Positions 1-64,000 of a DNA stretch of 64,000 nucleotides are shown here, one piece after another. Positions within the stretch are counted from its first letter, which is position 1, and each line of letters opens with the position of its first letter. The notes under the pieces are model-generated. The model saw nothing but the letters and a program-made list of their open reading frames with translations, made no database searches and was not told the origin of the DNA. Source of the stretch: the human T2T-CHM13v2.0 reference genome, Homo sapiens; the NCBI RefSeq assembly GCF_009914755.1, contig NC_060933.1. One strand, given 5' to 3'. A program made the translations under genes and the position numbers.

Positions 1-164
1 CAACATCACACAGAGAAAATAGGAGCAGGATGTTCTGTTTCTGTTCAATAAAAATTTTGTTTCCAAACACTAAACCTTTTTATAGGTAGTTGTGATTTTT
101 TTCCCTGTCTTTACTTGGGCTTCTGATTGTATTTATTTATTTATTTTCTCCTTTCTGCTTCTAG

Positions 165-222
165 TATTCTAGTCAAGAAGAAAGCCAGAGGAAGCCATTG
201 CCCACTGCTGCCGCCCAGTGTT
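165..222 (+). CDS. UNC13B: UNC13B internal coding exon, 58 nt (YSSQEESQRKPLPTAAAQC + T), phase 0 to 1
   Basis: Pyrimidine tract and ttctag| acceptor, T|gtaagt donor. Peptide matches the recalled ubMunc13-2 sequence after the C2A domain; joins in frame to 32234 or 36861. Confidence 0.95.
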
Positions 223-1039
223 GTAAGTGAGAAACTTGTCTATGAATCTCTTTTAATTGTAGCTTTCTGTCGCTTCTCTGAACATGGGTTATTCTGAGCT
301 GGGGAGGGTGGAGATGTCATGTGTGTAAGCAGAAGATATTCCTGAAGCACATCTGTTCAGGCGCCTTTCTCTGATGGCTGTCTATCTATTAGCTTTAGGG
401 AGACGTTTTTCGGTTTTGTATGGGGGGAGTAGGGCTCATCTTTTTTTCTACATTTGTTAGCTTCTACCCCTGGAGGAATGATTTAACCCCCTCTATCCCT
501 GTTTACCTGTTATTATTCTTTAAGGCTCAGTTTAAATATCATCACTTCTGGGTAATCTTTGTGCTGTTTTCTCCTTCTCCCAAGTCTAACTTAGGTCTCT
601 CCTGTGTGCTTCCATTTTACTGTGTGCACATCCATCATATGACATATATATATTTCTTTGACATGAACACAAAGTTTTAAAAGACATAGACATTGTTCCA
701 TTTTATATTCTTTGCATTTGGCTCAACACCTATGCATAGTATACCTCAATAAAATTTGATAAATGATTGACTTATTTCTCCTGAGATTGATTTGTCAAGA
801 TCACACAGATTAATTATTGAAATGAGCCATACGTTTTTGGTATATTGTTACCCTCTCCCCAGTTTCCCTCAAAACAGCTTGAGACACTAAAGGACTGACT
901 TAGAGTCTGATCTATTTCGCTTTTTCAACCTGTGATATGTGTGTGTGTGTGTGTGTGTAGGGGGATGCGGGGGGGGGGGATTTTGATACTTTTGTGTTGC
1001 TCTGTTTTTTCTGAATCTCATGCCAAACTCCATCAACTA

Positions 1040-1434
<395 letters not shown>

Positions 1435-2649
1435 TTACAGTATGCCAGATGCCATTCTGAGACTTTAAGTATTCTAATTTATTTAAACTTCACAACAACC
1501 CTAAGACAGATTTTACTGTTGTTCCCATTTTTGAGAGCAGGAAACTGAAGCATAAATAGATTGAGTAATTCGCCACAAATCACATAGCTAGTAACTGGTG
1601 AAGTAAATATTCAAACACAGAAAATCTGACTTAGTAGCTCCTACCTCTGTGTGAACCACTGTGTTATATTGATTCCTTCATATTGTTTCTGAAAAGGAAA
1701 ACCTTTGTCCATGGTTTGTGAATCTGTTGGTTGCCTTCAATTTGGTACATTCTATAGGCCCACTTTCCTGATAAAAGTAAAGGCCAATGGTAGAGGTGAA
1801 CTTTTTTTTCTTTATTTAAAGAAAACCTATTTTTCATATGATTTATTACTAACTTTTGTTTTTTGCTGTTTAGGACCGAACATTTAAGGTCATAGGAGGT
1901 CAGAAGAATCTGAATCCAAAACCAGGTTTTCAGGTTTACAGGTCCTTTTCAAAACTCATTGTAATGAGTTCATTGTGATTGATTTAATCTTTTAAACCTT
2001 TTTCCACGACTGCTAATGAGAAGCAAAATGTAAAGATTGAGATTTTACTTCCTACTCCTTCCTGGTCTCATTGATGAAATATAATTGAAGCGATTAAAGC
2101 GCAAATGCCAAGAGGGCAGGAGGAAATAAAAAACCTTAAATAATCAAGCAACTTTATTCCCATACATTTTTCATATGTTTACAGGCTATTTTATTTTTCT
2201 GTGAATAAGCCATTCTTGTCTTTTGCCTGCTCCCTCGTATATTTTTATTTTGAGAAATGTTAAACCTATAGAAAAGTTGAAAGAACAGTACCAAGAGTGC
2301 TCATTACCCTTTACTAGGTTCAGTGACAAGCATTTTGCCAGATTTGCTCTTTCCCTCATCCCCCTCTTATTTTTCTCTCATGTTTCTTTATCTCTGTCTC
2401 CATACATACATACACAAAAATACAAGTATTTTCTGAATCATTTGAATATAAGCTGCACATGCTATAACACATCAGCGTGTTTCTGCTAAGAGCTAGGAAA
2501 GTCAACATAACTGAAATACCATGATCACAATCAAGAAATTTAAGACTGATACAGTAATATTGTCTATAATACAGTCTATATTAAGAACTCCCTAATTGTC
2601 CCCAAAAATATTTTGAAAGCTTTTTTTATATTTTAAAAAATTTTATTTA

Positions 2650-3290
2650 TTTTTTAATTTTTATGGGTACATAGTAGGTATTTATGGAATACATGAGTAT
2701 TTTGATACGGGCATACAATATGTAGTAATCACATCAAGGTAAATGGGGTATCCATCACCTCAAGCATTTATCATTTCTTTGTGTTACAAATATTCCAGTT
2801 ATACTCTTTTAGTTATTTAAAAATGTGTAATAAATTATTGTTGACCATAGTCACCCTATTGTGCTAGCAAATACTAGATCTTACTCATTCTAGATAACTA
2901 TTTTTGTACGCATTAACCGTCCCTAATCTCCTCTTACCCCTAACTCCCCTTCCCAGCCTCTGTTAATCATCCTTCTATTCTCTGTCTCCATGAATTCAAT
3001 TGTTTTAATTTTTAGCTCCCACAAACGAGTGAGAACATGTGAAGTTTGTCTTTCTGTGCCTGGCTTATTTCACACAACATAATGTCCTCCAGTTTCATCC
3101 ATATTGTTGCAAATGACAGGATCTCATTCTTTTTTTTTATGGATAAATAGTACTACATTGTGTTTATGTACTACATTTTCCTTTTCCATTCATCTGTTGA
3201 TGGAAGCTTAGGCTGCTTTCAAATCTTGCCTATTGCGAACATTGCTGCAACAAACATAGGAGTGCAGATATCTCTTTGATATACTTTCAT
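2650..3290 (-). mobile_element. L1 (L1MA-like) 3' fragment
   Basis: gagtgagaacatg...tctttctgtgcctggcttatttcac...catccatattgttgcaaatgacaggatctcattc. Confidence 0.85.
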
Positions 3291-3502
3291 AGCCTTCCCC
3301 CGCCATGATCTAATCAATAACCATACATTTCATTTATTGTCCTGTCTCTTTAACCTACCTTCTTTCCTTCATTCCTTTTCTTTTCTTTGTTCTTTTCTTT
3401 CTCTCTCCTTCCTTCTTTCCTTTCCCTTCCTTTCCTTTCCTTTTCCTTTTCCTTTCTTTTCCTTTTCTCTTTTCACTTTTCTCTTTTTTCTTTCTTTCCT
3501 TT

Positions 3503-4110
<608 letters not shown>

Positions 4111-4532
4111 ACCAAACCAAACCAATACAAAAACAAAACTTTGCCTTTTTGGTCATTTATGATATTGATCTTTTTTTATTTACAAAAATAGTTTATTCTA
4201 ATTATAATCTCTATTCATATGGGGGTATACCTTCTTACAGGTTTCTGGGAAGCAGTTTAGCAATATGTACCAAGTCTTTGAATAGGAATAGGCTTTGACT
4301 CAGCAGCTGAATTTCTGGAAATTTATCCTCAGTCATCACAGCAGACAAAGATATATGTGCAAAGATGTTCACTGCAGAATTATTTAAGTAGCAAAATTTG
4401 AAAATGACTTAATAGTTAAACAGCAGTAAAAAATAATAGTCCTTAAGATAGAATATTATGCATTTATTAAAAATCATGCTTTGAATAATAGGAACATTTT
4501 CATGGAACTTGGTAAAAAAAAAAAAAGTATTA

Positions 4533-4755
4533 CAGTTATCCCTCAGTATACTTGGGGGATTGCTTCCAGGACCCCTGCACGTACCAAAATCCGTGCATAC
4601 TCAAATTCCTCACTTGGCCCTGAGGAACCCACCTATATGAAAACTTGGCCCTCTGTATATGCAGGTTTCACATCCTGCATTTTCTATCTGTCTCATTGAA
4701 AAAGATCCATAAGAGGACTCATGCAGTTCAAGCTTATGTTATTTAAGGGTCAACT
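4533..4755 (+). mobile_element. MER2-like Tigger DNA transposon fragment
   Basis: cagttatccctcagtat...ttccaggaccc...aagggtcaact resembles the recalled MER2 consensus. Confidence 0.75.
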
Positions 4756-4816
4756 TAAAACCCTCAGTGTGTGTGTGTGTTTATGTATATATATACATAA
4801 GCAATTTAAGACTTAT

Positions 4817-6695
4817 TGCTGAGAACTTAATTGTGTCTACCCCCCATTTATATATTGAAGCCTCAACACTCAATATTATTATATTTGGAGACATGGCCTG
4901 TGAGGAGGTGATAAAGGTTAAGTGAGGTCATAATCTGATAGGGCTGGTGCCCTCATAAGAAGAAGAGATAGCAGAGCTCCATCCCTACCAAGTGAGGACA
5001 CAGTAAGAAGGTAGCCATCTGTAAGCCAGGAAGAAAGCCCTCACCAGGAATTGAATCAGCTAGCCAGCCCCTTGATCTTGGACTTTCTAGCCTCCAGAAC
5101 TGTGAGAAATAAATTTCTGTTACTTAAGACACCCAGTCTAAGTGATTTCGTTAAGGCAATCCAAGAAGACTACTGCAGATTTTGGTACTAAGAGGTGGAT
5201 TGTTGCTGAAACAAATACCAAAAAATTTGCAAGTAGCTTTGGAACTGGGTGATGGGTAGAGGCTGGAAGAGTTTTGAGGTGCATGCTAGAAAAAACTGAG
5301 ATTTCCATGAAGGGGTTATTGTTAGAAATATGGACATGAAAGGTGATTCTGGTGAGGGCTTAGAAAGAAAAGAGGAGAGCTACAGAGAAAACTTCCATCT
5401 TAGAGAATGTGTAATTAATCATGATCAGAATGTTGGTATGAGTGTAGATATTAAAGGCAATTTTTGTGAGATCTCAGATAGAAGCAGTTAATAATAATAA
5501 TAAGGAAATAACTGGAAGAAGGATGATCCTTGTTATAAGGTGGCAAAGAACTTGGCTGAATTGTGTTCTAGTGTTTTGTAGAAGGTAGAACCTGAGAGCA
5601 ATTAAATTGCATATTTAGCAGAAGAAATTTCTAAGCAATGTTTTGAAGATGTGATGTGGCTTTCCCTTACTGCTTGTAGTAAAATGCAAGAGGACAGAAA
5701 TGAATGAAGAAAGACTGTTGGACTTCTTAGGTTCTAGAAGACTGGACCATAGAGCTATTTGACTGTGAATCTGTGCTATTTTCCAGGGAAAGGAAAGAAT
5801 TACCCTCAAAGGTGACAGAGGTCATCAGGGCTGCCCCCCTCACCACAGACCTGGGGGCAAGGTCATTTACTTCATTATGTAAGAGGGCAGGCTTATCACA
5901 GTGAGGCAGCTCCTGAAAAGCCAAGGAGGCAGATATATCAAGCCAAAGAGAATTATTCTTGAGTCTTAGATCTAATGGAATTCACCTTGGTAGGCTTTGG
6001 ACTTGCTTAGGACCTGTCACCCCTTCCTTTCTTCCCTGTTTCTCTCTTTTGGAATGGGAATGTCTAGCCTATGTCTGCCCTACGATTGTATTTTGGAAGC
6101 ACATAACTTGTCTGGTTTCGCAGGTTTATAGCTGGAAATGCATTTCGCTTTAGGATGACTCTTTACTCAAGATCACTCGTCTTATTTAGATGATAATTAG
6201 ATAAGACTTGGGACTTTAGACTTTGAAGTGGAAATTGAATGAGTTAAGACTTGGGGCTGTTGGGATGGAATGAATGTATCTTGTGTGGATAAAGACATGA
6301 ATTATGGGGGGCTGGGGCAGAATTGTATGAACTTGATTGTGTCCCCTCCAAATTCATATGTTGAAGCCCTAGTCCCCAGTTTGACTGTATTTGGACATAG
6401 GACCTGTGAGGAAGTGATAAAAGTTAAATGAGGTCATAAGGATGGAGCCCTAATCTGACAGGGCTGGGGCCCATTTAAGAAGAAGAGACACCAGAGCTTG
6501 CTCTCTCCACCATGTGAGGACACAGCAAAAAGGTGACCATCTGCAAGCCAGGAAGAGACTGTTCACCAGAAACCAAACCTTATGGGAACATTGACCTTGG
6601 GCTTTCCAGCCTCAGACTGTGAGAAAATAAATTGTTGTTGTTTAAGCTCCCCAGCCTATGGTATTTTGTTATGGCAGCCTGAGCAGATGTATACA
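4817..6695 (+). mobile_element. ERVL-MaLR element (MLT1A/MST-like): LTR ~4817-5177, internal region, LTR ~6324-6695
   Basis: Two similar ~360-bp LTRs (gtgaggacacag, gtgagaaa-taaatt) flank a MaLR internal sequence starting gattttggtact. Confidence 0.85.
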
Positions 6696-6825
6696 CTATG
6701 TAAATGCATCTATACAATTATAAGAAAAATTACTAGGAAAAGAATGATCAAAATATTAACCAAATTTGTCTCTAGGATATGGGATTGTGGCCTTAAATTT
6801 TTTTTAATAGTTAAAAGTTATTATT

Positions 6826-7745
<920 letters not shown>

Positions 7746-9506
7746 GAGTTACTCTAGCCCCAGTTATTTGGATATACTCTTAAAGGTGATGGGATTCTTT
7801 AAAAGTATTGAGGCAAACTATCTGCTTTTCCCCTTTGTCTCAGGTCAAGCCTTTCTCTTTTAGCATTCAGTAACAACATTCTGCATTCACTTTTATCCTG
7901 TGAAGTTTTTGTCTCATTTGGTAACTGATATATTTATTTTAAAATGTTGTAGGGTAATTATTGTGATTTATTATGTCCATCTGTTTTTTATCCCCCATTT
8001 TATTACCATTTCTAGCATTTAGGCTGACTTGTGCCCATTTCTTGAAAGAAAGGTAAGGCAGAGAGCAGAAGAAGTGATCTTTGTGGTTTTAACTTCCCAA
8101 AGCCTAAGATTTTAGGAGAGTATGCAAAGTGTTCTGGACAAATATTATGAGAGGGAGCAGAGTTTCACCTGAATCTCCCAATTTCTAAGAAGAGCTTCTT
8201 TTGACTTGAATGAGAGGAGAGAAATGCAAGAGAATGAGGAGAGAAAGAAAGAAAGTGACCAGGGTAGATACATTGGGACCTTGTGTCTGCTTTCTGTGTT
8301 AGGGCACTGGTGAAGCAGCAGGAGTCAAAGAGGGGATGGCTAGGTGTTGTGTCTTAGGCAGATGGACCATCACAAAGAGATTCCTATGCTCCAAGTTGCA
8401 CTTGCTCCAAAATGAGTCTTGGGCTTTCTAGAAGTGGGAAAGTGAGCCTCTGGTCCTATTGGAACCACTTGGGCAGGAATAAGAAATGTCTCTCTCAGAA
8501 GTGTTCTCTGTGTCCGAGTGACTAAGGACTGGAGGAGACCTGGACTATCTTGATGAATGCCAGTTCACAAAGACACATCCATGCCATGGGCAGTCACTTC
8601 ACTGCAGTGTCTTTTTAAAAATTATTATGCTTTAAGTTCTGGGTTACATGTGCAGAAACACTGCAGTATCTTATTCACATGCTGTGTCAGTATTCAGAGC
8701 AGTCTTCATGGGACAGGGGCAAGACTTAGGTTGAGACTGAAGGATGAATATGTCTTCTAAGAGTGATAACATTAGTTTTCCTAGGAGACATATTGATCTC
8801 TTTGTTGGTGGTTGTTGCCTCTCTGGCTGATATTGCTTGGTTGTTCCTGCCCTCTGAGGTGTAGGTGAGTGCTGGCTTTCTCAATGGGGTGCAGGTGTGA
8901 GTCTCCAAAGGTTACTTTTGGGGACTCCCTGGGGTCTTATGTGAGTGATTGCTCTGGTTCAACTTCTTTTGTCCTGCTATTGACTACTACCAAAAGATGT
9001 ACTTAGCTTGTTGCTGCTGGTATCCTGTTACTTAGAGGCTTCTTGAATGGGGAAATATCAAGATAACTGGGACTCACCCACATTCCACAGAATTCACATG
9101 ACCCATGGGAACTCAATTATTCTTGCCCTGAGAAACAAAGGATATAGGCAAGCAGTTCCATTCTCTTCTCTGTCTCCCAGCTCTGCCTCCTCTGTTCTTT
9201 TTGGCTGCTTAGAAAAGTACACAGTTCACATCAGCAAGTCTCCTGTCCAAGCAGACATCCAACCTGTCTGGCTCCACTCCCATTCTTGTAGGCATCCCTA
9301 ACCTTTGTGAATTATGAAGCTCCTCCTCACTTGGATTCAGAGCAGAAAAACATTCGTTTTTCCCCTCCCCAGGAGGTGGAGAGGGGAAGGAGTGACCTCT
9401 CTTCACCAACAATTGCTCTCCCAAAGGTTGCTGGGTCCCACATTGACATAGACATTCTACAAGACAGCTGACAAGGATCTAGTTAAATTGTCTTAACAAA
9501 ATTTCC

Positions 9507-9846
<340 letters not shown>

Positions 9847-10134
9847 TTACTGCACAGCTGATGTCAATTTGTCCCTTTATTTGTGATGCTGATGTTAATT
9901 ATTAGTTCAGATGATGTTTTCCAGATCTCTTTGTTGCAAAGATATTTTTCTCCTTTGTAACTAAGTGTGTAGTGGCAGTGATACTTTGAGACTGTGTGTA
10001 TACTGCTTTTATTTAAATAAACTTCCATGCATTAGTTTTAGGATGTATTATGATCATTGCCTAAATTTATTATTACACTGTGGTTGCAAAATGATGATTT
10101 TCTAATTCTGTCATTCTTTTTTAAAAGGAAAAAA

Positions 10135-10970
10135 TGGTTTCTCTATACTTGCACAATTCTGACACCAAGTATGTTTTCCATACCAAGCAATTCTCTGCTA
10201 ACATCAACTGAGTGTCTCATGACTTAATTCTGACACTAGAGATGTGGAGTTAGTGCAGACCCTACAGGTTAAGGGCTCAGTCCCACAAGACTGCCTCCCA
10301 CTTTAGAGACCAATCATAAATCCCAGGTTACTGCCTGAACTTCTGACCAACTGGCTATAAACTGGAGTTCCCACAAGCCCCTCCTCAGGTTCAATAATTT
10401 GCTAGGATGGCTCACAGAACCCAGGAAAACAGTTAATTTGGTATTACCGATTGATTAAAAGGATATTTTAAAGGATACAAACAAATAGCCAGATGAAATG
10501 ATACATTGGAGGAAGTCCAGAAGGGTCTGAGCACAGGAACTTCTGTCCCTGTGGAGTTTTGGGTGCACTACTCTCCCTGTGGGTGCATTTTTGTTCACCA
10601 GTGTGGAAACTCTCTAAACCCCTTTGGCTGGGGTTTTCACGGACACATCATTATGTAAGTATGATTGGTTAAATCATTGATCATTGATGATTAATTGGCT
10701 CAACCTTCAGCCCCTCTTTTCTCCCTGGAGTTTGTGGGGTGGGACTGAAAGTTCTAACCCTCTAATCACAAAGTTGGTTCTTTTGGCAACTAGCCTCCAT
10801 CCTCCAGGAGTTATCACATTAGCATTAACTCAGGTATGATTGAAAGGGGCTTACTATGAATAACAAAAGACAGTCTTATCCCTATCACTCAAGGAGTTAA
10901 AAGGGTTTTAGAAGCTCTGTGCCAAGAACTGCAGGCAGAGACCAAATATTTATTTCTTATTGTGTCACAC
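10135..10970 (-). mobile_element. MER21-family LTR
   Basis: ggttaagggctcagtcccacaagactgcc and ttctgaccaactggctataaa motifs. Confidence 0.7.
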
Positions 10971-12024
10971 TGTTATTATACTGAACAGTTGCCAGTCTTT
11001 TGTAAAGAAGAGCTTTCCTTCTTCGCATACCCCCACCCCTCTTTTAAAATGAGTATCACTATGGACACATGATTTTTTTTTTTGAACCCAGTGTTTTGTA
11101 ATCCTGTTCTGCCATTTTCTTTGATGCTCAAATTGTCCTGAATTTGGCCTATGGGTGTTCCTTTTAACTAGATCCTGTGTCCTTTTGACATGGCCCTATC
11201 ATTCTTTGACCACTTCCTTCCTTCCTTAGTACAAAATATTCCAAGCTCATCTTGTACTTTGCCTTCTCAGTCCTAGAATAAGTCATTTCTCCAATGAGGC
11301 TGGTTATTTTTAGTGGGGAATGGTATTTAAAAATCAAGATCTTGGCACTAGTTTTGCTCGTTGCTACAGGAGGGCTCTTGCTTCTTGGCTCTTTGGATGG
11401 AACTAGGGAACACACTATGTTCTTCATACTGGTATCACCAATTAACACCCTCATCACAAGGTTTTCCTGGTCTCCTTTCATATATTCTCTCTCTCTCTAT
11501 GTATATATATGTGTGTGTGTGTGTGTGTATGTATGTGTTTGTGTATTATGCACATATATATACACATATATACACACATGTGTATATACACACACATATA
11601 CATGTATATCTTCCAGTGAGAACCTCTGTTCCCAAGAACATCAAATTATTTATTCATTTGCTGTGTCCTGTAATGTACACAAACAAATTTTAGGATTAAT
11701 ATACCCAGTGCTATTATCAACAATAAGACAACAGTCTTTAAGATTCTTGAAAGTTTTTTTTTAACCTTAGAATATAAACTCACATAAGATTACAAAACCA
11801 CCAGCACACCAAAAATTTAACAAAATTTTATAATGTCATCAGTATCTATCCTATATTCAAATATCCCCAGTTTTCCCCCAAACTTTCTTGTCCTTTTTGC
11901 ACCATTGTAGAAGTTAATCAAGGTTCACACATTGCATTTGTATGTGGTGTGATTTGAGTGAAGATCGTCTTTTTGCATGTGGATTTCCAGTTGTCCTAAG
12001 ACCATTTGTTAAAAAGGCATTTTC

Positions 12025-12323
12025 GGCCAGGCACGGTGGCTCATGCCTGTAATCCCAGCACTCTGGGAGGCCGAGGCAGGTGGATCACGAGGTCAGGAGA
12101 TCGAGACCATCCTGGCCAACATGGTGAAACCCCATCTCTACTAAAAATACAAAAGTTAGCTGGGTGTGGTGGTGTACACCTGTAGTCTCAGCTACTCAGG
12201 AGGCTGAGACAGGAGAATGGCTTGAACCTGGGAGGTGGAGGTTTTAGTGAGCCGAGATTGCGCCACTGCACTCCAGCCTGGATGACAGAGTGAGACTCCA
12301 TTTCAAAAAAAAAAAAAAAAAAA
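12025..12323 (+). mobile_element. Alu (AluS-like)
   Basis: Full dimer with poly-A tail. Confidence 0.9.
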
Positions 12324-13302
12324 AGGACATTTCTCCCCCCATTAAATTGCCTCTGCATCTTTGTTAAAATCATTCTTACTACCACCACATGTTCCCATTA
12401 CTTTCCTTCCTTTTAGCAGATTAGATTTTATATATTCACATTAGAAAGTGGATATACTTTCTTTTAGGATATGTTCTTCAGATGTGGCCTCAGCTGGGAG
12501 TTGGTAGCAGATGCCAGGAGACGCATGCGGCTTTTTGCATGCTTGAGCCTCAGTACATCATGTTTACTTTTGCAGGTCTTATTGCTCCTCAATTTATAGA
12601 GCTGTTCTGAGGCTGTGCAATCTGATTTGCATATTTGATACAAATCTTGCAACAAATGGTATCAGTATAATATAAACATTTAGCCACAAGGCTAAATGGT
12701 CAGAAGTTGAGCTAGAGGGATAAACTGGTCTGTTCCTTTTCCAAACATACCTAAAGTTTCTAAGGTATTTACACTTCACTCTTCAATAAGGATAATATTT
12801 CTACCTATATCTTGTCAAAGAATGTAGCAACACACCATGTTGCCATACCAGTCTGACTACTACTAAATTCAACAACTTTCTGCTCTTTTCAATTTTTATA
12901 CATGTCTGCCTTGCCCACCCACTGTATTAATGACAGTATCACTGGCTACAATTGAGAATTGAATCAAAAGTGATTTAGCATGTGATGAAGGTTTGGTGAG
13001 ATGACTACTTACATCGAAACCATCCTGGCCAACGTGGTGAAACTGCTAGGGTGTGTAAATTAGTACAACCTTTCTAACTCAGTGATTTTACTTCTAGGAA
13101 GTATTCAAGGAAAATAACTAGAGGTTCAAAGGAAGATTTATGTATAGGTTTTATTTATAATAGTGAAAAATTACAAAGAAAGGAAGAATGGATAATTATG
13201 GTATTTCCATATGATGGAATTGTATACTTTTACATAAATTTTTAAGATAGAGGAAATATTTATGTGTATAAGTTCTAAAAAATAGGATCCTAACCTGATT
13301 AA

Positions 13303-13824
<522 letters not shown>

Positions 13825-16774
13825 TAACCCAAGCCTGACAATACAGAAGCAAGTTATTGTAGATTCACTTTTTTAGTTTGAATTTGAGACTTAGTTGAAT
13901 GATAATTTATTGTTGAGATTGACATAGTTTAGTTCAACAATACCAGTGATTCCTTCACTGAAAATTCCACGTAGCTTTTAGAGTTGCAGTGTACCTTTTA
14001 TTAATGATATCCCTAAAGCCTCCCTTAACTACTTACCGTGTCTGAAACAAAAAGCTTCTGGGGTCTATGTTATTTCTATATGTATTATGATCTAAAAGAT
14101 AGCTTGAACTTTTGCTTGAGATATAGCCCACCTTGGAGTTTCAAAGAGATTTTTCTGGTTATCTATTAAGGGTTTGTTTCACTGGTTTTCTTACAGTATT
14201 GCCTATAATTAGTGATCTATACAAATCATAAACCAAAATGTCCTGAGTACGAATCATTCTTTTAAATTAGTAAAACGGCATAACCCAACATATTGTTTAA
14301 AAATTTTCTTGAAGAATGAATCAGTTCAGAACAGTTGGATGTGAGTCATATCATGAATAACAAGTGACCAAACATTCAGAAGCATTGTCAGTAATATACT
14401 GCTTAGTTGCTGGGTTGTGACAAATTATTTGACCACCACAAACTTCAGAAGAATTTCTTTTACCAGCATATCCAAAAGAGGCATGTTTAATAAAATTACT
14501 TACCTTTCCTCATTTTCAACTCTTACTGTCAAATGTCCTGGTCCTAGTGTCCATTGCGTTGATATTTGTTGATTCTTAGATGGCAAGCAGTAGGTTTTCA
14601 ATGCTTTCCACTAGTTTTCAGCCATTAGACCTGATATTCATATTCCTAGTGTGCACCATATTCAAATACTCCTCTTATAGCCTCTTATTATTCTTGGTCT
14701 CCATCTAAAACTGTTCACTGCCACTCTATTACCTGTCTTATTTCTAATATTCTACCTGTTAGGGGAGGCAGAGAAATGGGTCATTCTGTATATGTAACTA
14801 GGTATTCCCCACTTGGACGATTAGGTTCCTGCCTGCTCTACAAGTGATGATGGTATAATCCCCAACTAAAATCAACCACAAAAAAAACGCTAGGCAGGTA
14901 CTGCCAGTGCTTCTCTTAGTCTCATTTTCACACCTACCAGAAACAAGACTAGCTTTAGGCCTGTGGGCTGTGTTGGCCGCCTCTCAATGGAGGCTAGGAC
15001 TTGCTTTCGTAGTTGGGTCTTATAGACTTTAAGTAGAACAGGAAATGTTGTCCACTCGTTTTTGGTCCAGGATACCTTTCTTTTATTCTGGACCCACCAC
15101 AGCCAGAGGGAGCTGACCCAAGTGGCAATTACTGTGTCAAAGCTTGATCATGTAGAGTATGGGACTATCACTCCACCATTTCATGCCAGAGAACACCATC
15201 TTGAGAGGATCTAGTGCTTCCTGACCATCAGACCTAACTACCTCGCACAGCTCCAAGTAAAAAAGAAGCCTGGTTAGAAATCTGGATCTGTATTACTTAT
15301 TTTCCGTATGACAGTAGCCACCATACTGATAACCCCTGCCTATCAGGAGATATATCTCTTAGAGAGCTTTGTGGCCTCGCACTCTCAACTAGTACTAGCA
15401 TTCTTTTCTTTTCTTTTTTTGTAGAAATGGGGGTCTCACTATGTTGCCCAGGCTGGTCTCAAACTCCTGGCCTCAAGCTATCCTCTGCCTTAGCCTCCCA
15501 AACTGCTGTGATTACAGGTGTGAGCCACCACACCCAGTCAAGAATTTGCATGTCTTACAGATTCAAGAGCATATAGTAGATTAATCCATGTTCCTAATAA
15601 TGCCTTAAAGAGAACCAGAATCTCTCACCATAATTGAATTTTGAAGGGACAGAACTCAGAAAATCTGTCCTCTGTATCCCCTTATAATGACATGTTCTTA
15701 TTCTGTGGCAGGCCCTTTGAAGACATTAGGATGGCCTGCTAGGACTTCTGACAGCCTTCATAAAGAATGCCCCACAATGAAATTTGGGGGACAAATGCCA
15801 AAGATAATCCTGGGAGACCTGAGAGATTATTGAACTCTCTCCTGATGCCCAGGTTCCTCTGGGACATTGCTACCTTGGGTTTAATTATAAATGTATCCAC
15901 TTCTTGAAGCCATAATATAATATGTATGCTGTTCACTTAAATTCAGGGCCCTGTGAGTGGGCTATTTAGTCCCTACACCAGCTGGCCTTTGGCTGCATCC
16001 AAATTGCAGTGCTCCCCCATAAAAGAGATGTCCAGCTCCATAACTTTCCCAATCATTTTTTGTCATACTGTGAAATCATACTTCAATAGATATCATGGGT
16101 TTGGAGCTTTTTGTTCAGTGTCCTCTAGGTTAAAATTCTGCACTCTCAAAGTCATTTGTGATTTAAAGTTGTAGAATGTATTGGTTTTCTTGTTAGTTTT
16201 GAATTCTTTTTTTTTCTTTTCTTTACCTTGGCTGGATAAAGTTATGAATTCTTGATGGCCACTTTGCATGGTATTGTGAAGAGCAGCTCAGAGTCTTTTT
16301 TTCTCCCAAGTCTCCCAACCAGTTATCTTTTTCTGCATCACTTGTTTCTAGGAAATGGGTAAACTAGAGTTAAAACTTTGGTCAGCTTGACTCAAATGTC
16401 TGTGTTCTTTCCGCTATACCACCACCCTGTGGTGGCAAAAATCTCATGGGATATAATTTGCCATTCAGAAATATGTGCTTTTCTTACGTGGCTACTGCCC
16501 TTTGTTTTAATTAAAATTAATTCATTTATTGAATAGGTAATATACTTTGTATAGGAGTTTTAAAATATTAAAGGGAGTATAGTAAAAAGTCTCCCTCCTG
16601 TTCCTATTCCCCAGCCACTTGGGTCTTCTCCCCAGAGGTAATCATCGTTAGCATTTTCTTGTGAATCATTCAAGAGGTTTTACTGCTGTTCGAATATACA
16701 GGTATATACATTAGAGAGATCTTTTGATTATTCTTTCCATCCTTTGAATTGGTTTTATTTACTCATTCATTTAT

Positions 16775-17491
16775 TCTGAGATGGAGTCTCGCTTTGTTGC
16801 CCAGGTTGGAGCGTAGTGGTGTGATCTCGGCTCACTGTGACCTCCGCCTCCTGGGTTTAAGTGATTCCCCTTCCTCAACCTCCTGAGTAGCTGGGATTAC
16901 AGGCGCCTGCAACCACACCTGGCTAATTTTTGTAGTTTTAATAGAGACAGCGTTTCACAATGTTGACTAGGCTGGTCTTGAACTCCTGACATCAAATGAT
17001 CTGCCTGCCTCAGCCTCCCAAAATGCTGGGATTACAGTGAGCCACTGTGCCCGGCCTGAATTGGTTTTAGAGTACCAAATACTACAATAAAATGTCCACA
17101 GCTAACTTATAGTTGAGATTTGAATACTTCTTGATCAGTGTCTTTTTTGGGTTCTCACTCTGTTCTAAGGATTTATTTAAAAGCCACAGGGGCTAGGTGC
17201 AATGGCTTGTGCCTGTAATCCCAGCACTTTGGGAGGCTGAAGTGGGCAGGTTGTTTGAGCTCAGGAGTTCGAGACCAGCCTGAGCAACATGATGAAACCC
17301 GATCTCTACAAAAAATACAAAAATTAGCCTGGTGTGGTGGTGTGTGCCTGTAGTCCCAGCTACATGGGAGGCTGAAGCGGGAGGATCACTTCAGCCCAGG
17401 AAGTTGAGACTGCAATGAGCCAAGATTATGCCACTGCACTCCAGCCTGGGTGACAGAGTGAGAGCCTGTCTCAAAAAAAAAAAAAAAAAAA
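16775..17491. mobile_element. Inverted Alu pair (- ~16775-17056; + ~17192-17491)
   Basis: Alu consensus on both strands. Confidence 0.9.
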
Positions 17492-18975
17492 GGCATAGGG
17501 AATAGATGGTTTATTTTATTTTCCCTGTTGCTTTCCATAGCAAAGATCTGTTTCCCAAAATCCTGGCCTTGAGTACAATAGAAATGTTTCCTCTGTCTGC
17601 ACTCACCCTCCTAGAATGACTTTCACACATTTATTCCTGGGTCAAGAACTTCTGCAGTTTATGTCCATAGAATATGTTAGTTTCCTCACTAATTTTGAAT
17701 TCGTTGTGGTCACTTTTTGTGGTGTTGTGAAGAGTTATTTTTTTCCTCTTCCAACATACTGAGTCCCTTTCTTATTTTAAACTTTGTAAAAAATAGAAAT
17801 ACGTAACATGGGTACTATAAAAGTCTTCAAATGATTCAGAAATGTGTAATATAGAAAGTGAAAGTACTCTTCAATTTCCCCCTCTATTCCACTCCGGGAT
17901 AACTAGTCTTCACAGTTTCGTGTATATTCCCCCAACATTTTAATTTTTATTTTTAAAAAATGAGTCAAAAATTTAATTATGCGGTGTCTTTCAATGATAA
18001 TTGTTTTCCCTCCCACAAAGGCCAAATTGTTCTTTTTGTCTGAATTACAAAAGAATAAATGTAAAATACAAAAGTTTTAGAGCATAATAATGAAACTAAT
18101 ACCCATTAGCCTACCACTCATCATTATCCTTTAGTATAGTTTAGTAATGTACTCAGAAGTTTTTCTTAGATTTATCATGCTCCCTGAGTGACAGTGTTTT
18201 CCTTCATATGGGACTGGTGAATTGCAAGTGTAGGGACATAGTCTTTGGTTTCTTAGTTTTGCTGTCTGATATGTTAGGTACTCAGGGAGTGACGCTTGGT
18301 TGTTTGCCCCTGAGGGACCTCATCCCATCCAGGTTTTAGGGAAAGACAATTTAACCTTTAGAGGAAAAAAAACAATGATCATTGAATAAGAGTGTAATTT
18401 GCAGTATTTTCTGGAAGATGGCATCCTTTTTCTTTGGGTTGGAAATTTACTTTCTCCAGAGCTTGTAGATTGCTAGAAAGCTTCTGTAATTGTGACTACT
18501 AGACTCATATTCAGGCGATTGAGACATGAGTTTGGCAATAGCTAAAGCTTTGTTGGCTATATTGTAAGGTAATTTATAAGCATTAGAATGCTCAGGGGTA
18601 TCCCTAGTAGAAATGACATTGAAGCAGATGCCAGACAGAGAACTGTCATACTTTTCCTAATTTTTCCTGTGAAGCTTTGAGACTTCAGCATTACAGAAAA
18701 GAAATCCAGAGCCCTGAAGTACAAAGGAGCTTATCCATTATAGAGCTTTTCATTTTCTCCTTTGCAAAGGCTTTTATATTTTCTCGGGGGGTTCTTGTTC
18801 TTAGTGAGTAGCTATGTAAACCAGGGAGTATATTTGCAGAGGCTAGGAAAGAATTAATGGGAGAATGCAAAAACAATCAAAAGATCTGAATCACAACCTA
18901 GACTCAAGTCCGAAGAGGTAAATATACAAAGACAGCAACTTGAATATGTAATTTATAATTACATATTCACATTGT

Positions 18976-19068
18976 GTACACAGTAATACCATGGAAAGTA
19001 CCCTCAATGGGTACACAGTAATACCATGGAAAGTACCCTCAATGGGTACACAGTAATACCATGGAAAG
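18976..19068. repeat. 35-bp perfect tandem repeat x 2.7
   Basis: gtacacagtaataccatggaaagtaccctcaatgg at 18976 and 19011, partial copy at 19046. Confidence 0.95.
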
Positions 19069-20199
19069 AAGGAAAGTCCCGAGGTGGCAAAGGAATAAAT
19101 AAATGGTTAAGAATGGCATAAAGTTTGTTCAAGAAGGCTTTCCAGAAACATATGTTTAGAAATTACTTTTGAAAGAACTAATCGAGATGTGTTCATTGAA
19201 ATGAGAGATTGTTCACAGTAGTATAAATGAAAAGAATGAGGAGAGGATTACAAAGATGCAGGACACACTGGCTTAGAGTACAGTGATGTCATAGTTGTAC
19301 TTGCTAATCTGCCAGAGGAAATGAATCCTCTTGTTGTTGTTGGCCTTCAAAAAGCCAAGATGTACAGGGCTCGCCCAGTTTGGCAGATTCATTTCTTTGG
19401 GAGCCTTTTCTTTCTTTTACTCCAGATACGTAGAGTCCTCATTATCATCTATCACCTTCTCTCTGTTTAAATGTGTCGTAGAATTGAAAGTTTTGAGCCG
19501 CTTAAGATTTTGGTGGCTAAAATTTTGTTGCTGTGATGGAAGACCTGTTTCTGTGAACACTGGAAGCAGAAGAGCCTTATGATTACTTTTTACTTATTTA
19601 CCCAGGACCACATGCCCTGCAGGAAAATAGGATTGCATGACCAGCTGGCCTCCACTCTGCAGATTCATCCACTTCTTCAATGTCCTCTATTTCTCCTTCT
19701 CATTTTTAAAATCCCAGAAGGCATAGGTCCCCAGGTCATATACTTCTTTTGCCACCTTCTTCTACCTTTTTGCCACTTTTTTTTTTTTGTCTGAGCCTTC
19801 TATATTGGCTCTTGCATTAAAGCATCCTAATCATTCTGGAGTTCCATAGGTAGCTGATTCTTGTTTATCTTATAAGTAGGATATTTTCCCCATTTTATTT
19901 TATTTTTTGAAAGGAAACATGTGCATAAGGTACAAAATTCGATGTAAAAATGTATGCTATGAAAAACAGCTTTTTTTCTGTACCCTGTCCTTTAGCCATA
20001 CAGTTTCTACCCAGAGGTAACCACTACTGCCATTTACTGTGGATTTCTCTAGAAAGAGTTTATGCATTCACAAACATATAAATATATATTCCCCCACCCC
20101 CATGAATGGTAGTATGCTATGAACTGTGTTTAGTGTCTTGCTTTTTATCATATAATATGTATGACTACATGTAGGGAACAGGTTCATAATAATGGACAT

Positions 20200-20740
20200 T
20201 TTAAAAATTGAGGTGAAACTCATGTAGCATAAAATAAACCATTTTAAATATATAATTTAGTGACATTTAGTACATTCATAAATTGTAGAACCATTACCTG
20301 TCTAGTTCCAAAACATTTTTATCCCCCTCAAAGGAGACCTCATACCCATTAAACGGTCACTCTCCATTCTCTCCACCCCTCACCGCTGGCAACCACTGAT
20401 CTACTTTCTGTCTCTATGGATTTACCCATTCTCGATATTTCACATAAATGGAATCATATAGTATTAGGCCTTTTGTGACTGGTTTATTTAGCAGCATAAT
20501 GTTTTTGAGGTGCATTCACCATTGTGGCATGTATCAGTCCTTTATCCCATCTTATGGCTGAATACTAATTCATTGTACAGATATACCATATTTTGTTTAT
20601 CCATTCATAGTTGATGAAATATGTTTTTTTTTAAACCACTTTTGGCTATTGTGAATAGTGCTGCTATGAACAACAGTGTACAAGTATTTGAATAGCTGTT
20701 TTCAGTTCTTTTGGGTATATACTAGGATTAGAATGGCTAT
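20200..20740 (-). mobile_element. L1 (L1MB-like) 3' fragment
   Basis: ggcaaccactgatctactttctgtctctatggatttacc...tttcacataaatggaatcata. Confidence 0.8.
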
Positions 20741-22174
20741 TAATGTACATTTAAGTTGCTTCCAGTATTTGCAGTTACAATACTGAAATTGATATTTTAT
20801 ATACATAATTTTATACATGTGTGAATATATCTGTTGGATGAATAGCTAAAAGTGCGATTGCTGGGCCAAAGCATTGTACATTTAACAATGCATTTGAATT
20901 TTGAAATATGTTACAGAATTGCCCACTATGGAGGCTGTACTATTTATATTCCCACTTACAAAGTATGAGAGTGCTTCATCTTTCCTTAGCTTTTAGGAAT
21001 AGTCACCCTTCCTACAAAATTATATTGCAGAGATGGCACACTGAGGATAGCCATAGGCAAACAGTTCCTGTGCCATGATTCACTGAGTCTCCTTTCTGCT
21101 TGCCTGCTTATCCTGTCTTTTTCTCCTCTACCATCTGGGCCGTCTGATTTTCTGATTCCCCAAAAAGAGGTCTTGATAACTGGGCCTTTTGTTTAGTGTC
21201 CTGGTCAAAGTTCTTCCTCTGGTTTAACTTCTGTCTTTCTGCTTACATGTTAATTTTGGGTAATCCTTTGATTTCATTTTCAATAATAATATTGTGGAAG
21301 TAGAGAGGAAAGTGCTGAGGTGACAGAAGAAGAAGCAAATGGTTGAGAATGGTATAAAGTTTGTTCAGGAAGGCATTCTAGAAAAGATGAGTTTCGAGAT
21401 GACTTTTGAAGAAGTTATTTGCAATGTAAAGTTTGAAAGGAGAGATTATTCCTAGTAGGATAAATGAAAAGTAGGAAGAAAGGGTTCAAAAGGTAACATA
21501 CTCCATCTCACCCCACTCCCCATGTCCTGGTCAAGGTATCTCTTACTGGCTGGAACATTCTTTTTCCTATTACCTTATCCCATTGGGGAGTGGGAAGTAA
21601 AGGATCAGACAGGGTATAGCTTCTGGTACCTCCAGTCTAGGACTAAGACTCTGAGAGACACGAAAATATACTAGTTATGGACTCCTTAGAGTGAGTGCAC
21701 AGGGAGTATTATTTTAGTGGTAAGGCAGTGCAATGGGTCTAGGACTGTCAGTAAGGGTGGGTGATGAGTTTTACACTAGATATGTGGTATCAGTGGAAGC
21801 AGCTGATATTGATGCTAATTATAGGTGCTGGCAAACTAAAAAGAAAAGAGAGAAACTATTACAATATGGTTTGGCTGATAAAAATAATGTTAATTGTAGT
21901 CTTCTGACTCATTTATTTATTTCTATCCTGGCTTCCTCTAAAAAGAAATTTGAGGTGGTTAATTGCAGTCATTACATCAACTTATTATAATTTATGTTCA
22001 GTTACAATTATACACAATTAACCATGTTAAAAATGTCAGATTAATGTATCAAAGTTTCATTTGCTAGCAACACTTAGGTGTCTATGCTGAGTACAGTGTG
22101 TGTTGTATATGCATAAAGGTCAGTTATTACCATAAAAGCGTGGTCATCTGATGGCTTCTTGTTATAGGTTTCAT

Positions 22175-22865
<691 letters not shown>

Positions 22866-23614
22866 TTATAGTATAGAATAGTTACGCTGCCCTAAAAATC
22901 TTCTGTAGTTTACCTATTCATTTCTACCTCTCCCCAGATCCTTGGCATAAATTGAGTCTTAAAGGATGAGTAGCAGACAGTTAAGTGAAGAAGGAGAAAA
23001 GAGTTCATAGTACAAGGACACTAAGATGAAAAAGCATGACTTAAGGTACCTTGGGGTACTGCAAGTTGAAAATTCTTGATGGCTTCGGTGGAGGGAATAA
23101 GAAGAGTGGGGAAGGGTCAGATGAGGCCAGAGAGACACAGAGAACTCATATCACAAAGGGCTTGAATGCCATAGCAAGCTGTTTATATTTTATCTTGAAG
23201 GCAAGGGGGAACCTTTGATGACTTTATGCAGAGGAATGAAACAATTAGATAGCAGTGATTATAGTGATGTGAGCAGTTTGCTGCATTAAAAATCTTTTTA
23301 ATGGTAGAATATAACACAGATATATAGACAACTTTATAAAACAAATGTTTAAATGTATTAGTATAAGGTAGGTAAAAGATAGACCTTTGCCAACCACCCC
23401 AGAAAGCCTCCATATGCCTCTTCCCAATCACAACCCCCTCTTCCCTAAAAGTACCTACTATCCCAACTTTTATAATAATTACTCTCTTCTTGTTCTTTAT
23501 ATGTTGTCACCCAAGTATGTATCTTTAAACACTAGAGTTTGTTTTTGCTTGTTTTCTTGTTTTCTCTTTTTGATATGTCTTACAATTTTTTTTGTTTGTT
23601 TTGTTTTGTTTTGT

Positions 23615-23900
23615 TTTTGGGATAGTCTCACTCTGTCACCCAGGCTGGAGTGCAGTGGCTGTGATCTCGGCTCACTGCAACCTCTGCCTCCTGGGATCAA
23701 GAGATTCTCCTGCTTTAGCCTCCTGAGTAGCTAGGACTACAGGCACATGCCACCACACCCGGATAATTTTTTTTGTATTTTTAGTAGAGATGGGATTTCA
23801 CCATGTTGGCCAGGCTGGTCTCGAACTCCTGACCTCAGGTGATCTGCCTGCCTCAGTCTCCCAAAGTGATGGGATTACAGGTGTGAGCCACCATGCCTGA
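23615..23900 (-). mobile_element. Alu
   Basis: Reverse Alu consensus. Confidence 0.9.
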
Positions 23901-25024
23901 TCATGTCTTACAATTATTTTTTATTCTATGGGTTCCCCCTCCGTCTCTTGCTTTTTTTTCCTTACAATTTGTTTATTGAAGAAATCAGGCCATTTGACTA
24001 TATGGTTTTGTTTGACTTACAGAGTTTTTTACATTCCCGATTTTGCTCAAAACATTCCTATAAGTTTAGCTTAACACACTCTTCTGTCCTTTGTATTTCC
24101 TGTAAATTGTAGTTGCACATTGAAGATTGATGATATTGATGCCAGGCATATTCCATAGTTTGAGTATACTATAATTTAAAATTTTTTCCCCAATTTGTAG
24201 ACATTTGGATTGTTCCCCAGTTTTTGCTGCTAAAACACAATACTATAGTGAGCAACTTTATACACTTTTTTTTGTAAACATGTTCAAATGAATCTCCCAT
24301 CCTCTATTACACAGTATGTATTTTTCCTCTATGGCACTTTCTCAGTTTGTATGATTATTTGATTAATATTTGTTCCCTTCTTTAGGCCATACATTTCATG
24401 AGTATACCCATTGTTCATAGGTATTTTCCTTTGATTTATTAATATGCTTATCTGTGTATCCATAGTACCTTTGCCCAATAAATATTAGTTGAATAAATGC
24501 ATTTCTATAAGTGGAATCATTGGGTTAAAGAATATATATATTTATAATTTTGTTAGACACTATCAAATTGTATAAAAATATTTTACCTATTTATATTTCT
24601 GCTGCTGGTACTTATTTTCACATTTAGCCTCACTGGCCCACTCAACAACACCGTGCCCCCCACCCACCTCTTCACCCCCTCTCCTCTTTTCCTTTTGTTA
24701 CTTTCTTCTACAAACATTTTTTTGACACTTACATTCCAGGTTTTGTTCTAGGTGTTTAGGATATATCAGAGAGCAAAACAAAGATCCTGGGTGGGAAGAA
24801 ATAGACAATTAACATAATAAGGAAATAATATAGGATGTTAGAGAGTGAACCAATAAAAGAGTGAAAGGCAGTTGGTAATGCTAGAATTGGAGTTGAGTTG
24901 CAATTTTAAATAAAATTCTGAGTATTGGCCACATGAGAAGGTGACATTTCAATAGAGTTGAAATAGGTGAGGGAATTAACGTGGCTCTCTGGGGAAAGAG
25001 TGTGATAGGCAGCGTGAACAGCTA

Positions 25025-25549
<525 letters not shown>

Positions 25550-26582
25550 TCAAAATGCATTAATAGTACTTAACCAATTCATGGATATTTTTCTTTGACT
25601 TATTAATATAATGAATGCATTAATCAGTTTCTATTAATAAATCATCTTTGCCTTTCTAAAATATAACCTACTTGGTTATGGTGAATTATTCTTTTACTAT
25701 AATGCTAGGCTTGATTTGCTTGTATTTCATTTTGGATTTTTCTATCTATATCACAAGTAACGTTGGTGAATAGTTTTTTGTTATTCTCCTATGTTAGATT
25801 TGAAGTGTTTTCCTTAATTATAGGTTCTTTACTACTGTCTTCCGTAGAAAGAGAAGTTCTACAGTACTTACCGAATCAACTGTCTAGAAAAAGGGAAGAG
25901 AATAATTTCTAGTGTTTGAGTTTATGGTCCTTATGAGATACCTGGTAATTACTACAATTTAGTAGTTGATAGGTGAGTTCCTGTCATTGCCTAGACAGAT
26001 GGCTGTTCACATGGAGTCTGGGGCTTAAGTATTCCATCATTTTAATGTCATGGAAACATTAGCCAGTACTGGACTACTAATGGGTGGTGTAACAGTTGCC
26101 TGGGGGTGTTTTGTTTGATAATTGTAGACCTTACTTTTTAATGTGACTATTTCTGATTTCTTACATTTTCCACTAGAAACAAGATAAAATGTGCAGAAGA
26201 AGCAGCCTGTGAGTGTGTTGCTGTAGCCTAGTCAGCCAGCCTAGGGGATGGGGATAAGTGCAGAGGTTTACCTTCTAGGAAAGAGGATGTACTTTCGTCT
26301 TAGAACTGCTAGAATTTTTTCACTGTATGATGACATTGAACTTTTCTTCAGGCTCAGTAGGATAGTGGGTCTGGCTGCCTTCTTCCTCCATTAGCACAGG
26401 AGTATTATTCTTCTGTCTGGGAGACTGTGGCTTTTTCATATAGGAAATTCTATAGCTGTGTTTTTCGCAATGTAATTCAAGAATCATTGGCATGAGAGTC
26501 ACCAAGTTTCTTGTTGAAAAGCCCTTTGAATTAGAATCTCTGTGAGTAGAGTTTAAAATTTACATTCTAAACAAGAGCCTCA

Positions 26583-26875
<293 letters not shown>

Positions 26876-27203
26876 AAATTTTTAAAAAGTCCAGTCAAAT
26901 ATCTGTAATAATTCAGAATAATTCTGTAATCTCTAATAATTCATAAGGTAATAAGTTTCTTGATAAGGATAGTTAAATCTTCAAGGAAAGCACAAAAGGA
27001 AGGAGATTTCAGCAGAATTAACTACTAAGTTTGTTGACTGATTGGACATGGGAAATAAAGAGGAATTTTAAGAATGGTCCTGTGGTTTCTGATTTCAAAG
27101 TATTGGGAGTTTGGTGGTTTTGGACATGAGGTGTACTTGCTATACTCCCGTATTTCTAGAGAATTTTTAACACTGTAAATACAATGCCATTACCACTGGG
27201 GGC

Positions 27204-28150
<947 letters not shown>

Positions 28151-28253
28151 CCTGCCTCAGCCTCCCATGTAGCTGGGACCACAAGCCTGCACCACCATGC
28201 CCAGCTAACTTTTTGGTTTTGCCTGTTTTTGAACTTGTTATAAGTTATCATAA

Positions 28254-28598
<345 letters not shown>

Positions 28599-30140
28599 TT
28601 CACTGTGCATTCTCGCTAACAATGTACAAGAGTTCCAGTTGCTCCACAGCCTCACTGACGCTTTGGATTGTCAATTGTTCCTCTTCCTCCTCCTCCTTCT
28701 CTTCCTCTTTTTCTTCTTCTTTTTAAAATTTCTGTCTGCTTTTTAAATGTGATTGTTCCTTAGGGTTCCCCCACTTCATATAGTCTTTTTTTCTTGGCCT
28801 GCACTCTGCCTTAGTGTTTTTATTTACTTGCATTTTTATTTATACTCATTTGTAAATATTGGTTGAACTTTTACATTGTGCCATGCATTATCAGGTGCTG
28901 AGGATACAGCAAAAGAACAAAGCAGAAAAATCCCTGCCCTTATTGGAACATATAGTCTGAAAACTTCCAAGTCTGTTCCACATCTCTTTCCTGAGCTCCA
29001 CACCCGTATATCTGGCTGTCTACTGGCCATGTTCATTTGAGATGTTCCATAGATATCTCAGAGTCAATATACCTAACCCTGAATTAATCATCTTCTTCAG
29101 CCTGCCCCCATGTTGTATTTTTTTCTCGGTGAATGATGTCACATTCATCCAGTAGCTCAAGCTAAAAACCTAAGCAATATTATTTAATCCTCCTTTCCAC
29201 ATTTTATTTACTCATTAAATGCTATTGATTTTCCCTCCAGAATATCTTATGAATCTATCCCCTTCTCTCTACCCACTCTGCCACTTCCCTAGTCCAGGCT
29301 ATCAACAGATGAGTGCACCATTCTCCTTACGAGCCTCCCTGACACCTCCTCCCTATGAATCACCAGTCCTTTCTACCCAACCAACCACCATTGGCCACAC
29401 TGTTCCACTGTTCTCTTTCTAAAATGCCAAATCTGATCCTGTCTTTCCCCTCTTAAAAGCTCTGATAGCTCTGTGTTGCCCTCCAGGTAATTCCAAATCC
29501 TTAATATTACTTGATTTCTAAACATTACCTAAGACCCATAGTCATTAGGTTCTTTCATAACTCTGTAGCCTCTCACTCTAGATATTCTGGAACTATTTTC
29601 AGCTCACTGAACATGCCTTTGCATGCATAATTTCCTTTTCCTGGGACATTTTCCCCTTCCTTTTCTCAGTACTAATGCCTAGCAAAACCTAACTATCCTC
29701 AGTAATTGTTCTGCTGGCTAGTTATGTGTTTTAATGCATTTTTGGGATAGGGAAGGAAACTTGCTTATTTAAACCGGTGTAATTTATCTTATGACGGTTC
29801 TGAGCTAAAGTGGTGAGAATATGGAGCTGGCTTGTCAGAGAACATGACTTGTTTTTTCATGCGTTAGAGATGGGCCCAGTAGATGGGATCAGATTATTCA
29901 TTCAATTTATTAGTACAGTAGATATTTACTGAGAACTTTTATGTATAAGAAACTGCTGTGGGGTGCTCAAAGATGAGGGGCAGTGTCCTGCCCAGAAAGG
30001 CTTCTTTGGGCTCACAATTGTGGTGAGAAACAGCATTGTCACTTGCCTGGAGCAATCTAAGTTGATAGACATATTCTGAGGTTCTATGTGATTTTTTTTT
30101 CCATTTTCTTTTTAAAAGAAATGAAGTAATTACCCTCTAG

Positions 30141-30158
30141 CAGTTGCTATGGCAACTG
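30141..30158. promoter_or_regulatory. RFX X-box motif (candidate enhancer site)
   Basis: CAGTTGCTATGGCAACTG; core GTTGCTATGGCAAC is one mismatch from the palindrome GTTGCCATGGCAAC, in apparently unique sequence. Confidence 0.55.
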
Positions 30159-30807
30159 TTCTACAGGAGAGTTTTTTTTTTGCCTCCCCTCCCCCCATGG
30201 TTAGAAAGTGAAATAAATTATTACAATTTTAAAATGGCACACTAAGCCAACATATCCTTTCTGAGAGGTGAGAAGAAGAGACATAGGTGGTCGGAATAAA
30301 GTAAGTGCCTAGGAAGAAAATTGGCTGTCAGGGTATCACTAAATTAAAGTCTGTGATTGATTAGTAGTCCCGTATGCCCAGGATTGAGGATTAGCTCAAG
30401 TACTGAAAACAGCCTGGGTTGGCATCATATGATGTTCCTAGAATTTCGAGTCTTACTGTAGACTTTCAAGGGAGTCACACACTCAGAACCAGTTTGTGGG
30501 CCTTGTGGACCCCACATTGAAGATTCCTTAGCAGACCTTGGGACTGTCAGAGGGTGCAATTCTAGGAGTTGTGTCTTTTTTTCTGCTTCTTATTTATTAG
30601 GACTCTGTAAGGCAAGCAAAAACCTGGTAACGTGACAAAATAACAACAAATGCTAGTTGCTCACCATCTTCCAGGGACTGTGCCTAGCATTTTACATATT
30701 TTTTCCTGTATAATCTTTACAGTAACCCAGTGACACTTGTGTTATTGTTATTCTCATATTACAGATGAGGAAATATCTGTAATAACTTTCTCAAGATCAT
30801 ATAGCTA

Positions 30808-31152
<345 letters not shown>

Positions 31153-31436
31153 ACCCATATTCTTAATTATGAAGCTATTTACTTCTTGTTTCTTGAGATT
31201 AAAGGCCTATTTTTAATGATTTCTTTATCACAATTAGTTTCTTGAAATTCAATTTGGGTGTGGGATAGGACTTAATTAATAGTGGATTTTTGATTTTGAA
31301 AAATGAATAAAAAATATTTTCAATTTTCTCCTGTCCTTCAAAGCTTCTGTGTTTTAGTGGATTTTATTAAAAATTTATAGGTAATTCAGAAGAAGTGGCT
31401 CTCTTTAAGGACCCAATAGGCTAGAGTGGTTTATTA

Positions 31437-31955
31437 CATATTGTTTTAAGCCCCTGTCTGATCTAGGTCTCTCTCAGAACACCATCATTTAGGAGCTCAT
31501 ATGTCTTTCCTTTGTCAAAATAAGAAAAATTAGATCTCTGTCTCTAAGAAACCCTTCCTTGTCTCTGCGTTCACCAAACCTGAGCCTATCACAATAAATC
31601 TATGAGAAGCTAAGCCCTGATACCATGGGTAAGGGAGTCTGGGAGCTTAATTAGAAGATTAATTTCTTAAGAGATAAACATTGCCATTCTTTGACCTTTT
31701 AACTTTCAGTAGAGAACAGCAAAATTGACTATCTTCGCTCCCAGACAAGGGAATTACTCCCTTACCCATGGTATCAGGGCTTAGCTTCTCATAGATTTAT
31801 TGTGATGGGCTCAGGTTTGGTGAACACAGAGATAAGGAAGGGTTTCTTAGAGACAGAGATCTAATTTTTCTTATTTTGACAAAGGAAAGACATGAGCTCC
31901 TAAATGATGGTGTTCTGAGAGAGACCTAGACCAGAAGGGGGCTTAAAACAATATG
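31437..31955. repeat. Long inverted repeat: arms 31437-31638 and 31756-31955, 117-bp spacer
   Basis: Arms are reverse complements with ~6 mismatches and one 2-bp indel by eye. Confidence 0.95.
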
Positions 31956-32233
31956 GAAGAAGTAATTTTTTGTTGTTGTTGTTCTGTGGGTTTTTTGGGT
32001 TGTTGTTAGTCTCTCTCTATAGTGAAAGGCAGAGAACAAGAATACTTTGTAGATTTGTCTCACATTTGGTAGAAGGCAGAAACTCTATGTTATGTAAAGT
32101 TAGTAGAATACAAGTGAGGTAGGCTTAAGTAAGGTAAGGCACATAATAATTGCTGAGATGGGGAAATGACTTTTGAATTCCTTCAAAAAAGTATTTTCAA
32201 AAATTATCTGCTGCTTCTTTGTGGTTTTCTTAG

Positions 32234-32269
32234 GTCACTGGACCTATTTGGGCTGGGGAGAACAACAGA
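32234..32269 (+). CDS. UNC13B: UNC13B 36-nt alternative microexon ((C)[11 protein letters not shown](T)), phase 1-1
   Basis: ttttcttag| acceptor and A|gtacgt donor; symmetric and frame-preserving. Gives [23 protein letters not shown], similar to the recalled UNC13A segment CNWNYFGWGEQH and rodent ubMunc13-2. Confidence 0.8.
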
Positions 32270-33085
32270 GTACGTAAGAATTGAAATTCCTTATCATTTT
32301 CTTGATCTTACCCACAAAGTACATACTCCCTCTGAACTGTGAAGCTGGATATTCATGCATAGACTTCCATTTCCCTCTCCTCTCCTACTTAAATATCGGG
32401 AGACAATGACCTGTGGTGGAATGTTATATCCTTTCAGGCTGGTTTCTTGACGACTTTGTGTGTGTTTATGTGTGTTACAAATTTCAAACCAAAGTCCCAG
32501 TCATAATCCTGACAAGATCTCCTAATTTTTATTCCCCAGAGGCAAGTAGTAGCATCAGCCCCCTAGTGTGGCCTTCTCCTTTGGTCCCTTTGGCTAAGGA
32601 GTGCAGTGACCAGAAGGAGAAGGTTCATTCTAGGATGAACTAGAGTCAAGGTGATTGGTGTGCATTCTGATTTGGCTGATTTTCTTGACTAGGAGGATAT
32701 GCAGAACAGACTGCTGTCTTGGGTTTATTGGTCTAGCAAATTGTGAATGCCATTTCAGCCAAAAACCTGCTTTTGTTAAGGAAACAAGAGGCTGAGGACA
32801 TGGCTTGGCTTTCCCTGAAGCAGCCCAGCTAAGGCCACCTTTGTTCTAGAGCTTAGAGAGTGGGCAGCCAGTTCTTTGTGGCAAAACATGTAGCCCTAGG
32901 CTGACATTACTGGTTGTGTTACCCATCTTACAGGATCTGGTTGAGTCTCAGTGATTAGGTATCCAGTAGGTACTAAGACGGGCCAAAGTTTGTCCTGTCA
33001 CTGGAATTTCTCATGAAGTCTGTGCTTTCTGTGATTTGAATCCTGAGTACTTCTGCTATTAGGAAAGTACTCAAAAGCAGCTTGA

Positions 33086-33214
33086 CCCATTTATGCCTAG
33101 TGTTCCATTATTGGAACTCTAAGCATGTGGGAGTTATTTATATCCTACTGCTCAAGGTCATCGCCAAGCAGTAGGTGACCTCAAGCATAAATTGCAACCT
33201 CAGGCATAAATGGG
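33086..33214 (+). mobile_element. MER85 piggyBac-derived MITE
   Basis: TIRs cccatttatgcct / aggcataaatggg, flanks TTGA / TTAA, internal palindrome GTTCCATTATTGGAAC. Confidence 0.9.
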
Positions 33215-35426
33215 TTAACAGAGCTCAGGTAAGTTAAGGTTTTCAAGTAGAAAAAGCAACTAAGCCATGAAAAAAATGTGAATGAATTTTCTTTCCTTTC
33301 TTTGGTTGCTGAAGTTCTATTAATAGGTGTGCTGTGGATTTAAAGACCAATCCAAGACTCAATCCAGGAATACCACATACTAGAGGGCCTCATTTTTCTG
33401 TATTTCACTGGATTTTGTTTGAGTGCCTGCTGTGTGCTTGGAGGCCCATCTTTGTTTGCCCCAGGTTAGATGACCTTCCCAGCCTACTTTTGCAGGTTTT
33501 TAATTTTCCATAATTTCCTCTATGTCTTTTTATTTACCTATCAAATGAACTACAAAATGGTTTCTCAAAAATATATAGCCTTTCCTACCACTGGGCCTTT
33601 CATCATGCCACTGCTTTTATCCAAATTCTAGAAGATATTTCCCTTCTGCCTCCAATCTTCACCTATTAAAAATGAACCAATTCTTCAAAGCCATCTCCTC
33701 CTTAAAGCTTCCTTAGTTACCCTATCAGGAAGTGATTTTACTTTTAATTCATAGCACTTGGTTTGTACTAACTGCCTTGCATAGCAATTCAATATTTGTG
33801 TCTATATATTCTGTCTCCTATTAGACTGACTCTATATTCTGAGTCTTCTGTGTTGTTTAGCTTTGGATATGTAGGCAGTCAGTGAATATTTGAGTGAGTA
33901 GGTGTTCCCAGCCTTTTAATTTTCCATCTTTCAAATAGACTTTACCAGGGGCTTTTCAACTGTTACCCTCAAACTGGCTCTCTAGTTCCTTCTTAGGCTG
34001 AGCCAACCAAACCTGCACTCAGTTTCTCTCTGCAAAGCCAGGGCTTTTCTCGTCTAGCCGACATGGTGCTGTGGGATAGATTATGGAGGCAGTAAGAGAT
34101 CGTCAGTGACACATTAAAAACACAGTTATTTAATTCAAATTGAAGTGTTACATATTTTCCTGAATTTCCCTTTTTAGTTTCTAATCAGGCTTGGTGCCAG
34201 GAGGTTTACTTTTTAGGAAAACTGGAGGTGATTGCCTCTCACTACTTTTTTCTGTTTCTCTCCTTTGTCTCACTTTATTCCTTAGTATATTCTCTCTCTT
34301 GCCCTCTCCTGCTTTTCATATTCTCTTCTACTCCCAACCTCTTCTTTCCATGGATGCTTTGTTTCTTAATATTTGCCCTTTATTTCTTTAGTGTAGAAAT
34401 GTTGTTAGCCTTTAGTAAAGTTGTAGAGTATCTCTGTTTAGCCTAGCAAAATAAACAAAAAGCAGACTATTATTTAGGAGTAATAGGTCACATGCAGGGA
34501 GAAAGTAAAACCTGTGGATTTGGGTTGTGGGCTTCTAACTCTGGCTGAGCTGCCCTCTCTGGCCTCAAAAGTGATAGGATTGTCTGTCGCAGTTGCCTCC
34601 TTGGAGACTGAATCTTGTTTCTCTGGGTTATGTGCTAATACTTTTCCTGCCAGAGTTTAGTAGACCTCTGGTTTTGTCTCCTTTGTTGCCTCTGCCCCTT
34701 CATCTGTATGCATGAATAGTCCAGCACTGACTTCTACAGACTTGCTCTTTCTGTGGGTTCAGAAAGAATTAAGTCTGAGTGGCATATGGTTTTGTCTCTG
34801 GGTCCTATTTTTCTTGTCTTCAGAACAACAGATGCATCAAGGGCTAAAAACAGTGCTTCCAAAGTCTCTTTTTCTTAATATATCATCAGAATGCTTTGTA
34901 AGCAGAATGCTTTGCATCCCTCTTGTTTGCTTTTGTTTTCAAGCTTTGCTACTCCTGCCCTGGTCAGTGGACTACTTGCTCCAAATGTCAAGTATTAACT
35001 AATACTTGTTCCTGACCATTTGAACATTAGCTTCTTTCTCATGTTGATATTTTTCCTCCCGGAGTTCTAATCCCTCTCCTCTCCTTTTTTATGTTCACAT
35101 GTAACCATAAACTCAAATAGGAAAAGCTCATAAGATCATCTTACCCCTGTCTCCCATCTGTACCCACAAATGTTATTGAGAGTCCAATGCTCAGATTTTC
35201 TTCCTTACCTATAAAACCCACATGTTTGTGCTCTCTTTTAGTGGAATTCTTATCTACCAACTTGTCTAATGAAGCCAAGGGGGGTCATTTCCCTATTATC
35301 TTCAATATGGCCCCATGTTTTACAATTCTGTCTGGAATTTTCTTTTTCTAGTTCATTAACTCTTTTCTGTTTCCGCTGTATAGATGCAGGTCCTTATCTC
35401 CTGCCTGAGCAATTGTAAAAGCCTAA

Positions 35427-35798
<372 letters not shown>

Positions 35799-36860
35799 TG
35801 AGTTCATTTTGTGCTAAAAGTATCTCCATTTTGGGATGGTGAACATTCCTTTTCCTCATTGTAAGCCAAATAGGAACTTGTCAAGAAAGGACACGTGGAA
35901 CCCTGTTAATCATACACATAAGGGTATGGTGTCAGATACGACTTCCTCTCTGTAAAACAGGCTTCAAAGCACTCTTAGGTTGAGCTCCCTTTCCAAGCAC
36001 AGCGATGATTTGTAAGTGTGGTCTTTTTAGTTAACTTTAACAAAAAAACTGTAGCCAGTCAGGTGCTGGTCTGAAGGACAAATAATTCTACGAAATTGTA
36101 GTCACTGCTGTTGGATAAACTTGGCTGCATTGTCAGCAAGATCCCATTGGCAGTGCATAAGTTTTTTCTTCTCTCAGCCCATCCTCTGGATGGGAATTCT
36201 GAGCCTAGGGTGTAGGTGCTTGACAGGAATTGTTAGGAAAAGCTAACACTGCAGCAGCACAGTAAGAGTGCTGCTGTTCTCAGCTGCATCTAGAGCCTTT
36301 GACTTGATTTCCAGGCCTTGGCTTTGACCTTCCTGATTTCCAGGACCAGCTTCTGATGTTAGACCTGCTTATTTGGTTCAATCCATATGTTTAAAAGTCT
36401 GAAAACACCAAGACAACGTTAAATAAAAGTTTTGGGGTTTTTTTCCCCAAGATATGAAAAAGCTAACTTTTTTAAACCTCTGCTCCTTTCCCCTTTCTTT
36501 AATAACAGGGGACCAGACTGTATTTGTGACATTTAAAAGCAGTTTTTAATTATGGTTATGATAGTTGGAGAAGCAGAATTCCAAAGAATTCTACAGTGGG
36601 AAAATGCAACCTAGAGCTCCTCTAAGAATAAGCACTAAAATTAAACTAAGTATATATCTCATATGATAAGGAAGAGAAACTTGTGGGTATTAATTGAGAC
36701 AGTTCTGCTCATGGCTCTGAGGTCGTCACTGGGCTCATGTGAAGCTCAGCTTGCTTTTGTTCTCAAGGTCCAGACTTGTTACTACTAAGTTAGAAGCAGA
36801 AATAATTCTGAAGAACTAAATAAAGCTGGGGTGCTTTGATTGAATGTGCTTATTCCATAG

Positions 36861-37095
36861 CTTTTGAAGACCCTGATAGTGCCGTCGATGACCGAGATAG
36901 TGACTATCGCAGTGAGACCAGCAACAGCTTCCCACCTCCTTACCATACAGCTTCCCAGCCCAACGCTTCTGTGCACCAGTTCCCTGTGCCGGTGCGATCG
37001 CCACAGCAGCTGCTACTTCAAGGCAGTTCCCGGGACTCTTGTAATGAATCTATGCAAAGTTATGACCTTGATTATCCAGAGCGGCGGGCTATCAG
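36861..37095 (+). CDS. UNC13B: UNC13B internal coding exon, 235 nt ([22 protein letters not shown]...DYPERRAI), phase 1 to 2
   Basis: ttccatag| acceptor and CAG|gtgggt donor. The [20 protein letters not shown] peptide is characteristic of Munc13-1/ubMunc13-2. Confidence 0.97.
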
Positions 37096-38254
37096 GTGGG
37101 TATTGAGCACAAAGTACTTTCTCTTCCTAATATCCAGGTCTCATGATGCAACTGGCAAGAAGAATTTGGATGCTTTAACCTGAAGAGGTAGCGTAAGTGT
37201 AGCAGTATCACCGGCCAAACTACAGTCATTTTGTGTAGATTATTAGTCTTTTTTTTCTTCCACATGTTTATACATTGCCATAAGGAATTTTATGTTTATA
37301 TATTGCCATAAGGAATACTTCTCTTCATGATCAGTGATTCTCAACTGATCAGGGCGATCCCACTTGGGGTGTATCTGCCCCACTTCCTGACTCAGTGAGT
37401 TTGTTATACCCTTTGCCAAGATTAAAAACAGAAAAAATCACAGATTGGATAGTCCTTCTTGCCTAAATATTTCCCTGGGAACTTTAGAAGAAAACCAGTA
37501 TGATTTCTTATAGCAGATTCAGTATTTTTACTGGAACTTTGTTTTAATTTATTTTATTTCTTAAATATATAAAACAATTATGTGGTTAAAAAATGTCAAT
37601 ACAGCATAAAGAGTTTCCCACCCACACTTACCTTCCTCCACCCCATCTTCTTCCTGTTTCATAATTCCCTTCCTACTGTTGTTTCTTATGTATCCTTCCA
37701 TAGACTGTTGTCATATATTTATGAGTATAAAAGCAAGTACATACATATGTGCTCTCCCCTGCCCTAAGATTAAAAAAAATTTCAGACTTAAAGAAAATTT
37801 GGAGACATAATTCAATGAAAACCCATATTCATGTTGCCTAGATTTACCAGTTGTGTTAACATTTTACCACATTTACTTTATCTCATTCTCCCTAATATGT
37901 ATTCATATACACATACATTTTCTCTGAACCACTTAAAAATAAGTTGCAGATATTGTGTTACTTCATCAGAAAGTATTTCAGCATGTTACTCCTAAGAAAA
38001 AGAACTTTATCTTATATAACCTCAATATCATGATCACACTCAAGAAGTTTAATGATGCAATGTTATTACCTAATGTTTAGACCATATTTAAATTTCTCCA
38101 GTTATCTCCATAATGTTCTGTATGTATATTTGTTCCTTTCTGGTCCAGGATCCAATCCAGAACCGTGATGCATTGCATTTGGTTTTCATGTTTCCTTAGC
38201 TTCCTTTAATTTAGCAAAAATTTCATTACCTTGGTTTTTTGGTCTTTTAAGAAG

Positions 38255-40543
<2,289 letters not shown>

Positions 40544-41027
40544 TCAAATATAACTTTCAGAAAGTTAACAGCTTGGCTTCTTTTTAGACTAAAAATTTAT
40601 CAGCAAATTTCGTTTTCTTGAAATCCCTTGATATATTTTGCTGGTATACTTTAATATTGCAAATACATTCTAGATATTGGTACAACATGTTTCATTTTTT
40701 TCATTTGTTTCTTAGAAAAATAAAAGAATTCTAAAAAGCTCACCAATGAAAAATGATTGCAAGTTGAAGCATTTAAAAATTGATATTATAGCTGTTCTTT
40801 TTCTCATATGGAATAAACTATTTGACTACATTGATATAATATTTAAGAACATGTGGATTTCCTTTTCATATTTTTTTAGTCTGAATGCTTTTTATCACAT
40901 TGGCAATTTTATTGTTCTAGTCTTCTCATTGAACATGTATTAAATCTTATAACTTCTTTCTTCCTTTTCCCTGTCTCTTCCTTTTTCTTTGCTTTATTGT
41001 TCCTCCAATTTTATCCCTTCACATCAG

Positions 41028-41330
41028 ACAAGGCTCACAGGCTAAAGATGAAAAAATTAGGATTATTTCAGCTTTCTCTGATGTTGACTATGAAGAGCAA
41101 GAAGATATACATAAGGAGATAGAGGGGAAAATATCACAAGAGTTTCTAGAAAATAATAACATAAACTTGAAGGAAGCAGAGATAAAAGAAATTAGAACCC
41201 TTTCAAAAGCTGATAAATACTACAGCCAACAAAAACAACCAAAGTATAAGAACAGGAAAAAGATACCACCTCAGAGCCAACAAACAGAATTCTCTACTGA
41301 GTTTAAGGTTGAAACTTCTGTTTTCTCCAG
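41028..41330 (+). CDS. UNC13B: Candidate 303-nt in-frame cassette exon, or 5' extension of the giant exon (QGSQAKDEKIRIISAFSDVDYEEQ...ETSVFS), phase 2-2
   Basis: ~75-nt pyrimidine tract, no AG from 40921 to 41025, acatcag| acceptor, open frame continuous with the giant ORF, CAG|gtatgc donor at phase 2. Confidence 0.6.
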
Positions 41331-44300
41331 GTATGCTCAGAAATATGATACACTAGATAGAAGAAGAAAAAAGAAATCCTTATACAATCATTTTGAAGAC
41401 AGTGAAAGAAGGCAATATGGTGAGAGATCTGAAACTAAGACTAACTACAAAAGTACATATTCTAATACTGAAAATTGTACCCTTTGCCATACTGAAAAGA
41501 AACAAAATATGGGGTACCCAGTTTTGTACCCCTACAAAAATGGATTTGTGGTTAAGAGTGGCATGCAGCGCATTAAGTTGGAAAGTCATGATTATGATCT
41601 GTCCAGTTGTTTAAGGCACTGTGAAAAGTCATCTGGCTCAAACCAGCATGTCACTAATTTTACCTCATTAGATATTCTTGAAGATTCTACTAGTAGTACT
41701 TCTGATGAACTTCTGGGTTCCCCCATTTCTGATAAGCAGGAAAATTTACAGTCACCAACATGGCATTCATCCAATGTCCACCATATTGGAGATTTTCCTG
41801 AGGAATATTATGTAGCAAATTCAGCATTGCCATTACAAAGGATGAATTGTGATGCAAAAACACTTGGAGATCTGTCTGAGTGCTCTATAGAAGAGATAAC
41901 CCCTTCCTCTATTGAGGAGCCCAAGGAGGACCGTATTGATACAATGGATGAGCTTCAGTGTTTGGTAGAAACGGTGTCAGAATATTTAGCAGAGAAGGAA
42001 GAGGAGATTAATAGATTTGGTTCACTTTCAAAAACTAAAAAATCACATAAACAAAATAGTACTCTTGATGCAGAACAGAGAACGCCTGGGGATCAAATAC
42101 CACCTTTAACTATTGTCAAGAATGACAAGGACACGGCCATCTCTTTCCCTGAGTTGACTGGAGTACAATGTGCTGTTGGTTCTTTGTTTAGTTCACTCAC
42201 AGAAAAAGTGGGTTCAGGCACAAAGCATCTAACAAACTCTGTGGAAAAGTTGGTTTCCTTAGTTCCAGAAAAAACAGAAACTCTTAATCAAATAGAGGCA
42301 ATTAATTTGGGATCTAAACCCAGAGCCATGGCAGTATTGGGGAAGGATCTTTCCATGCAATCTCCATTATCCTCTCAAAAAGATGATAATGTGAATATAG
42401 ACAGACATAGAAAAACCTCTGAAAATGAGCACATGGGTAATAAAACTGGGAGTTTATACTTTCAGAATACAACAGAAAGTATTGCAAAGGACTTGGCTCC
42501 ACAGAGTCAGAGTTCAGTTATAAAGTCGGTTTTCAGCAGGTTAAATCCATTGAAGATCTTTTCAGAAAAGGAGGAAACAAAAAAAGATGATGACCAGAGT
42601 AAGCCACCAAGAAAAGAAAGCTTTGTTGAGTGTGGTTTGGAGTTAAATAAAAGGGAAGGCACTCTTGACAATTACAGTAGTAGCATCATTGCTTTAAATG
42701 GGAGTGATGAAGAAACTACGGGCTGGTTCCAGATGCCCACAAGTGAGAATTTGTTGTCCTCCCAAGTAACCAGTGAACCTTCAAACTTAGTTAGTTCTGC
42801 AAGTAAAAATGATGAGAGTCTATTGGAAGAAAAACTCTGTATAGATCTGTCTCTTTTACCAGATCAACAAAAAATATGTGCCAAAGATACTCCAGGACAT
42901 CCTTGTATAGCTGGCAGTAGAACTGCAAATAAAGAGGTATTTTCAAAGCCATTAGAGGAGGACAAAGTTACAGGTAATGATGATTTCCTTGAGCCACTCA
43001 GAAAATCATTTAGCCAGTTTTTGCTCACTTCCCCTGAGACTTGTTCAAAGGAAAGTTTGTCAGAACCTGTGAAAATTCGCCAGGTGGAGGAAGATGGTTT
43101 AGAAAGGGGCTCTAAGAAAGATGGTCATTCCTTTTCCTTTAGTGGAAAACTAAATCTTCCATTTTTTAGAAGTCTTGGTCATTCTGAAAAGCAACAGGAG
43201 TTAAAAGAGAAAGGAAGCATTTTTCCTTTGTTTAAATTTTCTTTCACTGACAGCAAGGTTACTGTTAATGACCAGAGTTTACGTGGCTCAGCAGTAACCA
43301 CTGATGAGGAGAGCAAAAAAAATTGCCATGAAGATACCAAACATAGTTCAATAAAATCTAGTTCTGTTCCAAATATTCATAGTGATCTAGGAAAATTTGA
43401 CAGTACAGAGGAATTTAAAAAGAATGACCAGATAAATTGTCCTGAAGATGCCAAACTTAATTCAATAAAATCTAGTTCAGTTCCAAATATTCATGATGAT
43501 CTAGAGAAGTTTGACAGTATAAAGGAATTTAATAAGAATGACCAAGTAAATTGTCCTGAAGATGCCAAACTTAGTTCAATAAAATCTGGTTCAGCTCCAA
43601 ATACTCAGGATAATCTAGGGAAATTTGACAGTACAGAGGAATTTAATCAGAATGACCAAATAAATAGTCCTGAAGATGCCAAATTTAATATAATAAAGTC
43701 TGATTCAGTTACAAATATTAATAATGATCTGGGGAAATTTGGGAATATAGAGGAATTAAATCCAAGTGACCACACAGCAGGACAGAATTTTGAAAGGGAT
43801 GGCTTAGCCATCCCTGGAGTTGTGCCCAAAGAACATATAACTTCAGATCCTTTAGGAGAAGATAAGAATCTTATACAAGCAGCATCTTCAGTAGCATCAG
43901 ACTCTTCATTAGAGTGTATTTCTACCACTTCCAAATCCACTTTGGTTAATGAAATTAATGAAGATGAGGTTATAGATAAGACTTCCAAGAAAAATACCCA
44001 AGGAAGCTTCCTTTCTGGCCTGTTTAATAGGTTTTCTTCTGCTGAAAATTTGTCTAGTCAAGAATTAAATTTGAAAAATGATGACTCCCATCACAAGAAT
44101 AATACCCCAGGTTTAATCTCTGGAATATTTAACCTGCTATCAAATAGCGGTATGATTGATCATAAACCAGAGGAAGCAAAGTTCATGTCTTTAGGCAACA
44201 TGAAGAGTTTGAATGGAGATAACCATTTATCCTTGGATGAGGTCCCTGCTACTTCATGTGTGACTTCTGAGAACCCGAAGAACCATGTTGAAAAACATGA

Positions 44301-47300
44301 AACTTCTAGCTTCATAGAAGCCTCCTTATTACCTAAAGAAAACATACCATTATCTGATGCTGGGGATGATAATCATTATTGTTCCCCTACAGAGAAAAAC
44401 CAGCAAAGTGAAAAGCATCACCCCTCCTCTGAGAACATTGTACTTCACTGTGCTCCAAGTGCTCAGCTAGGTTTTTTGGAGAAATCTATGGCTAAGAGGC
44501 AAATGCCAAACCATGTTCTTGAGGCAAAACTACATGAAAATTCAAACAAGTTAAATTCACCTGTACTAAATACCAACATTCTCAATAAATCAAACAACTA
44601 TCAGGCTTTTGAAGAGATGAACAGTCCTTTCTGTTTTGAATGGGACTCTGACATAAAAGATTTGTCTAAAAATTCCAGAAAACTTCAGCCAGTTTATTAT
44701 ATGTTAAATCAAAATAGATTTCTATCAGCCGATGCTTGCTTGTGGCTTGACTCAGAAAACTCAGTGATAAATTTTTGCCAAAAAGATCAAAATGCAAACA
44801 TCTTGGAGTGGAGAACAAATCCAAACAGTGTCATTTGGTGTGACTTACCATATGAATCATTCAATCAGTTAGCATTTAATGAAGATTACTTATTAAGAGG
44901 TGATGTGTGGGCAGCTAACTCATTATATGGAAACTCTGGTCCTCTTCCAATTAATGAGGCTAATAATTCACTAGAAGAATTACCCATTGACTTAAGTTCT
45001 TCATCAGATCATGAAAAGACTACATGCCCCGTAGTTGATCAAGAATCATTAAGAATGGATGAAAACTTTGTTTTTTCAAGTTTTGGTTATGAGTACCAGG
45101 AATGGTTGTCATGTCTTGAACATGGAGTGTGGTGGCCATCAGAGGATGGGGATTATGGATATTATATGTTTCATGATGGTCAATATATCTATTCTCTTCT
45201 CACTGATTCTACTGGGCAGTATGCATATTTATTTATACCTGATTCTTATCAAGAGTATTTGGATTGTGATTTACAGACAAATGGTCTATCAAGTATTACG
45301 TTGGATGACAGCATTATTTCTGCCTGTAGTTTTAAAGTACTTGATAAGGAAGATGAAATATTTTGGTATGTTGAAGAGGAACCAATTGATGACCCTCTTG
45401 ATTTATCTTTAGCTTTGCCAAGAAGTGAGGAACCATTGTATCTAAATTTAGAAACCTTTTCACAAGTACTTAAAGAGTCAAGTTGTGACCAAAGCGATCA
45501 GCCACTAGATTTTTCAGGCTATAATCGTCAAAAGTTTAAAGGAGACTTTAGATCTTTCAAAGAAAGGCCGTGTGGTTCTGAAGACGCTGAATGTACATTA
45601 GATCTCAGAAATCAGCCCCAAACTATTAGTAATCATGTCTCAAGCAGAGATCAAATTATAGAGAGAGATAAAAACCAGCCTCTAGCTGAAGATTCATCAG
45701 TTCACCTTTCCAGTTTCCATTGGCTTCAGTCTTCTGTTGAAGAAGTTACCACTTTGGTTCATCCTGAAAATATGACTAAAGGCTCACAACAAGCAGAAGA
45801 GACATCATTAGTGAACAAAGTGGCTTCAGTATTTTCTGTTTTGGGTGCCTCAGTTGGAAGTACTTTGAAGTTTGATAAGAGTGAATCCTTAGAGGCTTTG
45901 GCCATGCAGAAAGTGAATCAGCAGTCAGATTTAGCAGAGCTCACAAATGATGGCTTTCAGTCATTAATCATGAGTAAGCAATTAGAGGGTAACTCCCCAA
46001 ATGTGGAAAAAAGTCTTCTTAAGGATTCAGAAAGACAGATAGTATCCAATGTTCAGCATCCAGAATTGATCAAAAATATAAGGCAAGAATTCTCTTTAAA
46101 TAAAAACAACCATGTGAAAAAGCAAAGTTTGTTAAAATCTGGTTTCCAGGTAAGCCAAACAACTCCTCAGGCTAAATCAGGTGTAAAAGATGATGAAATC
46201 ATTACAACAGACTCTATTTCAGTTTCTCCTGCACCTCAGCATAGTGGGGATGAGCGTGAGAATTATGAGCTTCCCCAGGGCCAGTCATCCAAAGAGTCTG
46301 ATAAAACATTATTTAAAAGTTCATTGAAACTCTTCAGTCAAGAAGAATCGTCAGTTAGTATGACAGCAAATGAAAAACAGTCATCTGGATTTTTGAATCT
46401 TTTTAAGACTCAGGTGAATAAAGAAGGATCACCAAACTTAGAAAAGATTGGTGATACAAATGTCAAGATACCACCTCAAGAAAAGAAAGAATCTTCTGGT
46501 GTTTCAAATTTTTGGGGTACCCTTGGGGATTTCTTTAAAGCCAATGTATCTCCTATACAGACAACTGAAAATACGTCTGTTTCTTCAATGACTATTAAGG
46601 ATGAGGTCAGGTCAAGTCCTACTCCTATGGAGCTAGCTAGCCAGGGTGCTGGGAACTTTCCTGCTGCACCAATTTCCTCTAAAGGGAAGGCTAGAGTTAG
46701 AAGACTGAACAAACAGACTACTATCGATGACAGTAGGTTAGAGGAATCAACTAGAGGGATCCAGGGTAATGATTTGACTGAAAAAGAGGTACCATTCAGA
46801 GACCATCTAATCCAGCAGTCACCTAATTCATCTTTTTCAACAAGTAGTCTCAAAGAGTCTTCCAGGGAGTCTTCAGTAGAAACTAGTGGTGTGACTACAG
46901 TGACAGAAGTTTCAAAAAGTAATGAAATATCCTTTGATACCCTGAGCAAGAGAAATTCAAATGAACAAGATCATTTTTCTGACAAAGACTGGAGTTTCTC
47001 TATGGCTGCAACATCTTCATCTCAACCAGAGTTATCAACCAAAAAGAGTATATTTTCTTTTCTCACTGGATCTGAAAAATCTGAGAACAGAGCCTCTGCT
47101 ACTCTACCAAGAGCCAAATCTCAGGCAGAAGGGCTATTCACACTTCCTTCATTTTTTTCCACTGCTAGCTCAAGCATTAAGAAGGATGCCTCTCATAGTA
47201 GTTCTACTTTTAGTTTCTTCAGCTTGTCCTTTTTGGATCAAAAAAAGGAGACCTCTGGGGAAAAACAAAGCATTTCAACTGTTGTTCCAGTGACCTCCCA

Positions 47301-49577
47301 GCCCTGTAAGAAGACAAATGTTTTTGTAGAGAGTGGTAGCACAATGACCAGAGAAAGTTCCAGTGGTCATAGAGATAGCATAGCCCAAGAAGTAGTTCAT
47401 GAACAGCAAATGGCACCTTGTATTTCCATTAACAACACCATTGAGGTTACCTCCCTTGCAGATGAGCTCAGTGTAGACAAGGACTGTCAGGAAAAACTGA
47501 GTTCCAATATTGTACCAGGGACATCAGTGGATTTCCAGATGAATGAATTGCAAAAAGACATTATTCCTCCTTCACCAGAATTTCAGGCACAGGCTGAAAC
47601 ATTCCTCACTGGCCCAGAGAACCTTGGGATAGCTCCCCATGAAGAAGAGGCTTTCAACCACAAAGCCTTCCCCAGTGACTCACTGTCCAACTCTTTTTCA
47701 CATGCTAAACAGTTAATTGAAAAATTCAATGATTTAGACACTTGTACTAACTGCCACCAAAATGAGAAATTTACTACTGACCCAGTGAACTTGCCATTAG
47801 AAAAGGCCCCCGATGAGGTCTTACCACAGATCCTAGAGCCAGCCTCTTCCTCTCCAGAGCCAGGGTGTGCAGGGAACCTTCAGAACCAAGATGCAGATAA
47901 AGAGGAAGACAAATTTGCATTAGGCTCTTCAGTAGACATGCTTTCAGGGTTTGTGACCAAAGTGAAATCTTTCTCTGGGAGCTTAATTGAACCTCCCAAA
48001 ACACTCTCTGGACTTTTCTCCTCTCCTAAATCTCCAAAGAAAAACTCCTTTTTCTCTCTTGCTTCTGATGTATCATCTCAGCCCCTCAAAGGTGAATTAT
48101 TTGGAATTTTCAAAAGTCCCAAGCCAGAGCCATACAAACAAGAATCATCTCTCCCAGCTACTTCATGGCTTCAAAATGGTTGTTCCAGAGATGCTGTAGG
48201 ATCAGTACCTCCAGAAAGGAGAGAAGCTGCCTTTACAGCACTAAGTTCAGAATCTACTCTCAGTGACTGTAGAATGACTGTGGTTAGTGCAAAGCCAGAA
48301 TCAGATATCTTGACAGATGATCCTAAACTAACAACCAAAATGGAAGACAATAATACTCCTGAAAATATTCTGGAACCTCAACGTTCTGAAACAATTAATA
48401 CATCTTCTTTCTCGGGTGATGATACTGGGCAAGGAGTATTGTCTCTGAGTGATGAAGGAGACATGGGGATATTGCAAGCTACAGACACGGAGGCATCGTT
48501 AGAAGCAGAGAACTTTGCGCTGCCAGCACAGTTGCATCCAGATCCTACCTGCATTGCCGAAGAGCTTCCTCCTCCCATTCAGCCACCTCTTCCTCTTGAG
48601 CCAGAGCCAGCTATTCAAACTGCCTCCACAAACCAAGACTTACTGGAGCTGCATCCAGCCAGTTCACTAGAAACTGATACTATGCTGTTCAATGATGCAA
48701 GTGTGAGCCAGAGCACCACTCTGGAAACCGAAGGGCACTTTTCTCATCCTCTGCTGGAGGACCCTGTGCTTGCTGCCAGAGAAAGTTGTGAGATAATTCA
48801 TGCCCAGAAAGATCCACCTGTAGTACCCCAGGAAACAGAGCAGTCAAGACCACGTTTTGAGATCCCAAATGTGACCACTTGGCCAAAGCTTCGTTTGCCA
48901 TCCTCTGCTACTAACCATGGGAAACCACTGAGCTCTTTCTTTTCCTCACCTCTCCCCTCTGGCAATAGAGCAGCAGAGACTGGTTTAATGTCCAGTTTTA
49001 AGAAGTTGTCAACTCTATTTGAGGGAAGTAGTGAGGGGAAAGGGAGTGTATTAGCAAGTGATTCAAAACTAGGATTTGGAAAGGTAGATCTTTCATTTCC
49101 ATGGCCAAAAGAGAACAAAGGGGTCCCTGAACAAATGCCTACAGAATCCTCCCCTCCAGTTTTAGTTACTAGCAGTGATCAGGACCTTAACTCCAGTGAG
49201 GCTAACAAAGCTTTGAAGTCTTCTCAAATATCTGGGGCCAGTGCTCAGCCAGGTAAAGTCTACACTCAGCCCTCTGGGACCTCTGAGCAGCTGGTGGCCA
49301 GTCCAGAGGTCTGTGCTCAGGGGCTTTCAGGGTCTGGAGAAGGGGGAAACCAGCAGGAAATCTCAGCATCTGGAGAACACTGGGATACCAAAGCCAACCT
49401 GTCTAGCCCCGCCTGTCCTTCAGGGAAACATGAGGAAGAACCCTCCACTGTCTCTGAGATATTTCACCAGCTAGAAAAACAAGAAGAGGAGGCAGTACCT
49501 GCCAGTACTGACTCTGATTTGAATGTACAGCAGCCAGTCACTCTGAATGACATCAAGGAGCCCATGACCAACAAAAG
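41331..49577 (+). CDS. UNC13B: UNC13B giant alternative coding exon, 8247 nt / 2749 codons; the frame runs on to TAA at 49654-49656 if unspliced
   Basis: 2829-aa ORF in the track with no TE-like sequence. The ttctgttttctccag| acceptor is in phase with the upstream exon. A phase-2 AG|gc boundary at 49577 joins in frame to 51628, and 1591+2749=4340 aa matches the recalled length of the long UNC13B isoform. The 3' boundary is less certain than the 5'. Confidence 0.85.
43321..43770 (+). repeat. Coding tandem repeat, 114 bp (38 aa) x ~4, inside the giant exon
   Basis: Units start at 43321, 43435, 43549 and 43663; approximate consensus NCPEDAKLxSIKSSSVPNIHxDLGKFDSTEEFNKNDQI. Confidence 0.95.
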
Positions 49578-50328
49578 GCCTGTTCTTAACTCAAGCATCA
49601 TAAATGGCTTTAAGGAATTGACCATTTATGATGCAAGTGACTTAGTGGTAGATTAATCATAGCTTGCTTTTTATCCTTCTTGTGTCTTTCCTAGTACCCG
49701 AGCTTCATGTTAATTAGGGGTTAAATAACAAGAACTCAGTGTGTGGGTATTTTCATCCTCCCCTTCTCTCTCTGCCAAATGTAATTCATTTACTGGAACA
49801 AGGAGCTTCCTGCTTAAAGCAAAAGCTGGGCCCCCGATATTTACTCACTCTGGTTTGCTCTGCCTTGTATAATGTGAAATGGAGAAAGGAGGGCAGGAAG
49901 AGGTAGTAAGTAGTTGGTGGTATATATTAACTACAACTACATGATAGGCTAGGATGCTTCCTTGGGCCTTAGGCACTTATATCTTGTAGGAGATGGGGAT
50001 AGATCTATTTTGCTTTGTTTTTTCAAGTCTTCTAAGATGCTTTCTCCAGTGGCAATGAGTGTATTAAGCAAAATACAAAGTGCAAAGGATGCCTTGGGAT
50101 AGTCTGTATTCCCATATCCTATTCCATACAGATTTGCATAGTTTCTTCCATGGTATCATCTCTGCCTTTTACTACCCTCAAGGCTGATGTCTGATAAATG
50201 CTTTGAGTAAAATCTCACAGGAACTCAGAGCTGTCCTTTGCTGTAGTTCTTCAGTCTCGAGCAGTGTACAGGATCTATCTGCAGAGGGTACTGTTATTTC
50301 CCCTAAGAAGCAGTACCATACAGTACAG

Positions 50329-50385
50329 ATTAAGAATGCTACCTTGACCTCTGGCCCAAACTTGTTCAAAGGGGTTGGTCAGGGT

Positions 50386-50428
<43 letters not shown>

Positions 50429-50589
50429 CTTATGTACAAGTATATGTGTTTGTGTGTTGAACTACTCAGAACAGTGACCTGGTACCTATTCTGCTGGCAT
50501 GGGCTAGAGGATCAGAAATCAGCCTGAAAATACCAGGTAATTAGGAGGAACTTTAGGGAAAATCCCATTGGAAAATAACAGTGATTTCT
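50329..50589. repeat. Direct repeat copy 1, contains (TG)18
   Basis: Near-identical to 52608-52841. Confidence 0.93.
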
Positions 50590-51627
50590 CTTCTTTGACC
50601 AAGGGTAAACACAAGCCCTTTAGTTAAAGGCTTGACTCTGTGGTAAGAAAATTCTTCAAAAGAACTGAAGCCCTTAGATGACAGGGCCATAAAACTCAAG
50701 GAAGTAACTTCTAGATACTGCTCTTCTTTCCACCACTCTGCCCTTCTTGCCACTGTCACATTCTCTGCTATAACTGCTTTCTCTCATGACTTTCTGGATA
50801 TGGGAATACAGGTGATTGAGAAAAGATTGGCTTGCTGGTCTTCAGATATAGAGATGCATGAATACGGCTCTGACCCAGATCCTGGAGTTGGACTTTGTCC
50901 ACTCTTTCCAAAACTGAGCCTTGCCCTGAAAGAAGCTCAGTTACAGATGTTCATCTTTGGGACGCTTCCTATGCTGCCAGGGATATCATTGTAGCATTTA
51001 TGTTGATGAGACCATTCGTTTGTGTATTCTCTTGGTCCTGGCCTCTATCTTCCAATGGGTTCTATTAACTCATCTTGCAGATGAGGAAACTGAGATGATA
51101 ACTGAAAGAACATGTCTGCTCTCCTTTGCTCATCCTAAGGTACAGGCGTACACATTTACAATTGTAGAGGAAGAAATGATGACCTCAATGTAATAAGTAA
51201 TAGAAAAAGAGTGGAGTTCATTCATTCCATTTTACTGTGTGGAAATTAAAGAAAGATTAATCACAGCCACTGGACAAGCTTCTTTAGAAGACTGAATAAA
51301 GAATTTTAGGAATAAGTAACAGGCCATTTTAATAATTTTTAATCCTACTCACAAATAGCCTATTAAGATAAAATATACTTCAAAGTCAAGTGCAGAACTG
51401 AGGTTAAGTGTCGTTGGAGAACCCAGCATGTTGTGTTGTTTTCCTGTTGTGTTTTCGCTGAATAGAGACTAATTCTTCTAGATTATGAAGTTTGGTCCTC
51501 TCTTCCCAGGAACCTCCTATTTGATTCTTGCTACTAATGTAGTCATTATTTCCTGGATGTCTCCTTTCTTTTGTCCTGGTCCCTGATTGCATTTATTTAC
51601 TTATCTGTCTTTCTGTCATTCTCACAG

Positions 51628-51942
51628 CCCCACCAGCAGCAGTAGGTATGGCTCCTCCTGTAATGTGAGTCAAGGAAGCTCTCAGCTAAGTGAACTAGAC
51701 CAGTATCACGAACAAGATGACGACCATCGGGAGACGGACTCGATTCATTCTTGCCACAGCTCTCACAGCCTGTCCAGAGATGGCCAAGCAGGTTTTGGAG
51801 AACAAGAGAAACCCTTGGAGGTGACAGGTCAAGCAGAGAAGGAGGCAGCATGTGAACCCAAGGAGATGAAAGAAGATGCCACAACCCACCCTCCCCCAGA
51901 TCTGGTGCTGCAAAAAGACCACTTCCTAGGTCCCCAGGAGAG
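51628..51942 (+). CDS. UNC13B: UNC13B internal coding exon, 315 nt ([22 protein letters not shown]...FLGPQE), phase 2-2
   Basis: ctcacag| acceptor and GAG|gtaggc donor; peptide matches recalled ubMunc13-2. Confidence 0.96.
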
Positions 51943-52149
51943 GTAGGCAACAGCTGCCTTGAGGAGCTCACATGGCTTCCTCAGTACCTGCCCTGTGGTA
52001 TTGCTGAAAATAAGTGATTGTCATTTGTTTCCCTGCAGCTGGGTATGGTGGTAGTTAACACCTCCAGGCTCAACTCTGTATTGCTTCCTTTGATTTATGG
52101 TGCACTTTCCAAGACATTTTGGAGATCTCTGAAGAATATTTGGGTTTTT

Positions 52150-52432
<283 letters not shown>

Positions 52433-52607
52433 AGCACTTGGGTTCTTTGTAGTTAGTGAGCTGCAGTGTACCAGGGCTTCTTGAGTCTGCAGTTCATAGC
52501 TTACTAGTTGACCTTGTATATGGCAGCCTCTGAGTCAGGAACTGACTTGAGCCAGGTTATTTCATCCACTGGGGCTGTGGTAGGTACTTTGGCTGACTTC
52601 CTAACCT

Positions 52608-52841
52608 ATTAAGAATGCTACTTTGACCTCTGGCCCAAACTTGTTCAAAGGGGTTGGTCAGGGTCAGTGTGTGTGCATGTACTTATGTACAGGTATATGT
52701 GTATGTGTGTTGAAGTACTCAGAACAGTGACCTGGTACCTATTCTGCTGGTATGGGCTAGAGGATCAGAAATCAGCCTGAAAATACCAGGCAATTAGGAG
52801 GAACTTAGGGAAAATCCCATTGGAAAATAACAGTGATTTCT
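52608..52841. repeat. Direct repeat copy 2, contains only (TG)4
   Basis: Near-identical to 50329-50589. Confidence 0.93.
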
Positions 52842-53108
52842 GTTGTAACTTTTTTGGTGAACATTTTGTTTTGTTTTTCCCTGGCTGAGAAACCCAGGAC
52901 AGAGTTAAGAAAGAATTGATCTAGAAGTCAGATTTAACCCACCCCTCAGCCTCCTCAGGGCCTAGCAATGTGTCTGCCAATTGGTATCCATAGGAAGAAA
53001 AATTTAAAATGTATCCTCTTTAACATCTCATAATGAAGCTGAGTACAGAGTCTGAATGTTATTACTGAGCTAAATCGGTTAGACTAGCTGATAGGTTGGA
53101 GCAGAGCC

Positions 53109-53300
53109 AGAGTTCTCAGTCTCGGCACTCGTGACATTTTGGGCCAGATTATTCTTTGTTGTGTATATTATAGGATGTTTAATAGCATCACTGGCCTCTA
53201 CACACTAGATGCCAGTAGCAATCCTTGCAACCCTCAGTTGTGACAATTAAAACTGTCTCCTGACAGATTTCCCCTGGCGGGGACAGTTGCCCACTGGGGT
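53109..53300 (+). mobile_element. MER20 hAT-Charlie element
   Basis: gacattttgggccagat...ctggcctctac..actagatgccagtagca...gttgtgacaa. Confidence 0.8.
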
Positions 53301-54353
53301 AGAGTGATAAGGGATGGGTGTGACTTAGAGTTTCAAATTTCAAGATCTAATAATAAAGCCTCTCACTGAAACACCAGAGCACTGAATGCAGATTACATGG
53401 TAAAAATTAGGGAGTGACTGGTGCTTCTACTTTACCACTGGATTAATAGATGAGTCGCAAACCTTTCTGAAGATATTAACTTATTTTCTCTCTTCTTCCC
53501 TTTTTTGGTTTTTGGTCATCTCTGGTAGCTCATCTAATAGATGGGACATCCAGGAGGTGAGCTGTGGACCAGGCTTCTTATTGGGTTGATGACTCACTGA
53601 AAAACTGACTCTGGCTCTCCATAGACCTTAGACTTGGCAGTCACTGTTATCAGGGCAGAGTTCCTGGTGGAGAAGCAGAAGTGCCCAGCACAAGTCCTTG
53701 TCCTTCTCTACTGGTTGTGTCCTCTCAGGTCCTAGCTGTGAGAGTGAAACCCAGTTCTACCTTGGCCAGAAGTGCCCACAAATGTTTTACAACAGTTGAC
53801 ACATTTAGTTGGCATCAGAAACGACCATATATTTTAACATGTCTAGATGGTGGACACTTGTCTGCTGAATTGGCTGTAGACCTCAAAGAGAGAAAGGAGA
53901 AACATTGTTGCCAAGAATTAACCACTATTCTAGTTAATAATGTGGATAATGAGTTGTTCTAATGCAGGGTAGTGTTTCTGTCTCAAAGGTATTTTGTTAT
54001 GTGTATTGTTCATTTTACTGAGGTTGTTCTAGAAGCAGCTCAAGGAACCAGATCATGGCAGTAAAAGGGCTGTGTGTTTTTTTTCTTTTCTTTCTTGGCA
54101 CTTTTCATGTAAAAAGGAATGGGTAAGCCTTCTAAAATACTTAGTGGAGCAGGAAGGGTTTGCAGGAACAAAATTCTGCCCTAAGGATGCTATGCAAAAG
54201 CCCCAAGGGAACTGATCGTTTTAAGAAGTGCAGTGAGAGGGGTTGAAAGGCTTATTCCACCCCTCTCTGCATGGTTTCTATACTACGTATTGACTCAGGG
54301 CTCTCGCCATTGCCTCTAGAGTCCTGATCCCAGACTGTTCCAGGGAGCTACCA

Positions 54354-54789
54354 CATTGGGTAAATGACAAAAACGAGTAGGAAAAGAGGGAACAGATGAA
54401 AAGCTAAAAGGAATTGTCATTTTAGAGATGAATTATTTTCACATTGAGTATTCAGTACTATGCTGCTCATTGGGTAAATGAAAAAGAAGGAAAAGAAGGA
54501 ACAGATGAGGCGCAGTGGCTCACGCCTGTAATCCCAGCACTTTGGGAGGCCGAGGTGAGCAGATTGCTTGTGCTCAGGAGTTCAAGACAAGCCTGGGCAA
54601 CATGGCGAAACATCGTCTCTACAAAAAGTACAGAAATTAGCTGGGTGTGGTGGCACGCACCTGTAGTCCCAGCTATTTGGAAGGCTGAGGTGGGAGGATT
54701 GCCTGAGCCCAGGAGATTAAGGCTGCAGTGAGCCGTGATCATGCCACAGCACTTCAGCCGAGGCAACAGGGTGAGACCCTGTCTCAAAA

Positions 54790-54844
<55 letters not shown>

Positions 54845-54927
54845 AAGAGGGAACAGATGAGAAGCTAAAAGGAGTTATCGTTTTAGAGAGGAATTGTTTT
54901 CACATTGGATATTCAAGTACTATGCTG
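54354..54927. repeat. ~114-bp tandem duplication whose second copy is interrupted by an Alu
   Basis: cattgggtaaatg...agtactatgctg at 54354-54467 and again at 54468-54927, split by the Alu. Confidence 0.85.
54509..54843 (+). mobile_element. Alu with (AAAT)n tail
   Basis: Dimer with TSD aaaaga(a/g)ggaacagatga. Confidence 0.9.
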
Positions 54928-55067
54928 TTTTAGTAGCCTGAATCACTAAATAAGTGTAGGCATGAGTACAAACCATTTTATTTTAGACATTTGGCAGTCT
55001 TGCCTTGAGCAGTGTCACCTTGTGGCCTTGGCTATTTTTAAGAAATGTACTTTTTCTCTGTTACAAG

Positions 55068-55158
55068 TTTTCCTGAGGAGAATGCATCTTCACCATTTAC
55101 CCAAGCCAGAGCACATTGGATCCGAGCAGTTACCAAGGTTCGACTCCAGCTGCAGGAG
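55068..55158 (+). CDS. UNC13B: UNC13B internal coding exon, 91 nt, calmodulin-binding helix ([30 protein letters not shown]), phase 2 to 0
   Basis: ttacaag| acceptor and GAG|gtagga donor. [18 protein letters not shown] is the Munc13 CaM-binding motif; anchor Trp codon at 55117-55119. Confidence 0.96.
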
Positions 55159-55729
55159 GTAGGAAATCTGTTCTAGTACTGGTTGGGACAATTTTTCCTT
55201 TGAAATTGGGAGACATATGGTGCTGGAGAAGCAATCAGTGATTAGTCATCTTCTTACAGTGTGCTTCTGGGAATGCATGACAATTAAGCCAGAGCTTTAA
55301 GGGATGGGAAGTGGCCAGTGGCTTTCTTCTGTGCTGATTAATGGAAATCAAATAGACCTAGTGGGCTGAGAGCCTGACTGTAAAGTTAGATGCTTATTTT
55401 CAAGTACTGTTCATTGTCTCTTTGAAGCCGTTTGAGTTTAGGGCGAGTTTAGGGCAAGAAATGATTTCAAGCCCCTGAGGATAGTTGTCTCCCTTACCTA
55501 GCCGGTCCATACTGGCTCATCTGTAGGGCCAAAACAGGGTACAAAAATATCTATGGAATTTGCCAGTTTAAGTCCCAAAGTATCAGCACACTAAGATCTG
55601 AAACAACGTCAAAAAAATGTAAAAACAAAGATAAATATTTTTCATTTTCAGTGTTACAAGTTTGAAGTGTCTTTATCTGTGTGTTAGGAGGTAGGCAGTC
55701 TTTAGGCAGAAGGTACTTTTTTTTCCATA

Positions 55730-56440
55730 TAAATTTAGGAGGTACCCGTGCAGTTTTGATACATGGATATGTTGCATAGTGGTGAAGTCTGGGCTTTGGG
55801 TGTAGCCATCATCTGAATAGTGTACATTATACCCATTAAGTTATTTCTCTTTCCTTACCCGCTTCCACCCTTCTAAGTCTCCAGTGTCTATTATTCCACA
55901 CTCTAAATCCATGCGTACACATTATTTAGCTCCCACTTATAAGTGAGACCATGCAGTATCCCATGGTGTGTATATATATATATATACACCACATTTTTAA
56001 AAGCCAAACATCTGTTGATGGACACTTAGGTTGATTCCGTATCTTTTTTTTTTTTTTTTTTTTTTTTTTTTGAGTTCAGGTCTTGCTCCTTTGCCCAGCT
56101 GGAGTGCAGTGGTGTGATCATTGCAGCTTTGAACTCCTAGGCTCAAGCAATCCTCCTACCTGTGCCTCTTTAGTAGCAGGGTCTACAGGCATGCACCACC
56201 ATGCCTGGCTAATTTAAAAAAAATTTTTTTTTTTTTTTTTTGTAGATGCAGGGTCTTGCTGTATTGCCCAGGCTGGTCTTGAACTCCTGGCCTGAAGTGA
56301 TCCTCCCACTTTGGCCTTCCAAAGTGCTGAGAGTACAGGTGTGAGCCACTATACTCAGCCCATAATATTTTTGCTACTGTGAATAGTGCTGCAATAAACA
56401 TATGGGTGCAGGTATCTTTTTGATATAATGATTTATTGAA
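55730..56440 (-). mobile_element. L1 3' fragment interrupted by an Alu (-, ~56045-56361)
   Basis: tttagctcccacttataagtgaga; gatggacacttaggttgattcc; resumes at ttgctactgtgaatagtgctgc. Confidence 0.8.
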
Positions 56441-58384
56441 GTTACATGTTTAATGACAATTGGCTGTCAGTAGTATAATATCTGGCAGATATTAAAAGCA
56501 CAATCATGCTCACATATGTGCACATATACTTTAAAAATTAATTTATTTTGAAGCAATTTCAAACTTAAGGAAAAGTTGCAAAAACAGTAAAGAACTACTA
56601 TGTCTCCTCACCCAGATGCTCCAACTATTCACATTTCACATTTACTTCATTGCCTTCCCTCCATTATGATCAATCTTTTTCTGAATCATTTGAGAGAAAA
56701 TTGGAGACATGATATTCTGTCATTCCTAAATCTTCCTTTGTATTTCCCTATAAACAAGGCTACAGTTCTGTATAACCATGATATAACCATTCAAATCTGC
56801 CAAACAACAATAACAACACTATTATCAAGACCCTATCCATATTTTGCCAACCATCCCAACAATGTCTCTTTTTCCTTTCTAATCCAGAATCCAATCCAGA
56901 ATGACATGTTGCATTTAGTCGTGATATCTCTTTAGCTTCGTTCGGTGTTTCCCATCCTTAGCAGTTTTAAATGGTATAGGCTTTTCATTTTGTAGCATGT
57001 TCTTCAGTTTGGGTCCATTCAGTGTTTCCTCATGTCCGGACTGAGGCCATCCTTTCATGGCAGGAATTACACAAAAAAAATGATGCTGTGCTCTTTTCAG
57101 AGCATTGCGTCAGAAAGTACCTGATGTCAACATGTCCTACCATTTATAATGTCAGCCTTGATGACTTGGTTAAGTTTGCATTGGCCAGGTTTCTCCACTG
57201 TCAAGGTACCATTTCTTCCCTCTGTAATTGTTAAGTGCCTTGTGGTGCAGTACTCTGAGGATATGCTGGTATTTTGTTCCTTATCAAATCTCTACCTACC
57301 AGCTAAGTAGCCGTCTCCTATCTGAATCTACCACCACTAATGATGGTTGCCAATTGGTAACTTTCTGTTTCTATTATTCTTTCTATATTAATTAATTAGT
57401 TGGCACTCTATTTTTAGGAAGAGATTTCCCTTTTCTCTCATTAATTTATTTATGTCAATATTGCATTATGACTCTTACATTTCTAATTTATTACATGAGT
57501 TATAATCCATTATTGTCATTTATTTTGGTGCTCAAATCGTTCTGGCTTCATATGAGCACTCTTAATTTGACCCTTCAGGGAGAAGATAATGTTTTAGTAA
57601 TTATTGAAAAGATAGCTGCTTGGAAAAGGTATTGTGAATACAGATATTTGAAAATGCTATTATTTGTATATAGATGTGCGTGTGTGTGTGTTCTTTTATC
57701 AGAAACAATGTTACTGATAAAAACTCATAATTGCATGCTCTAAAATCTTGGAAAGAGACTATTAACATATTAAAAATATTTCTAATGAAGATTTTCAATG
57801 AGTTTTGAACTTACTTGTTAAAAATATGAAAATATTTCTCACAATTTTGCAAGAACGGCTGACTGACATCAGAGAAGAGGAAAAATTACTAGCCAAAGTT
57901 TAACAAAATCTCTGAATAATTAGTATGTTGGAACCAATTGCTCTTCTTTCATTAGATTTGATATATCATTATCTTTTTCGGCTGTGACAGCTATGAAAAC
58001 CATGTATTGAAGTAATTGAATGTACAATCAGACCTTAAAGTCATTCTATAACAAAATATTAAAATAAGATTTAGGAAACAATTAGGCACATTATATCACA
58101 TTGTTTTAAAAAAAAGTATCACTGTGAATATTTTTAGTTACAGCAAAAAAATTTTTGTTAATAAACATTAAAAAACTTTTAAATTTGTTATGCTTTTCAC
58201 ATTTTAATTTTTATAATATATATTAATGCAGTTATACATCTATATAATTTTTAAATGAATAAGCGTACATATGTTGAGAGGTTCATGCTAAAAAAATTTT
58301 CCATGGATAGGGCTGCCTAACTGCAAACACTGGGAGTCTGTTGATATAGACTGACGTGAGGCAAACAAATGTTTGTTTATTTAT

Positions 58385-59008
<624 letters not shown>

Positions 59009-60266
59009 AAACAAGCATTTAAAATGAACATTTATGGAATGAATGTCATAATACTTACTGATTTTTTATTTCTAAGTTTTTTAAAAGTAAGGGTCTTGTA
59101 ATTCTTCCTATAAAGCAAAGCAAAGTAATTAGCCTTATCCATGTAAAAGGAAAGCTCTGAATTAGAAAAATAAGAATATATTGGAGAAGACACAGTTTAA
59201 GTTATGGCCTTTTCTTTTTCAGAAGTATAATAATTCAGTCTCTCAAAAAGACTAGCTGAAAACAGTTGCCAAAGCTTGGAATCATACAGACAGAGGCATG
59301 GTTTACCTAAGAGTAACTAAGAACTTAATTGAATAAGAGAACAATAGTAAAGATATTCTTAACACAGGTAAAGTAACTGGCAACTGATTAGAAATGTCCA
59401 AGAGGAGAACAAGAAGCCAGAGTTTAAAGAGGGTTCTGATAACAGTTTAAGATTGAAGCAGAAATGTACCATTTGTACTTAAGATGAGATTTAGTAACAT
59501 ATTGGTTGAAGTTATGTGAGAGAAAGAAGTTAAGCACAACACCAAGGATTTTTTTGCCCCGCTGCCGCCCCGCCACCCCAATCACTCCTTCACCCTCCAC
59601 TCAAGATAATCTTGTTAGTTTCCTATTTATCGTTCTAGAATATCTGTCTACAAGTACAAGCAAATATGAATATACTAATGCTTCTTTACCCGTTTTTATA
59701 CAAAAGATGGTATATTATACATACCAAGCATTTCTTGATTTTGTATTTGGAGATCCTTCCATATCAGCTCTAAGAAAATTTTTCATTCTTTTTTATAGCT
59801 GCGTAATATTCCATTGAATGAAATATTTGTTCTGCAAGTATTTAGTCCTTTGTTGATGTTCATTTGGTTGTTTCCAGTCATTTGCTGTTAACCATGTTAC
59901 AAATGAATAACCTTGTACATATGTCATTTTGCATGTGTGCAGGTATACCAAGGGGATATGCATTTATAATTTTGATAAATATTGCCAAATTGCCATCCAT
60001 TTGTCTATGGCTTAAAATAACAAGGGCTTGTTTCTTGCTCGTATTCCACATCAAGGAGTTTTGCTTTAAAGTTGTCTTCTCTCTGCAATCCAGGCTGATG
60101 GAGCAACCAACACCTGGAACACTGCCAGTCACAATGGTAAAAGGAAGGGAAAGATAACAAGTGAAAGAAAATATAGCAAGTTGTACTTTGGCTCTTAAAA
60201 CTTCTACCCAGAAGTTATTAATACATATGTTGCTTTTGCTCATATTTTCCTAGCTAAAGGAAATCA

Positions 60267-60592
<326 letters not shown>

Positions 60593-61450
60593 TTAGATAC
60601 AGGGGATACCTGTGCAGGTTTGTTACATAGGTATTTTGCATGATGCTGAGATTTGGGGTATAGATCCTGTCACCCATGTAGTGAACATAGTACTCAGGTA
60701 GTTTTTCAATCCCTGCCATCTTCCTCCTTCCTCCCTCTAGTAGTCTACAGTGTCTATTGTTCCCATATTTATGAGTACCCAATGTTTAGATGCCACTCAT
60801 TTTTTAAAACTTTTTTTTTTAATTTTATTTTTTTGAGATGGGGTCTCACTCTGTCACCCAGGCTGGAGTGCACGGGCATGATCACAGCTCACTGCAACCT
60901 TAACTCCTGGGCTCAAGCAACCCTTCACCTCAGCCTCCCAAGTAGCTGGGACCACAGGCATGTGCCACTTATGCCCAGCAAATTAAAAAATTCTTGTGTA
61001 GAGATAGGGTCTCATTATGTTTCCTAGGCTGGTCTTGAACTCCTGGCCTCAAGCAATCCTCTTGTCTCAGACTCCCAAAGTGCTGGGATTACAGGCATGA
61101 TTATAGGCCTGGCCCCTAGCTCCCATTTATAAATGAGAATATGCAATATATGGTTTTCTGTTCCTGCATTAATTTGCTTAAAATTATGGCCTCCAACTGC
61201 ATCCATGTTGTTGCAAAGGACATTTCACTGTTTTTTATGGCTGCATAGTATTCCATGATGCATATGTACCACATTTTCTTTATCCAGTCCACTGTTGATG
61301 GGTACCTAGGTTGATTTGATGTCTCTGCTATTGTGAATAATGCTGCGATGAATATATGAGGGTATGTGTTTTTTTGGTAGAACAATTTGTTTTCTTTTCA
61401 TTATATACCCAGTAATGGGATTGCTGGGTTGAATGCTAGCTCTGTTTTAA
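60593..61450 (-). mobile_element. L1 (L1PA/PB-like) 3' fragment interrupted by an Alu (-, ~60825-61113)
   Basis: gtgcaggtttgttacataggta; tccatgttgttgcaaaggaca; tatatacccagtaatgggattgctggg. Confidence 0.85.
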
Positions 61451-62384
61451 TTAAAGTGGAGCAGTATGACATACTTTTAAAGAGATAGAGAAGGATATTT
61501 GTCAATGGCTTTAATGCCTACCCCCAAAAGTATATGCTTCCCATAGGGAGTGTACCAATTTATACTCCCACTAGTAATGTCTTAAGAGTGGTTTTCTCTT
61601 TCCTAACCCATCAGTAATGTATCAAACTTTTGGATTTTCACTTATCTGCTAGGCTCTTTTTGCTATCCTGTTTAGGTGAAATGCTTCCAACATATAGAAT
61701 TATTTATATTTCAAAAATTCTCAGAGACTTTATATTTGCTGTTTCCCATGCTTAGAATGCTCTTTCTCTTAATTCACTTAGCTAACTTTTCATTCACATC
61801 TTTTAAAACCCAGTCAGCTGTCAGTTTTGGGGTAAAGTTTCTAGACTCTTTGCATATTTTTTTCTACTGCATGATGATGTAATGGAGTTACTTGTTTACT
61901 GCTATGTCTTACTTTTCTGTGTACTTCTTGTAAGATCCTTTAATGTCAGGCTAAGCTTTTTAAGGCTGATATTCAAGAGCCCAGTATGGAATCTGGCAAA
62001 GTGTGTTTAGCTAACCTTTTGTGGATGCTTAACCAGCCAGAGATGCCCCGCATTATTTCCACAGAAGTCTCCATGTGCTTCTTTATCTTCTAATTAATAC
62101 TATTTTTAATTATTCCCAAGGCCCAGCACTTAAAGTCAATAATAGCAGAATATTAACTATTAACATTAGCTATATTTTCTTATATAAGCTTTATATACAT
62201 GAACATAAATTTACTGAATTTAGATCATAATATGTGTGGATTTAAACATTTTTTTTCTCACTTTGTTTTTGTGAACTTTATTCTGGGTTATTAAATATTT
62301 TTGAAAACATGATTTAATGACTTAATAGATTAATATTCTCTTATATAGGTATTTTATAATATTCCTCTTGTTTCTTTCTTTTCT

Positions 62385-62956
<572 letters not shown>

Positions 62957-64000
62957 TCAGGGGTATATATATATTTTAAGACTTCTGTCAAACTTCTTAA
63001 TTTATTTTCAGAAAAGCTTTTCCGGTTTGTACTTTCAGTATTTGAGTGTGCTGTACCAACATTAAGTATTCTTATTTTAGAAAATTTTTGCCAATTTGAC
63101 AGAAGAATGGTATACCATTGTTTAATTTGCATTTCTTTGATTATCTGTGATTTGAATATATCTCATAAGTTTATAGGTCACTTATACTTCTTCAGCTAAT
63201 ATTACATCAAAGAGACTTTGAGAATCATAGAAACCTAGTTACACTTATGCTATTCCTATAAGATTGTCAGTCACTTGAGGGAAGAGGTTATATAGAGTCA
63301 TCTCTGTGTCTTCTGGGCTGGCTGAGTACATGGCCATATGTACTTAATAAGTGTTTGATGACATTGCTATTGCTGATGAGGCAGTAATGTTGGTAGTGTG
63401 GGTGGGAGTGGATATGAATCTGTACCTTATTTGGCTTAGCTGCAGAAAAATCTGGGGGAGGAGGTGAGACTTTAGCTCTAGAAACGGAGATTGCGGTGGC
63501 AGCGGGTGGGTGGGTGTTCCAGGTGGAAGGGACAGTTCAGGAGAAGGCATGGAGATAGGCCAGGAAGAAGGCTTGACAGGAGCTCTTGGGTTGTTGAAGA
63601 AAGCTGAGGAAGGAGAGCCTTGGTAAGCAGAGACAGAACAGCAAATAGATGAGAAGGCCTGGGTTTAAATGGAGCAGTCTCAGGAGAGGTAGGATTACAG
63701 CTGCCAGCCTGAGAGGTAGATCAGCATTTTCTTAGGGGCGATCATTAAGACAGAGAACGAATCGAAACTCTTCTGCAAAGTTCCGTTCTCACTTGTTACT
63801 CCCTCCCAAGAAAAGTGACTTCCTTCTTGTTCTATAATTGAAGCCTCAAAAATGGGTCCCTAGGGGAAAAATAATGAGGCTTAAGGAGAGGGCTTTTGAG
63901 AACTGCACCATTCAGACTTTGCACCAGGGAAATACTCTTTCCATAATCTTAAACTCTGGAATTTTTTCTGATCATGTCTGCCTATCTTAACTTCTCAACT

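What the first reader, a model, noticed from the sequence alone, without database searches (positions are those of the whole stretch)
41316..41336. Dual-specificity / recursive splice site at the start of the giant exon
Seen: ttctgttttctccAG|GTatgc is both a good acceptor and a good donor. The upstream exon ends in CAG, so splicing it to 41331 regenerates CAG|GTATGC; re-splicing from there to 51628 yields exactly the short isoform. All junctions are phase 2. Inference: four in-frame outcomes (skip; 303-nt exon; 8247-nt exon; 8550-nt composite), with the giant exon acting as a recursive-splicing exon that is removed by default because this donor outcompetes the weak distal one.
Basis: partly seen in the sequence, partly recalled or inferred. 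Interest (0 to 1): 0.8.

Follow-up and report, generated by a model that had tools for sequence, protein, structure and literature searches.

The report
UNC13B giant-exon acceptor resembling a donor
The start of the 8.2-kb optional exon of human UNC13B does read AG|GT, so it could in principle be cut twice, but this looks like a by-product of the coding sequence at an internal alternative acceptor of an older, longer exon, and nothing seen here shows it is used as a donor.

Summary
The site reads ttctgttttctccAG|GTatgc at 41316-41336. The upstream exon ends in CAG, all junctions are phase 2, and all four proposed products are open. The distal donor is a weak GC donor, AAG|GCCTGT.

The recursive-splicing reading has no positive support.
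- The 303 nt upstream (41028-41330) are conserved coding sequence from birds to human. Of the 78 gene models that contain the upstream exon, 38 start the giant exon at the 41028-type acceptor and 40 at the 41331-type. So 41331 is an internal alternative acceptor.
- The donor-like letters are the codons Arg-Tyr-Ala (AGG TAT GCT). The +5 G exists only where Ala replaces Pro: 3 of 117 sequences (human, chimpanzee, gorilla). Another 15 of 117 lack Arg.
- No protein of 258-2625 aa carries the 101-aa piece alone.
- The supplement tables I could search in five splicing papers do not list this site.
- Such exons are common: 3.6% of human exons, mostly constitutive and repressed by the exon junction complex.

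Verdict: at most a possible new member of a known kind. No read data were available, so use as a donor remains untested.

The parts
36861..37095 (+). Upstream coding exon of UNC13B. It ends ...ATC AG (CAG|gtgggt), phase 2.
   Evidence: It translates to ...DYPERRAI.
40965..41027 (+). Long pyrimidine-rich tract and upstream acceptor cacatcAG| in front of 41028.
   Evidence: 29 of 37 pyrimidines at -40..-4, and C at -3. The Arg codon formed across this junction is kept in composite gene models and in read-through open frames of mammals and birds.
41028..41330 (+). 303-nt in-frame extension of 101 codons. It is conserved coding sequence and is not an exon in the human RefSeq table supplied with the finding.
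   Evidence: the frame is open; it is homologous in mammals, marsupials and birds. Mean identity is 65.6% against 64.3% for the first 100 aa of the giant exon, over 66 sequences, and insertions and deletions are in frame.
41316..41336 (+). The reported site: pyrimidine tract, AG|GT, then ATGC. It is the annotated acceptor of the giant exon and lies in the codons TCC AGG TAT GCT (Ser-Arg-Tyr-Ala).
41331..49577 (+). Giant alternative coding exon, 8247 nt and 2749 codons. No Pfam family matches it.
41417..41425 (+). Donor-like ATG|GTGAGA (GT at 41420), 89 nt into the giant exon. It could help define the acceptor, as the downstream donor does in the exon-based model of recursive splicing. This is inference only.
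   Evidence: matrix score 4.75.
49575..49583 (+). Annotated distal donor AAG|GCCTGT, a GC donor with C at +3.
   Evidence: The Lys|Arg-Pro read-through is kept in mammals including marsupials, so C at +2 looks old.
49578..49656 (+). Read-through tail RPVLNSSIINGFKELTIYDASDLVVD followed by a stop. It is conserved at the protein level in many mammals.
51628..51942 (+). Downstream exon with acceptor ctcacAG|CCCCAC, phase 2.

Best explanation
The AG|GT at 41330/41331 is first of all a 3' splice site. It is an internal, in-frame alternative acceptor inside an old coding exon of about 8.55 kb, whose conserved sequence and older-looking acceptor begin at 41028.

Its resemblance to a donor comes from the codons it sits in (AGG TAT GCT, Arg-Tyr-Ala). 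The Tyr codon fixes T at +2 and A at +3. The +5 G, which makes the donor 'good', comes from a Pro-to-Ala change seen only in human, chimpanzee and gorilla.

I infer that the giant exon is usually left out because it is poorly defined: it is 8.2 kb long and has a conserved weak GC donor. The 37095 donor then pairs directly with 51628.

By sequence the human exon qualifies as a putative recursive-splicing exon (an exon whose 5' end rebuilds a donor once the upstream intron is removed). A second splicing step from the regenerated CAG|GTATGC is possible. I expect it to be at most a minor route, held down by the exon junction complex as at most such exons.

Shown here: the sequence, the frames, coding conservation of the extension, use of both acceptors in gene models, and lack of conservation of donor quality. 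Inferred: the route by which the exon is skipped.
For: - Sequence, phases and open products.
- The 101-aa extension is coding and conserved from birds to human. The frame is open, insertions and deletions are in frame, and mean identity is 65.6% against 64.3% for the start of the giant exon in 66 sequences.
- Of the 78 vertebrate models that contain the upstream exon, 40 join it to the 41331-type acceptor and 38 to the 41028-type.
- The tripeptide at the site is RYP in 96 of 117 sequences and RYA in 3 of 117 (human-identical open frame, gorilla, chimpanzee). Another 15 of 117 have no Arg: Ser 6, Lys 3, Gly 2, Thr 2, Trp 1, Cys 1.
- A Pro codon forces CC at +5 and +6. On a crude matrix this drops the donor from 4.19 to 0.16, while the annotated GT donors in the window score 2.44-5.74.
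- The distal donor is GC, with no good GT within about 130 nt upstream or 120 nt downstream.
- No protein model carries the extension without the giant part.
Against: - No RNA reads, lariats or nascent-RNA data could be examined, so use of 41331 as a donor is untested rather than excluded.
- By the published competition rule (a strong regenerated donor beats a weak exon donor), the human arrangement of CAG|GTATGC against AAG|GCCTGT favours a second splicing step if the 41331 acceptor is used first.
- Exons of this kind that depend on the exon junction complex tend to have a strong acceptor and a weak donor, as here.
- In public read archives, 105,875 of 441,107 AGGT acceptors also act as donors at more than 10 reads. 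Some donor use is therefore not unlikely.
- My donor scores come from a matrix with frequencies I recalled, not from MaxEntScan.
- Codons in other species were inferred from proteins, not read from DNA.
- The 117 sequences are not independent. For example, 18 are macaque isoforms.
Confidence: 0.6

Rival explanations
1. The giant exon is a recursive-splicing exon: exon 37095 is first joined to 41331, the regenerated CAG|GTATGC then outcompetes the weak GC donor and is spliced to 51628. Two-step removal is the main route to the short isoform.
For: - The regenerated donor scores within the range of the gene's constitutive donors (4.19 against 2.44-5.74), and the distal donor is GC with C at +3.
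- The competition rule and the weak-donor bias of such exons are in print.
- A donor-like site 89 nt downstream, at 41420, could help define the acceptor.
Against: - The route cannot be told from direct skipping in the mRNA.
- In a screen of AGGT sites in 900 brain total-RNA samples, whose targets join the upstream exon to the GT, the only UNC13B entry lies in another intron, at GRCh38 chr9:35369700. No table row begins with the five coordinate prefixes I searched around my estimate of the site's GRCh38 position.
- UNC13B does not appear in the searchable supplement tables of Blazquez 2018, Hoppe 2023, Zhang 2018 or Duan 2024.
- The +5 G is limited to African apes and human, and Arg is lost in several lineages, so a conserved mechanism is unlikely.
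- Most such exons are repressed by the exon junction complex.
- The intron concerned is 14.5 kb, short for vertebrate recursive splicing (this last point is recalled).
Confidence: 0.1
2. A true dual-specific splice site at a low level. The 41028 acceptor and the 41331 donor define a 303-nt cassette exon that adds 101 aa to the short isoform in some tissue.
For: - The product is in frame with 0 stops.
- The upstream acceptor is strong and the donor decent.
- 303 nt is an ordinary exon length.
- About 24% of AGGT acceptors in read archives also act as donors.
Against: - Among proteins of 825-2625 aa, 1 of 137 candidates matched, and that one also carries the giant part.
- Among proteins of 258-823 aa, 0 of 133 candidates matched.
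- None of the other 17 human RefSeq transcripts in the table supplied with the finding has an exon at 41028.
- Limits of these searches: the protein library is clustered at 90% identity and indexed by short words, so a rare isoform could be hidden.
Confidence: 0.15
3. The 41331 acceptor is the minor or over-annotated one. In human, as in the NCBI macaque models, the giant exon really starts at 41028, and the AG|GT is just an Arg-Tyr codon pair inside the exon.
For: - The extension is conserved coding sequence.
- 38 of 78 models use the upstream acceptor, including those of two macaque species and a capuchin.
- The upstream acceptor has the longer pyrimidine tract.
Against: - A curated human RefSeq transcript uses 41331, and no human RefSeq transcript in the supplied table uses 41028.
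- 40 of 78 models, including a wallaby, a turtle and a budgerigar, use the internal acceptor.
- Its pyrimidine tract and -3 C are good.
Confidence: 0.12

Closest known systems
Annotated recursive-splicing exons repressed by the exon junction complex (Blazquez et al. 2018, PMC6224609; passages read)
   Same: The exon starts with GT and the preceding exon ends in CAG, so the spliced junction rebuilds a donor. The exon's own donor is weak. Skipping keeps the frame.
   Different: Those exons are of ordinary size and mostly constitutive. This one is 8.2 kb, alternative, and ends in a GC donor. No evidence of donor use or of dependence on the exon junction complex exists for it. UNC13B is not in the three supplement files I could search; mmc1.pdf and mmc5.pdf were unreadable.
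Dual-specific splice sites with an AGGT core (Duan et al. 2024, PMC10809524; abstract and section 6 read)
   Same: An AGGT core with a pyrimidine tract upstream and a donor-like sequence downstream, at an annotated acceptor.
   Different: That class is defined by reads (more than 10 as a donor and more than 10 as an acceptor). Only acceptor use is documented here, through annotation. Only 0.71% of annotated 3' splice sites behave this way. UNC13B is absent from the two supplement files I searched.
Intronic recursive splice sites of long vertebrate genes (Sibley et al. 2015, known to me only as cited; lists in Zhang 2018, Hoppe 2023 and the 2026 preprint PMC13622621)
   Same: An AG|GT that regenerates a donor, with competition against a downstream donor deciding whether the exon is kept.
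   Different: Those sites lie in very long introns and flank short cryptic exons. Here the whole skipped stretch is 14.5 kb and the 'exon' is conserved coding sequence. The site is not in the lists I searched.
Ordinary in-frame alternative 3' splice sites inside a coding exon
   Same: Two acceptors 303 nt apart in the same phase. The sequence between them is conserved and coding, and each acceptor is used in gene models of different species.
   Different: The distance is large, the exon is giant, and the inner acceptor happens to be followed by GT.

Membership tests
Putative annotated recursive-splicing exon (Blazquez 2018) | The junction with the preceding exon rebuilds a 5' splice site with a MaxEntScan score of at least 5.52. 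| tested here: inconclusive
   The junction is CAG|GTATGC, with 7 of 9 matches to CAGGTAAGT and a crude matrix score of 4.19, second best of the 5 GT sites scored in the window (4 annotated donors plus this one). MaxEntScan itself was not available. From recall I expect the score to pass the threshold.
Putative annotated recursive-splicing exon (Blazquez 2018) | The regenerated donor is actually used (lariats, PRPF8 iCLIP, skipping after depletion of the exon junction complex). | not testable with these tools
   No read data were available. UNC13B is absent from the paper's three searchable supplement files.
Dual-specific splice site (Duan 2024) | AGGT core. | tested here: met
Dual-specific splice site (Duan 2024) | Junction reads show use both as a 3' and as a 5' splice site. 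| not testable with these tools
   Acceptor use is annotated (table supplied with the finding; 40 models). Using gene models as a stand-in for donor use, none was found.
Vertebrate intronic recursive splice site (Sibley 2015 type) | AGGT conserved across vertebrates. | tested here: not met
   Inferred from proteins only. Arg is missing in 15 of 117 sequences, and the +5 G is possible in only 3 of 117. DNA of other species could not be fetched.
Vertebrate intronic recursive splice site (Sibley 2015 type) | Saw-tooth read profile or intermediate reads in total or nascent RNA. | not testable with these tools
   The site is not among the 3,187 semifinalist sites of a 900-sample brain screen. Only another UNC13B intron is listed there.
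In-frame alternative 3' splice site within a conserved coding exon | Two acceptors in the same phase, coding sequence between them, both used. | tested here: met
   Use is shown only through gene models of other species for the 41028 acceptor, and through human RefSeq for 41331.

The most novel reading that the evidence does not exclude
In the common ancestor of human, chimpanzee and gorilla, a Pro-to-Ala change at the third codon formed at the 41331 junction (CCN to GCT) put a G at +5 of the regenerated donor. This turned a 2,749-codon Munc13-2 exon, conserved across amniotes, into an efficient recursive-splicing exon. In these species the giant isoform would be partly removed by a second splicing step under control of the exon junction complex. 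That would be a lineage-specific change in the output of a synaptic priming gene caused by a single coding substitution.
Probability: 0.08. Interest if true: 0.6.

Novelty: new member of a known kind. Interest (0 to 1): 0.3.

Why it matters
If the GT were used, it would be an extreme case of a recursive-splicing exon: 8.2 kb long with a GC donor. It would also offer a way to control a giant, uncharacterised Munc13-2 isoform.

As things stand, the more useful results are about annotation:
- The conserved coding sequence of the giant exon starts 303 nt upstream of the human RefSeq exon start.
- Both acceptors appear in vertebrate gene models.
- The donor-like sequence is a recent by-product of coding change.

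The giant exon itself deserves attention more than the AG|GT does. It has 2,749 codons, no Pfam family, is conserved from birds to human, and did not turn up in my literature searches.

Tried and rejected
- I tried to fetch DNA of other species to read the codons at the site. The alignment-based scans of genome contigs and viral contigs found 29 and 45 pattern matches, and none was a relative. Conservation of AGGT could therefore only be inferred from proteins.
- Literature searches found nothing on this exon: 'UNC13B' + 'recursive splicing' gave 0 papers; 'UNC13B' + 'giant exon' gave 0; 'Munc13-2' + 'large exon' gave 1 paper, whose passage concerns Drosophila unc-13; 'NM_001371189' gave 1 unrelated paper, seen in the listing only; 'UNC13B' + 'large exons' gave 2 papers, one being the Drosophila passage above and the other seen in the listing only, with an unrelated title.
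- Pfam on the giant exon gave 0 families.
- MaxEntScan and SpliceAI were not available. I used a position matrix with recalled frequencies and say so wherever it is cited.
- I considered and rejected that the 303-nt open frame is chance. It is homologous and open in mammals, marsupials and birds.

Full report
**Observation.** The window reads ttctgttttctccAG|GTatgc at 41316-41336, with AG at 41329-41330 and GT at 41331-41332. The upstream coding exon 36861-37095 ends in CAG, followed by gtgggt. Joining 37095 to 41331 therefore regenerates CAG|GTATGC. A second acceptor, cacatcAG|ACAAGG, precedes 41028, and 41028-41330 is 303 nt. The giant exon 41331-49577 is 8247 nt and open in exactly one frame (0, 156 and 315 stops in the three frames). 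Its annotated donor is not GT but GC: CAAAAG|gcctgt. The observation and its arithmetic are correct.

**Chance.** I used a crude dual-quality rule: a pyrimidine-rich -20..-4, C or T at -3, no AG just upstream, and a donor score at least as high as this site's. Under it the window has 2 AGGT sites on the + strand (29487 and 41331) and 0 on the - strand. First-order Markov simulations of the window give 1.71 +/- 1.22. The motif alone is therefore not beyond chance. Its position at an annotated exon start is also not rare: Blazquez et al. 2018 found that 3.6% of human exons (6,837) rebuild a usable donor at the preceding junction, and 93.8% of these are constitutive (passages). Within the 8.7-kb open frame, only 5 of 401 GT sites score as high. 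On a matrix whose frequencies I recalled (not MaxEntScan), the site scores 4.19, while the four annotated GT donors of the window score 2.44-5.74.

**What lies around the site.** The open frame does not start at 41331. It runs from 40933 to 49653, 2907 codons. The 101 codons of 41028-41330 read like the rest of the giant exon. A protein search with the first 400 residues from 41029 returned 304 vertebrate proteins, of which 120 were listed. I located four human pieces in those 120:
- 40 join the upstream exon directly to the giant exon (the 41331-type acceptor). These include apes, several Ensembl monkey models, whales, carnivores, an elephant, a wallaby, a turtle and a budgerigar.
- 38 join it to the extension and read on into the giant exon (the 41028-type acceptor). 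These include NCBI models of two macaque species, a capuchin, cheetah, rabbit, bats, a squirrel, a mole-rat and many birds.
- 39 are bare open frames or models without the upstream exon.
- 3 had no match to the start of the giant exon.

The extension aligns from human to birds with in-frame insertions and deletions only. It is as conserved as the start of the giant exon: mean identity 65.6% against 64.3% in 66 sequences, with the extension at least as conserved in 43 of them. The Arg codon formed at the 41028 junction is also kept. I conclude that the old exon is the 8.55-kb one, and that 41331 is an internal in-frame alternative acceptor. According to the table supplied with the finding, human RefSeq annotates only the inner acceptor.

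**Where the donor-like letters come from.** The site lies in the codons TCC AGG TAT GCT (Ser-Arg-Tyr-Ala), directly in front of the strongly conserved motif Y-P-Q-K-Y-D-T-I-D-R-R-R-K-K-K. The Tyr codon fixes +2 and +3 of the would-be donor. Positions +5 and +6 are the first two bases of the next codon. In 117 aligned sequences the tripeptide is:
- RYP in 96. A Pro codon forces CC at +5 and +6.
- RYA in 3: the human-identical open frame, gorilla and chimpanzee.
- RYT in 1 and RCP in 2.
- No Arg in 15: Ser 6, Lys 3, Gly 2, Thr 2, Trp 1, Cys 1.

Ser at a junction built on the upstream AG means the exon's first base is C or T, as in the porcupine and desman models. In those species the acceptor stays but the GT is gone. 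With CC at +5 and +6 the crude donor score falls from 4.19 to 0.16. The 'good donor' is thus a recent feature of human and the African apes, and it is explained by a coding change. These sequences are not independent (18 are macaque isoforms), and codons were inferred from proteins. I could not fetch DNA of other species.

**The distal donor.** AAG|GCCTGT is weak: GC, C at +3 and T at +4. No GT donor of any quality lies from about 130 nt upstream to about 120 nt downstream; the best is CAA|GTGACT at 49637, score 1.12. Read-through open frames in other mammals, including marsupials, keep Lys|Arg-Pro, that is C at +2. The GC donor therefore appears old.

**Is the GT used?** No read data were available here. 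The indirect checks were as follows.
- No protein of 825-2625 aa carries the 101-aa piece without the giant part. Only 1 of 137 candidates matched, and it is a 2595-aa open frame that includes the giant part. None of 133 candidates of 258-823 aa matched. The 303-nt exon thus has no gene model in any species. The caveat is that the library is clustered at 90% identity and indexed by short words.
- UNC13B is absent from the three searchable supplements of Blazquez 2018 (two PDFs unreadable), from Hoppe 2023, from Zhang 2018 and from Duan 2024.
- A 2026 preprint screened every AGGT inside annotated introns, using targets that join the upstream exon to the GT, in 900 brain total-RNA samples. It lists one UNC13B site, at GRCh38 chr9:35369700, in another intron. 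Nothing in its table starts with the five coordinate prefixes I searched around my estimated GRCh38 position of this site. This is weak negative evidence, because transcripts carrying exon 36861-37095 may be scarce in cortex and hippocampus (recalled, not tested).

In favour of some use: by the published rule a strong regenerated donor beats a weak exon donor, and exons that depend on the exon junction complex tend to have weak donors. In read archives about a quarter of AGGT acceptors also act as donors at more than 10 reads, 105,875 of 441,107, although only 0.71% of annotated acceptors do.

**Mechanism I commit to.** The site is an alternative acceptor. The giant exon is usually skipped in one step, because an 8.2-kb exon with a GC donor is poorly defined. 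The regenerated donor is a by-product of the coding sequence that may support a minor second splicing step in human, normally held down by the exon junction complex (confidence 0.6). Recursive removal as the main route gets 0.1, a real 303-nt cassette exon 0.15, and 41331 being the minor or over-annotated acceptor 0.12. These are not fully exclusive.

**Comparison and novelty.** Recursive-splicing exons and dual-specific AGGT sites are described kinds. This would at most be a new, unusually large member. I found no paper on the giant UNC13B exon itself. That exon has no Pfam family yet many invariant columns from birds to human.

Noticed in passing
window 41028-49577 (+): The giant UNC13B exon encodes about 2,850 residues with no Pfam family. 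It is nonetheless conserved from birds to human, with many invariant columns, including a block rich in Trp, Tyr and Gly near residues 1356-1404 of window:41029-49653. My literature searches found no description of it.
   Followed up: partly
window 49578-49656 (+): The 25 codons that read through the GC donor (RPVLNSSIINGFKELTIYDASDLVVD, then a stop) are conserved at the protein level in rodents, primates and marsupials. Several laurasiatherian sequences (camel, bats, a musk deer) end right after RPVLN. This could be an alternative C-terminus, with the giant exon as last exon as in the hamster and guinea-pig models, or a conserved splicing control element next to the weak donor.
   Followed up: partly
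window 29467-29492 (+): A second AGGT with both acceptor and donor quality (agctctgtgttgccctccag|GTAATT, GT at 29487) lies inside the 36.6-kb intron between exons 165-222 and 36861-37095. By position it is a more classical candidate for an intronic recursive splice site.
   Followed up: no
window 46147-46155 (+): A near-consensus donor, CAG|GTAAGC, lies inside the giant exon (GT at 46150). It scores 7.17, higher than any annotated donor in the window, and is not in the phase of the 41331 site.
   Followed up: no
proteins P0102, P0105, P0110: Bird models (pigeon, eagle, owl) carry an extra 42-residue segment between the upstream exon and the extension. This suggests a further small exon that has no counterpart in the human table for this window.
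   Followed up: no
window 41028 (+): According to the supplied table, human RefSeq has no transcript starting the giant exon at the conserved upstream acceptor. NCBI models of two macaque species and a capuchin do use it. This may be a gap in the human annotation.
   Followed up: partly

What the first reader, a model, noticed from the sequence alone, without database searches (positions are those of the whole stretch)
41028..49656. Giant UNC13B exon looks like a modular Piccolo/Bassoon-like tether built into Munc13-2
Seen: a TE-free ~8.7 kb open frame sits in phase between two ubMunc13-2 exons, amid Alu-dense introns. It encodes a S/E/K/P-rich, probably disordered ~2,750-2,850 aa insert laid out as an amphipathic-motif arm, a central aromatic/PxDLS core, and a second amphipathic arm. 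Known: ubMunc13-2 binds RIM through C2A, primes vesicles through C1-C2B-MUN-C2C, and is the Munc13 isoform reported at photoreceptor ribbon synapses. Inference: the insert creates a ~4,300-aa isoform that anchors to CtBP/RIBEYE and captures curved vesicles, coupling tethering to priming. I recall the long isoform being annotated but know of no functional description.
Basis: partly seen in the sequence, partly recalled or inferred. Interest (0 to 1): 0.9.

Follow-up and report, generated by a model that had tools for sequence, protein, structure and literature searches.

The report
Giant conserved UNC13B (Munc13-2) exon
A single 8.2-kb exon of the synaptic priming gene UNC13B adds about 2,750 mostly unstructured residues carrying conserved motifs of the kinds that bind ribbon proteins and vesicle membranes, and no paper I could search describes what it does.

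Summary
A stop-free frame runs from 40933 to 49653 (8,721 nt); the next longest in the window is 534 nt. It contains no masked repeat. RefSeq exon 41331-49577 lies within it and is used by 1 of 18 UNC13B transcripts (NM_001371189.2, 4,340 aa).

Its extra 101 residues are conserved as far as birds.

The frame is open in gene models from sharks to humans. Fast-evolving linkers separate short conserved islands:
- Three PxD[L/F]S motifs (PIDLS, PLDLS, PLDFS), kept in 22, 25 and 21 of 25 species. They sit in an aromatic core that has no paralogue, Pfam match or PDB match.
- About 16-20 Phe/Leu/Ser islands with alpha-helical amphipathic periodicity, in both arms.

This is the logic published for Piccolino (PXDLS motifs bind RIBEYE, an ALPS helix binds vesicles). 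I found no homology to Piccolino.

Binding, expression and localisation are untested. Forty-four of 127 models lack the MUN domain, and no mouse or rat orthologue appeared. The structure predictor was closed. Verdict: a real, annotated, functionally undescribed exon; the mechanism is plausible but inferred.

The parts
40933..49653 (+). Full stop-free reading frame (8,721 nt), followed by TAA at 49654-49656
   Evidence: next longest + frame stretch in the window is 534 nt
41028..41330 (+). In-phase upstream extension (303 nt, 101 aa) behind an alternative acceptor (pyrimidine tract, CAG|A). It is not in the human RefSeq models.
   Evidence: found in 51 of 120 orthologue models, at 34-41% identity in birds; human transcripts use only 41331.
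41331..49577 (+). RefSeq giant exon of NM_001371189.2 (8,247 nt). It encodes Y255-K3002 of the 4,340-aa isoform. The acceptor is TTTCTCCAG|G and the donor is AAG|GCCTGT, a GC donor.
49578..49656 (+). Read-through tail past the GC donor (26 codons and a stop). The peptide appears in 5 models from rodents and marsupials.
   Evidence: 5 models carry at least 30 of the 35 query residues (guinea pig, a ground squirrel, koala, sugar glider, bilby). Other models stop 5-8 residues after the donor.
41350..41376 (+). Conserved basic cluster TLDRRRKKK (aa 7-15)
   Evidence: kept from teleosts to mammals; conservation 0.72 in non-placentals
41914..42033 (+). Most conserved island outside the core (aa 195-234), an acidic helix-like segment nearly invariant from catshark to human
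   Evidence: 0.78 identity in 13 non-placental species; no human paralogue
42172..42267 (+). Conserved island aa 281-312, holding the first ALPS-like segment (aa 281-297)
   Evidence: its profile also hits the island near aa 1725 in 7 species
42502..42573 (+). ALPS-like segment and conserved NPLKIFSEKE island (aa 391-414)
42994..43026 (+). Conserved island PLRKSFSQFLL (aa 555-565)
43316..43761 (+). In-frame tandem repeat, 114 nt x 3.9 copies (38-aa units, aa ~662-810), not conserved outside placentals
43993..44154 (+). Two related ALPS-like segments (aa 888-907 and 925-941; GLLSGLF-type in fish and sauropsids)
   Evidence: the profile of the first hits the second in 11 species
44584..45561 (+). 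Aromatic, acidic central core (aa 1085-1410). It is the block most detectable in fish and shark.
   Evidence: (25 invariant columns in 26 sequences). No paralogue, Pfam match or PDB match.
44983..44997 (+). PxDLS motif 1, PIDLS (aa 1218-1222)
   Evidence: P-x-D-L-S in 22 of 25 species
45091..45228 (+). Best conserved core stretch (aa 1254-1299), rich in W, Y and G, read by eye as a possible beta-hairpin region
   Evidence: The fold is not tested because the structure predictor was closed.
45394..45408 (+). PxDLS motif 2, PLDLS (aa 1355-1359)
   Evidence: P-[LIV]-D-L-S in 25 of 25 species
45502..45516 (+). PxDLS-like motif 3, PLDFS (aa 1391-1395), 36 residues after motif 2
   Evidence: PLDFS in 21 of 25 species, PLDYS in 1
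45802..45870 (+). ALPS-like segment aa 1491-1513
46306..46557 (+). Cluster of conserved F/L/S islands and ALPS-like segments (aa 1659-1669, 1682-1697, 1719-1742)
47047..47184 (+). Conserved islands aa 1906-1912 and 1932-1940 and an ALPS-like segment aa 1938-1951
47917..48120 (+). ALPS-like segment aa 2196-2219 and conserved islands aa 2223-2230 and 2256-2263
48928..49020 (+). Conserved island aa 2533-2539 and ALPS-like segment aa 2550-2563
   Evidence: 0.65 identity in non-placentals
36861..37095 (+). Upstream UNC13B exon; ends with AG of the split codon
51628..51942 (+). Downstream UNC13B exon. With 55068-55158 it encodes the segment ending [15 protein letters not shown], which I recall as the calmodulin-binding helix.
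   Evidence: translation; the naming of the helix is recalled, not tested

Best explanation
The region is a genuine, anciently conserved, alternatively included coding exon of UNC13B. It inserts about 2,750 residues (about 2,850 from the upstream acceptor) between the RIM-binding C2A domain and the C1-C2B-MUN-C2C priming module.

Shown here: the insert is a long, fast-evolving chain that displays short, strongly conserved elements.

Inferred mechanism:
1. The three conserved PxD[L/F]S motifs of the central core dock into the PXDLS cleft of CtBP-family proteins. Those are CtBP1, and the CtBP2-identical B domain of RIBEYE.
2. The roughly 16-20 conserved Phe/Leu/Ser islands of the two arms fold into short amphipathic helices on contact with highly curved, loosely packed membranes such as synaptic vesicles. 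Each would bind weakly, so avidity does the work.
3. With C2A held by RIM at the release site, the chain would act as a multivalent tentacle. It would collect vesicles and, in the full-length form, hand them to the MUN module.

This is the same motif logic published for Piccolino, reached without homology.
For: Coding and constraint:
- The 8.7-kb open frame is free of repeats.
- One search returned 121 homologous proteins and one search returned 85. They span primates (86-98% identity), other placentals (60-70%), marsupials (about 40%), turtles, birds and lizards (about 30-35%), a frog, gar, teleosts and sharks.
- Conserved blocks lie at aa 65-414, 1081-1407, 1489-1750 and 2190-2605.
- Mean identity to human falls from 0.67 to 0.42, 0.30 and 0.20 across placentals, marsupials, sauropsids and fish. 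Meanwhile 39 islands stay conserved.

PxDLS motifs:
- They are kept in 22, 25 and 21 of 25 species.
- In composition shuffles the strict pattern averages 0.07 matches, and 0 of 2,000 shuffles reach 3.
- The three other loose-pattern matches are not conserved.

Amphipathic islands:
- Islands outside the core are enriched 3.2-fold in F and 2.1-fold in L.
- For 16 islands chosen by conservation alone, the mean moment is 0.346 at 100 degrees against 0.244 +/- 0.030 in shuffles, reached by 0 of 1,000.
- A screen calibrated so that the published Piccolino helix passes finds 12 segments against 5.5 +/- 2.1 in shuffles (1 of 300 reach 12). Eight of the 12 lie in conserved sequence, and none lies in the core.

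Precedent, from passages read:
- The Piccolino ALPS helix binds vesicle-like liposomes and is needed to recruit vesicles (PMC13394108).
- Piccolino's multiple PXDLS motifs, with spacers of about 25 and 45 residues, crosslink RIBEYE B domains, and one motif alone is not enough (bioRxiv 10.64898/2026.04.28.721253). The UNC13B motifs 2 and 3 are 36 residues apart.
Against: - There are no expression, peptide, binding or localisation data of any kind here.
- Every orthologue is a gene model.
- PLDFS departs from the classical motif, with Phe where Leu is expected.
- Motif 2 is followed directly by a conserved stretch, and motif 1 sits 36 residues before the most conserved aromatic block. If the core folds, the motifs could be structural and buried. 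I could not fold it. The charge-hydropathy test does not separate core from arms.
- The amphipathic segments are 14-24 residues long and 19% charged, mostly Lys. As I recall it, classical ALPS motifs are longer and nearly uncharged.
- My first screen threshold missed the validated Piccolino helix. At the calibrated threshold the excess is only about two-fold.
- UNC13B motif profiles do not recognise the Piccolino helix above its own shuffles.
- In passages read, the mouse Munc13-2 knockout has little effect on photoreceptor transmission, and inner hair cells appear to lack Munc13.
- Forty-four of 127 models lack MUN.
- No Mus or Rattus protein appeared, even with a hamster query.
Confidence: 0.4

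Rival explanations
1. The main product is a truncated scaffold. It would be C2A plus the insert, ending just past the exon by read-through or early polyadenylation, and would lack C1-C2B-MUN-C2C. Such a protein would bind RIM through C2A and carry the same motifs, but could not prime. It would act as a pure tether or as a competitor of priming-competent Munc13 for RIM.
For: - Twenty of 127 models are C2A plus insert without MUN. They include macaque, guinea pig, hamster, zebra finch, lizards, gar, herring and sharks. A further 24 are insert-only.
- The annotated donor is GC rather than GT.
- The 26-codon read-through tail appears in 5 models from rodents and marsupials. Many other models stop 5-8 residues after the donor.
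Against: - Seventy-four of 127 models join the insert to MUN.
- The exon keeps phase on both sides, and the human curated transcript is full length.
- In human, the only poly(A)-like hexamers in the downstream intron lie about 1.6 kb past the stop, at 51245 and 51295.
- Conservation of the tail could equally reflect splicing control of a weak donor.
- Truncated models can be artefacts of incomplete assemblies or of prediction.
Confidence: 0.3
2. The Phe/Leu/Ser islands are not membrane sensors. They would instead be short linear motifs for a protein partner, or aromatic 'stickers' that drive condensation of the active-zone matrix. The invariant acidic helix and the core would be further protein-docking sites.
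For: - Individual islands are conserved in sequence, not only in composition. Examples are NPLKIFSEKE, PLKKSFSQLL and the acidic helix, which is nearly invariant from shark to human. That is more typical of specific protein contacts than of ALPS motifs.
- The islands are short and carry Lys.
- Some islands are related to each other as repeats.
Against: - The hydrophobic moment peaks at the alpha-helical angle.
- The composition, S 19%, F 14%, L 13%, G 7.5%, is that described for ALPS-type helices in the passages of PMC13394108.
- No known partner motif was matched.
Confidence: 0.25
3. The exon serves a non-synaptic role. One option is a nuclear or cytoplasmic CtBP-linked function. Another is a product transcribed on its own, in non-neuronal tissue.
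For: - There is a conserved basic cluster, DRRRKKK, at the exon start.
- CtBPs are transcriptional corepressors (passages).
- Twenty-four of 127 models are stand-alone 'uncharacterized LOC' proteins.
- ubMunc13-2 is described as ubiquitously expressed.
Against: - Phase is kept with UNC13B exons on both sides, and 97 of 127 models join the insert to C2A and/or MUN.
- Stand-alone models start in the translated pyrimidine tract or at the upstream acceptor, which suggests prediction artefacts.
Confidence: 0.1
4. In humans the exon is a rarely used relic with no present function.
For: - Only 1 of 18 human transcripts includes it.
- The donor is a GC site.
- No paper found mentions it.
Against: - An intact 2,907-codon frame in human, and in models from more than 100 species, is not expected without selection.
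- Islands are invariant from shark to human.
Confidence: 0.05

Closest known systems
Piccolino (ribbon-synapse splice variant of Piccolo, PCLO)
   Same: It is a long, largely unstructured presynaptic chain that combines several conserved PXDLS-type motifs, which bind the RIBEYE B domain, with an ALPS-type amphipathic helix that binds vesicle-like liposomes (passages of PMC13394108, PMC10760060 and bioRxiv 10.64898/2026.04.28.721253). The UNC13B insert has three conserved PxD[L/F]S motifs and many S/F/L/G amphipathic islands.
   Different: - No sequence homology was found. There is no Pfam match or human paralogue, and profiles of UNC13B islands score the Piccolino helix no better than its shuffles.
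- UNC13B has three motifs against seven.
- UNC13B has many short candidate helices against one validated helix.
- The UNC13B insert is built into a priming factor that also has a RIM-binding C2A domain.
- Nothing in UNC13B has been tested.
ubMunc13-2 and bMunc13-2, the two described UNC13B products
   Same: Same gene. The giant isoform shares the ub-type N-terminal exons (C2A) and, in the full-length model, the whole C-terminal priming module.
   Different: It adds 2,748 residues between residue 254 and the downstream exon. A 2020 passage counts only two splice variants.
Giant-exon neuronal isoforms (480-kDa ankyrin-G, 440-kDa ankyrin-B, Big tau)
   Same: One very large, in-phase, optional exon adds a long, mostly unstructured segment to a known neuronal protein. 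I saw these papers only as search listings and abstract starts (PMC5135030 and PMC9755724); the rest is recalled.
   Different: It is a different gene with different motifs. Tissue-specific inclusion is established for those isoforms and unknown here.
GMAP-210-type ALPS tethers (recalled; cited in PMC13394108 as Golgi ALPS tethering)
   Same: A long tether that captures small, curved vesicles through lipid-packing sensing.
   Different: As I recall it, GMAP-210 is a coiled coil with one terminal ALPS motif. Here the chain is probably disordered and carries many short candidate helices.
Multi-PxDLS CtBP partners such as ZEB proteins and adenovirus E1A (recalled)
   Same: PLDLS is the classical CtBP-binding sequence, and several copies per protein raise affinity.
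   Different: Those are nuclear transcription regulators. This one sits in a presynaptic gene, and binding is untested.

Membership tests
UNC13B coding exon | On the gene's strand, in phase with both flanking exons, with usable splice sites | tested here: met
   AG|G and AG|C split codons; length is a multiple of 3; good acceptor; GC donor
UNC13B coding exon | Open frame conserved in orthologous genes, joined to C2A and MUN | tested here: met
   74 of 127 models are C2A+insert+MUN, from sharks and bony fish to mammals. All are predictions.
UNC13B coding exon | Inclusion in mRNA and protein in a human tissue | not testable with these tools
   Sequencing reads are off. The only indirect support is the curated RefSeq NM_ record.
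CtBP/RIBEYE ligands with PXDLS motifs | Sequence matching P-x-D-L-S/T (pattern recalled from the ELM resource) | tested here: met
   PIDLS and PLDLS match; PLDFS deviates at position 4
CtBP/RIBEYE ligands with PXDLS motifs | Motif conserved more than its surroundings | tested here: met
   22, 25 and 21 of 25 species; three other loose matches are not conserved
CtBP/RIBEYE ligands with PXDLS motifs | Motif exposed in a flexible segment | tested here: inconclusive
   The structure predictor was closed. The charge-hydropathy test is uninformative. The motifs lie in or beside an aromatic, conserved core.
CtBP/RIBEYE ligands with PXDLS motifs | Physical binding to the PXDLS cleft | not testable with these tools
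   needs pull-down or ITC with wild-type and cleft-mutant B domain
ALPS-type amphipathic helices | Alpha-helical amphipathic periodicity with bulky hydrophobic residues | tested here: met
   the moment peaks at 100 degrees, 0 of 1,000 shuffles reach it; F 14%, L 13%
ALPS-type amphipathic helices | Polar face of Ser/Thr/Gly with few charges; length about 20-40 residues (recalled definition) | tested here: inconclusive
   S+T+G is 32%, but 19% of residues are charged (net +0.8 per 14 residues), and segments are 14-24 residues
ALPS-type amphipathic helices | Curvature-dependent binding to liposomes | not testable with these tools
   needs flotation assays like those of PMC13394108
Piccolo/Bassoon protein family (homology) | Detectable sequence similarity or shared domains | tested here: not met
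   no Pfam domain, no paralogue in the human genome, and the Piccolino helix is not matched above its shuffles. PCLO and BSN were not aligned in full.
Giant-exon isoforms of neuronal proteins | A single very large optional in-phase exon encoding a mainly low-complexity or unstructured segment | tested here: met
   8,247 nt, the largest of 7,004 wholly coding internal exons on chr9
Giant-exon isoforms of neuronal proteins | Cell-type-specific inclusion | not testable with these tools

The most novel reading that the evidence does not exclude
Jawed vertebrates may have an unrecognised third class of Munc13-2 products, a 'giant Munc13-2'. It would be the second PXDLS-bearing presynaptic scaffold after Piccolino. 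One polypeptide would link RIM (through C2A), RIBEYE or CtBP (through three invariant PxDLS-type motifs) and vesicle membranes (through about 20 amphipathic helices) to the MUN priming machine. A truncated tether-only form may sit alongside it. If the exon is truly missing or decayed in mice and rats, the mouse-based view of ribbon synapses as 'Munc13-independent', and of Munc13-2 as having two isoforms, would have missed it.
Probability: 0.2. Interest if true: 0.85.

Novelty: new variant of a known kind. Interest (0 to 1): 0.65.

Why it matters
Munc13 proteins are the central vesicle-priming factors. Where and how they are anchored sets release properties. Passages I read state that Munc13-2 has two splice variants. 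[quoted passage not shown]

A 4,340-aa isoform conserved since the origin of jawed vertebrates would add a built-in tether to the priming machine. It carries three near-invariant PxDLS-type motifs and many vesicle-sensor-like helices. It would be a new candidate link between ribbons, or CtBP1 at conventional synapses, and release sites.

It makes several questions directly testable: how vesicles are passed from ribbon to release site, what the ribbon-associated role of ubMunc13-2 is, and whether rodents are adequate models.

It also matters for reading human UNC13B variants. Changes inside this 8.2-kb exon are coding in one curated transcript and intronic in all the others.

Tried and rejected
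Dead ends and negatives:
- Pfam on the whole insert gave only two sub-threshold cytochrome matches.
- Pfam on 26 core sequences gave only sub-threshold noise. Gp34_trimer matched 13 of 26 with best E 0.01, against a cut-off of 27 bits.
- A PDB sequence search with the core profile gave one chance match at E 2.5.
- The core profile against short proteins returned one catfish fragment.
- Searches of the human genome with the core profile and with aa 192-320 returned only the locus itself, plus chance matches at E 0.27 or worse.
- The Atlas had no usable hit.
- The charge-hydropathy plot does not separate core from arms.
- My first amphipathic screen (moment at least 0.45) gave 11 segments against 2.5 +/- 1.4. 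It failed the positive control, because the published Piccolino helix reaches only 0.41. I replaced it with the calibrated 0.40 screen. All thresholds are my own.
- The spectrum mixed in 3 windows chosen by that screen. One search repeats it on the 16 conservation-only islands.
- UNC13B island profiles against the Piccolino helix scored no better than shuffles: 790, 110, 823 and 384 of 1,000 shuffles scored at least as well.
- The loose CtBP pattern also matched PENMT, PMELA and PENLG. I rejected these as unconserved.
- Hydrophobic stretches after the tail in marsupial models are probably a translated pyrimidine tract.
- The antisense ORF at 46476-46949 was judged to be chance.

Literature:
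- Ten searches were run.
- None returned a paper on a giant UNC13B isoform.
- I saw the results as listings only.
- The one paper holding NM_001371189 is on Wilms' tumour and I did not open it.
Lists of long exons (PMC3467050) or of Musashi targets may mention this exon.

Not done:
- dN/dS, because no orthologous DNA is available.
- Any check of the mouse or rat genome.
- Full alignment to PCLO or BSN.

Full report
**1. The observation**

The + strand has no stop codon from 40933 to 49653. The flanking stops are at 40930 and at 49654-49656. No other stop-free stretch in the three + frames exceeds 534 nt.

RefSeq places one UNC13B exon inside this frame, at 41331-49577. It is 8,247 nt long. Only NM_001371189.2 (40 exons, 4,340 aa) of the 18 UNC13B transcripts uses it.

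The exon keeps phase. The upstream exon 36861-37095 ends in AG. The exon's first G completes an Arg codon, and its last two bases AG are completed by the C of exon 51628-51942. Transcripts with the C2A-encoding 5' exons otherwise join 37095 directly to 51628. The 2,748 internal codons have no stop. In the long isoform they are residues Y255 to K3002, because 761 coding bases lie upstream.

No masked repeat lies in the frame (0 of 8,727 bases), against 21% outside it. An Alu 5' signature occurs 10 times in the window, three of them within 2.5 kb upstream, and never inside the frame. This is the largest of 7,004 wholly coding internal exons on chromosome 9.

The composition is rich in Ser, Glu and Lys. 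Pro, at 5.8%, is ordinary.

**2. The ends of the coding unit**

At 41027|41028 there is a second acceptor, a pyrimidine tract followed by CAG|A, in phase and 303 nt upstream of the RefSeq acceptor. The 101 residues it adds occur in 51 of 120 orthologue models, at 34-41% identity in birds. No human RefSeq transcript uses this acceptor.

At the other end, the annotated donor reads AAG|GCCTGT. That is a GC donor.

That tail peptive is present in five models: guinea pig, a ground squirrel, koala, sugar glider and bilby. Many other models end 5-8 residues past the donor.

Among the 127 related proteins:
- 74 have C2A, the insert and MUN.
- 20 have C2A and the insert but no MUN.
- 3 have the insert and MUN.
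- 24 have the insert only.
- 6 have a partial insert with MUN.

All are gene models. A truncated product made of C2A plus the insert is therefore a live possibility, but it is not shown. The only poly(A)-like hexamers in the human downstream intron are at 51245 and 51295.

**3. Age and mode of evolution**

A word-based search with the whole insert gave 121 proteins (120 listed). All were UNC13B or unnamed models of the same locus:
- primates, 86-98% identity
- other placentals, 60-70%
- marsupials, about 40%
- turtles, birds and lizards, about 30-35%
- gar, a catshark and teleost unc13bb, 31-38% over 10-12% of the query

A hamster query added anoles, other lizards, a frog, a bamboo shark and a stickleback. 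Neither search showed any Mus, Rattus or other muroid protein besides the hamster cluster. Several thousand unnamed candidates were excluded by the tool, so absence in murids is a lead and not a result.

In a 25-species alignment, mean identity to human is 0.67 in placentals, 0.42 in marsupials, 0.30 in sauropsids and 0.20 in fish. Conservation is concentrated in 39 islands totalling 368 residues.

A 114-nt in-frame tandem repeat of 3.9 copies (43316-43761) is not conserved outside placentals.

An open frame of this length, kept in lineages that split more than 400 million years ago (a date I recall), is the main evidence for selection. I could not compute dN/dS because no orthologous DNA is available here.

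**4. The core**

Residues 1085-1410 form the block that fish and shark sequences match best, at 31-46% identity. In an alignment of 26 sequences, 25 columns are invariant.

The core is 14.7% aromatic, against about 5% in the arms.

It contains three motifs. PIDLS lies at aa 1218, PLDLS at aa 1355 and PLDFS at aa 1391. P-x-D-L-S is kept at the first site in 22 of 25 species. The second is kept in 25 of 25. PLDFS is kept in 21 of 25, with PLDYS in one more.

Composition shuffles give 0.07 strict matches on average, and none of 2,000 reaches three. The three further matches to the loose pattern are not conserved.

The core has no paralogue in the human genome, no Pfam match and no PDB sequence relative. 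No short protein shares it apart from one catfish fragment.

The stretch at aa 1254-1299 looks to me like beta hairpins, but that is only a reading by eye.

**5. The arms**

Outside the core, conserved islands are enriched 3.2-fold in Phe and 2.1-fold in Leu relative to the linkers.

I took 16 islands chosen by conservation alone and used fixed 14-residue windows. Their mean hydrophobic moment peaks at 100 degrees, at 0.346 against 0.244 +/- 0.030 in within-window shuffles. None of 1,000 shuffles reaches it. The moment is below expectation at beta-strand angles.

A wider set of 19 windows is S 19%, F 14%, L 13%, K 11% and G 7.5%. Charged residues make up 19%, with a net charge of +0.8 per window.

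My screen for ALPS-like windows first used thresholds that the validated Piccolino helix did not pass. At a threshold that it does pass, the insert has 12 segments against 5.5 +/- 2.1 in shuffles, and 1 of 300 shuffles reaches 12. Eight of the 12 lie in conserved sequence. Five are in the N arm, none in the core and seven in the C arm.

Some islands are related to each other. The profile of aa 283-296 finds the island near aa 1725 in 7 species. The profile of aa 891-904 finds the islands near aa 930 in 11 species and near aa 630 in 5.

Two other conserved elements do not fit this class:
- a basic cluster, TLDRRRKKK, at aa 7-15
- an acidic helix-like segment at aa 195-234, nearly invariant from catshark to human

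Their partners are unknown.

**6. Comparison with what is published**

I read the following as passages, not as whole papers.

- PMC13394108 (J Cell Biol 2026) shows that Piccolino is needed to tether vesicles to rod ribbons. It also shows that an ALPS helix in its N-terminal part binds vesicle-like liposomes, best the small ones.
- bioRxiv 10.64898/2026.04.28.721253 reports seven PXDLS motifs in Piccolino, with spacers of about 25 and 45 residues. They crosslink RIBEYE B-domain filaments, and a single motif is ineffective.
[quoted passage not shown] It adds that the Munc13-2 knockout has little effect on photoreceptor transmission.
- PMC7699581 notes that inner hair cells appear to lack Munc13.

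None of the passages retrieved mentions a giant Munc13-2. The two PXDLS papers contain no occurrence of 'Munc13' or 'UNC13' at all.

The UNC13B insert thus repeats the Piccolino logic of PXDLS motifs plus vesicle-sensing helices on a long flexible chain. Its motifs 2 and 3 are 36 residues apart. The resemblance is not homology, because UNC13B island profiles score the Piccolino helix no better than its shuffles.

The closest category in gene structure is the giant-exon isoforms of ankyrins and tau. I saw those only as listings; the rest is recalled.

**7. Most likely mechanism, and how sure I am**

- Shown: a real, annotated, in-phase exon, constrained over a long time, whose conserved parts are short motifs of two recognisable kinds.
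- Inferred: the core motifs bind CtBP-family clefts (RIBEYE B domain or CtBP1). The arm islands bind curved vesicle membranes weakly and multivalently. C2A fixes the chain to RIM. In the full-length form, captured vesicles are delivered to the MUN module.

By a random-coil estimate from my own knowledge, a chain of 2,750 residues would span some tens of nanometres on average, and far more when stretched. That is the scale of ribbon-to-membrane distances.

I give about 0.97 to 'real conserved coding exon' and about 0.4 to the mechanism as a whole.

Rivals, not all exclusive:
- A truncated tether-only product (0.3).
- Protein-binding or condensate 'sticker' motifs rather than membrane sensors (0.25).
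- A non-synaptic role (0.1).
- A relic without function in humans (0.05).

**8. Limits**

- No reads, no proteomics and no orthologous DNA were available.
- The Atlas was uninformative.
- All orthologues are predictions.
- The CtBP pattern, the ALPS definition, the naming of the calmodulin-binding helix and the hydrophobicity scales are recalled, not taken from a call.

Noticed in passing
window 32234-32269: A 36-nt coding microexon is used only by NM_001387551.1. It lies inside an MPRA 'silencer' element at window 32184-32384. A passage of PMC7948980 reports an Msi1-dependent, photoreceptor-specific alternative exon in mouse Unc13b. Whether that is this exon is not stated in the passage.
   Followed up: partly
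orthologue searches: No Mus, Rattus or other muroid protein with the insert appeared, apart from one hamster cluster (P0068). The hamster model lacks the first ~113 residues of the exon and has no MUN. The exon may be lost or unannotated in the standard rodent models. Excluded unnamed candidates mean this cannot be decided here.
   Followed up: partly
window 43316-43761: The in-frame 114-nt tandem repeat (3.9 copies, 84% matches, no indels) encodes 38-aa units. Copy number differs between placentals, so it could vary in length between people.
   Followed up: partly
P0110 (budgerigar) and P0079-P0084 (Hipposideros): Some models carry only parts of the insert. The budgerigar model lacks roughly human aa 420-1085, and the Hipposideros models hold about 39%. 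This hints at internal splice sites within the giant exon, or at assembly gaps.
   Followed up: no
P0073, P0074, P0078 C-termini; human 49657-49700: In marsupial read-through models the frame continues past the human stop into a run of about 22 hydrophobic residues that looks like a membrane anchor. It may simply be a translated pyrimidine tract.
   Followed up: no
window 51245 and 51295: Two poly(A)-signal-like hexamers lie about 330-380 nt upstream of exon 51628. They are the only ones in the intron after the giant exon.
   Followed up: no
window 46476-46949, minus strand: An antisense ORF of 157 aa lies inside the giant exon. I judged it to be chance and did not examine it.
   Followed up: no

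What the first reader, a model, noticed from the sequence alone, without database searches (positions are those of the whole stretch)
42178..49030. About 20 dispersed Ser/Gly-Phe/Leu amphipathic (ALPS-like) motifs
Seen: recurrent short motifs such as GSLFSSLT (42178), SVFSRLNPLKIFS, GSFLSGLFNRFSS (44002), GLISGIFNLLS (44110), VASVFSVLG, SGFLNLFK, SNFWGTLGDFFK (46504), SIFSFLTG (47047), GLFTLPSFFS, MLSGFVTKVKSFSG, TLSGLFSS (48001), GELFGIFKS, LSSFFSS and GLMSSFKKLSTLF (48982). They are separated by polar linkers and absent from the core at ~44150-45800. Known: ALPS motifs have bulky hydrophobics with a S/T/G polar face and bind highly curved membranes (ArfGAP1, synapsin). Inference: a beads-on-a-string vesicle-binding array, or phase-separation stickers.
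Basis: partly seen in the sequence, partly recalled or inferred. Interest (0 to 1): 0.75.

Follow-up and report, generated by a model that had tools for sequence, protein, structure and literature searches.

The report
Conserved Phe-Ser/Gly motif array, giant UNC13B exon
A huge, apparently unstudied exon of the human synaptic gene UNC13B encodes a floppy protein segment studded with about 20 short greasy motifs that have been kept since the common ancestor of fish and mammals and probably let the protein grab small vesicles or stick to itself.

Summary
A strict motif class, [G/S]-(hydrophobic+Phe)-[G/S/T/N/K], occurs 17 times against 3.6±1.9 in shuffles (0 of 2000 reach it).

The motifs lie in the 8,247-nt in-frame cassette exon of UNC13B (2,749 codons), between the C2A domain and the C1-C2B-MUN-C2C module.

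They are islands of conservation in a disordered chain. Twenty islands show 0.63 identity between human and sauropsids, against 0.25 for the linkers. Hydrophobic positions keep their residue class in 94% of cases.

The array is a family trait. The count is 10-25 in 110 tetrapod proteins and 22-57 in ray-finned fish. In fish it forms overt GLFG/SMFG tandem repeats, with 21 exact GLFG in salmon.

Hydrophobic periodicity peaks at 100°. Only 6-11 sites pass my ALPS-like filter, which does recover the experimentally validated Piccolo ALPS. Five of 20 islands contain an internal Pro, and AlphaFold2 predicts no helices.

Verdict: this is a real, selected, multivalent array of short amphipathic motifs. 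ALPS-like vesicle binding is the best single reading (about 0.4), with FG-like cohesion or partner docking as rivals. My literature searches found no description of it.

The parts
41331..49577 (+). Giant in-frame cassette exon of UNC13B (8,247 nt = 2,749 codons; peptide 41332-49575 = 2,748 full codons)
   Evidence: Open frame. AG acceptor at 41329-41330 and GC donor at 49578-49579. The spliced translation with the flanking exons is open. The exon maps to residues 255-3005 of the 4,343-aa chimpanzee protein. No Pfam match and no PDB match.
42175..42210 (+). Motif island 1, VGSLFSSLTEKV (exon aa 282-293)
   Evidence: Strict-class hit. Identity to human 0.95/0.81/0.85 in eutherians/marsupials/sauropsids. 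muH 0.57.
42514..42564 (+). Motif island 2, aa 395-411 (SVFS...NPLKIFS), with an internal conserved Pro
   Evidence: Identity 0.91/0.61/0.64.
42994..43032 (+). Motif island 3, aa 555-567 (KSFSQFLL)
   Evidence: Conserved island found blind to the motif. Identity 0.96/0.82/0.77.
43129..43185 (+). Motif island 4, aa 600-618 (SFSFSGKL..PFFRSLG)
   Evidence: Identity 0.75/0.68/0.56.
43204..43242 (+). Motif island 5, aa 625-637 (GSIFPLFKFS)
   Evidence: Identity 0.86/0.79/0.81.
44002..44040 (+). Motif island 6, aa 891-903 (GSFLSGLFNRFSS). It is one unit of the 'GLLSGLFK.AS.EN' repeat, which is multiplied in fish.
   Evidence: (muH 0.57).
44110..44151 (+). Motif island 7, aa 927-940 (GLISGIFNLLSNSG), uncharged; second unit of the same repeat
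   Evidence: (muH 0.60).
44569..45591 (+). Motif-poor 'core' (aa 1080-1420) holding the most deeply conserved stretch of the exon (aa ~1258-1299)
   Evidence: 18 invariant columns across 31 sequences from human to teleosts. It is the only part matched by many fish proteins. The AF2 model is poor, mean pLDDT 36.4, with one helix and three strands at pLDDT 50-59.
45802..45873 (+). Motif island 8, aa 1491-1514 (NKVASVFSVLGASVGSTLKF); the longest and most ALPS-like site
   Evidence: Passes both the 12-mer and 18-mer filters..
46306..46338 (+). Motif island 9, aa 1659-1669 (TLFKSSLKLFS)
   Evidence: Identity 0.77/0.82/0.89.
46378..46410 (+). Motif island 10, aa 1683-1693 (SSGFLNLFKT)
46495..46551 (+). 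Motif island 11, aa 1722-1740 (SNFWGTLGDFFKANVS); highest hydrophobic moment
   Evidence: muH 0.74; passes the 12-mer and 18-mer filters..
47044..47076 (+). Motif island 12, aa 1905-1915 (KSIFSFLTGSE)
   Evidence: Identity 0.94/0.88/0.70.
47128..47166 (+). Motif island 13, aa 1933-1945 (EGLFTLPSFFS), with an internal conserved Pro
   Evidence: The local pLDDT maximum of 57 in the AF2 model falls here.
47203..47238 (+). Motif island 14, aa 1958-1969 (FSFFSLSFL)
47938..47988 (+). Motif island 15, aa 2203-2219 (MLSGFVTKVKSFSGSLI)
   Evidence: Passes the 12-mer and 18-mer filters..
48001..48024 (+). Motif island 16, aa 2224-2231 (TLSGLFSS, followed by PKSP). It matches the form of the fish unit 'GLLSMFGGPSP'.
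48043..48066 (+). Motif island 17, aa 2238-2245 (NSFFSLAS)
48091..48117 (+). Motif island 18, aa 2254-2262 (GELFGIFKS)
   Evidence: A local pLDDT maximum of 61 falls here.
48928..48948 (+). Motif island 19, aa 2533-2539 (LSSFFSS)
48982..49020 (+). Motif island 20, aa 2551-2563 (GLMSSFKKLSTLF)
   Evidence: muH 0.62. Identity 0.94/0.69/0.94.

Best explanation
The motifs are selected short linear elements of a 2,749-residue, intrinsically disordered, acidic cassette insert of ubMunc13-2 (UNC13B). The insert sits between the N-terminal C2A domain and the C1-C2B-MUN-C2C priming module.

Each element is a 1.5- to 4-turn amphipathic unit of the form Phi-Phi-small-small-Phi-Phe-[S/G/N/K], and it is locally neutral to cationic.

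Inferred mechanism:
- Individually weak, the ~20 units (up to 57 in fish) act by avidity.
- They insert their Phe/Leu faces into lipid-packing defects of small, highly curved, anionic vesicles. This is the same chemistry as the experimentally validated ALPS motif of Piccolino.
- The giant isoform would then be a long, flexible, multivalent vesicle-capturing tether in front of the priming module.

What is shown: existence, enrichment, conservation, periodicity, predicted disorder and position in the protein. What is inferred: membrane binding, curvature preference and the tethering role.
For: - Enrichment: 17 vs 3.6+-1.9, 0 of 2000 shuffles reach it.
- Conservation: 20 islands show 0.84/0.65/0.63 identity (eutherians/marsupials/sauropsids) vs 0.68/0.37/0.25 elsewhere outside the core. 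Phe in motifs is 0.90 identical in sauropsids (n=21) vs 0.36 outside (n=73).
- Property is kept better than identity. Hydrophobic positions show 0.65 identity but 0.94 same class; small positions 0.56 and 0.83. That is expected for a physicochemical interface rather than a stereospecific one.
- Helical periodicity: the moment spectrum of motif 12-mers peaks at 100 degrees, z 4.8 (15 human sites), 10.1 and 9.0 (40 and 39 sites in two fish proteins).
- ALPS-like windows: 11 clusters vs 4.1+-1.9 (0 of 500) for 12-mers; 6 vs 1.5 (2 of 500) for 18-mers.
- Positive control: in the 498-aa PCLO exon frame, the only strict-class hit and the only ALPS-like windows fall on the peptide shown to bind small synaptic-vesicle-like liposomes (PMC13394108, passages and section 13).
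- Local charge: motif 12-mers average +0.76 in a chain that averages -0.69 per 12 aa.
- Predicted disorder: mean pLDDT 43.7, with pLDDT rising at the motifs.
- The array is kept in 110 tetrapod proteins (10-25, median 18) and in gar and both teleost paralogues (22-57).
Against: - Most units are short: island length 7-24 aa, median 13. Only 6 clusters pass an 18-residue filter.
- 5 of 20 islands carry an internal Pro that is conserved across amniotes. In fish the core is followed by G-G-P. Both limit helix length.
- AF2 predicts no helix anywhere in 641 residues that include 10 sites.
- Lys is enriched 1.8-fold in conserved islands. ALPS motifs are described as poor in charges (PMC4569407, passages).
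- Small residues are also well conserved, and in fish the units are FG-type repeats. Both fit cohesive or docking roles equally well.
- No lipid-binding data exist.
- Expression of the exon was not examined here. It rests only on the RefSeq model in the hub's table.
Confidence: 0.4

Rival explanations
1. FG-repeat-like cohesive stickers. The F-[G/S] units mediate weak multivalent hydrophobic self-association, or partitioning into another FG-like or synaptic condensate. The insert would then form or join a phase at the release site rather than bind lipid directly.
For: - In ray-finned fish the array is an overt tandem repeat of GLFG/SMFG/SLFG cores every ~25-38 residues (median spacing).
- Fish spacers are 70-78% S/T/G/A/P/Q/N and only 8-10% D+E and 4-6% K+R.
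- Salmon unc13bb has 57 strict-class sites including 21 exact GLFG and 40 FG dipeptides.
- Copy number varies between lineages (10-57), as in sticker arrays.
- The cores are too short, and too closely flanked by Gly/Pro, for long helices.
- The resemblance to GLFG nucleoporin domains is recalled knowledge, not tested here.
Against: - The human exon has 5 FG dipeptides against 5.4 expected.
- Human linkers are highly charged, 16-17% D+E and 8-12% K+R, unlike cohesive GLFG domains (recalled).
- The 100-degree periodicity and the cationic neighbourhood of the motifs are not needed for FG-type cohesion.
- No homology to any nucleoporin was seen, with no Pfam hit.
Confidence: 0.25
2. Docking motifs for one folded partner. 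The units are short linear motifs that each bind the same hydrophobic groove of a presynaptic or trafficking protein, recruiting many copies of it.
For: - High identity of Phe (0.90), Gly (0.81) and Ser (0.78) at the 4-residue cores between human and sauropsids.
- Internal conserved Pro in 5 of 20 islands.
- Island length of 7-13 aa is typical of linear motifs.
- No predicted helix.
Against: - No partner is known.
- Free L/F/I/M interchange at hydrophobic positions (identity 0.65, same class 0.94), and variants such as SLFS, GLFK, SMFG and SFFS all occur at equivalent places. This argues against a tight pocket.
- The motif matches no linear-motif class that I can recall (clathrin box, FxDxF, DPF, FFAT, LIR with acidic flank). 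These are recalled classes, not tested.
Confidence: 0.2
3. Chance or compositional artefact in a Ser-rich sequence, or an untranslated or mis-annotated open frame.
For: - The sequence is 14.3% Ser.
- The patterns were written after seeing the motifs.
- One of the four patterns is only weakly enriched (9 vs 4.1; 51 of 2000 shuffles reach it).
Against: - 0 of 2000 shuffles reach the strict count.
- The enrichment replicates in 32 of 33 distant relatives.
- Motifs are conservation islands.
- A 2,907-codon open frame in ~38% G+C DNA is kept open from teleosts to human, and the exon is in frame with its neighbours.
Confidence: 0.02

Closest known systems
ALPS motif of Piccolo/Piccolino (and its Bassoon counterpart)
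   Same: - It is an active-zone scaffold protein with a disordered context.
- It has the same chemistry: L/F/I with G/S/A/T, including an identical SIFS core. It passes the same filters as the UNC13B sites.
- It was shown to bind small synaptic-vesicle-like liposomes and to be needed for ectopic vesicle recruitment (PMC13394108; passages and section 13 read).
   Different: - Piccolo has a single motif of about 19-22 residues, not an array.
- There is no sequence homology to the UNC13B exon (best local alignments are low-complexity, E >= 0.01 without composition correction).
- UNC13B units are mostly shorter, often next to Lys, and some contain Pro.
Classical ALPS motifs (ArfGAP1, GMAP-210, Nup133, synapsin I)
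   Same: They are unfolded in solution, have bulky hydrophobic residues, a polar face of Gly/Ser/Thr and few charges (PMC4569407, passages). The synapsin and GMAP-210 roles are quoted in PMC13394108 section 13.
   Different: - Canonical motifs are one or two longer helices (length recalled as about 20-40 aa).
- UNC13B has about 20 short units in human. Only 6 clusters reach 18 residues by my filter.
- The UNC13B units are strongly conserved in sequence, whereas ALPS motifs are said to lack sequence homology.
GLFG-type FG-repeat domains of nucleoporins (e.g. Nup98; recalled, not fetched)
   Same: Many copies of a [G/S]-L/M-F-[G/S] core separated by uncharged, disordered S/T/P/Q/A/G-rich spacers, as seen in teleost unc13ba/unc13bb.
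   Different: - The host is an exocytosis priming protein, not a pore protein.
- The human array has no FG excess (5 vs 5.4 expected) and has charged spacers.
- No homology was detected.
Alternative large N-terminal exons of other Unc13 genes (Drosophila Unc13A/B, bMunc13-2, Munc13-3)
   Same: Isoform-specific, largely non-domain N-terminal regions that set where and how the shared priming module is anchored (PMC5379939, passages).
   Different: - This is an internal in-frame cassette downstream of C2A, not an alternative N-terminus.
- It is far longer (2,749 aa).
- The phmmer search of 1.84 billion representatives returned 51 hits. All hits that were checked by Pfam or by source name were UNC13B-type proteins; several hits remain unnamed.

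Membership tests
ALPS (amphipathic lipid packing sensor) motif | Hydrophobic face of bulky residues (F, L, W, I, M) with alpha-helical periodicity | tested here: met
   The moment spectrum of motif-centred 12-mers peaks at 100 degrees, z 4.8 (15 human sites) and 9.0-10.1 (39-40 fish sites). L at -4/-3/+3 and F at +7 of Phe are enriched 1.6-2.2x.
ALPS (amphipathic lipid packing sensor) motif | Polar face mainly Gly/Ser/Thr with few charged residues (definition from PMC4569407) | tested here: inconclusive
   11 clusters pass a 12-mer filter (<=2 charged, >=1/3 S/T/G, >=1/3 bulky, no Pro, muH >= 0.45) vs 4.1+-1.9 in shuffles. However, Lys is 1.8x enriched in conserved islands, and 9 of 20 islands have net charge +2 or +3.
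ALPS (amphipathic lipid packing sensor) motif | A continuous stretch long enough for a multi-turn helix (about 20-40 aa; length recalled) | tested here: inconclusive
   6 clusters pass the 18-mer filter vs 1.5+-1.2 (2 of 500 shuffles reach it). Islands are 7-24 aa, median 13, and 5 of 20 have an internal Pro.
ALPS (amphipathic lipid packing sensor) motif | Unfolded in solution | tested here: met
   AF2 with 23 aligned sequences gives mean pLDDT 43.7 and no helix or sheet over 641 aa that include 10 sites. This is a prediction only.
ALPS (amphipathic lipid packing sensor) motif | Folds on, and prefers, highly curved or loosely packed membranes | not testable with these tools
   Needs liposome flotation and CD or molecular dynamics.
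FG-repeat (GLFG-type) domain | Many FG dipeptide cores | tested here: not met
   Human exon: 5 FG vs 5.4 expected; F-S is the enriched pair (29 vs 16.8). The feature is met in teleosts, with 23-40 FG and 21 exact GLFG in salmon.
FG-repeat (GLFG-type) domain | Low-charge, disordered spacers (feature recalled) | tested here: not met
   Human linkers are 16-17% D+E and 8-12% K+R. Teleost linkers are 8-10% and 4-6%, with 70-78% S/T/G/A/P/Q/N.
FG-repeat (GLFG-type) domain | Cohesion or binding of nuclear transport receptors | not testable with these tools
   Needs biochemistry.
UNC13B / ubMunc13-2 | C2A ... C1, C2B, MUN, C2C architecture, with the exon spliced in frame | tested here: met
   The exon maps to residues ~255-3005 of 4,260-4,540-aa orthologues that carry precomputed C2, C1 and MUN Pfam domains. 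Fish relatives have C2 at the N-terminus and C1, three C2 stretches and MUN after the insert. The human spliced translation is open.

The most novel reading that the evidence does not exclude
The giant ubMunc13-2 isoform is a vertebrate-wide vesicle-capturing organiser with a contour length near a micrometre. Its ancestral GLFG-like Phe array forms a nucleoporin-style cohesive phase at release sites, and that phase selectively wets small vesicles. Membrane sensing and phase separation would then be two faces of one motif. This would be a previously unrecognised layer of synaptic or secretory vesicle pool organisation, built into the priming factor itself.
Probability: 0.15. Interest if true: 0.85.

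Novelty: new variant of a known kind. Interest (0 to 1): 0.66.

Why it matters
Munc13 proteins are the essential vesicle-priming factors of regulated exocytosis. How vesicles are collected and handed to the priming module is still debated.

Here the RefSeq-selected UNC13B transcript carries a 2,749-residue insert. The insert has been kept in gar, in both teleost paralogues and in tetrapods. Its only deeply conserved features outside a small core are about 20 short Phe-based amphipathic motifs.

If these bind vesicles or drive condensation, the priming factor would contain its own multivalent tether. That would parallel the newly reported ALPS-based vesicle tethering by Piccolino at ribbon synapses.

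Seven of my eight literature searches looked for a description of the exon or its motifs and found none. The only paper citing the transcript was seen as a search listing and not read. The array therefore gives well-defined mutational targets (Phe to Ala, exon deletion) for a question that can be tested directly.

Tried and rejected
- **Pfam on the whole exon**: only two sub-threshold chance matches to cytochrome families.
- **PDB sequence search**: 0 hits at E <= 0.01.
- **ESM Atlas look-alikes** of aa 1890-2622: best scores 0.80, at the level of shuffled proteins. The hits were generic vertebrate disordered proteins, so this was dropped.
- **AF2 of the core**: mean pLDDT 36.4. That is too poor for a fold search, so none was run.
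- **AF2 of a motif-rich segment**: no secondary structure. I use it only as a disorder prediction.
- **Homology between the UNC13B exon and PCLO/BSN exons**: only low-complexity alignments, so the likeness is analogy and not common descent.
- **Human genome search with a 96-aa motif block**: only the window itself, plus one chance match at E 5.9.
- **The argument that 'ALPS motifs are not conserved, so conservation means protein docking'**: weakened because the Piccolo ALPS has a clear Bassoon counterpart.
- **Recalled linear-motif classes** (clathrin box, FxDxF, DPF, FFAT, acidic LIR, gamma-ear motif): considered and rejected because the acidic residues they need are missing. None was tested with a tool.
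- **Complex prediction**: not used, because no specific partner is proposed.
- **Expression of the exon, cartilaginous fishes and lampreys**: could not be examined.

Full report
**What is there**

The window is part of human UNC13B. The frame starting at 40933 is open for 2,907 codons.

The annotated exon 41331-49577 has these features:
- An AG acceptor, and a non-canonical GC donor (GCCTGT).
- A length of 8,247 nt, exactly 2,749 codons, so it can be included or skipped without changing the frame.
- An open translation when spliced to the neighbouring exons of the window.

The exon maps to residues 255-3005 of the 4,343-aa chimpanzee protein. In the orthologues I aligned it begins at about residue 255-393 of proteins that carry C2, C1 and MUN domains. 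The insert therefore lies after the N-terminal C2A domain and before the C1-C2B-MUN-C2C module described for ubMunc13-2 (PMC5379939, passages).

Downstream exons encode a ...[14 protein letters not shown] stretch. I recall this as the calmodulin-binding helix; that was not tested.

The peptide is 14.3% Ser, 9.1% Glu and 4.3% Phe, with net charge -158. It has no Pfam family and no solved relative.

**Checking the observation**

I defined a strict class, [G/S]-(hydrophobic-Phe or Phe-hydrophobic)-[G/S/T/N/K]. Results against shuffles:

| Pattern | Observed | Shuffles | Shuffles reaching observed |
|---|---|---|---|
| Strict class, global shuffle | 17 | 3.62±1.87 | 0 of 2000 |
| Strict class, 150-aa block shuffle | 17 | 3.78±1.88 | 0 of 2000 |
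| Generic 8-residue definition | 23 clusters | 9.65±2.78 | 0 of 1000 |
| Φ-Φ-small-Φ-Φ | 9 | 4.1 | 51 of 2000 |

These patterns were written after seeing the motifs, so the independent replications matter more:
- The rest of UNC13B has 0 strict hits in 1,592 aa, against 1.2 expected.
- 32 of 33 distant relatives of at least 700 aa are enriched, with z from 4.5 to 28.8. The exception is P0148, at z 0.7.

The motif-poor core is real for the strict class (no hit between aa 932 and 1498). Three generic clusters do fall inside it.

**Conservation**

A search of 5.8 billion proteins gave 171 relatives, of which 120 were listed: primates to marsupials, turtles and birds.

I chose 21 of those 120 for phylogenetic spread (12 eutherians, 3 marsupials, 6 sauropsids) and aligned the exon-homologous parts.

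Identity to human at the strict 4-residue cores, compared with the rest outside the core:

| Group | Motif cores | Rest outside the core |
|---|---|---|
| Eutherians | 0.90 | 0.70 |
| Marsupials | 0.72 | 0.40 |
| Sauropsids | 0.73 | 0.28 |

- Phe inside motifs is 0.90 identical in sauropsids (n=21), against 0.36 outside (n=73).
- A scan blind to the motif found 27 conserved islands, 18 of them outside the core. Eight contain a strict hit, and most of the others are also F/L-S-K clusters.
- Phe is 3.84-fold enriched in the islands, Leu 1.83-fold and Lys 1.81-fold.
- Twenty curated islands (264 aa) average 0.84/0.65/0.63 identity, against 0.68/0.37/0.25 elsewhere.
- The majority consensus of two tool-made alignments (31 and 23 sequences) shows the same islands separated by positions without a consensus.

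One caveat applies. Linkers of disordered regions align poorly, which exaggerates the contrast somewhat.

**Depth and the fish form**

An exhaustive phmmer search with exon aa 880-2000 gave 51 hits. Names obtained with two further searches show two groups:
- Teleost unc13bb, plus gar UNC13B.
- The second teleost paralogue unc13ba, up to 7,131 aa in zebrafish.

Several of these proteins have C2 at the N-terminus, and C1, C2 and MUN after the insert. The insert was therefore present in the common ancestor of ray-finned fish and tetrapods. Cartilaginous fishes were not seen, and I cannot say whether they lack it.

Strict-class counts:
- 110 tetrapod proteins longer than 2,500 aa (of the 120 listed): 10-25, median 18.
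- Gar: 30, against 4.4-4.5 in shuffles.
- Salmon: 57.

In herring and two unnamed teleost proteins the units are overt tandem repeats:
- A '...GLLSGLFK.AS.EN...' type lies before the core. The human sites at aa 891 and 927 are its two remaining units.
- A '...KGLLSMFGGPSP...' / '...GGSLLGGLFGGSAPQ...' type lies after the core. The human 'TLSGLFSSPKSP' at aa 2224 has the same form.

Salmon has 21 exact GLFG and 40 FG dipeptides. Fish spacers are low in charge, whereas human linkers are highly charged.

**Testing the ALPS reading**

Evidence that fits:
- Around Phe, Gly is enriched 3.2-fold at -2, Ser 1.9-fold at +1, Leu 2.2-fold at +3 and 1.6-1.8-fold at -4/-3, and Phe 2.2-fold at +7.
- The hydrophobic-moment spectrum of motif-centred 12-mers peaks at 100°, with z 4.8 in human and 9-10 in fish. 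The selection pattern itself contributes part of this signal.
- With a filter of my own, 11 twelve-residue clusters pass against 4.1±1.9 (0 of 500), and 6 eighteen-residue clusters pass against 1.5±1.2 (2 of 500). The filter requires no Pro, few charges, at least 1/3 S/T/G, at least 1/3 bulky residues and a moment threshold.
- As a positive control I located human PCLO through its zinc-finger family. In the 498-aa exon frame, the single strict hit and the only windows passing the filter fall on the peptide that a 2026 study showed to bind small vesicle-like liposomes and to be required for vesicle recruitment (PMC13394108, passages and section 13). Bassoon has a matching stretch.
- Hydrophobic positions of the UNC13B motifs keep their class in 94% of deep orthologue residues but their identity in only 65%. 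Small positions show 83% and 56%.
- The motif neighbourhoods are slightly cationic (+0.76 per 12 aa) in an acidic chain (-0.69).

All this fits a physicochemical interface with an anionic, loosely packed membrane.

**Evidence against a canonical ALPS**

- Islands are 7-24 residues long, median 13.
- Five of 20 have an internal Pro that is conserved across amniotes.
- Fish cores are followed by Gly-Gly-Pro.
- Lys is enriched, whereas ALPS motifs are described as charge-poor and without sequence homology (PMC4569407, passages).
- AlphaFold2 with 23 aligned sequences predicts no helix in 641 residues. Mean pLDDT is 43.7, and only 77 residues reach 50 or more. pLDDT does rise at the motifs.

I therefore file the array as ALPS-like in chemistry but not as a set of canonical ALPS motifs.

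**Explanations**

- **Best supported (about 0.4):** a multivalent array of individually weak amphipathic insertions that captures small vesicles by avidity. The giant isoform would be a long flexible tether ahead of the priming module.
- **Rival (0.25):** FG-like cohesive stickers. This is strong for fish and weak for the human sequence.
- **Rival (0.2):** docking motifs for one folded partner.
- **Effectively excluded (0.02):** chance or a non-coding frame.

The first three are not mutually exclusive. Membrane binding, condensation and expression are all untested here.

**Is it known?**

Seven searches aimed at the exon or its motifs found no description of either:
- UNC13B + 'large exon'
- Munc13-2 + amphipathic
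- UNC13B + isoform + testis
- unc13bb
- Munc13-2 + giant
- NM_001371189
- Munc13 + 'ALPS motif'

The only paper citing the transcript is an oncology study, which I saw as a search listing only. Subscription journals are not covered by the library, so an earlier description cannot be excluded.

Noticed in passing
window 43316-43761 (+): A 114-bp tandem repeat, 3.9 copies, 84% matches, in frame. It encodes ~38-aa units (exon aa ~662-810). The stretch is largely absent from sauropsids (gap fraction 0.49-0.86) and poorly conserved even among eutherians (0.31-0.40 in the first two 50-aa windows). It looks like a lineage-specific expansion inside the exon.
   Followed up: partly
window 49578-49583 (+): The 3' splice donor of the giant exon is a non-canonical GC (GCCTGT). 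ORF-only gene predictions from marsupials, turtles and camel read through it and all show K-R-P-V at that point. The donor region therefore seems conserved at the nucleotide level.
   Followed up: partly
window ~45103-45228 (+), exon aa ~1258-1299: This is the most deeply conserved stretch of the exon, with W, G, D, Y, L and T columns invariant in 31 sequences from human to teleosts. It is rich in W/Y/G and is predicted, at low confidence (pLDDT 50-59), as a helix followed by three short strands. It matches no Pfam or PDB entry, and its fold and function are unknown.
   Followed up: partly
window 41935-42021 (+), exon aa 202-230: An acidic, helix-like island (IDTMDELQCLVETVSEYLAEKEEEINRFG) is nearly invariant across tetrapods and fish. 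It is a different kind of conserved element from the Phe motifs and may be a separate binding site.
   Followed up: no
window 41350-41379 (+), exon aa 7-16: A conserved basic cluster (DRRRKKK) lies at the very start of the exon. It could be a nuclear-localisation-like or phosphoinositide-binding patch.
   Followed up: no
window ~49072-49113 (+), exon aa ~2581-2594: A conserved 'FGK.D.SFPW.KE' element lies after the last motif. It is also present at the end of the fish repeat arrays ('...fpwqke').
   Followed up: no
L004 (G000:C3:49670785-49673919), + frame 0, ORF aa 144-161: Human Bassoon carries a close counterpart of the Piccolo ALPS peptide. It passes my 18-residue ALPS-like filter but not the strict Phe pattern.
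   Followed up: partly
L005 (G000:C7:84404461-84407598), - frame 0, ORF aa ~62-92: Upstream of the first Piccolo zinc finger there is a 'GFLS...NKFNPF' stretch. It loosely resembles UNC13B island 2 ('SVFS.LNPLKIFS'). This may be coincidence.
   Followed up: no
proteins P0315, P0284, P0337 (teleost unc13ba-type): The second teleost paralogue encodes even larger predicted proteins (6,143-7,131 aa) with 45-52 strict-class motifs. Both duplicates therefore kept the insert after the teleost genome duplication.
   Followed up: partly
window 46476-46970 (-): A 164-codon antisense open frame lies inside the exon. It was listed mechanically only, and nothing suggests it is a gene.
   Followed up: no

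What the first reader, a model, noticed from the sequence alone, without database searches (positions are those of the whole stretch)
44983..45609. Cluster of PxDLS-type CtBP/RIBEYE-binding motifs
Seen: PIDLS (44983-44997), PLDLS (45394-45408) and PLDFS (45502-45516), plus variants PLYLN (45433) and TLDLR (45595), within ~210 aa in acidic context. Distant variants are CIDLS (42838) and KVDLS (49081). Known: PLDLS is the canonical ligand of the CtBP cleft; the RIBEYE B domain is essentially CtBP2; Bassoon/Piccolo-family proteins use PxDLS-like motifs. Inference: multivalent docking of Munc13-2 to ribbons or presynaptic CtBP1.
Basis: partly seen in the sequence, partly recalled or inferred. Interest (0 to 1): 0.85.

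Follow-up and report, generated by a model that had tools for sequence, protein, structure and literature searches.

The report
Conserved CtBP-type motif array in UNC13B
A giant, little-studied alternative exon of the human synaptic priming gene UNC13B carries short peptide motifs of the kind that dock onto CtBP and the ribbon protein RIBEYE, kept from fish to human, which makes a new link between Munc13-2 and synaptic ribbons directly testable.

Summary
All seven motifs sit at the stated coordinates, in frame, in the 8,247-nt coding exon of UNC13B. Composition shuffles make two P[LIVM]DLS unlikely by chance (P = 3e-4), but conservation is the decisive evidence. Four of the five clustered motifs (PIDLS, PLDLS, PLDFS, xLDLR) rank in the top 0.2-2.6% of conserved 5-mers among 34 amniotes and stand well above their flanks. 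The PLDLS and PLDFS positions persist in teleost unc13ba, and the PLDLS-to-PLDFS spacing stays 32-36 residues in all 52 sequences. PLYLN, CIDLS and KVDLS are not conserved as such. Two AlphaFold2 runs place the motifs in low-confidence, unstructured stretches flanking a small folded core. Two motifs fit the CtBP/RIBEYE cleft ligand P-x-[DN]-L-[ST]; PLDFS and xLDLR do not. CtBP/RIBEYE docking is the best reading (about 0.45). It was not tested, because no CtBP sequence was available here. The exon is absent from proteins the size of the two studied isoforms, and where it is expressed is unknown. The searches that paired Munc13 names with CtBP, RIBEYE or PXDLS found no paper reporting such a link. 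This is a new candidate member of a known motif class.

The parts
41331..49577 (+). Giant alternative coding exon of UNC13B. It is 8,247 nt = 3 x 2,749, so inclusion or skipping keeps the frame. It encodes 2,748 full codons.
   Evidence: Hub annotation. Stop-free frame 40933..49656. Translation without a stop. AG acceptor behind a pyrimidine tract. Orthologous open frames of about 2,500-5,000 aa from mammals to teleosts.
44629..45681 (+). Conserved module (exon aa 1100-1450). It is the longest well-conserved block of the exon and holds the motif cluster and a small folded core.
   Evidence: Conservation profile (50-aa bins from aa 1151 to 1376 score 0.56-0.77 against 0.06-0.5 over much of the exon). 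phmmer over 1.84 billion representatives gave 65 hits at E<=1e-3 and 61 at E<=1e-10.
44974..44997 (+). Motif 1: EELPIDLS (P-[IMV]-D-L-[ST]), a canonical CtBP-type PxDLS.
   Evidence: 34 amniotes: PIDLS 23, PMDLS 10, PINLS 1. Conservation 0.93 against flank 0.53, rank 51 of 2,744 5-mers. 42 of 52 sequences including teleosts match the recalled ELM pattern. pLDDT <50 and no secondary structure.
45076..45261 (+). Small folded core (exon aa about 1249-1310; EWLxxLExGxWWPSEDGxxGYYxxxDxQYxYSLLTDxTGQYxY): one helix followed by a beta-meander.
   Evidence: AF2 pLDDT 79-92 for module residues about 150-205; H152-164, E167-170, E176-182, E187-193, H207-211. Repeated on a fish fragment with pLDDT 64-82. 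Invariant W159, G166, W168, G177, L191, T192, D193, G196, Y200 in 52 sequences. No Pfam family. Best structural match Z 3.5.
45394..45408 (+). Motif 2: PLDLS (P-[LVMIE]-[DN]-L-[ST]), a canonical CtBP-type PxDLS and the best-conserved motif.
   Evidence: 34 amniotes: PLDLS 32, PVDLS 1, PIDLS 1; conservation 0.99 against flank 0.60; rank 6 of 2,744. 49 of 52 match the recalled ELM pattern. 50 of the 56 deep homologues whose alignment covers the site read P.[DN]L[ST]. P256 and D258 are invariant in 33 sequences. pLDDT <50.
45451..45477 (+). Conserved segment NLETFSQxxEES between motifs 2 and 3, a weakly predicted helix.
   Evidence: N273, F277, S278, S284 and Q288 are >=90% conserved in 52 sequences. 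AF2 helix 275-283 at low confidence.
45502..45519 (+). Motif 3: PLDFSG ([PAG]-[LVM]-D-F-[ST]). It is a related motif with Phe at position 4 and lies outside the CtBP consensus.
   Evidence: 34 amniotes: PLDFS 32, LLDFS 1, PLDYS 1; conservation 0.99 against flank 0.57; rank 6 of 2,744. 0 of 52 match the recalled ELM pattern; D 50 of 52 and F 50 of 52. It starts 32-36 residues after motif 2 in 52 of 52 sequences.
45595..45609 (+). Motif 4: TLDLR (x-[LFAIV]-D-L-[RST]). It is a related motif without the leading Pro.
   Evidence: 34 amniotes: TLDLR 19, ILDLR 12, ALDLR 2, VLDLR 1; conservation 0.89 against flank 0.42; rank 71 of 2,744. D 51 of 52 and L 49 of 52. Median 31 residues (26-41) after motif 3.
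45433..45447 (+). PLYLN: not a conserved motif. Only the trailing LN(L)E belongs to the conserved NLETFS segment.
   Evidence: Conservation 0.40, rank 1,712 of 2,744; LMNMN in 13 of 34 amniotes.
42838..42852 (+). CIDLS: a distant variant that is not conserved.
   Evidence: Conservation 0.40, rank 1,718 of 2,744, 22 different 5-mers among 34 species.
49081..49095 (+). KVDLS: a distant variant, moderately conserved as K-[LV]-D-[LF]-S, with no Pro.
   Evidence: Conservation 0.58, rank 732 of 2,744; KLDLS 11, KLDFS 9, KVDLS 4 of 34.

Best explanation
The cluster is a real, deeply conserved array of short linear motifs. It sits in an acidic, unstructured stretch on both sides of a roughly 60-residue folded core, inside the frame-preserving 8.2-kb alternative exon of UNC13B. 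These points are shown: the motifs exist; four of them are far more conserved than their flanks from human to birds and turtles; motifs 2 and 3 persist in teleost unc13ba; their spacing is fixed; and they are predicted to be unstructured. The function is inferred. Motif 1 (P-[IMV]-D-L-S) and motif 2 (P-x-[DN]-L-[ST]) are ligands of the PXDLS cleft of CtBP-family proteins (CtBP1, CtBP2, the RIBEYE B domain). A giant Munc13-2 isoform (ub-type C2A N-terminus + exon + C1/C2/MUN) would therefore dock bivalently on CtBP-family dimers, tetramers or filaments, as Piccolino does with its PXDLS array. Motifs 3 and 4 (PLDFS, xLDLR), at fixed distances of about 36 and 31 residues, would add weak or auxiliary contacts or serve another partner.
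For: Sequence pattern: across 52 sequences, motif 2 keeps P 51, D 51 (N 1), L 51 and S/T 50, while position 2 varies freely (L 40, V 6, I 3, M 2, E 1). The variants seen in fish are PVDLS, PMDLT, PINLT, PEDLT and PIDLT. Tolerance at x, D/N at position 3 and S/T at position 5 is the PXDLS/T signature. 49 of 52 (motif 2) and 42 of 52 (motif 1) match the recalled ELM pattern. Conservation above flanks. 8 of 20 motif columns are >=90% conserved against 11 of 269 columns outside the motifs and the core (Fisher P = 5.6e-6). Accessibility: pLDDT <50 and no secondary structure at all four motifs in the human model; also low confidence in a 37%-identical fish fragment. Enrichment over composition. [quoted passage not shown] Several PXDLS motifs with unstructured spacers of about 25 and 45 residues are needed to bundle RIBEYE filaments (preprint 10.64898/2026.04.28.721253). 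Immunoreactivity for the ub-type N-terminus, which the giant isoform shares, marks retinal ribbon synapses (PMC7660176, PMC11536687).
Against: Motifs 3 and 4 are as conserved as motifs 1 and 2 but fail the CtBP consensus: Phe at position 4 in 50 of 52, and no Pro at position 1 in motif 4. A single partner for all four would therefore not be a textbook CtBP cleft. The motifs are not isolated islands. GFKVxL, EDELxW and NLETFSQxxEES between them are also conserved, and the motif 2-3 spacing is nearly invariant, which also fits a larger element that folds on binding. No basic residue follows the motifs, unlike E1A PLDLSCK (recalled). The exon is missing from proteins the size of ubMunc13-2 and bMunc13-2, and I found no evidence on where the giant isoform is expressed. 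Munc13-2 is reported at the arciform density at the ribbon base, not along the ribbon (PMC11536687 passage). Loss of Munc13-2 has only mild effects at photoreceptor synapses (PMC6539712, PMC7660176 passages). AF2 low confidence could partly reflect the shallow alignment (33 sequences).
Confidence: 0.45

Rival explanations
1. The four motifs, the folded core and the conserved segments between them form one composite interaction module for a different, still unknown partner. That partner would read hydrophobic-Asp-[Leu/Phe]-[Ser/Thr/Arg] four times, or the module would fold on binding. The likeness of motifs 1 and 2 to CtBP ligands would then be incidental.
For: All four motifs share x-hydrophobic-D-[LF]-[STR] and are about equally conserved. 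Two of them cannot be canonical CtBP ligands (0 of 52 each). The motif 2-to-3 distance is 32-36 residues in 52 of 52 sequences and motif 3-to-4 is 26-41, tighter than expected for free linkers. Further conserved positions lie between them: F235, K236, L238, W246, N273, F277, S278, S284, Q288. In the fish model an extra strand (GFKV) joins the core at pLDDT about 64.
Against: No confident intramolecular packing of any motif is predicted in either model. The strict Pro at position 1 of motifs 1-3 (44, 51 and 42 of 52) together with a free position 2 is what the CtBP cleft demands and is not explained by a generic hydrophobic-D-hydrophobic reader. No candidate partner is known. No Pfam family, no structural match (best Z 3.5) and no Atlas neighbour points to any other system.
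Confidence: 0.3
2. The motifs are SUMO-interaction motifs: short hydrophobic cores next to acidic or serine runs that bind SUMO by beta-strand addition.
For: P-I-D-L followed by SSSSD, I-L-D-L preceded by SEDxE in 12 of 34 amniotes, and the acidic surroundings (46 D/E against 13 K/R) resemble the recalled SIM pattern ([VILPM][VIL]x[VIL] with acidic or Ser flanks). PIAS-type VIDLT is a close look-alike (recalled).
Against: Position 2 is not always hydrophobic: PEDLT at motif 2, and PPNLS, PTNLS and APNLS at motif 1 in fish. The Ser run after motif 1 is human/primate-specific (YSS, CSS elsewhere). Phe at position 4 of motif 3 is invariant and unusual for SIMs. Pro at position 1 is conserved, which SIMs do not need.
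Confidence: 0.1
3. There is nothing functional here: chance matches in a long low-complexity exon, or an exon that is not translated to any useful level.
For: PxDLS-type patterns are short and common in proteomes. PLYLN, CIDLS and KVDLS are indeed not conserved motifs. The synapse papers I read speak of only two Munc13-2 splice variants (PMC7660176, PMC11536687).
Against: Four motifs rank 6, 6, 51 and 71 of 2,744 in conservation. Motifs 2 and 3 persist to teleost unc13ba, e.g. Danio rerio. An uninterrupted frame of 2,500-5,000 codons kept in mammals, marsupials, reptiles, birds and teleosts is not compatible with non-coding sequence.
Confidence: 0.04

Closest known systems
Piccolino/Piccolo PXDLS array that binds the RIBEYE B domain
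   Same: A giant presynaptic scaffold-type protein with several conserved P-x-D-L-[ST]-type motifs in unstructured sequence. The spacers are tens of residues long: here 36 and 31 residues from motif start to motif start for motifs 2-3-4. In Piccolino the unstructured spacers are about 25 and about 45 residues (preprint 10.64898/2026.04.28.721253, passages). Piccolo's PVDLT is also conserved across vertebrates (PMC10760060).
   Different: Only two motifs here are canonical, against seven reported in Piccolino. They are 126-163 residues apart with a folded core between them. Binding is untested. The host protein carries a vesicle-priming MUN module rather than being a pure scaffold. No sequence homology to Piccolo was looked for or seen.
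Classical CtBP co-repressor ligands (adenovirus E1A PLDLS, RIP140 PIDLS, ZEB1/2 with several PLDLS/PLNLS; all recalled, not from a call)
   Same: The core pentapeptides are identical (PLDLS, PIDLS). There is more than one motif per protein. The evolutionary variants (D>N, S>T, any residue at position 2) match the tolerated variants of this class.
   Different: Those are nuclear transcription regulators. This is a cytoplasmic/presynaptic priming protein. No basic residue follows the motif here.
Bassoon/Piccolo-CtBP1 interaction at conventional synapses (Ivanova et al. 2015, recalled; one search returned only later papers co-mentioning PXDLS, Bassoon and CtBP1)
   Same: An active-zone protein that would hold CtBP1 in the presynapse through PXDLS-type motifs.
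   Different: No experimental support for UNC13B. The motif-bearing exon is absent from the two isoforms studied at synapses.
SUMO-interaction motifs
   Same: A short hydrophobic core with Asp in an acidic or Ser-rich setting.
   Different: Conserved Pro at position 1, a non-hydrophobic position 2 in some lineages, and an invariant Phe in motif 3.

Membership tests
CtBP-binding PXDLS/T motif (ELM class LIG_CtBP_PxDLS_1; pattern P[LVIPME][DENS][LM][VASTRG] recalled from memory) | Core sequence P-x-[DN]-L-[ST] (matches the class pattern) | tested here: met
   Met for motif 1 (PIDLS; 42 of 52 orthologues match) and motif 2 (PLDLS; 49 of 52). Not met for PLDFS (0 of 52), TLDLR (0 of 52), PLYLN, CIDLS or KVDLS.
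CtBP-binding PXDLS/T motif (ELM class LIG_CtBP_PxDLS_1; pattern P[LVIPME][DENS][LM][VASTRG] recalled from memory) | Motif lies in accessible, intrinsically disordered sequence | tested here: met
   This rests on prediction only. pLDDT <50 and no DSSP element at module residues 119-123, 256-260, 292-296 and 323-327. The repeat on fish fragment P0150 has motif 2 at pLDDT about 38. The alignment is shallow (33 sequences).
CtBP-binding PXDLS/T motif (ELM class LIG_CtBP_PxDLS_1; pattern P[LVIPME][DENS][LM][VASTRG] recalled from memory) | Motif conserved above its flanks among orthologues | tested here: met
   0.93 against 0.53 (motif 1) and 0.99 against 0.60 (motif 2) in 34 amniotes. 8 of 20 motif columns >=90% conserved against 29 of 331 others (P = 3.6e-4).
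CtBP-binding PXDLS/T motif (ELM class LIG_CtBP_PxDLS_1; pattern P[LVIPME][DENS][LM][VASTRG] recalled from memory) | Direct binding to the CtBP/RIBEYE-B cleft, lost on DL>AS or cleft mutation | not testable with these tools
CtBP-binding PXDLS/T motif (ELM class LIG_CtBP_PxDLS_1; pattern P[LVIPME][DENS][LM][VASTRG] recalled from memory) | Ligand and CtBP-family protein present in the same cell and compartment | not tested
   Papers place ub-type Munc13-2 immunoreactivity at retinal ribbon synapses and CtBP1 on ribbons. Expression of the exon-containing isoform is unknown.
Piccolino-type multivalent PXDLS array | Three or more cleft-binding motifs separated by unstructured spacers of about 25-45 residues | tested here: inconclusive
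   The spacing of motifs 2-3-4 (36 and 31 residues) is of that order. Motifs 3 and 4 are not canonical, and I could not see the sequences or ITC data of Piccolino's weaker motifs (Supplementary Fig. S10 of the preprint, not held).
SUMO-interaction motif (pattern recalled) | Three to four hydrophobic residues [VIL] in a four-residue core with acidic or phosphoserine flank | tested here: inconclusive
   Each core has only two aliphatic residues (I/L, L). Position 2 is E, P or T in some fish. The acidic flank is present.

The most novel reading that the evidence does not exclude
UNC13B encodes, beside ubMunc13-2 and bMunc13-2, a roughly 4,300-residue 'Piccolino-like' Munc13-2. Its giant exon would tether a complete priming machine (C1-C2B-MUN-C2C) directly to RIBEYE/CtBP1 through a fish-to-human conserved PXDLS array. 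This would explain why ub-type Munc13-2 immunoreactivity is the ribbon-specific Munc13, and it would give the RIBEYE cleft a second physiological ligand besides Piccolino.
Probability: 0.2. Interest if true: 0.85.

Novelty: new member of a known kind. Interest (0 to 1): 0.68.

Why it matters
[quoted passage not shown] It is also unexplained how Munc13-2 with the ub-type N-terminus, rather than Munc13-1, is selected for retinal ribbon synapses (PMC7660176, passages). A motif array conserved from teleosts to human in UNC13B gives both questions a concrete test that needs only peptides. It also draws attention to an 8.2-kb coding exon, conserved across bony vertebrates, that the synapse papers I read do not mention. 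If the motifs bind CtBP1 rather than RIBEYE, they would add a second active-zone anchor for presynaptic CtBP1. If they bind neither, the fixed-spacing array and its small unassigned fold define a new interaction module of unknown partner.

Tried and rejected
1. I suspected that the exon's most conserved stretch (aa 205-226, MDELQCLVETVSEYLAEKEEEI) is the ELKS1-binding coiled coil of bMunc13-2 (residues 145-187 in Kawabe 2017, PMC5379939, passages). A search with exon aa 150-330 listed the best 120 of 280 hits and none is a protein of about 1,985 aa, so this is not supported.
2. Pfam on the whole exon protein gave only two sub-threshold cytochrome matches (E 0.066 and 0.34), taken as noise.
3. 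The fold search of the AF2 model against 48,161 PDB representatives gave a best Z of 3.5 (beta-meander look-alikes in propeller blades) and none at Z >= 5. No fold was assigned.
4. The ESM Atlas gave no usable hit.
6. Docking to CtBP/RIBEYE-B was not attempted, because no CtBP sequence was available from the window or from any search result, and the complex tool's named references cover only bacteria, archaea and phages.
7. Cooper et al. 2012 (PMC6620942), the primary paper on ubMunc13-2 at photoreceptor ribbons, is not held. I relied on later papers that cite it.
8. Literature: 'Munc13-2'+'CtBP' gave 3 papers, which use CtBP2 only as a ribbon marker or mention both separately. 'RIBEYE'+'Munc13-2' gave 8 papers, 7 listed; I read passages of five and none reports binding. 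'PXDLS'+'Munc13' gave 2, both about Piccolino. 'UNC13B'+'CTBP2' gave 9, seen as a listing only, judged from titles to be gene lists. 'UNC13B'+'NM_001371189' gave 1, a Wilms tumour study seen as a listing only (one search was a separate search; this one is).
9. No supplementary files were opened. Figures and bioRxiv supplements are not held, so Piccolino's individual motif sequences and affinities were not seen.
Full report
OBSERVATION.
The window is human chr9 with UNC13B on the + strand (hub table). Translating 44983-45609 gives 209 residues that begin with PIDLS and end with TLDLR. The frame is part of a stop-free stretch, 40933..49656, of 2,907 codons, which contains the annotated exon 41331-49577. 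The in-frame translation 41332-49575 is 2,748 residues without a stop. The surroundings are acidic, with 46 D/E against 13 K/R in aa 1210-1430.

I tested chance with 20,000 composition-preserving shuffles.
- PxDLS is expected 0.125 times per exon; P(>=2) = 0.0076.
- P[LIVM]DLS is expected 0.023 times; P(>=2) = 3e-4.
- Three P.D[LF]S within 180 residues occurred at 5e-5.

THE EXON.
It is 8,247 nt, exactly 2,749 codons' worth, so skipping or including it keeps the frame. The acceptor is a pyrimidine tract followed by AG. The two bases after the annotated end read GC rather than GT. Pfam finds no family in the 2,748 residues.

A search with exon aa 1100-1450 found 151 proteins and listed the best 120.
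- They include primate UNC13B models of about 4,340 aa carrying C2, C1 and MUN domains.
- They extend to other placentals, marsupials (50-55% identity), and turtles, a lizard and birds (46-49% identity).
- In many genomes the exon alone is annotated as an 'uncharacterized protein' of about 2,700-2,900 aa.
- Among these 120, the only protein shorter than 2,500 aa is a low-quality bat model of 1,524 aa.
Proteins the size of ubMunc13-2 and bMunc13-2 (1,591 and 1,985 aa, lengths recalled) therefore do not contain this region. A second search with aa 150-330 (best 120 of 280 listed) likewise showed none of that size.

I chose 34 of the 120 listed proteins: one per genus, with source names, spread over 20 placentals (human included), 4 marsupials and 10 sauropsids. 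I aligned the module and the whole exon. Mean identity to human over the exon is 0.705 (placentals), 0.413 (marsupials) and 0.309 (sauropsids). The module aa 1150-1400 is the longest well-conserved block.

Giving the three groups equal weight, the motif 5-mers compare with their 40 flanking residues as follows:

| Motif | Conservation | Flank | Rank of 2,744 |
|---|---|---|---|
| PIDLS | 0.93 | 0.53 | 51 |
| PLDLS | 0.99 | 0.60 | 6 |
| PLDFS | 0.99 | 0.57 | 6 |
| TLDLR | 0.89 | 0.42 | 71 |
| PLYLN | 0.40 | 0.66 | 1,712 |
| CIDLS | 0.40 | 0.47 | 1,718 |
| KVDLS | 0.58 | 0.55 | 732 |

The last three fail the test. Only 16 stretches of four or more residues in the whole exon reach 0.9. Four of them are EELP (leading into PIDLS), PLDLS, PLDFSG and LDLR.

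DEPTH.
phmmer with the 351-residue module against 1.84 billion cluster representatives gave 65 hits at E<=1e-3 and 61 at E<=1e-10. The hits are 55 to 6,041 aa long, most of them 2,000-6,000 aa. Of 12 scanned with Pfam, two carry C1+C2+MUN and three an N-terminal C2. Searching with one of them named its relatives as teleost proteins, including Danio rerio unc13ba isoform X2 (7,131 aa), herring, arapaima, stickleback, medaka and pipefishes.

I mapped 60 of the 61 new hits onto the human module by BLASTP.
- The motif 2 position reads P.[DN]L[ST] in 50 of the 56 whose alignment covers it.
- The motif 3 position reads ..D[LF][STR] in 46 of 52, and P.DF[ST] in 36 of 52.
- Motif 1 is covered in only 18, and 13 of those read P.[DN]L[ST].

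I also made a 52-sequence alignment (A1); its size was limited by the tool, so many hits were left out. In it:
- the recalled ELM pattern matches motif 1 in 42 of 52, motif 2 in 49 of 52, and motifs 3 and 4 in 0 of 52;
- at motif 2, P is kept in 51, D in 51, L in 51 and S/T in 50, while position 2 varies (L, V, I, M, E).
Eight of the 20 motif columns are >=90% conserved. This compares with 29 of 331 other columns (P = 3.6e-4) and with 11 of 269 columns outside both the motifs and the folded core (P = 5.6e-6).

Spacing is also held.
- Motif 2 to motif 3: 32-36 residues (median 36) in all 52.
- Motif 3 to motif 4: 26-41 residues (median 31).
- Motif 1 to motif 2: 126-163 residues.

STRUCTURAL CONTEXT.
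AlphaFold2 with a 33-sequence alignment (A2) gave mean pLDDT 47.9. Only module residues about 150-205 are confident (79-92): a helix (152-164) followed by three strands (167-170, 176-182, 187-193). All four motifs lie in segments with pLDDT below 50 and no secondary structure.

A repeat with a 197-residue fish fragment as target (37% identical to human; A3) again gave a confident core (64-82), plus a strand at GFKV (about 64). Confidence was low at motifs 2 and 3, with a long helix of low confidence between them. The core has no Pfam family, no convincing PDB neighbour (best Z 3.5 of 48,161 chains) and no Atlas neighbour.

The motifs thus behave as linear motifs flanking a small unassigned fold. 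Two caveats apply. The alignments are shallow. Other conserved positions lie between the motifs: F235, K236, L238, W246, N273, F277, S278, S284, Q288.

LITERATURE.
- The CtBP/RIBEYE-B surface cleft binds PXDLS/T peptides, and such peptides label ribbons.
- Piccolo has a PVDLT conserved in all vertebrates.
The three points above come from PMC10760060, abstract and passages.
- A 2026 preprint (10.64898/2026.04.28.721253, passages) reports seven PXDLS motifs in Piccolino with spacers of about 25 and about 45 residues. Several motifs are needed to bundle RIBEYE filaments, and CtBP1 sits on ribbons.
- Reviews and a knock-in study describe two Munc13-2 splice variants, with the ub-type at retinal ribbon synapses and at the arciform density. 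Loss of Munc13-2 there has mild effects (PMC7660176, PMC11536687, PMC6539712, PMC7699581; passages).
- The four searches that paired Munc13-2, Munc13 or UNC13B with CtBP, RIBEYE, PXDLS or CTBP2 found no paper reporting binding of Munc13-2 to CtBP/RIBEYE or mentioning the motifs. None of the Munc13-2 papers I read passages of, nor the listings, describes the giant exon. Papers outside the held library and supplements were not seen.

MECHANISM.
Shown: four conserved, evenly spaced, acidic, unstructured motifs around a small fold, in a frame-preserving giant exon joined to the ub-type C2A N-terminus and the C1/C2/MUN machinery.

Inferred: motifs 1 and 2 dock in the PXDLS cleft of CtBP-family proteins. 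The variation pattern argues for this: strict Pro, free position 2, D/N, strict Leu, S/T. Their pentapeptides are identical to classical ligands (E1A PLDLS, RIP140 PIDLS; recalled).

Against a pure CtBP reading: motifs 3 and 4 are equally conserved but non-canonical, and the spacing is nearly invariant, which suggests a larger composite interface. I rate CtBP-family docking at about 0.45, an unknown partner or composite module at 0.30, SUMO-interaction motifs at 0.10, and no function at 0.04.

VERDICT.
It is a new candidate member of a known motif class, in an isoform that the synapse papers I read do not describe.

Noticed in passing
window 43316-43761: There is a coding tandem repeat of 114 bp x 3.9 copies (84% matches), giving 38-residue units (…SIKSSSVPNIH.DLGKFDS.EEF.KNDQINCPEDAKL…). 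In the 34-species alignment, conservation in exon aa 701-825 (the 50-aa bins starting at 701-776) falls to 0.06-0.18, and to 0.00-0.02 in sauropsids. The array looks like a lineage-restricted expansion inside the exon.
   Followed up: partly
window 41329-41331 and 49576-49580: The exon length is an exact multiple of three (8,247 nt), so skipping keeps the frame. The acceptor is a good pyrimidine tract plus AG. The bases after the annotated exon end read GC, not GT, i.e. a non-canonical, probably weak donor. If the intron is retained, the frame runs 26 more codons to a stop at 49654-49656.
   Followed up: partly
window 41944-42009 (exon aa 205-226): MDELQCLVETVSEYLAEKEEEI is the longest near-invariant stretch of the exon and is kept even in teleosts (alignment A1). 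It looks like a short coiled coil. My idea that it is the bMunc13-2 ELKS1-binding motif was not supported. Its partner is unknown.
   Followed up: partly
window exon, e.g. aa 283, 895, 930, 1906, 1934, 1940, 1961, 2226, 2239, 2258, 2534: Short Ser/Gly-Leu/Phe-Phe-Ser motifs recur (SLFSS, SGLFN, SGIFN, SIFSF, GLFTLPSFFS, SFFSL, GIFKS, SSFFSS); a loose pattern gives 16 overlapping hits. EGLF, SFFS and LFEG are among the 16 most conserved stretches of the exon. They might be amphipathic membrane- or vesicle-binding elements; this was not tested.
   Followed up: no
proteins P0026, P0081, P0085, P0147, P0161, P0170, P0188, P0200: Several annotated models (macaque, hamster, guinea pig, stickleback, other teleosts) hold a C2 domain and the giant exon region but no C1 or MUN domain. 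They may be truncated 'scaffold-only' isoforms, or simply incomplete gene models.
   Followed up: no
window 32234-32269: A 36-nt exon of other transcripts lies here, within a RefSeq 'silencer' (hub table). PMC7948980 (passage) reports a Musashi-dependent, photoreceptor-specific alternative exon in mouse Unc13b without naming it in the text I saw. Whether it is this micro-exon was not checked.
   Followed up: no
alignment, first block (human exon aa about 1165-1180): Sauropsids carry a further S-[LI]-D-[LF]-S (e.g. QSLDLSVMSYESFDQL) where mammals read SVIWCDLPYESFNQL. This is a lineage-specific extra copy of the hydrophobic-D-L-S theme upstream of motif 1.
   Followed up: no

What the first reader, a model, noticed from the sequence alone, without database searches (positions are those of the whole stretch)
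44983..45609. Cluster of PxDLS-type CtBP/RIBEYE-binding motifs
Seen: PIDLS (44983-44997), PLDLS (45394-45408) and PLDFS (45502-45516), plus variants PLYLN (45433) and TLDLR (45595), within ~210 aa in acidic context. Distant variants are CIDLS (42838) and KVDLS (49081). Known: PLDLS is the canonical ligand of the CtBP cleft; the RIBEYE B domain is essentially CtBP2; Bassoon/Piccolo-family proteins use PxDLS-like motifs. Inference: multivalent docking of Munc13-2 to ribbons or presynaptic CtBP1.
Basis: partly seen in the sequence, partly recalled or inferred. Interest (0 to 1): 0.85.

Follow-up and report, generated by a model that had tools for sequence, protein, structure and literature searches.

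The report
Conserved CtBP-type motifs in giant UNC13B exon
A huge, barely studied exon of the synaptic priming gene UNC13B carries short PLDLS-type sequences, kept from sharks to humans, that look like docking sites for CtBP proteins and the synaptic-ribbon protein RIBEYE, though no binding has been shown.

Summary
All seven strings are in frame at the stated coordinates in the 8,247-nt cassette exon of UNC13B (window 41331-49577). That exon is used only by the 4,340-aa RefSeq Select isoform.

Four strings are strongly conserved; three are not.
- **PLDLS (45394):** close to invariant across jawed vertebrates and one of the slowest-evolving 5-mers of the region.
- **PIDLS (45013 is not its place; it lies at 44983):** canonical P[IMVL]DLS in sharks, sturgeon, gar, bowfin and tetrapods, degenerate in most teleosts.
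- **PLDFS and TLDLR:** conserved, but outside the PxDLS/T consensus.
- **PLYLN, CIDLS, KVDLS:** not conserved as motifs.

The four sit in a module of about 225 aa around a Trp/Tyr-rich core. The module has no Pfam family, no PDB relative and no human paralog.

My best reading (0.55) is that PLDLS and PIDLS are ligands of the CtBP-family cleft (CtBP1, CtBP2, RIBEYE B domain). Published imaging puts Munc13 at the arciform density, not on detached ribbons.

My literature searches found no paper linking Munc13-2 to PxDLS or CtBP. I rate this a new member of a known kind, interest 0.6.

The parts
41331..49577 (+). Giant in-frame cassette exon of UNC13B: 8247 nt (3 x 2749), residues 254-3003 of the 4340-aa isoform.
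   Evidence: RefSeq table: present only in NM_001371189.2 ('select') and skipped in NM_006377.6 (1591 aa). It is an open frame of 2748 codons. The list of ORFs of at least 150 aa shows nothing else over the module on either strand. Orthologous open frames were found in 204 predicted proteins other than the window's own, from sharks to primates.
44944..45621 (+). Conserved module (exon aa 1205-1430), the best-conserved island of the exon. It holds four short motifs around an aromatic core.
   Evidence: It is the best BLASTP segment of the exon against catshark (aa 1199-1509, E 6e-44) and sturgeon (E 6e-50). The top 50-aa window of the exon is aa 1251-1300, identity 0.74. There is no Pfam family, no PDB relative and no paralog in the human genome.
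44983..44997 (+). M1, PIDLS (full-length P1472): a canonical PxDLS-type motif in an acidic, polar context.
   Evidence: P[IMVLF][DN]LS in 121 of 123 sequences. It is degenerate in most teleosts: PPNLS, APSLS, PPHLS, with LSYS[SA] kept. Identity 0.87 against flanks 0.42; site rate 0.60 against 1.49. It lies 72 aa from the core in 102 of 122 sequences.
45124..45228 (+). Trp/Tyr-rich core (GVWWPSEDGDYGYYMFHDGQYIYSLLTDSTGQYAY). It looks like two D-x-x-G-Q-Y-phi-Y hairpin units and is probably folded.
   Evidence: It holds invariant W, G, D, Y and LTD columns and the slowest 5-mers of the module. It is the most aromatic stretch of the exon, 32.5% W/Y/F in 40 aa against 6.3% overall. The fold was not predicted because the tool was off.
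45328..45366 (+). Conserved 'CGFKVPL..EDELFW' segment (human SFKVLDKEDEIFW) between the core and M2.
   Evidence: F, K, V nearly invariant and W invariant; alignment.
45394..45408 (+). M2, PLDLS (full-length P1609): the universal canonical motif.
   Evidence: P[LIV]DL[ST] in 119 of 123 sequences; three frogs have PLDLA. In 78 fish sequences with a recognisable core: PLDLS 71, PLNLS 3, PLDLT 2, PFDLS 1, none 1. P, L and S are invariant in 35 species; site rate 0.31 against flanks 0.86, the 4th slowest 5-mer start listed among the 310 human sites. A variable-length acidic linker with indels lies directly upstream.
45439..45480 (+). Conserved amphipathic-looking segment 'MNLETFSQMFEES' (human YLNLETFSQVLKES) between M2 and M3. 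The human PLYLN overlaps its start.
   Evidence: N, F, S, E and S columns conserved. M2-to-M3 spacing is 36 aa in 109 of 122 sequences. PLYLN itself has identity 0.33.
45502..45516 (+). M3, PLDFS (full-length P1645): conserved, but Phe at position 4 is outside the PxDLS/T consensus.
   Evidence: PL[DN][FY][ST] in 122 of 123 sequences. Teleosts lose the P: [AGP][LVM]DF[ST]. Identity 0.99 against flanks 0.52.
45541..45552 (+). Extra semi-conserved phi-D-phi-R unit (human GDFR; birds VDFR; lizards and frogs VDLR), 12 aa after M3.
   Evidence: 39 sequences match [LFV]D[LF][RTKS] at +12.
45595..45609 (+). M4, TLDLR (full-length T1676): a conserved LDL[R] unit without proline. Teleosts have [VI][ILM]DLS here.
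   Evidence: [LFV]D[LF][RTKS] in all 123 sequences; teleost forms. D and L are invariant in 35 species; site rate 0.59 against flanks 1.73.
45433..45447 (+). PLYLN: not a conserved PxDLS-like motif.
   Evidence: Identity 0.33, 40th percentile. Other vertebrates read LMNMN here.
42838..42852 (+). CIDLS: not conserved.
   Evidence: Identity 0.30, 33rd percentile.
49081..49095 (+). KVDLS: only K, D and S are partly conserved. It lies in another conserved island.
   Evidence: Identity 0.60, 84th percentile; per-residue .93/.07/.93/.29/.79.

Best explanation
The 4340-aa UNC13B isoform keeps the RIM-binding C2A end and the C1-C2B-MUN-C2C priming machinery. Between them it carries a 2749-residue, mostly low-complexity insert. 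In the middle of the insert sits a module of about 225 residues: a small aromatic, probably beta-rich core flanked by short linear motifs in acidic, polar linkers.

I propose that M2 (PLDLS, universal in jawed vertebrates) and M1 (P[IMVL]DLS, canonical outside teleosts) bind as extended strands in the PXDLS/T cleft of CtBP-family proteins: CtBP1, CtBP2 and the RIBEYE B domain. CtBPs are dimers or tetramers and RIBEYE forms lattices with exposed clefts. Two motifs about 140 residues apart could therefore engage two clefts at once and turn weak single-peptide affinity into avid binding. M3 and M4 (phi-D-[LF]-[S/T/R]) may add weak sites or serve another partner.

The result would be a physical link between a vesicle-priming factor and presynaptic CtBP1 (already bound to Bassoon and Piccolo), or the base of the ribbon.

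Shown here: the motifs, their frame, their conservation, their spacing and the absence of paralogs. Inferred: the partner, the bivalent mode and the cellular site.
For: - The motifs exist in frame.
- Conservation is far above the flanks and above the exon as a whole.
- M2 is P-[LIVF]-[DN]-L-[ST] in 119 of 123 tetrapod, shark and sturgeon sequences and in 77 of 78 fish sequences. M1 fits in 121 of 123.
- Accepted substitutions (I/M/V/L/F; D to N; S to T or A) match the PXDLS/T definition quoted in PMC10760060 and, from recall, known CtBP ligands.
- The flanks are acidic and polar, with indels next to M2, as expected for an accessible linear motif.
- The compartment fits. CtBP1 is at conventional and ribbon synapses and binds Bassoon (PMC2171818). 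RIBEYE clefts stay accessible in ribbons and bind PXDLS peptides. ubMunc13-2 sits at the ribbon base.
- Multivalency matters for PXDLS-RIBEYE binding: a fragment with one motif is inactive and one with six is active (bioRxiv 10.64898/2026.04.28.721253). Single peptides bind weakly and full proteins tightly.
- A weak lead only: the nearest ESM-Atlas clusters are adenovirus E1A, the prototype PLDLS protein, at score 0.76.
Against: - No binding experiment and no complex model; the structure predictor was off.
- M3 and M4 are as conserved as M1 and M2 yet do not fit the consensus. With teleosts included, only the D-[LF]-[S/T/R] part is slow-evolving in M1, M3 and M4. The selected feature may therefore not be the CtBP motif as such.
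- Most teleosts have ribbons but have lost canonical M1.
- Spacing is near-fixed: M1-to-core 72 aa, M2-to-M3 36 aa. Conservation runs continuously between the motifs. Both could mean a folded domain in which these strands are buried.
- Munc13 immunosignal stays at the arciform density when ribbons detach, and Munc13 was not co-precipitated with the Bassoon complex that contained RIBEYE.
- Munc13-2 loss has little effect on photoreceptor transmission (passages).
- The field treats ubMunc13-2 as about 190 kDa. I found no evidence that the giant exon is included in retina, cochlea or brain.
- The orthologs are mostly gene predictions.
Confidence: 0.55

Rival explanations
1. The four or five phi-D-[LF]-[S/T/R] units and the aromatic core form one folded or fold-upon-binding domain of unknown function. 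It would be either an intramolecular scaffold or a platform for a partner other than CtBP, and the PxDLS match of two units would be incidental.
For: - All four units share D-[LF]-[S/T/R] as their slow-evolving part. The proline is invariant only in M2.
- M3 and M4 are off-consensus yet equally conserved.
- Spacings are near-invariant: 72 aa in 102 of 122 and 36 aa in 109 of 122 sequences.
- Conserved segments fill the gaps between motifs.
- Teleosts lose canonical M1 but keep 'LSYSA'.
- The core is highly aromatic, as a folded unit would be.
Against: - Motif columns are much more conserved than the 10 residues on either side.
- Indel-prone acidic linkers abut M1, M2 and M4.
- M2 keeps exactly the five residues that define the CtBP ligand in 35 of 35 species sampled, apart from L/I/V/F and D/N.
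- No known domain family matches: Pfam 0 hits, PDB profile 0 hits, Atlas no usable hit for the core.
Confidence: 0.28
2. M1 and M2 are another class of linear motif that overlaps the same letters. One candidate is a SUMO-interacting motif: a hydrophobic core followed by a Ser/acidic run, as in PIDLSSSSD. The other is a leucine-rich nuclear-export-like signal, as in LEELPIDL or LDLSLAL.
For: From the sequence: hydrophobic-x-hydrophobic cores with acidic and Ser flanks. The class definitions are recalled, not tested by any search.
Against: Neither class requires the proline at position 1 or the Ser/Thr at position 5, yet both are invariant in M2. The upstream leucines of the putative export signal are only 0.5-0.6 conserved. 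The SSSS run of human M1 is SYSS in most species.
Confidence: 0.07
3. Chance strings in a long Ser/Asp/Leu/Pro-rich disordered exon, with no function.
For: The patterns were defined after seeing the data. P.DL alone is not enriched (2 against 0.90). Three of the seven listed strings are indeed unconserved.
Against: Four motifs are retained from sharks to humans at the 97.5th to 99.8th percentile of exon 5-mers, with site rates well below their flanks.
Confidence: 0.02

Closest known systems
Piccolino / Piccolo C-terminal PXDLS array (RIBEYE B-domain ligand)
   Same: Both are giant, largely disordered presynaptic proteins with several vertebrate-conserved PXDLS/T-type motifs, including degenerate 'PXDLS-like' ones. 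In Piccolino the motifs bind the RIBEYE cleft and binding depends on multivalency (passages). Piccolino also has an ALPS motif that binds vesicle-like liposomes, and the UNC13B exon has six ALPS-like segments.
   Different: Piccolino has seven motifs separated by unstructured spacers of about 25 and 45 residues. UNC13B has two canonical motifs about 137-145 residues apart around a conserved aromatic core, plus off-consensus units at 36 and about 31 residues. There is no sequence homology: the module has no paralog in the human genome. Piccolino's binding has been shown; UNC13B's has not.
Bassoon residues 1653-2087 (CtBP1 / RIBEYE-B binding region)
   Same: [quoted passage not shown] It is said to contain PXDLS motifs.
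   Different: The interaction was shown by yeast two-hybrid, co-immunoprecipitation and a mutant phenotype. Munc13 was not detected in those immunoprecipitates.
Adenovirus E1A C-terminal PLDLS and cellular repressors with PxDLS motifs (ZEB, RIP140, FOG, Knirps; recalled)
   Same: The pentapeptides are the same (PLDLS; PIDLS and PMDLS variants). They lie in acidic disordered context, and some of these proteins carry two or three motifs. E1A clusters were the nearest Atlas neighbours, at a low score of 0.76.
   Different: Those are nuclear transcription regulators and UNC13B is a cytoplasmic presynaptic priming factor. The list of cellular examples is recalled and comes from no call.

Membership tests
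CtBP-binding PXDLS/T short linear motif | Pentapeptide P-x-D-L-S/T; a hydrophobic residue at position 2 and D/N at position 3 are tolerated. | tested here: met
   Met for M1 (PIDLS) and M2 (PLDLS). The definition is as quoted in PMC10760060; the finer tolerance set is recalled from ELM. Not met for PLDFS (F at position 4), TLDLR (no P, R at position 5), PLYLN, CIDLS and KVDLS.
CtBP-binding PXDLS/T short linear motif | The motif is conserved above its disordered flanks. | tested here: met
   Identity 0.87/0.42 (M1) and 0.96/0.53 (M2). Site rates 0.60/1.49 and 0.31/0.86. M1 is degenerate in most teleosts.
CtBP-binding PXDLS/T short linear motif | The motif is accessible: it lies in a disordered or extended segment and is not buried. 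| tested here: inconclusive
   The flanks are 60-72% polar or disorder-promoting residues with net charge -5 and -7, and indels lie next to M2. Against that, the spacing is fixed and the neighbours are conserved.
CtBP-binding PXDLS/T short linear motif | Direct binding in the CtBP/RIBEYE cleft, lost on DL>AS changes or on cleft mutation. | not testable with these tools
   This needs ITC, pull-down or a complex model. No paper linking the two was found.
CtBP-binding PXDLS/T short linear motif | The partner and the motif-bearing isoform are present in the same compartment. | not testable with these tools
   From the literature only: CtBP1 and RIBEYE are at synapses, and ubMunc13-2 is at the ribbon base. 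Exon inclusion in those cells is unknown, and Munc13 does not follow detached ribbons.
Multivalent PXDLS array of the Piccolino type (RIBEYE filament cross-linker) | Three or more binding-competent motifs on unstructured spacers of tens of residues. | tested here: not met
   Only two canonical motifs, 133-146 aa apart, with a conserved aromatic core between them. The other units are off-consensus. Piccolino features are as described.
Known protein domain families (Pfam) and solved folds | A significant profile match. | tested here: not met
   Pfam gave 0 families at E up to 10 for aa 1150-1520. The PDB profile search gave 0 at E up to 10. The Atlas gave no usable hit for the core.

The most novel reading that the evidence does not exclude
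The 8.2-kb cassette exon turns Munc13-2 into a Piccolino-like tether of about 480 kDa. The PLDLS-centred module would dock it on RIBEYE or CtBP1 assemblies, while the six or more conserved ALPS-like amphipathic segments of the same exon would hold synaptic vesicles. The priming machinery (C1-C2B-MUN-C2C) would then sit on, or at the foot of, the ribbon. That would give a molecular basis for vesicle priming 'on the ribbon'. It would also describe a second protein built on the PXDLS-plus-ALPS plan, arisen independently of Piccolo.
Probability: 0.12. Interest if true: 0.85.

Novelty: new member of a known kind. Interest (0 to 1): 0.6.

Why it matters
Reviews state that vesicles begin to be primed while still on the ribbon and that ribbon synapses use atypical priming proteins (PMC11536687). 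[quoted passage not shown]

A deeply conserved PLDLS module in the one Munc13 isoform family found at photoreceptor and bipolar ribbons would give a simple, testable link between RIBEYE or CtBP1 and a priming factor.

It also draws attention to a 2749-residue coding exon, part of the RefSeq Select transcript, that the synapse literature I could search does not discuss. In that literature ubMunc13-2 is treated as a protein of about 190 kDa. Antibodies, knock-ins and rescue constructs based on the 1591-aa form would miss it.

If the motifs bind something other than CtBP, the module is still a new, vertebrate-wide, paralog-free element of UNC13B.

Tried and rejected
- **Structure prediction of the module (alignment A1):** No fold model, no fold search and no peptide-docking surrogate was attempted afterwards.
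- **Pfam scan of aa 1150-1520:** nothing at E up to 10.
- **PDB profile search with A1:** nothing at E up to 10.
- **ESM Atlas, whole module:** only E1A clusters at 0.76, below the 0.9 the tool calls meaningful. **Aromatic core alone, named clusters:** no usable hit.
- **Paralogs in the human genome:** the single-sequence search and the profile search found only the locus itself. Three hits at E above 5 (L002-L004) were treated as chance and not examined.
- **WW, YD-repeat and Asp-box resemblance of the core:** considered by eye. Dropped, since Pfam reports none of them.
- **First ALPS scan (14-aa windows, Eisenberg scale):** too strict, 2 segments against 0.33 expected. I replaced it with one 18-aa scan. 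Both are reported so the choice of thresholds is visible.
- **Teleosts:** they looked absent after the human and shark queries. The sturgeon query found them. Many teleost proteins listed there (4.9-5.1 thousand aa) exceed the length ceiling of the human query (1.75 x 2748 = 4809 aa), which may be part of the reason.
- **Cyclostomes and invertebrates:** none found, but the word-based, named-sources-only search cannot show absence, and all three protein searches are spent.
- **Papers:**
  - UNC13B + CtBP gave 12 papers, none about an interaction by title. I read passages of two. PMC7205035 only lists both genes as interactors of other proteins, and PMC11536687 is a review.
  - Munc13-2 + CtBP1 gave 0 papers.
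  - Munc13-2 + RIBEYE gave 8 papers.
  - Munc13 + PXDLS gave 2 reviews, both speaking of Piccolino.
  - NM_001371189 gave one paper, which used the accession for shRNA and an overexpression construct.
  - The query on 'giant exon', 'large exon' and 'long isoform' listed no UNC13B paper among the 20 shown of 228.
  - Cooper et al. 2012 (PMC6620942) and Mueller et al. 2019 (PMC6445989) are not held. What I say about them rests on other papers' citations.
- **Supplements:** supplementary tables are closed. CtBP or RIBEYE interactome lists that might name UNC13B could not be seen.
Full report
**What is there**

The finding lies inside the largest exon of UNC13B (window 41331-49577). The RefSeq table shows this 8,247-nt exon only in NM_001371189.2, the transcript flagged 'select', which encodes 4,340 aa. 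The classical 1,591-aa ubMunc13-2 transcript NM_006377.6 skips it. The exon length is 3 x 2749, so it is an in-frame cassette. It supplies residues 254-3003, between the N-terminal C2A region and the rest of the protein. The frame starting at 41332 is open for 2,748 codons. The list of ORFs of at least 150 aa shows nothing else over the module on either strand.

**The observation**

They are PIDLS 44983, PLDLS 45394, PLYLN 45433, PLDFS 45502, TLDLR 45595, CIDLS 42838 and KVDLS 49081.

Composition-preserving shuffles expect 0.13 P.DLS strings where two are seen (P 0.006), and 0.04 P[LIV]D[LFM]S where three are seen. These patterns were chosen after the fact, so I rely on conservation instead.

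**Conservation**

A word-indexed search with the exon protein, restricted to aa 1150-1480, returned 118 proteins. They were mostly annotated or predicted UNC13B, running from primates through marsupials, birds, reptiles, amphibians and a sturgeon to a catshark. Of these, 112 carry two P.DLS strings 133-146 residues apart.

A shark query added a second shark and Xenopus. A sturgeon query added gar, bowfin, eel, arowana and many teleosts, often named unc13bb. The module is therefore pan-gnathostome. No cyclostome or invertebrate was found, but the search tool cannot show absence.

The exon-wide picture comes from a 15-species alignment with mean identity to human of 0.395:

| String | 5-mer identity | Percentile |
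|---|---|---|
| PIDLS | 0.86 | 97.5 |
| PLDLS | 0.97 | 99.6 |
| PLDFS | 0.99 | 99.8 |
| TLDLR | 0.86 | 97.5 |
| PLYLN | 0.33 | 40 |
| CIDLS | 0.30 | 33 |
| KVDLS | 0.60 | 84 |

The four conserved motifs also stand out from their own flanks:

| Motif | Identity, motif / 10+10 flanks, 25 species | Site rate, motif / flanks, 35 species with teleosts, IQ-TREE JTT+G4 |
|---|---|---|
| M1 PIDLS | 0.87 / 0.42 | 0.60 / 1.49 |
| M2 PLDLS | 0.96 / 0.53 | 0.31 / 0.86 |
| M3 PLDFS | 0.99 / 0.52 | 0.45 / 0.80 |
| M4 TLDLR | 0.78 / 0.34 | 0.59 / 1.73 |

M2 is the fourth slowest 5-mer start listed among the 310 human sites; only 5-mers of the aromatic core are slower.

**Anatomy of the module**

The motifs belong to a conserved island of about 225 residues (exon aa 1205-1430, window 44944-45621). 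It is the best-matching part of the exon against shark and sturgeon. In order it contains:
- M1, P[IMVLF][DN]LS followed by (S/Y)SS.
- About 30 variable residues.
- A Trp/Tyr-rich core, GVWWPSEDGDYGYYM..DGQY.YSLLTD.TGQY.Y. It has invariant W, G, D, Y and LTD columns and is the most aromatic stretch of the exon.
- A conserved CGFKVPL..EDELFW segment.
- A variable-length acidic linker.
- M2, PLDLS.
- A conserved amphipathic-looking MNLETFSQMFEES segment.
- M3, QPLDFSGY.
- A semi-conserved K.K[VM]D[FL]R unit.
- A variable stretch.
- M4, (T)LDLR.

M1-to-core spacing is 72 aa in 102 of 122 sequences. M2-to-M3 spacing is 36 aa in 109 of 122.

The module has no Pfam family, no PDB relative by profile search, no usable Atlas neighbour for the core and no paralog in the human genome.

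**Substitution spectra**

In 123 sequences, which include many redundant primate isoforms:
- M1 is P[IMVLF][DN]LS in 121. The axolotl has LMDLS and one sequence is partial.
- M2 is P[LIV]DL[ST] in 119. Three frogs have PLDLA and one sequence is partial.
- M3 is PL[DN][FY][ST] in 122.
- M4 is [LFV]D[LF][RTKS] in all 123.

Among 83 ray-finned-fish sequences (mostly teleosts), 5 had no core recognisable by my pattern. The other 78 read as follows at M2: PLDLS 71, PLNLS 3, PLDLT 2, PFDLS 1, none 1.

M1 is canonical in gar and bowfin, AMDLS in eel and VMDLS in arowana. In most teleosts it is degenerate (PPNLS, APSLS, PPHLS), with the following LSYS[SA] kept. Teleost M3 loses its proline. Teleost M4 reads [VI][ILM]DLS.

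The common denominator of the four units is thus phi-D-[LF]-[S/T/R]. Only M2 keeps the full PxDLS in every lineage sampled.

**Interpretation**

The literature I could read defines the CtBP-family ligand as PXDLS/T, bound in a surface cleft shared by CtBP1, CtBP2 and the RIBEYE B domain. It also shows the following:
- The cleft is accessible in ribbons, where fluorescent PXDLS peptides label them.
- Piccolo and Piccolino carry a conserved PVDLT plus PXDLS-like motifs.
- Single peptides bind weakly and whole proteins tightly (passages of PMC10760060; review PMC11536687).
- Seven Piccolino PXDLS motifs cross-link RIBEYE B-domain filaments. A one-motif fragment is inactive and a six-motif fragment is potent. 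PXDLS-binding sites lie about 47 A and 58-71 A apart on adjacent filaments (bioRxiv 10.64898/2026.04.28.721253, passages).
- Bassoon residues 1653-2087 bind CtBP1 and RIBEYE-B, and CtBP1 is present at conventional synapses too (PMC2171818).
- ubMunc13-2 is the Munc13 of photoreceptor and bipolar ribbon synapses and sits in the arciform density at the ribbon base.

Against this background, M2 and M1 are credible CtBP-family ligands. A bivalent contact with a CtBP oligomer or with neighbouring RIBEYE B domains is the simplest mechanism. I give this 0.55.

**What speaks against it**

- Nothing was bound to anything here, and the structure predictor was off.
- M3 and M4 are as constrained as M1 and M2 but do not fit the consensus.
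- The fixed spacings and the continuous conservation are what a folded or fold-upon-binding domain would show.
- Teleosts, which have ribbons, mostly lack a canonical M1.
- In Bassoon-mutant photoreceptors the Munc13 signal stays with RIM2, CAST and the Ca channel at the membrane, while RIBEYE, CtBP1, Piccolo and RIM1 float away with the ribbon. Munc13 was also not detected in Bassoon immunoprecipitates that contained RIBEYE.
- Loss of Munc13-2 changes photoreceptor transmission little.
- The field assumes a protein of about 190 kDa. I found no statement on where the giant exon is expressed.

The domain rival gets 0.28, other motif classes (SUMO-interacting, export-signal-like; both recalled definitions) 0.07 and chance 0.02.

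**Novelty**

In the held library I found:
- No paper holding both Munc13-2 and CtBP1 (0 papers).
- Two papers holding Munc13 and PXDLS, both reviews that use the term for Piccolino.
- No occurrence of Munc13 in the two PXDLS-focused ribbon preprints. [quoted passage not shown]
- One paper holding the accession NM_001371189, for knock-down and overexpression in tumour cells.

Subscription papers and all supplementary tables were out of reach. I therefore file the finding as a new, predicted member of a known kind: CtBP/RIBEYE-binding PXDLS proteins of the presynapse. It is not a new kind of system.

**Seen in passing**

The rest of the exon is not featureless.
- It has a 114-nt tandem repeat (3.9 copies, 43316-43761) in a stretch with almost no identity to the non-primate species of the 15-species alignment.
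- Several other conserved islands are built around Ser/Gly-rich phi-F-S-x-L or L-S-G-L-F strings, which are enriched over shuffles.
- Six 18-residue segments have ALPS-like composition and helical moment, against 1.59 +/- 1.2 in shuffles, with 0 of 300 shuffles reaching six.
- Piccolino has just been reported to tether vesicles through an ALPS motif (PMC13394108; abstract and passages).

This prompts the boldest reading that the data allow: that the cassette exon makes Munc13-2 a second PXDLS-plus-ALPS tether. I give that 0.12.

**Verdict**

The next steps are cheap and decisive: peptide binding with DL>AS controls, recruitment to RIBEYE condensates, and exon-junction expression.

Noticed in passing
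window 43316-43761 (exon aa ~662-810): Tandem repeat of 114 nt (38 aa), 3.9 copies, 84% matches, inside the coding exon. This stretch has 0.02-0.13 identity to the non-primate species of the 15-species alignment, so it looks like a lineage-specific expansion.
   Followed up: partly
window 42151-42267, 43999-44061, 45802-45873, 46489-46551, 47917-47997, 48979-49032: Six 18-aa-scale segments with ALPS-like make-up: bulky hydrophobic residues plus Ser/Thr/Gly, few charges, helical moment at least 0.35. Shuffles give 1.59 +/- 1.2, and 0 of 300 reach six. Their identity is 0.45-0.75 against an exon mean of 0.395. An earlier, stricter scan gave 2 against 0.33. Piccolino's vesicle-binding element is an ALPS motif. 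Lipid binding is untested.
   Followed up: partly
exon aa 229, 285, 560, 894, 929, 1500, 1907, 1960, 2225, 2256, 2533, 2559 (window = 41332 + 3(aa-1)): Recurrent short strings of the type phi-F-S-x-L and L-S-G-L-F. F[STG].[LFIMW] occurs 12 times against 5.5 in shuffles, and [LIVMF][STG][STG][LIVMF]F 6 times against 0.4. Most fall in the conserved islands of the exon.
   Followed up: partly
window 41857-42306 (exon aa 176-325); also aa 1651-1700, 1926-1975, 2201-2250, 2526-2600: Further conserved islands of the giant exon, with 50-aa identity 0.54-0.68 against a mean of 0.395. Their function is unknown and they were not analysed beyond the motif scans.
   Followed up: no
window 45124-45228: The aromatic core reads like two tandem D-x-x-G-Q-Y-phi-Y hairpin units preceded by G-phi-W-W-P-S-E-D-G. 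By eye it recalls WW or YD-repeat-like beta hairpins, but no Pfam, PDB or Atlas match was obtained.
   Followed up: partly
orthologs P0038, P0046, P0071-P0076, P0095, P0123, P0128, P0136, P0201 and others: In many genomes the giant exon is annotated as a separate 'uncharacterized protein LOC...', or is named 'microtubule-associated protein futsch-like', 'mucin-2' or 'serine-rich adhesin for platelets-like'. Automatic pipelines often fail to join it to UNC13B.
   Followed up: no
window 32184-32384: RefSeq lists an MPRA 'silencer' fragment that overlaps the small alternative coding exon 32234-32269. That exon is not part of NM_001371189.2.
   Followed up: no
module, window 44929-45636: By language-model features, the nearest ESM-Atlas clusters are adenovirus 'Early E1A protein' clusters (score 0.76, below the tool's 0.9 threshold). 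E1A is the prototype PLDLS-bearing CtBP ligand. This is a curiosity and a weak lead only.
   Followed up: no
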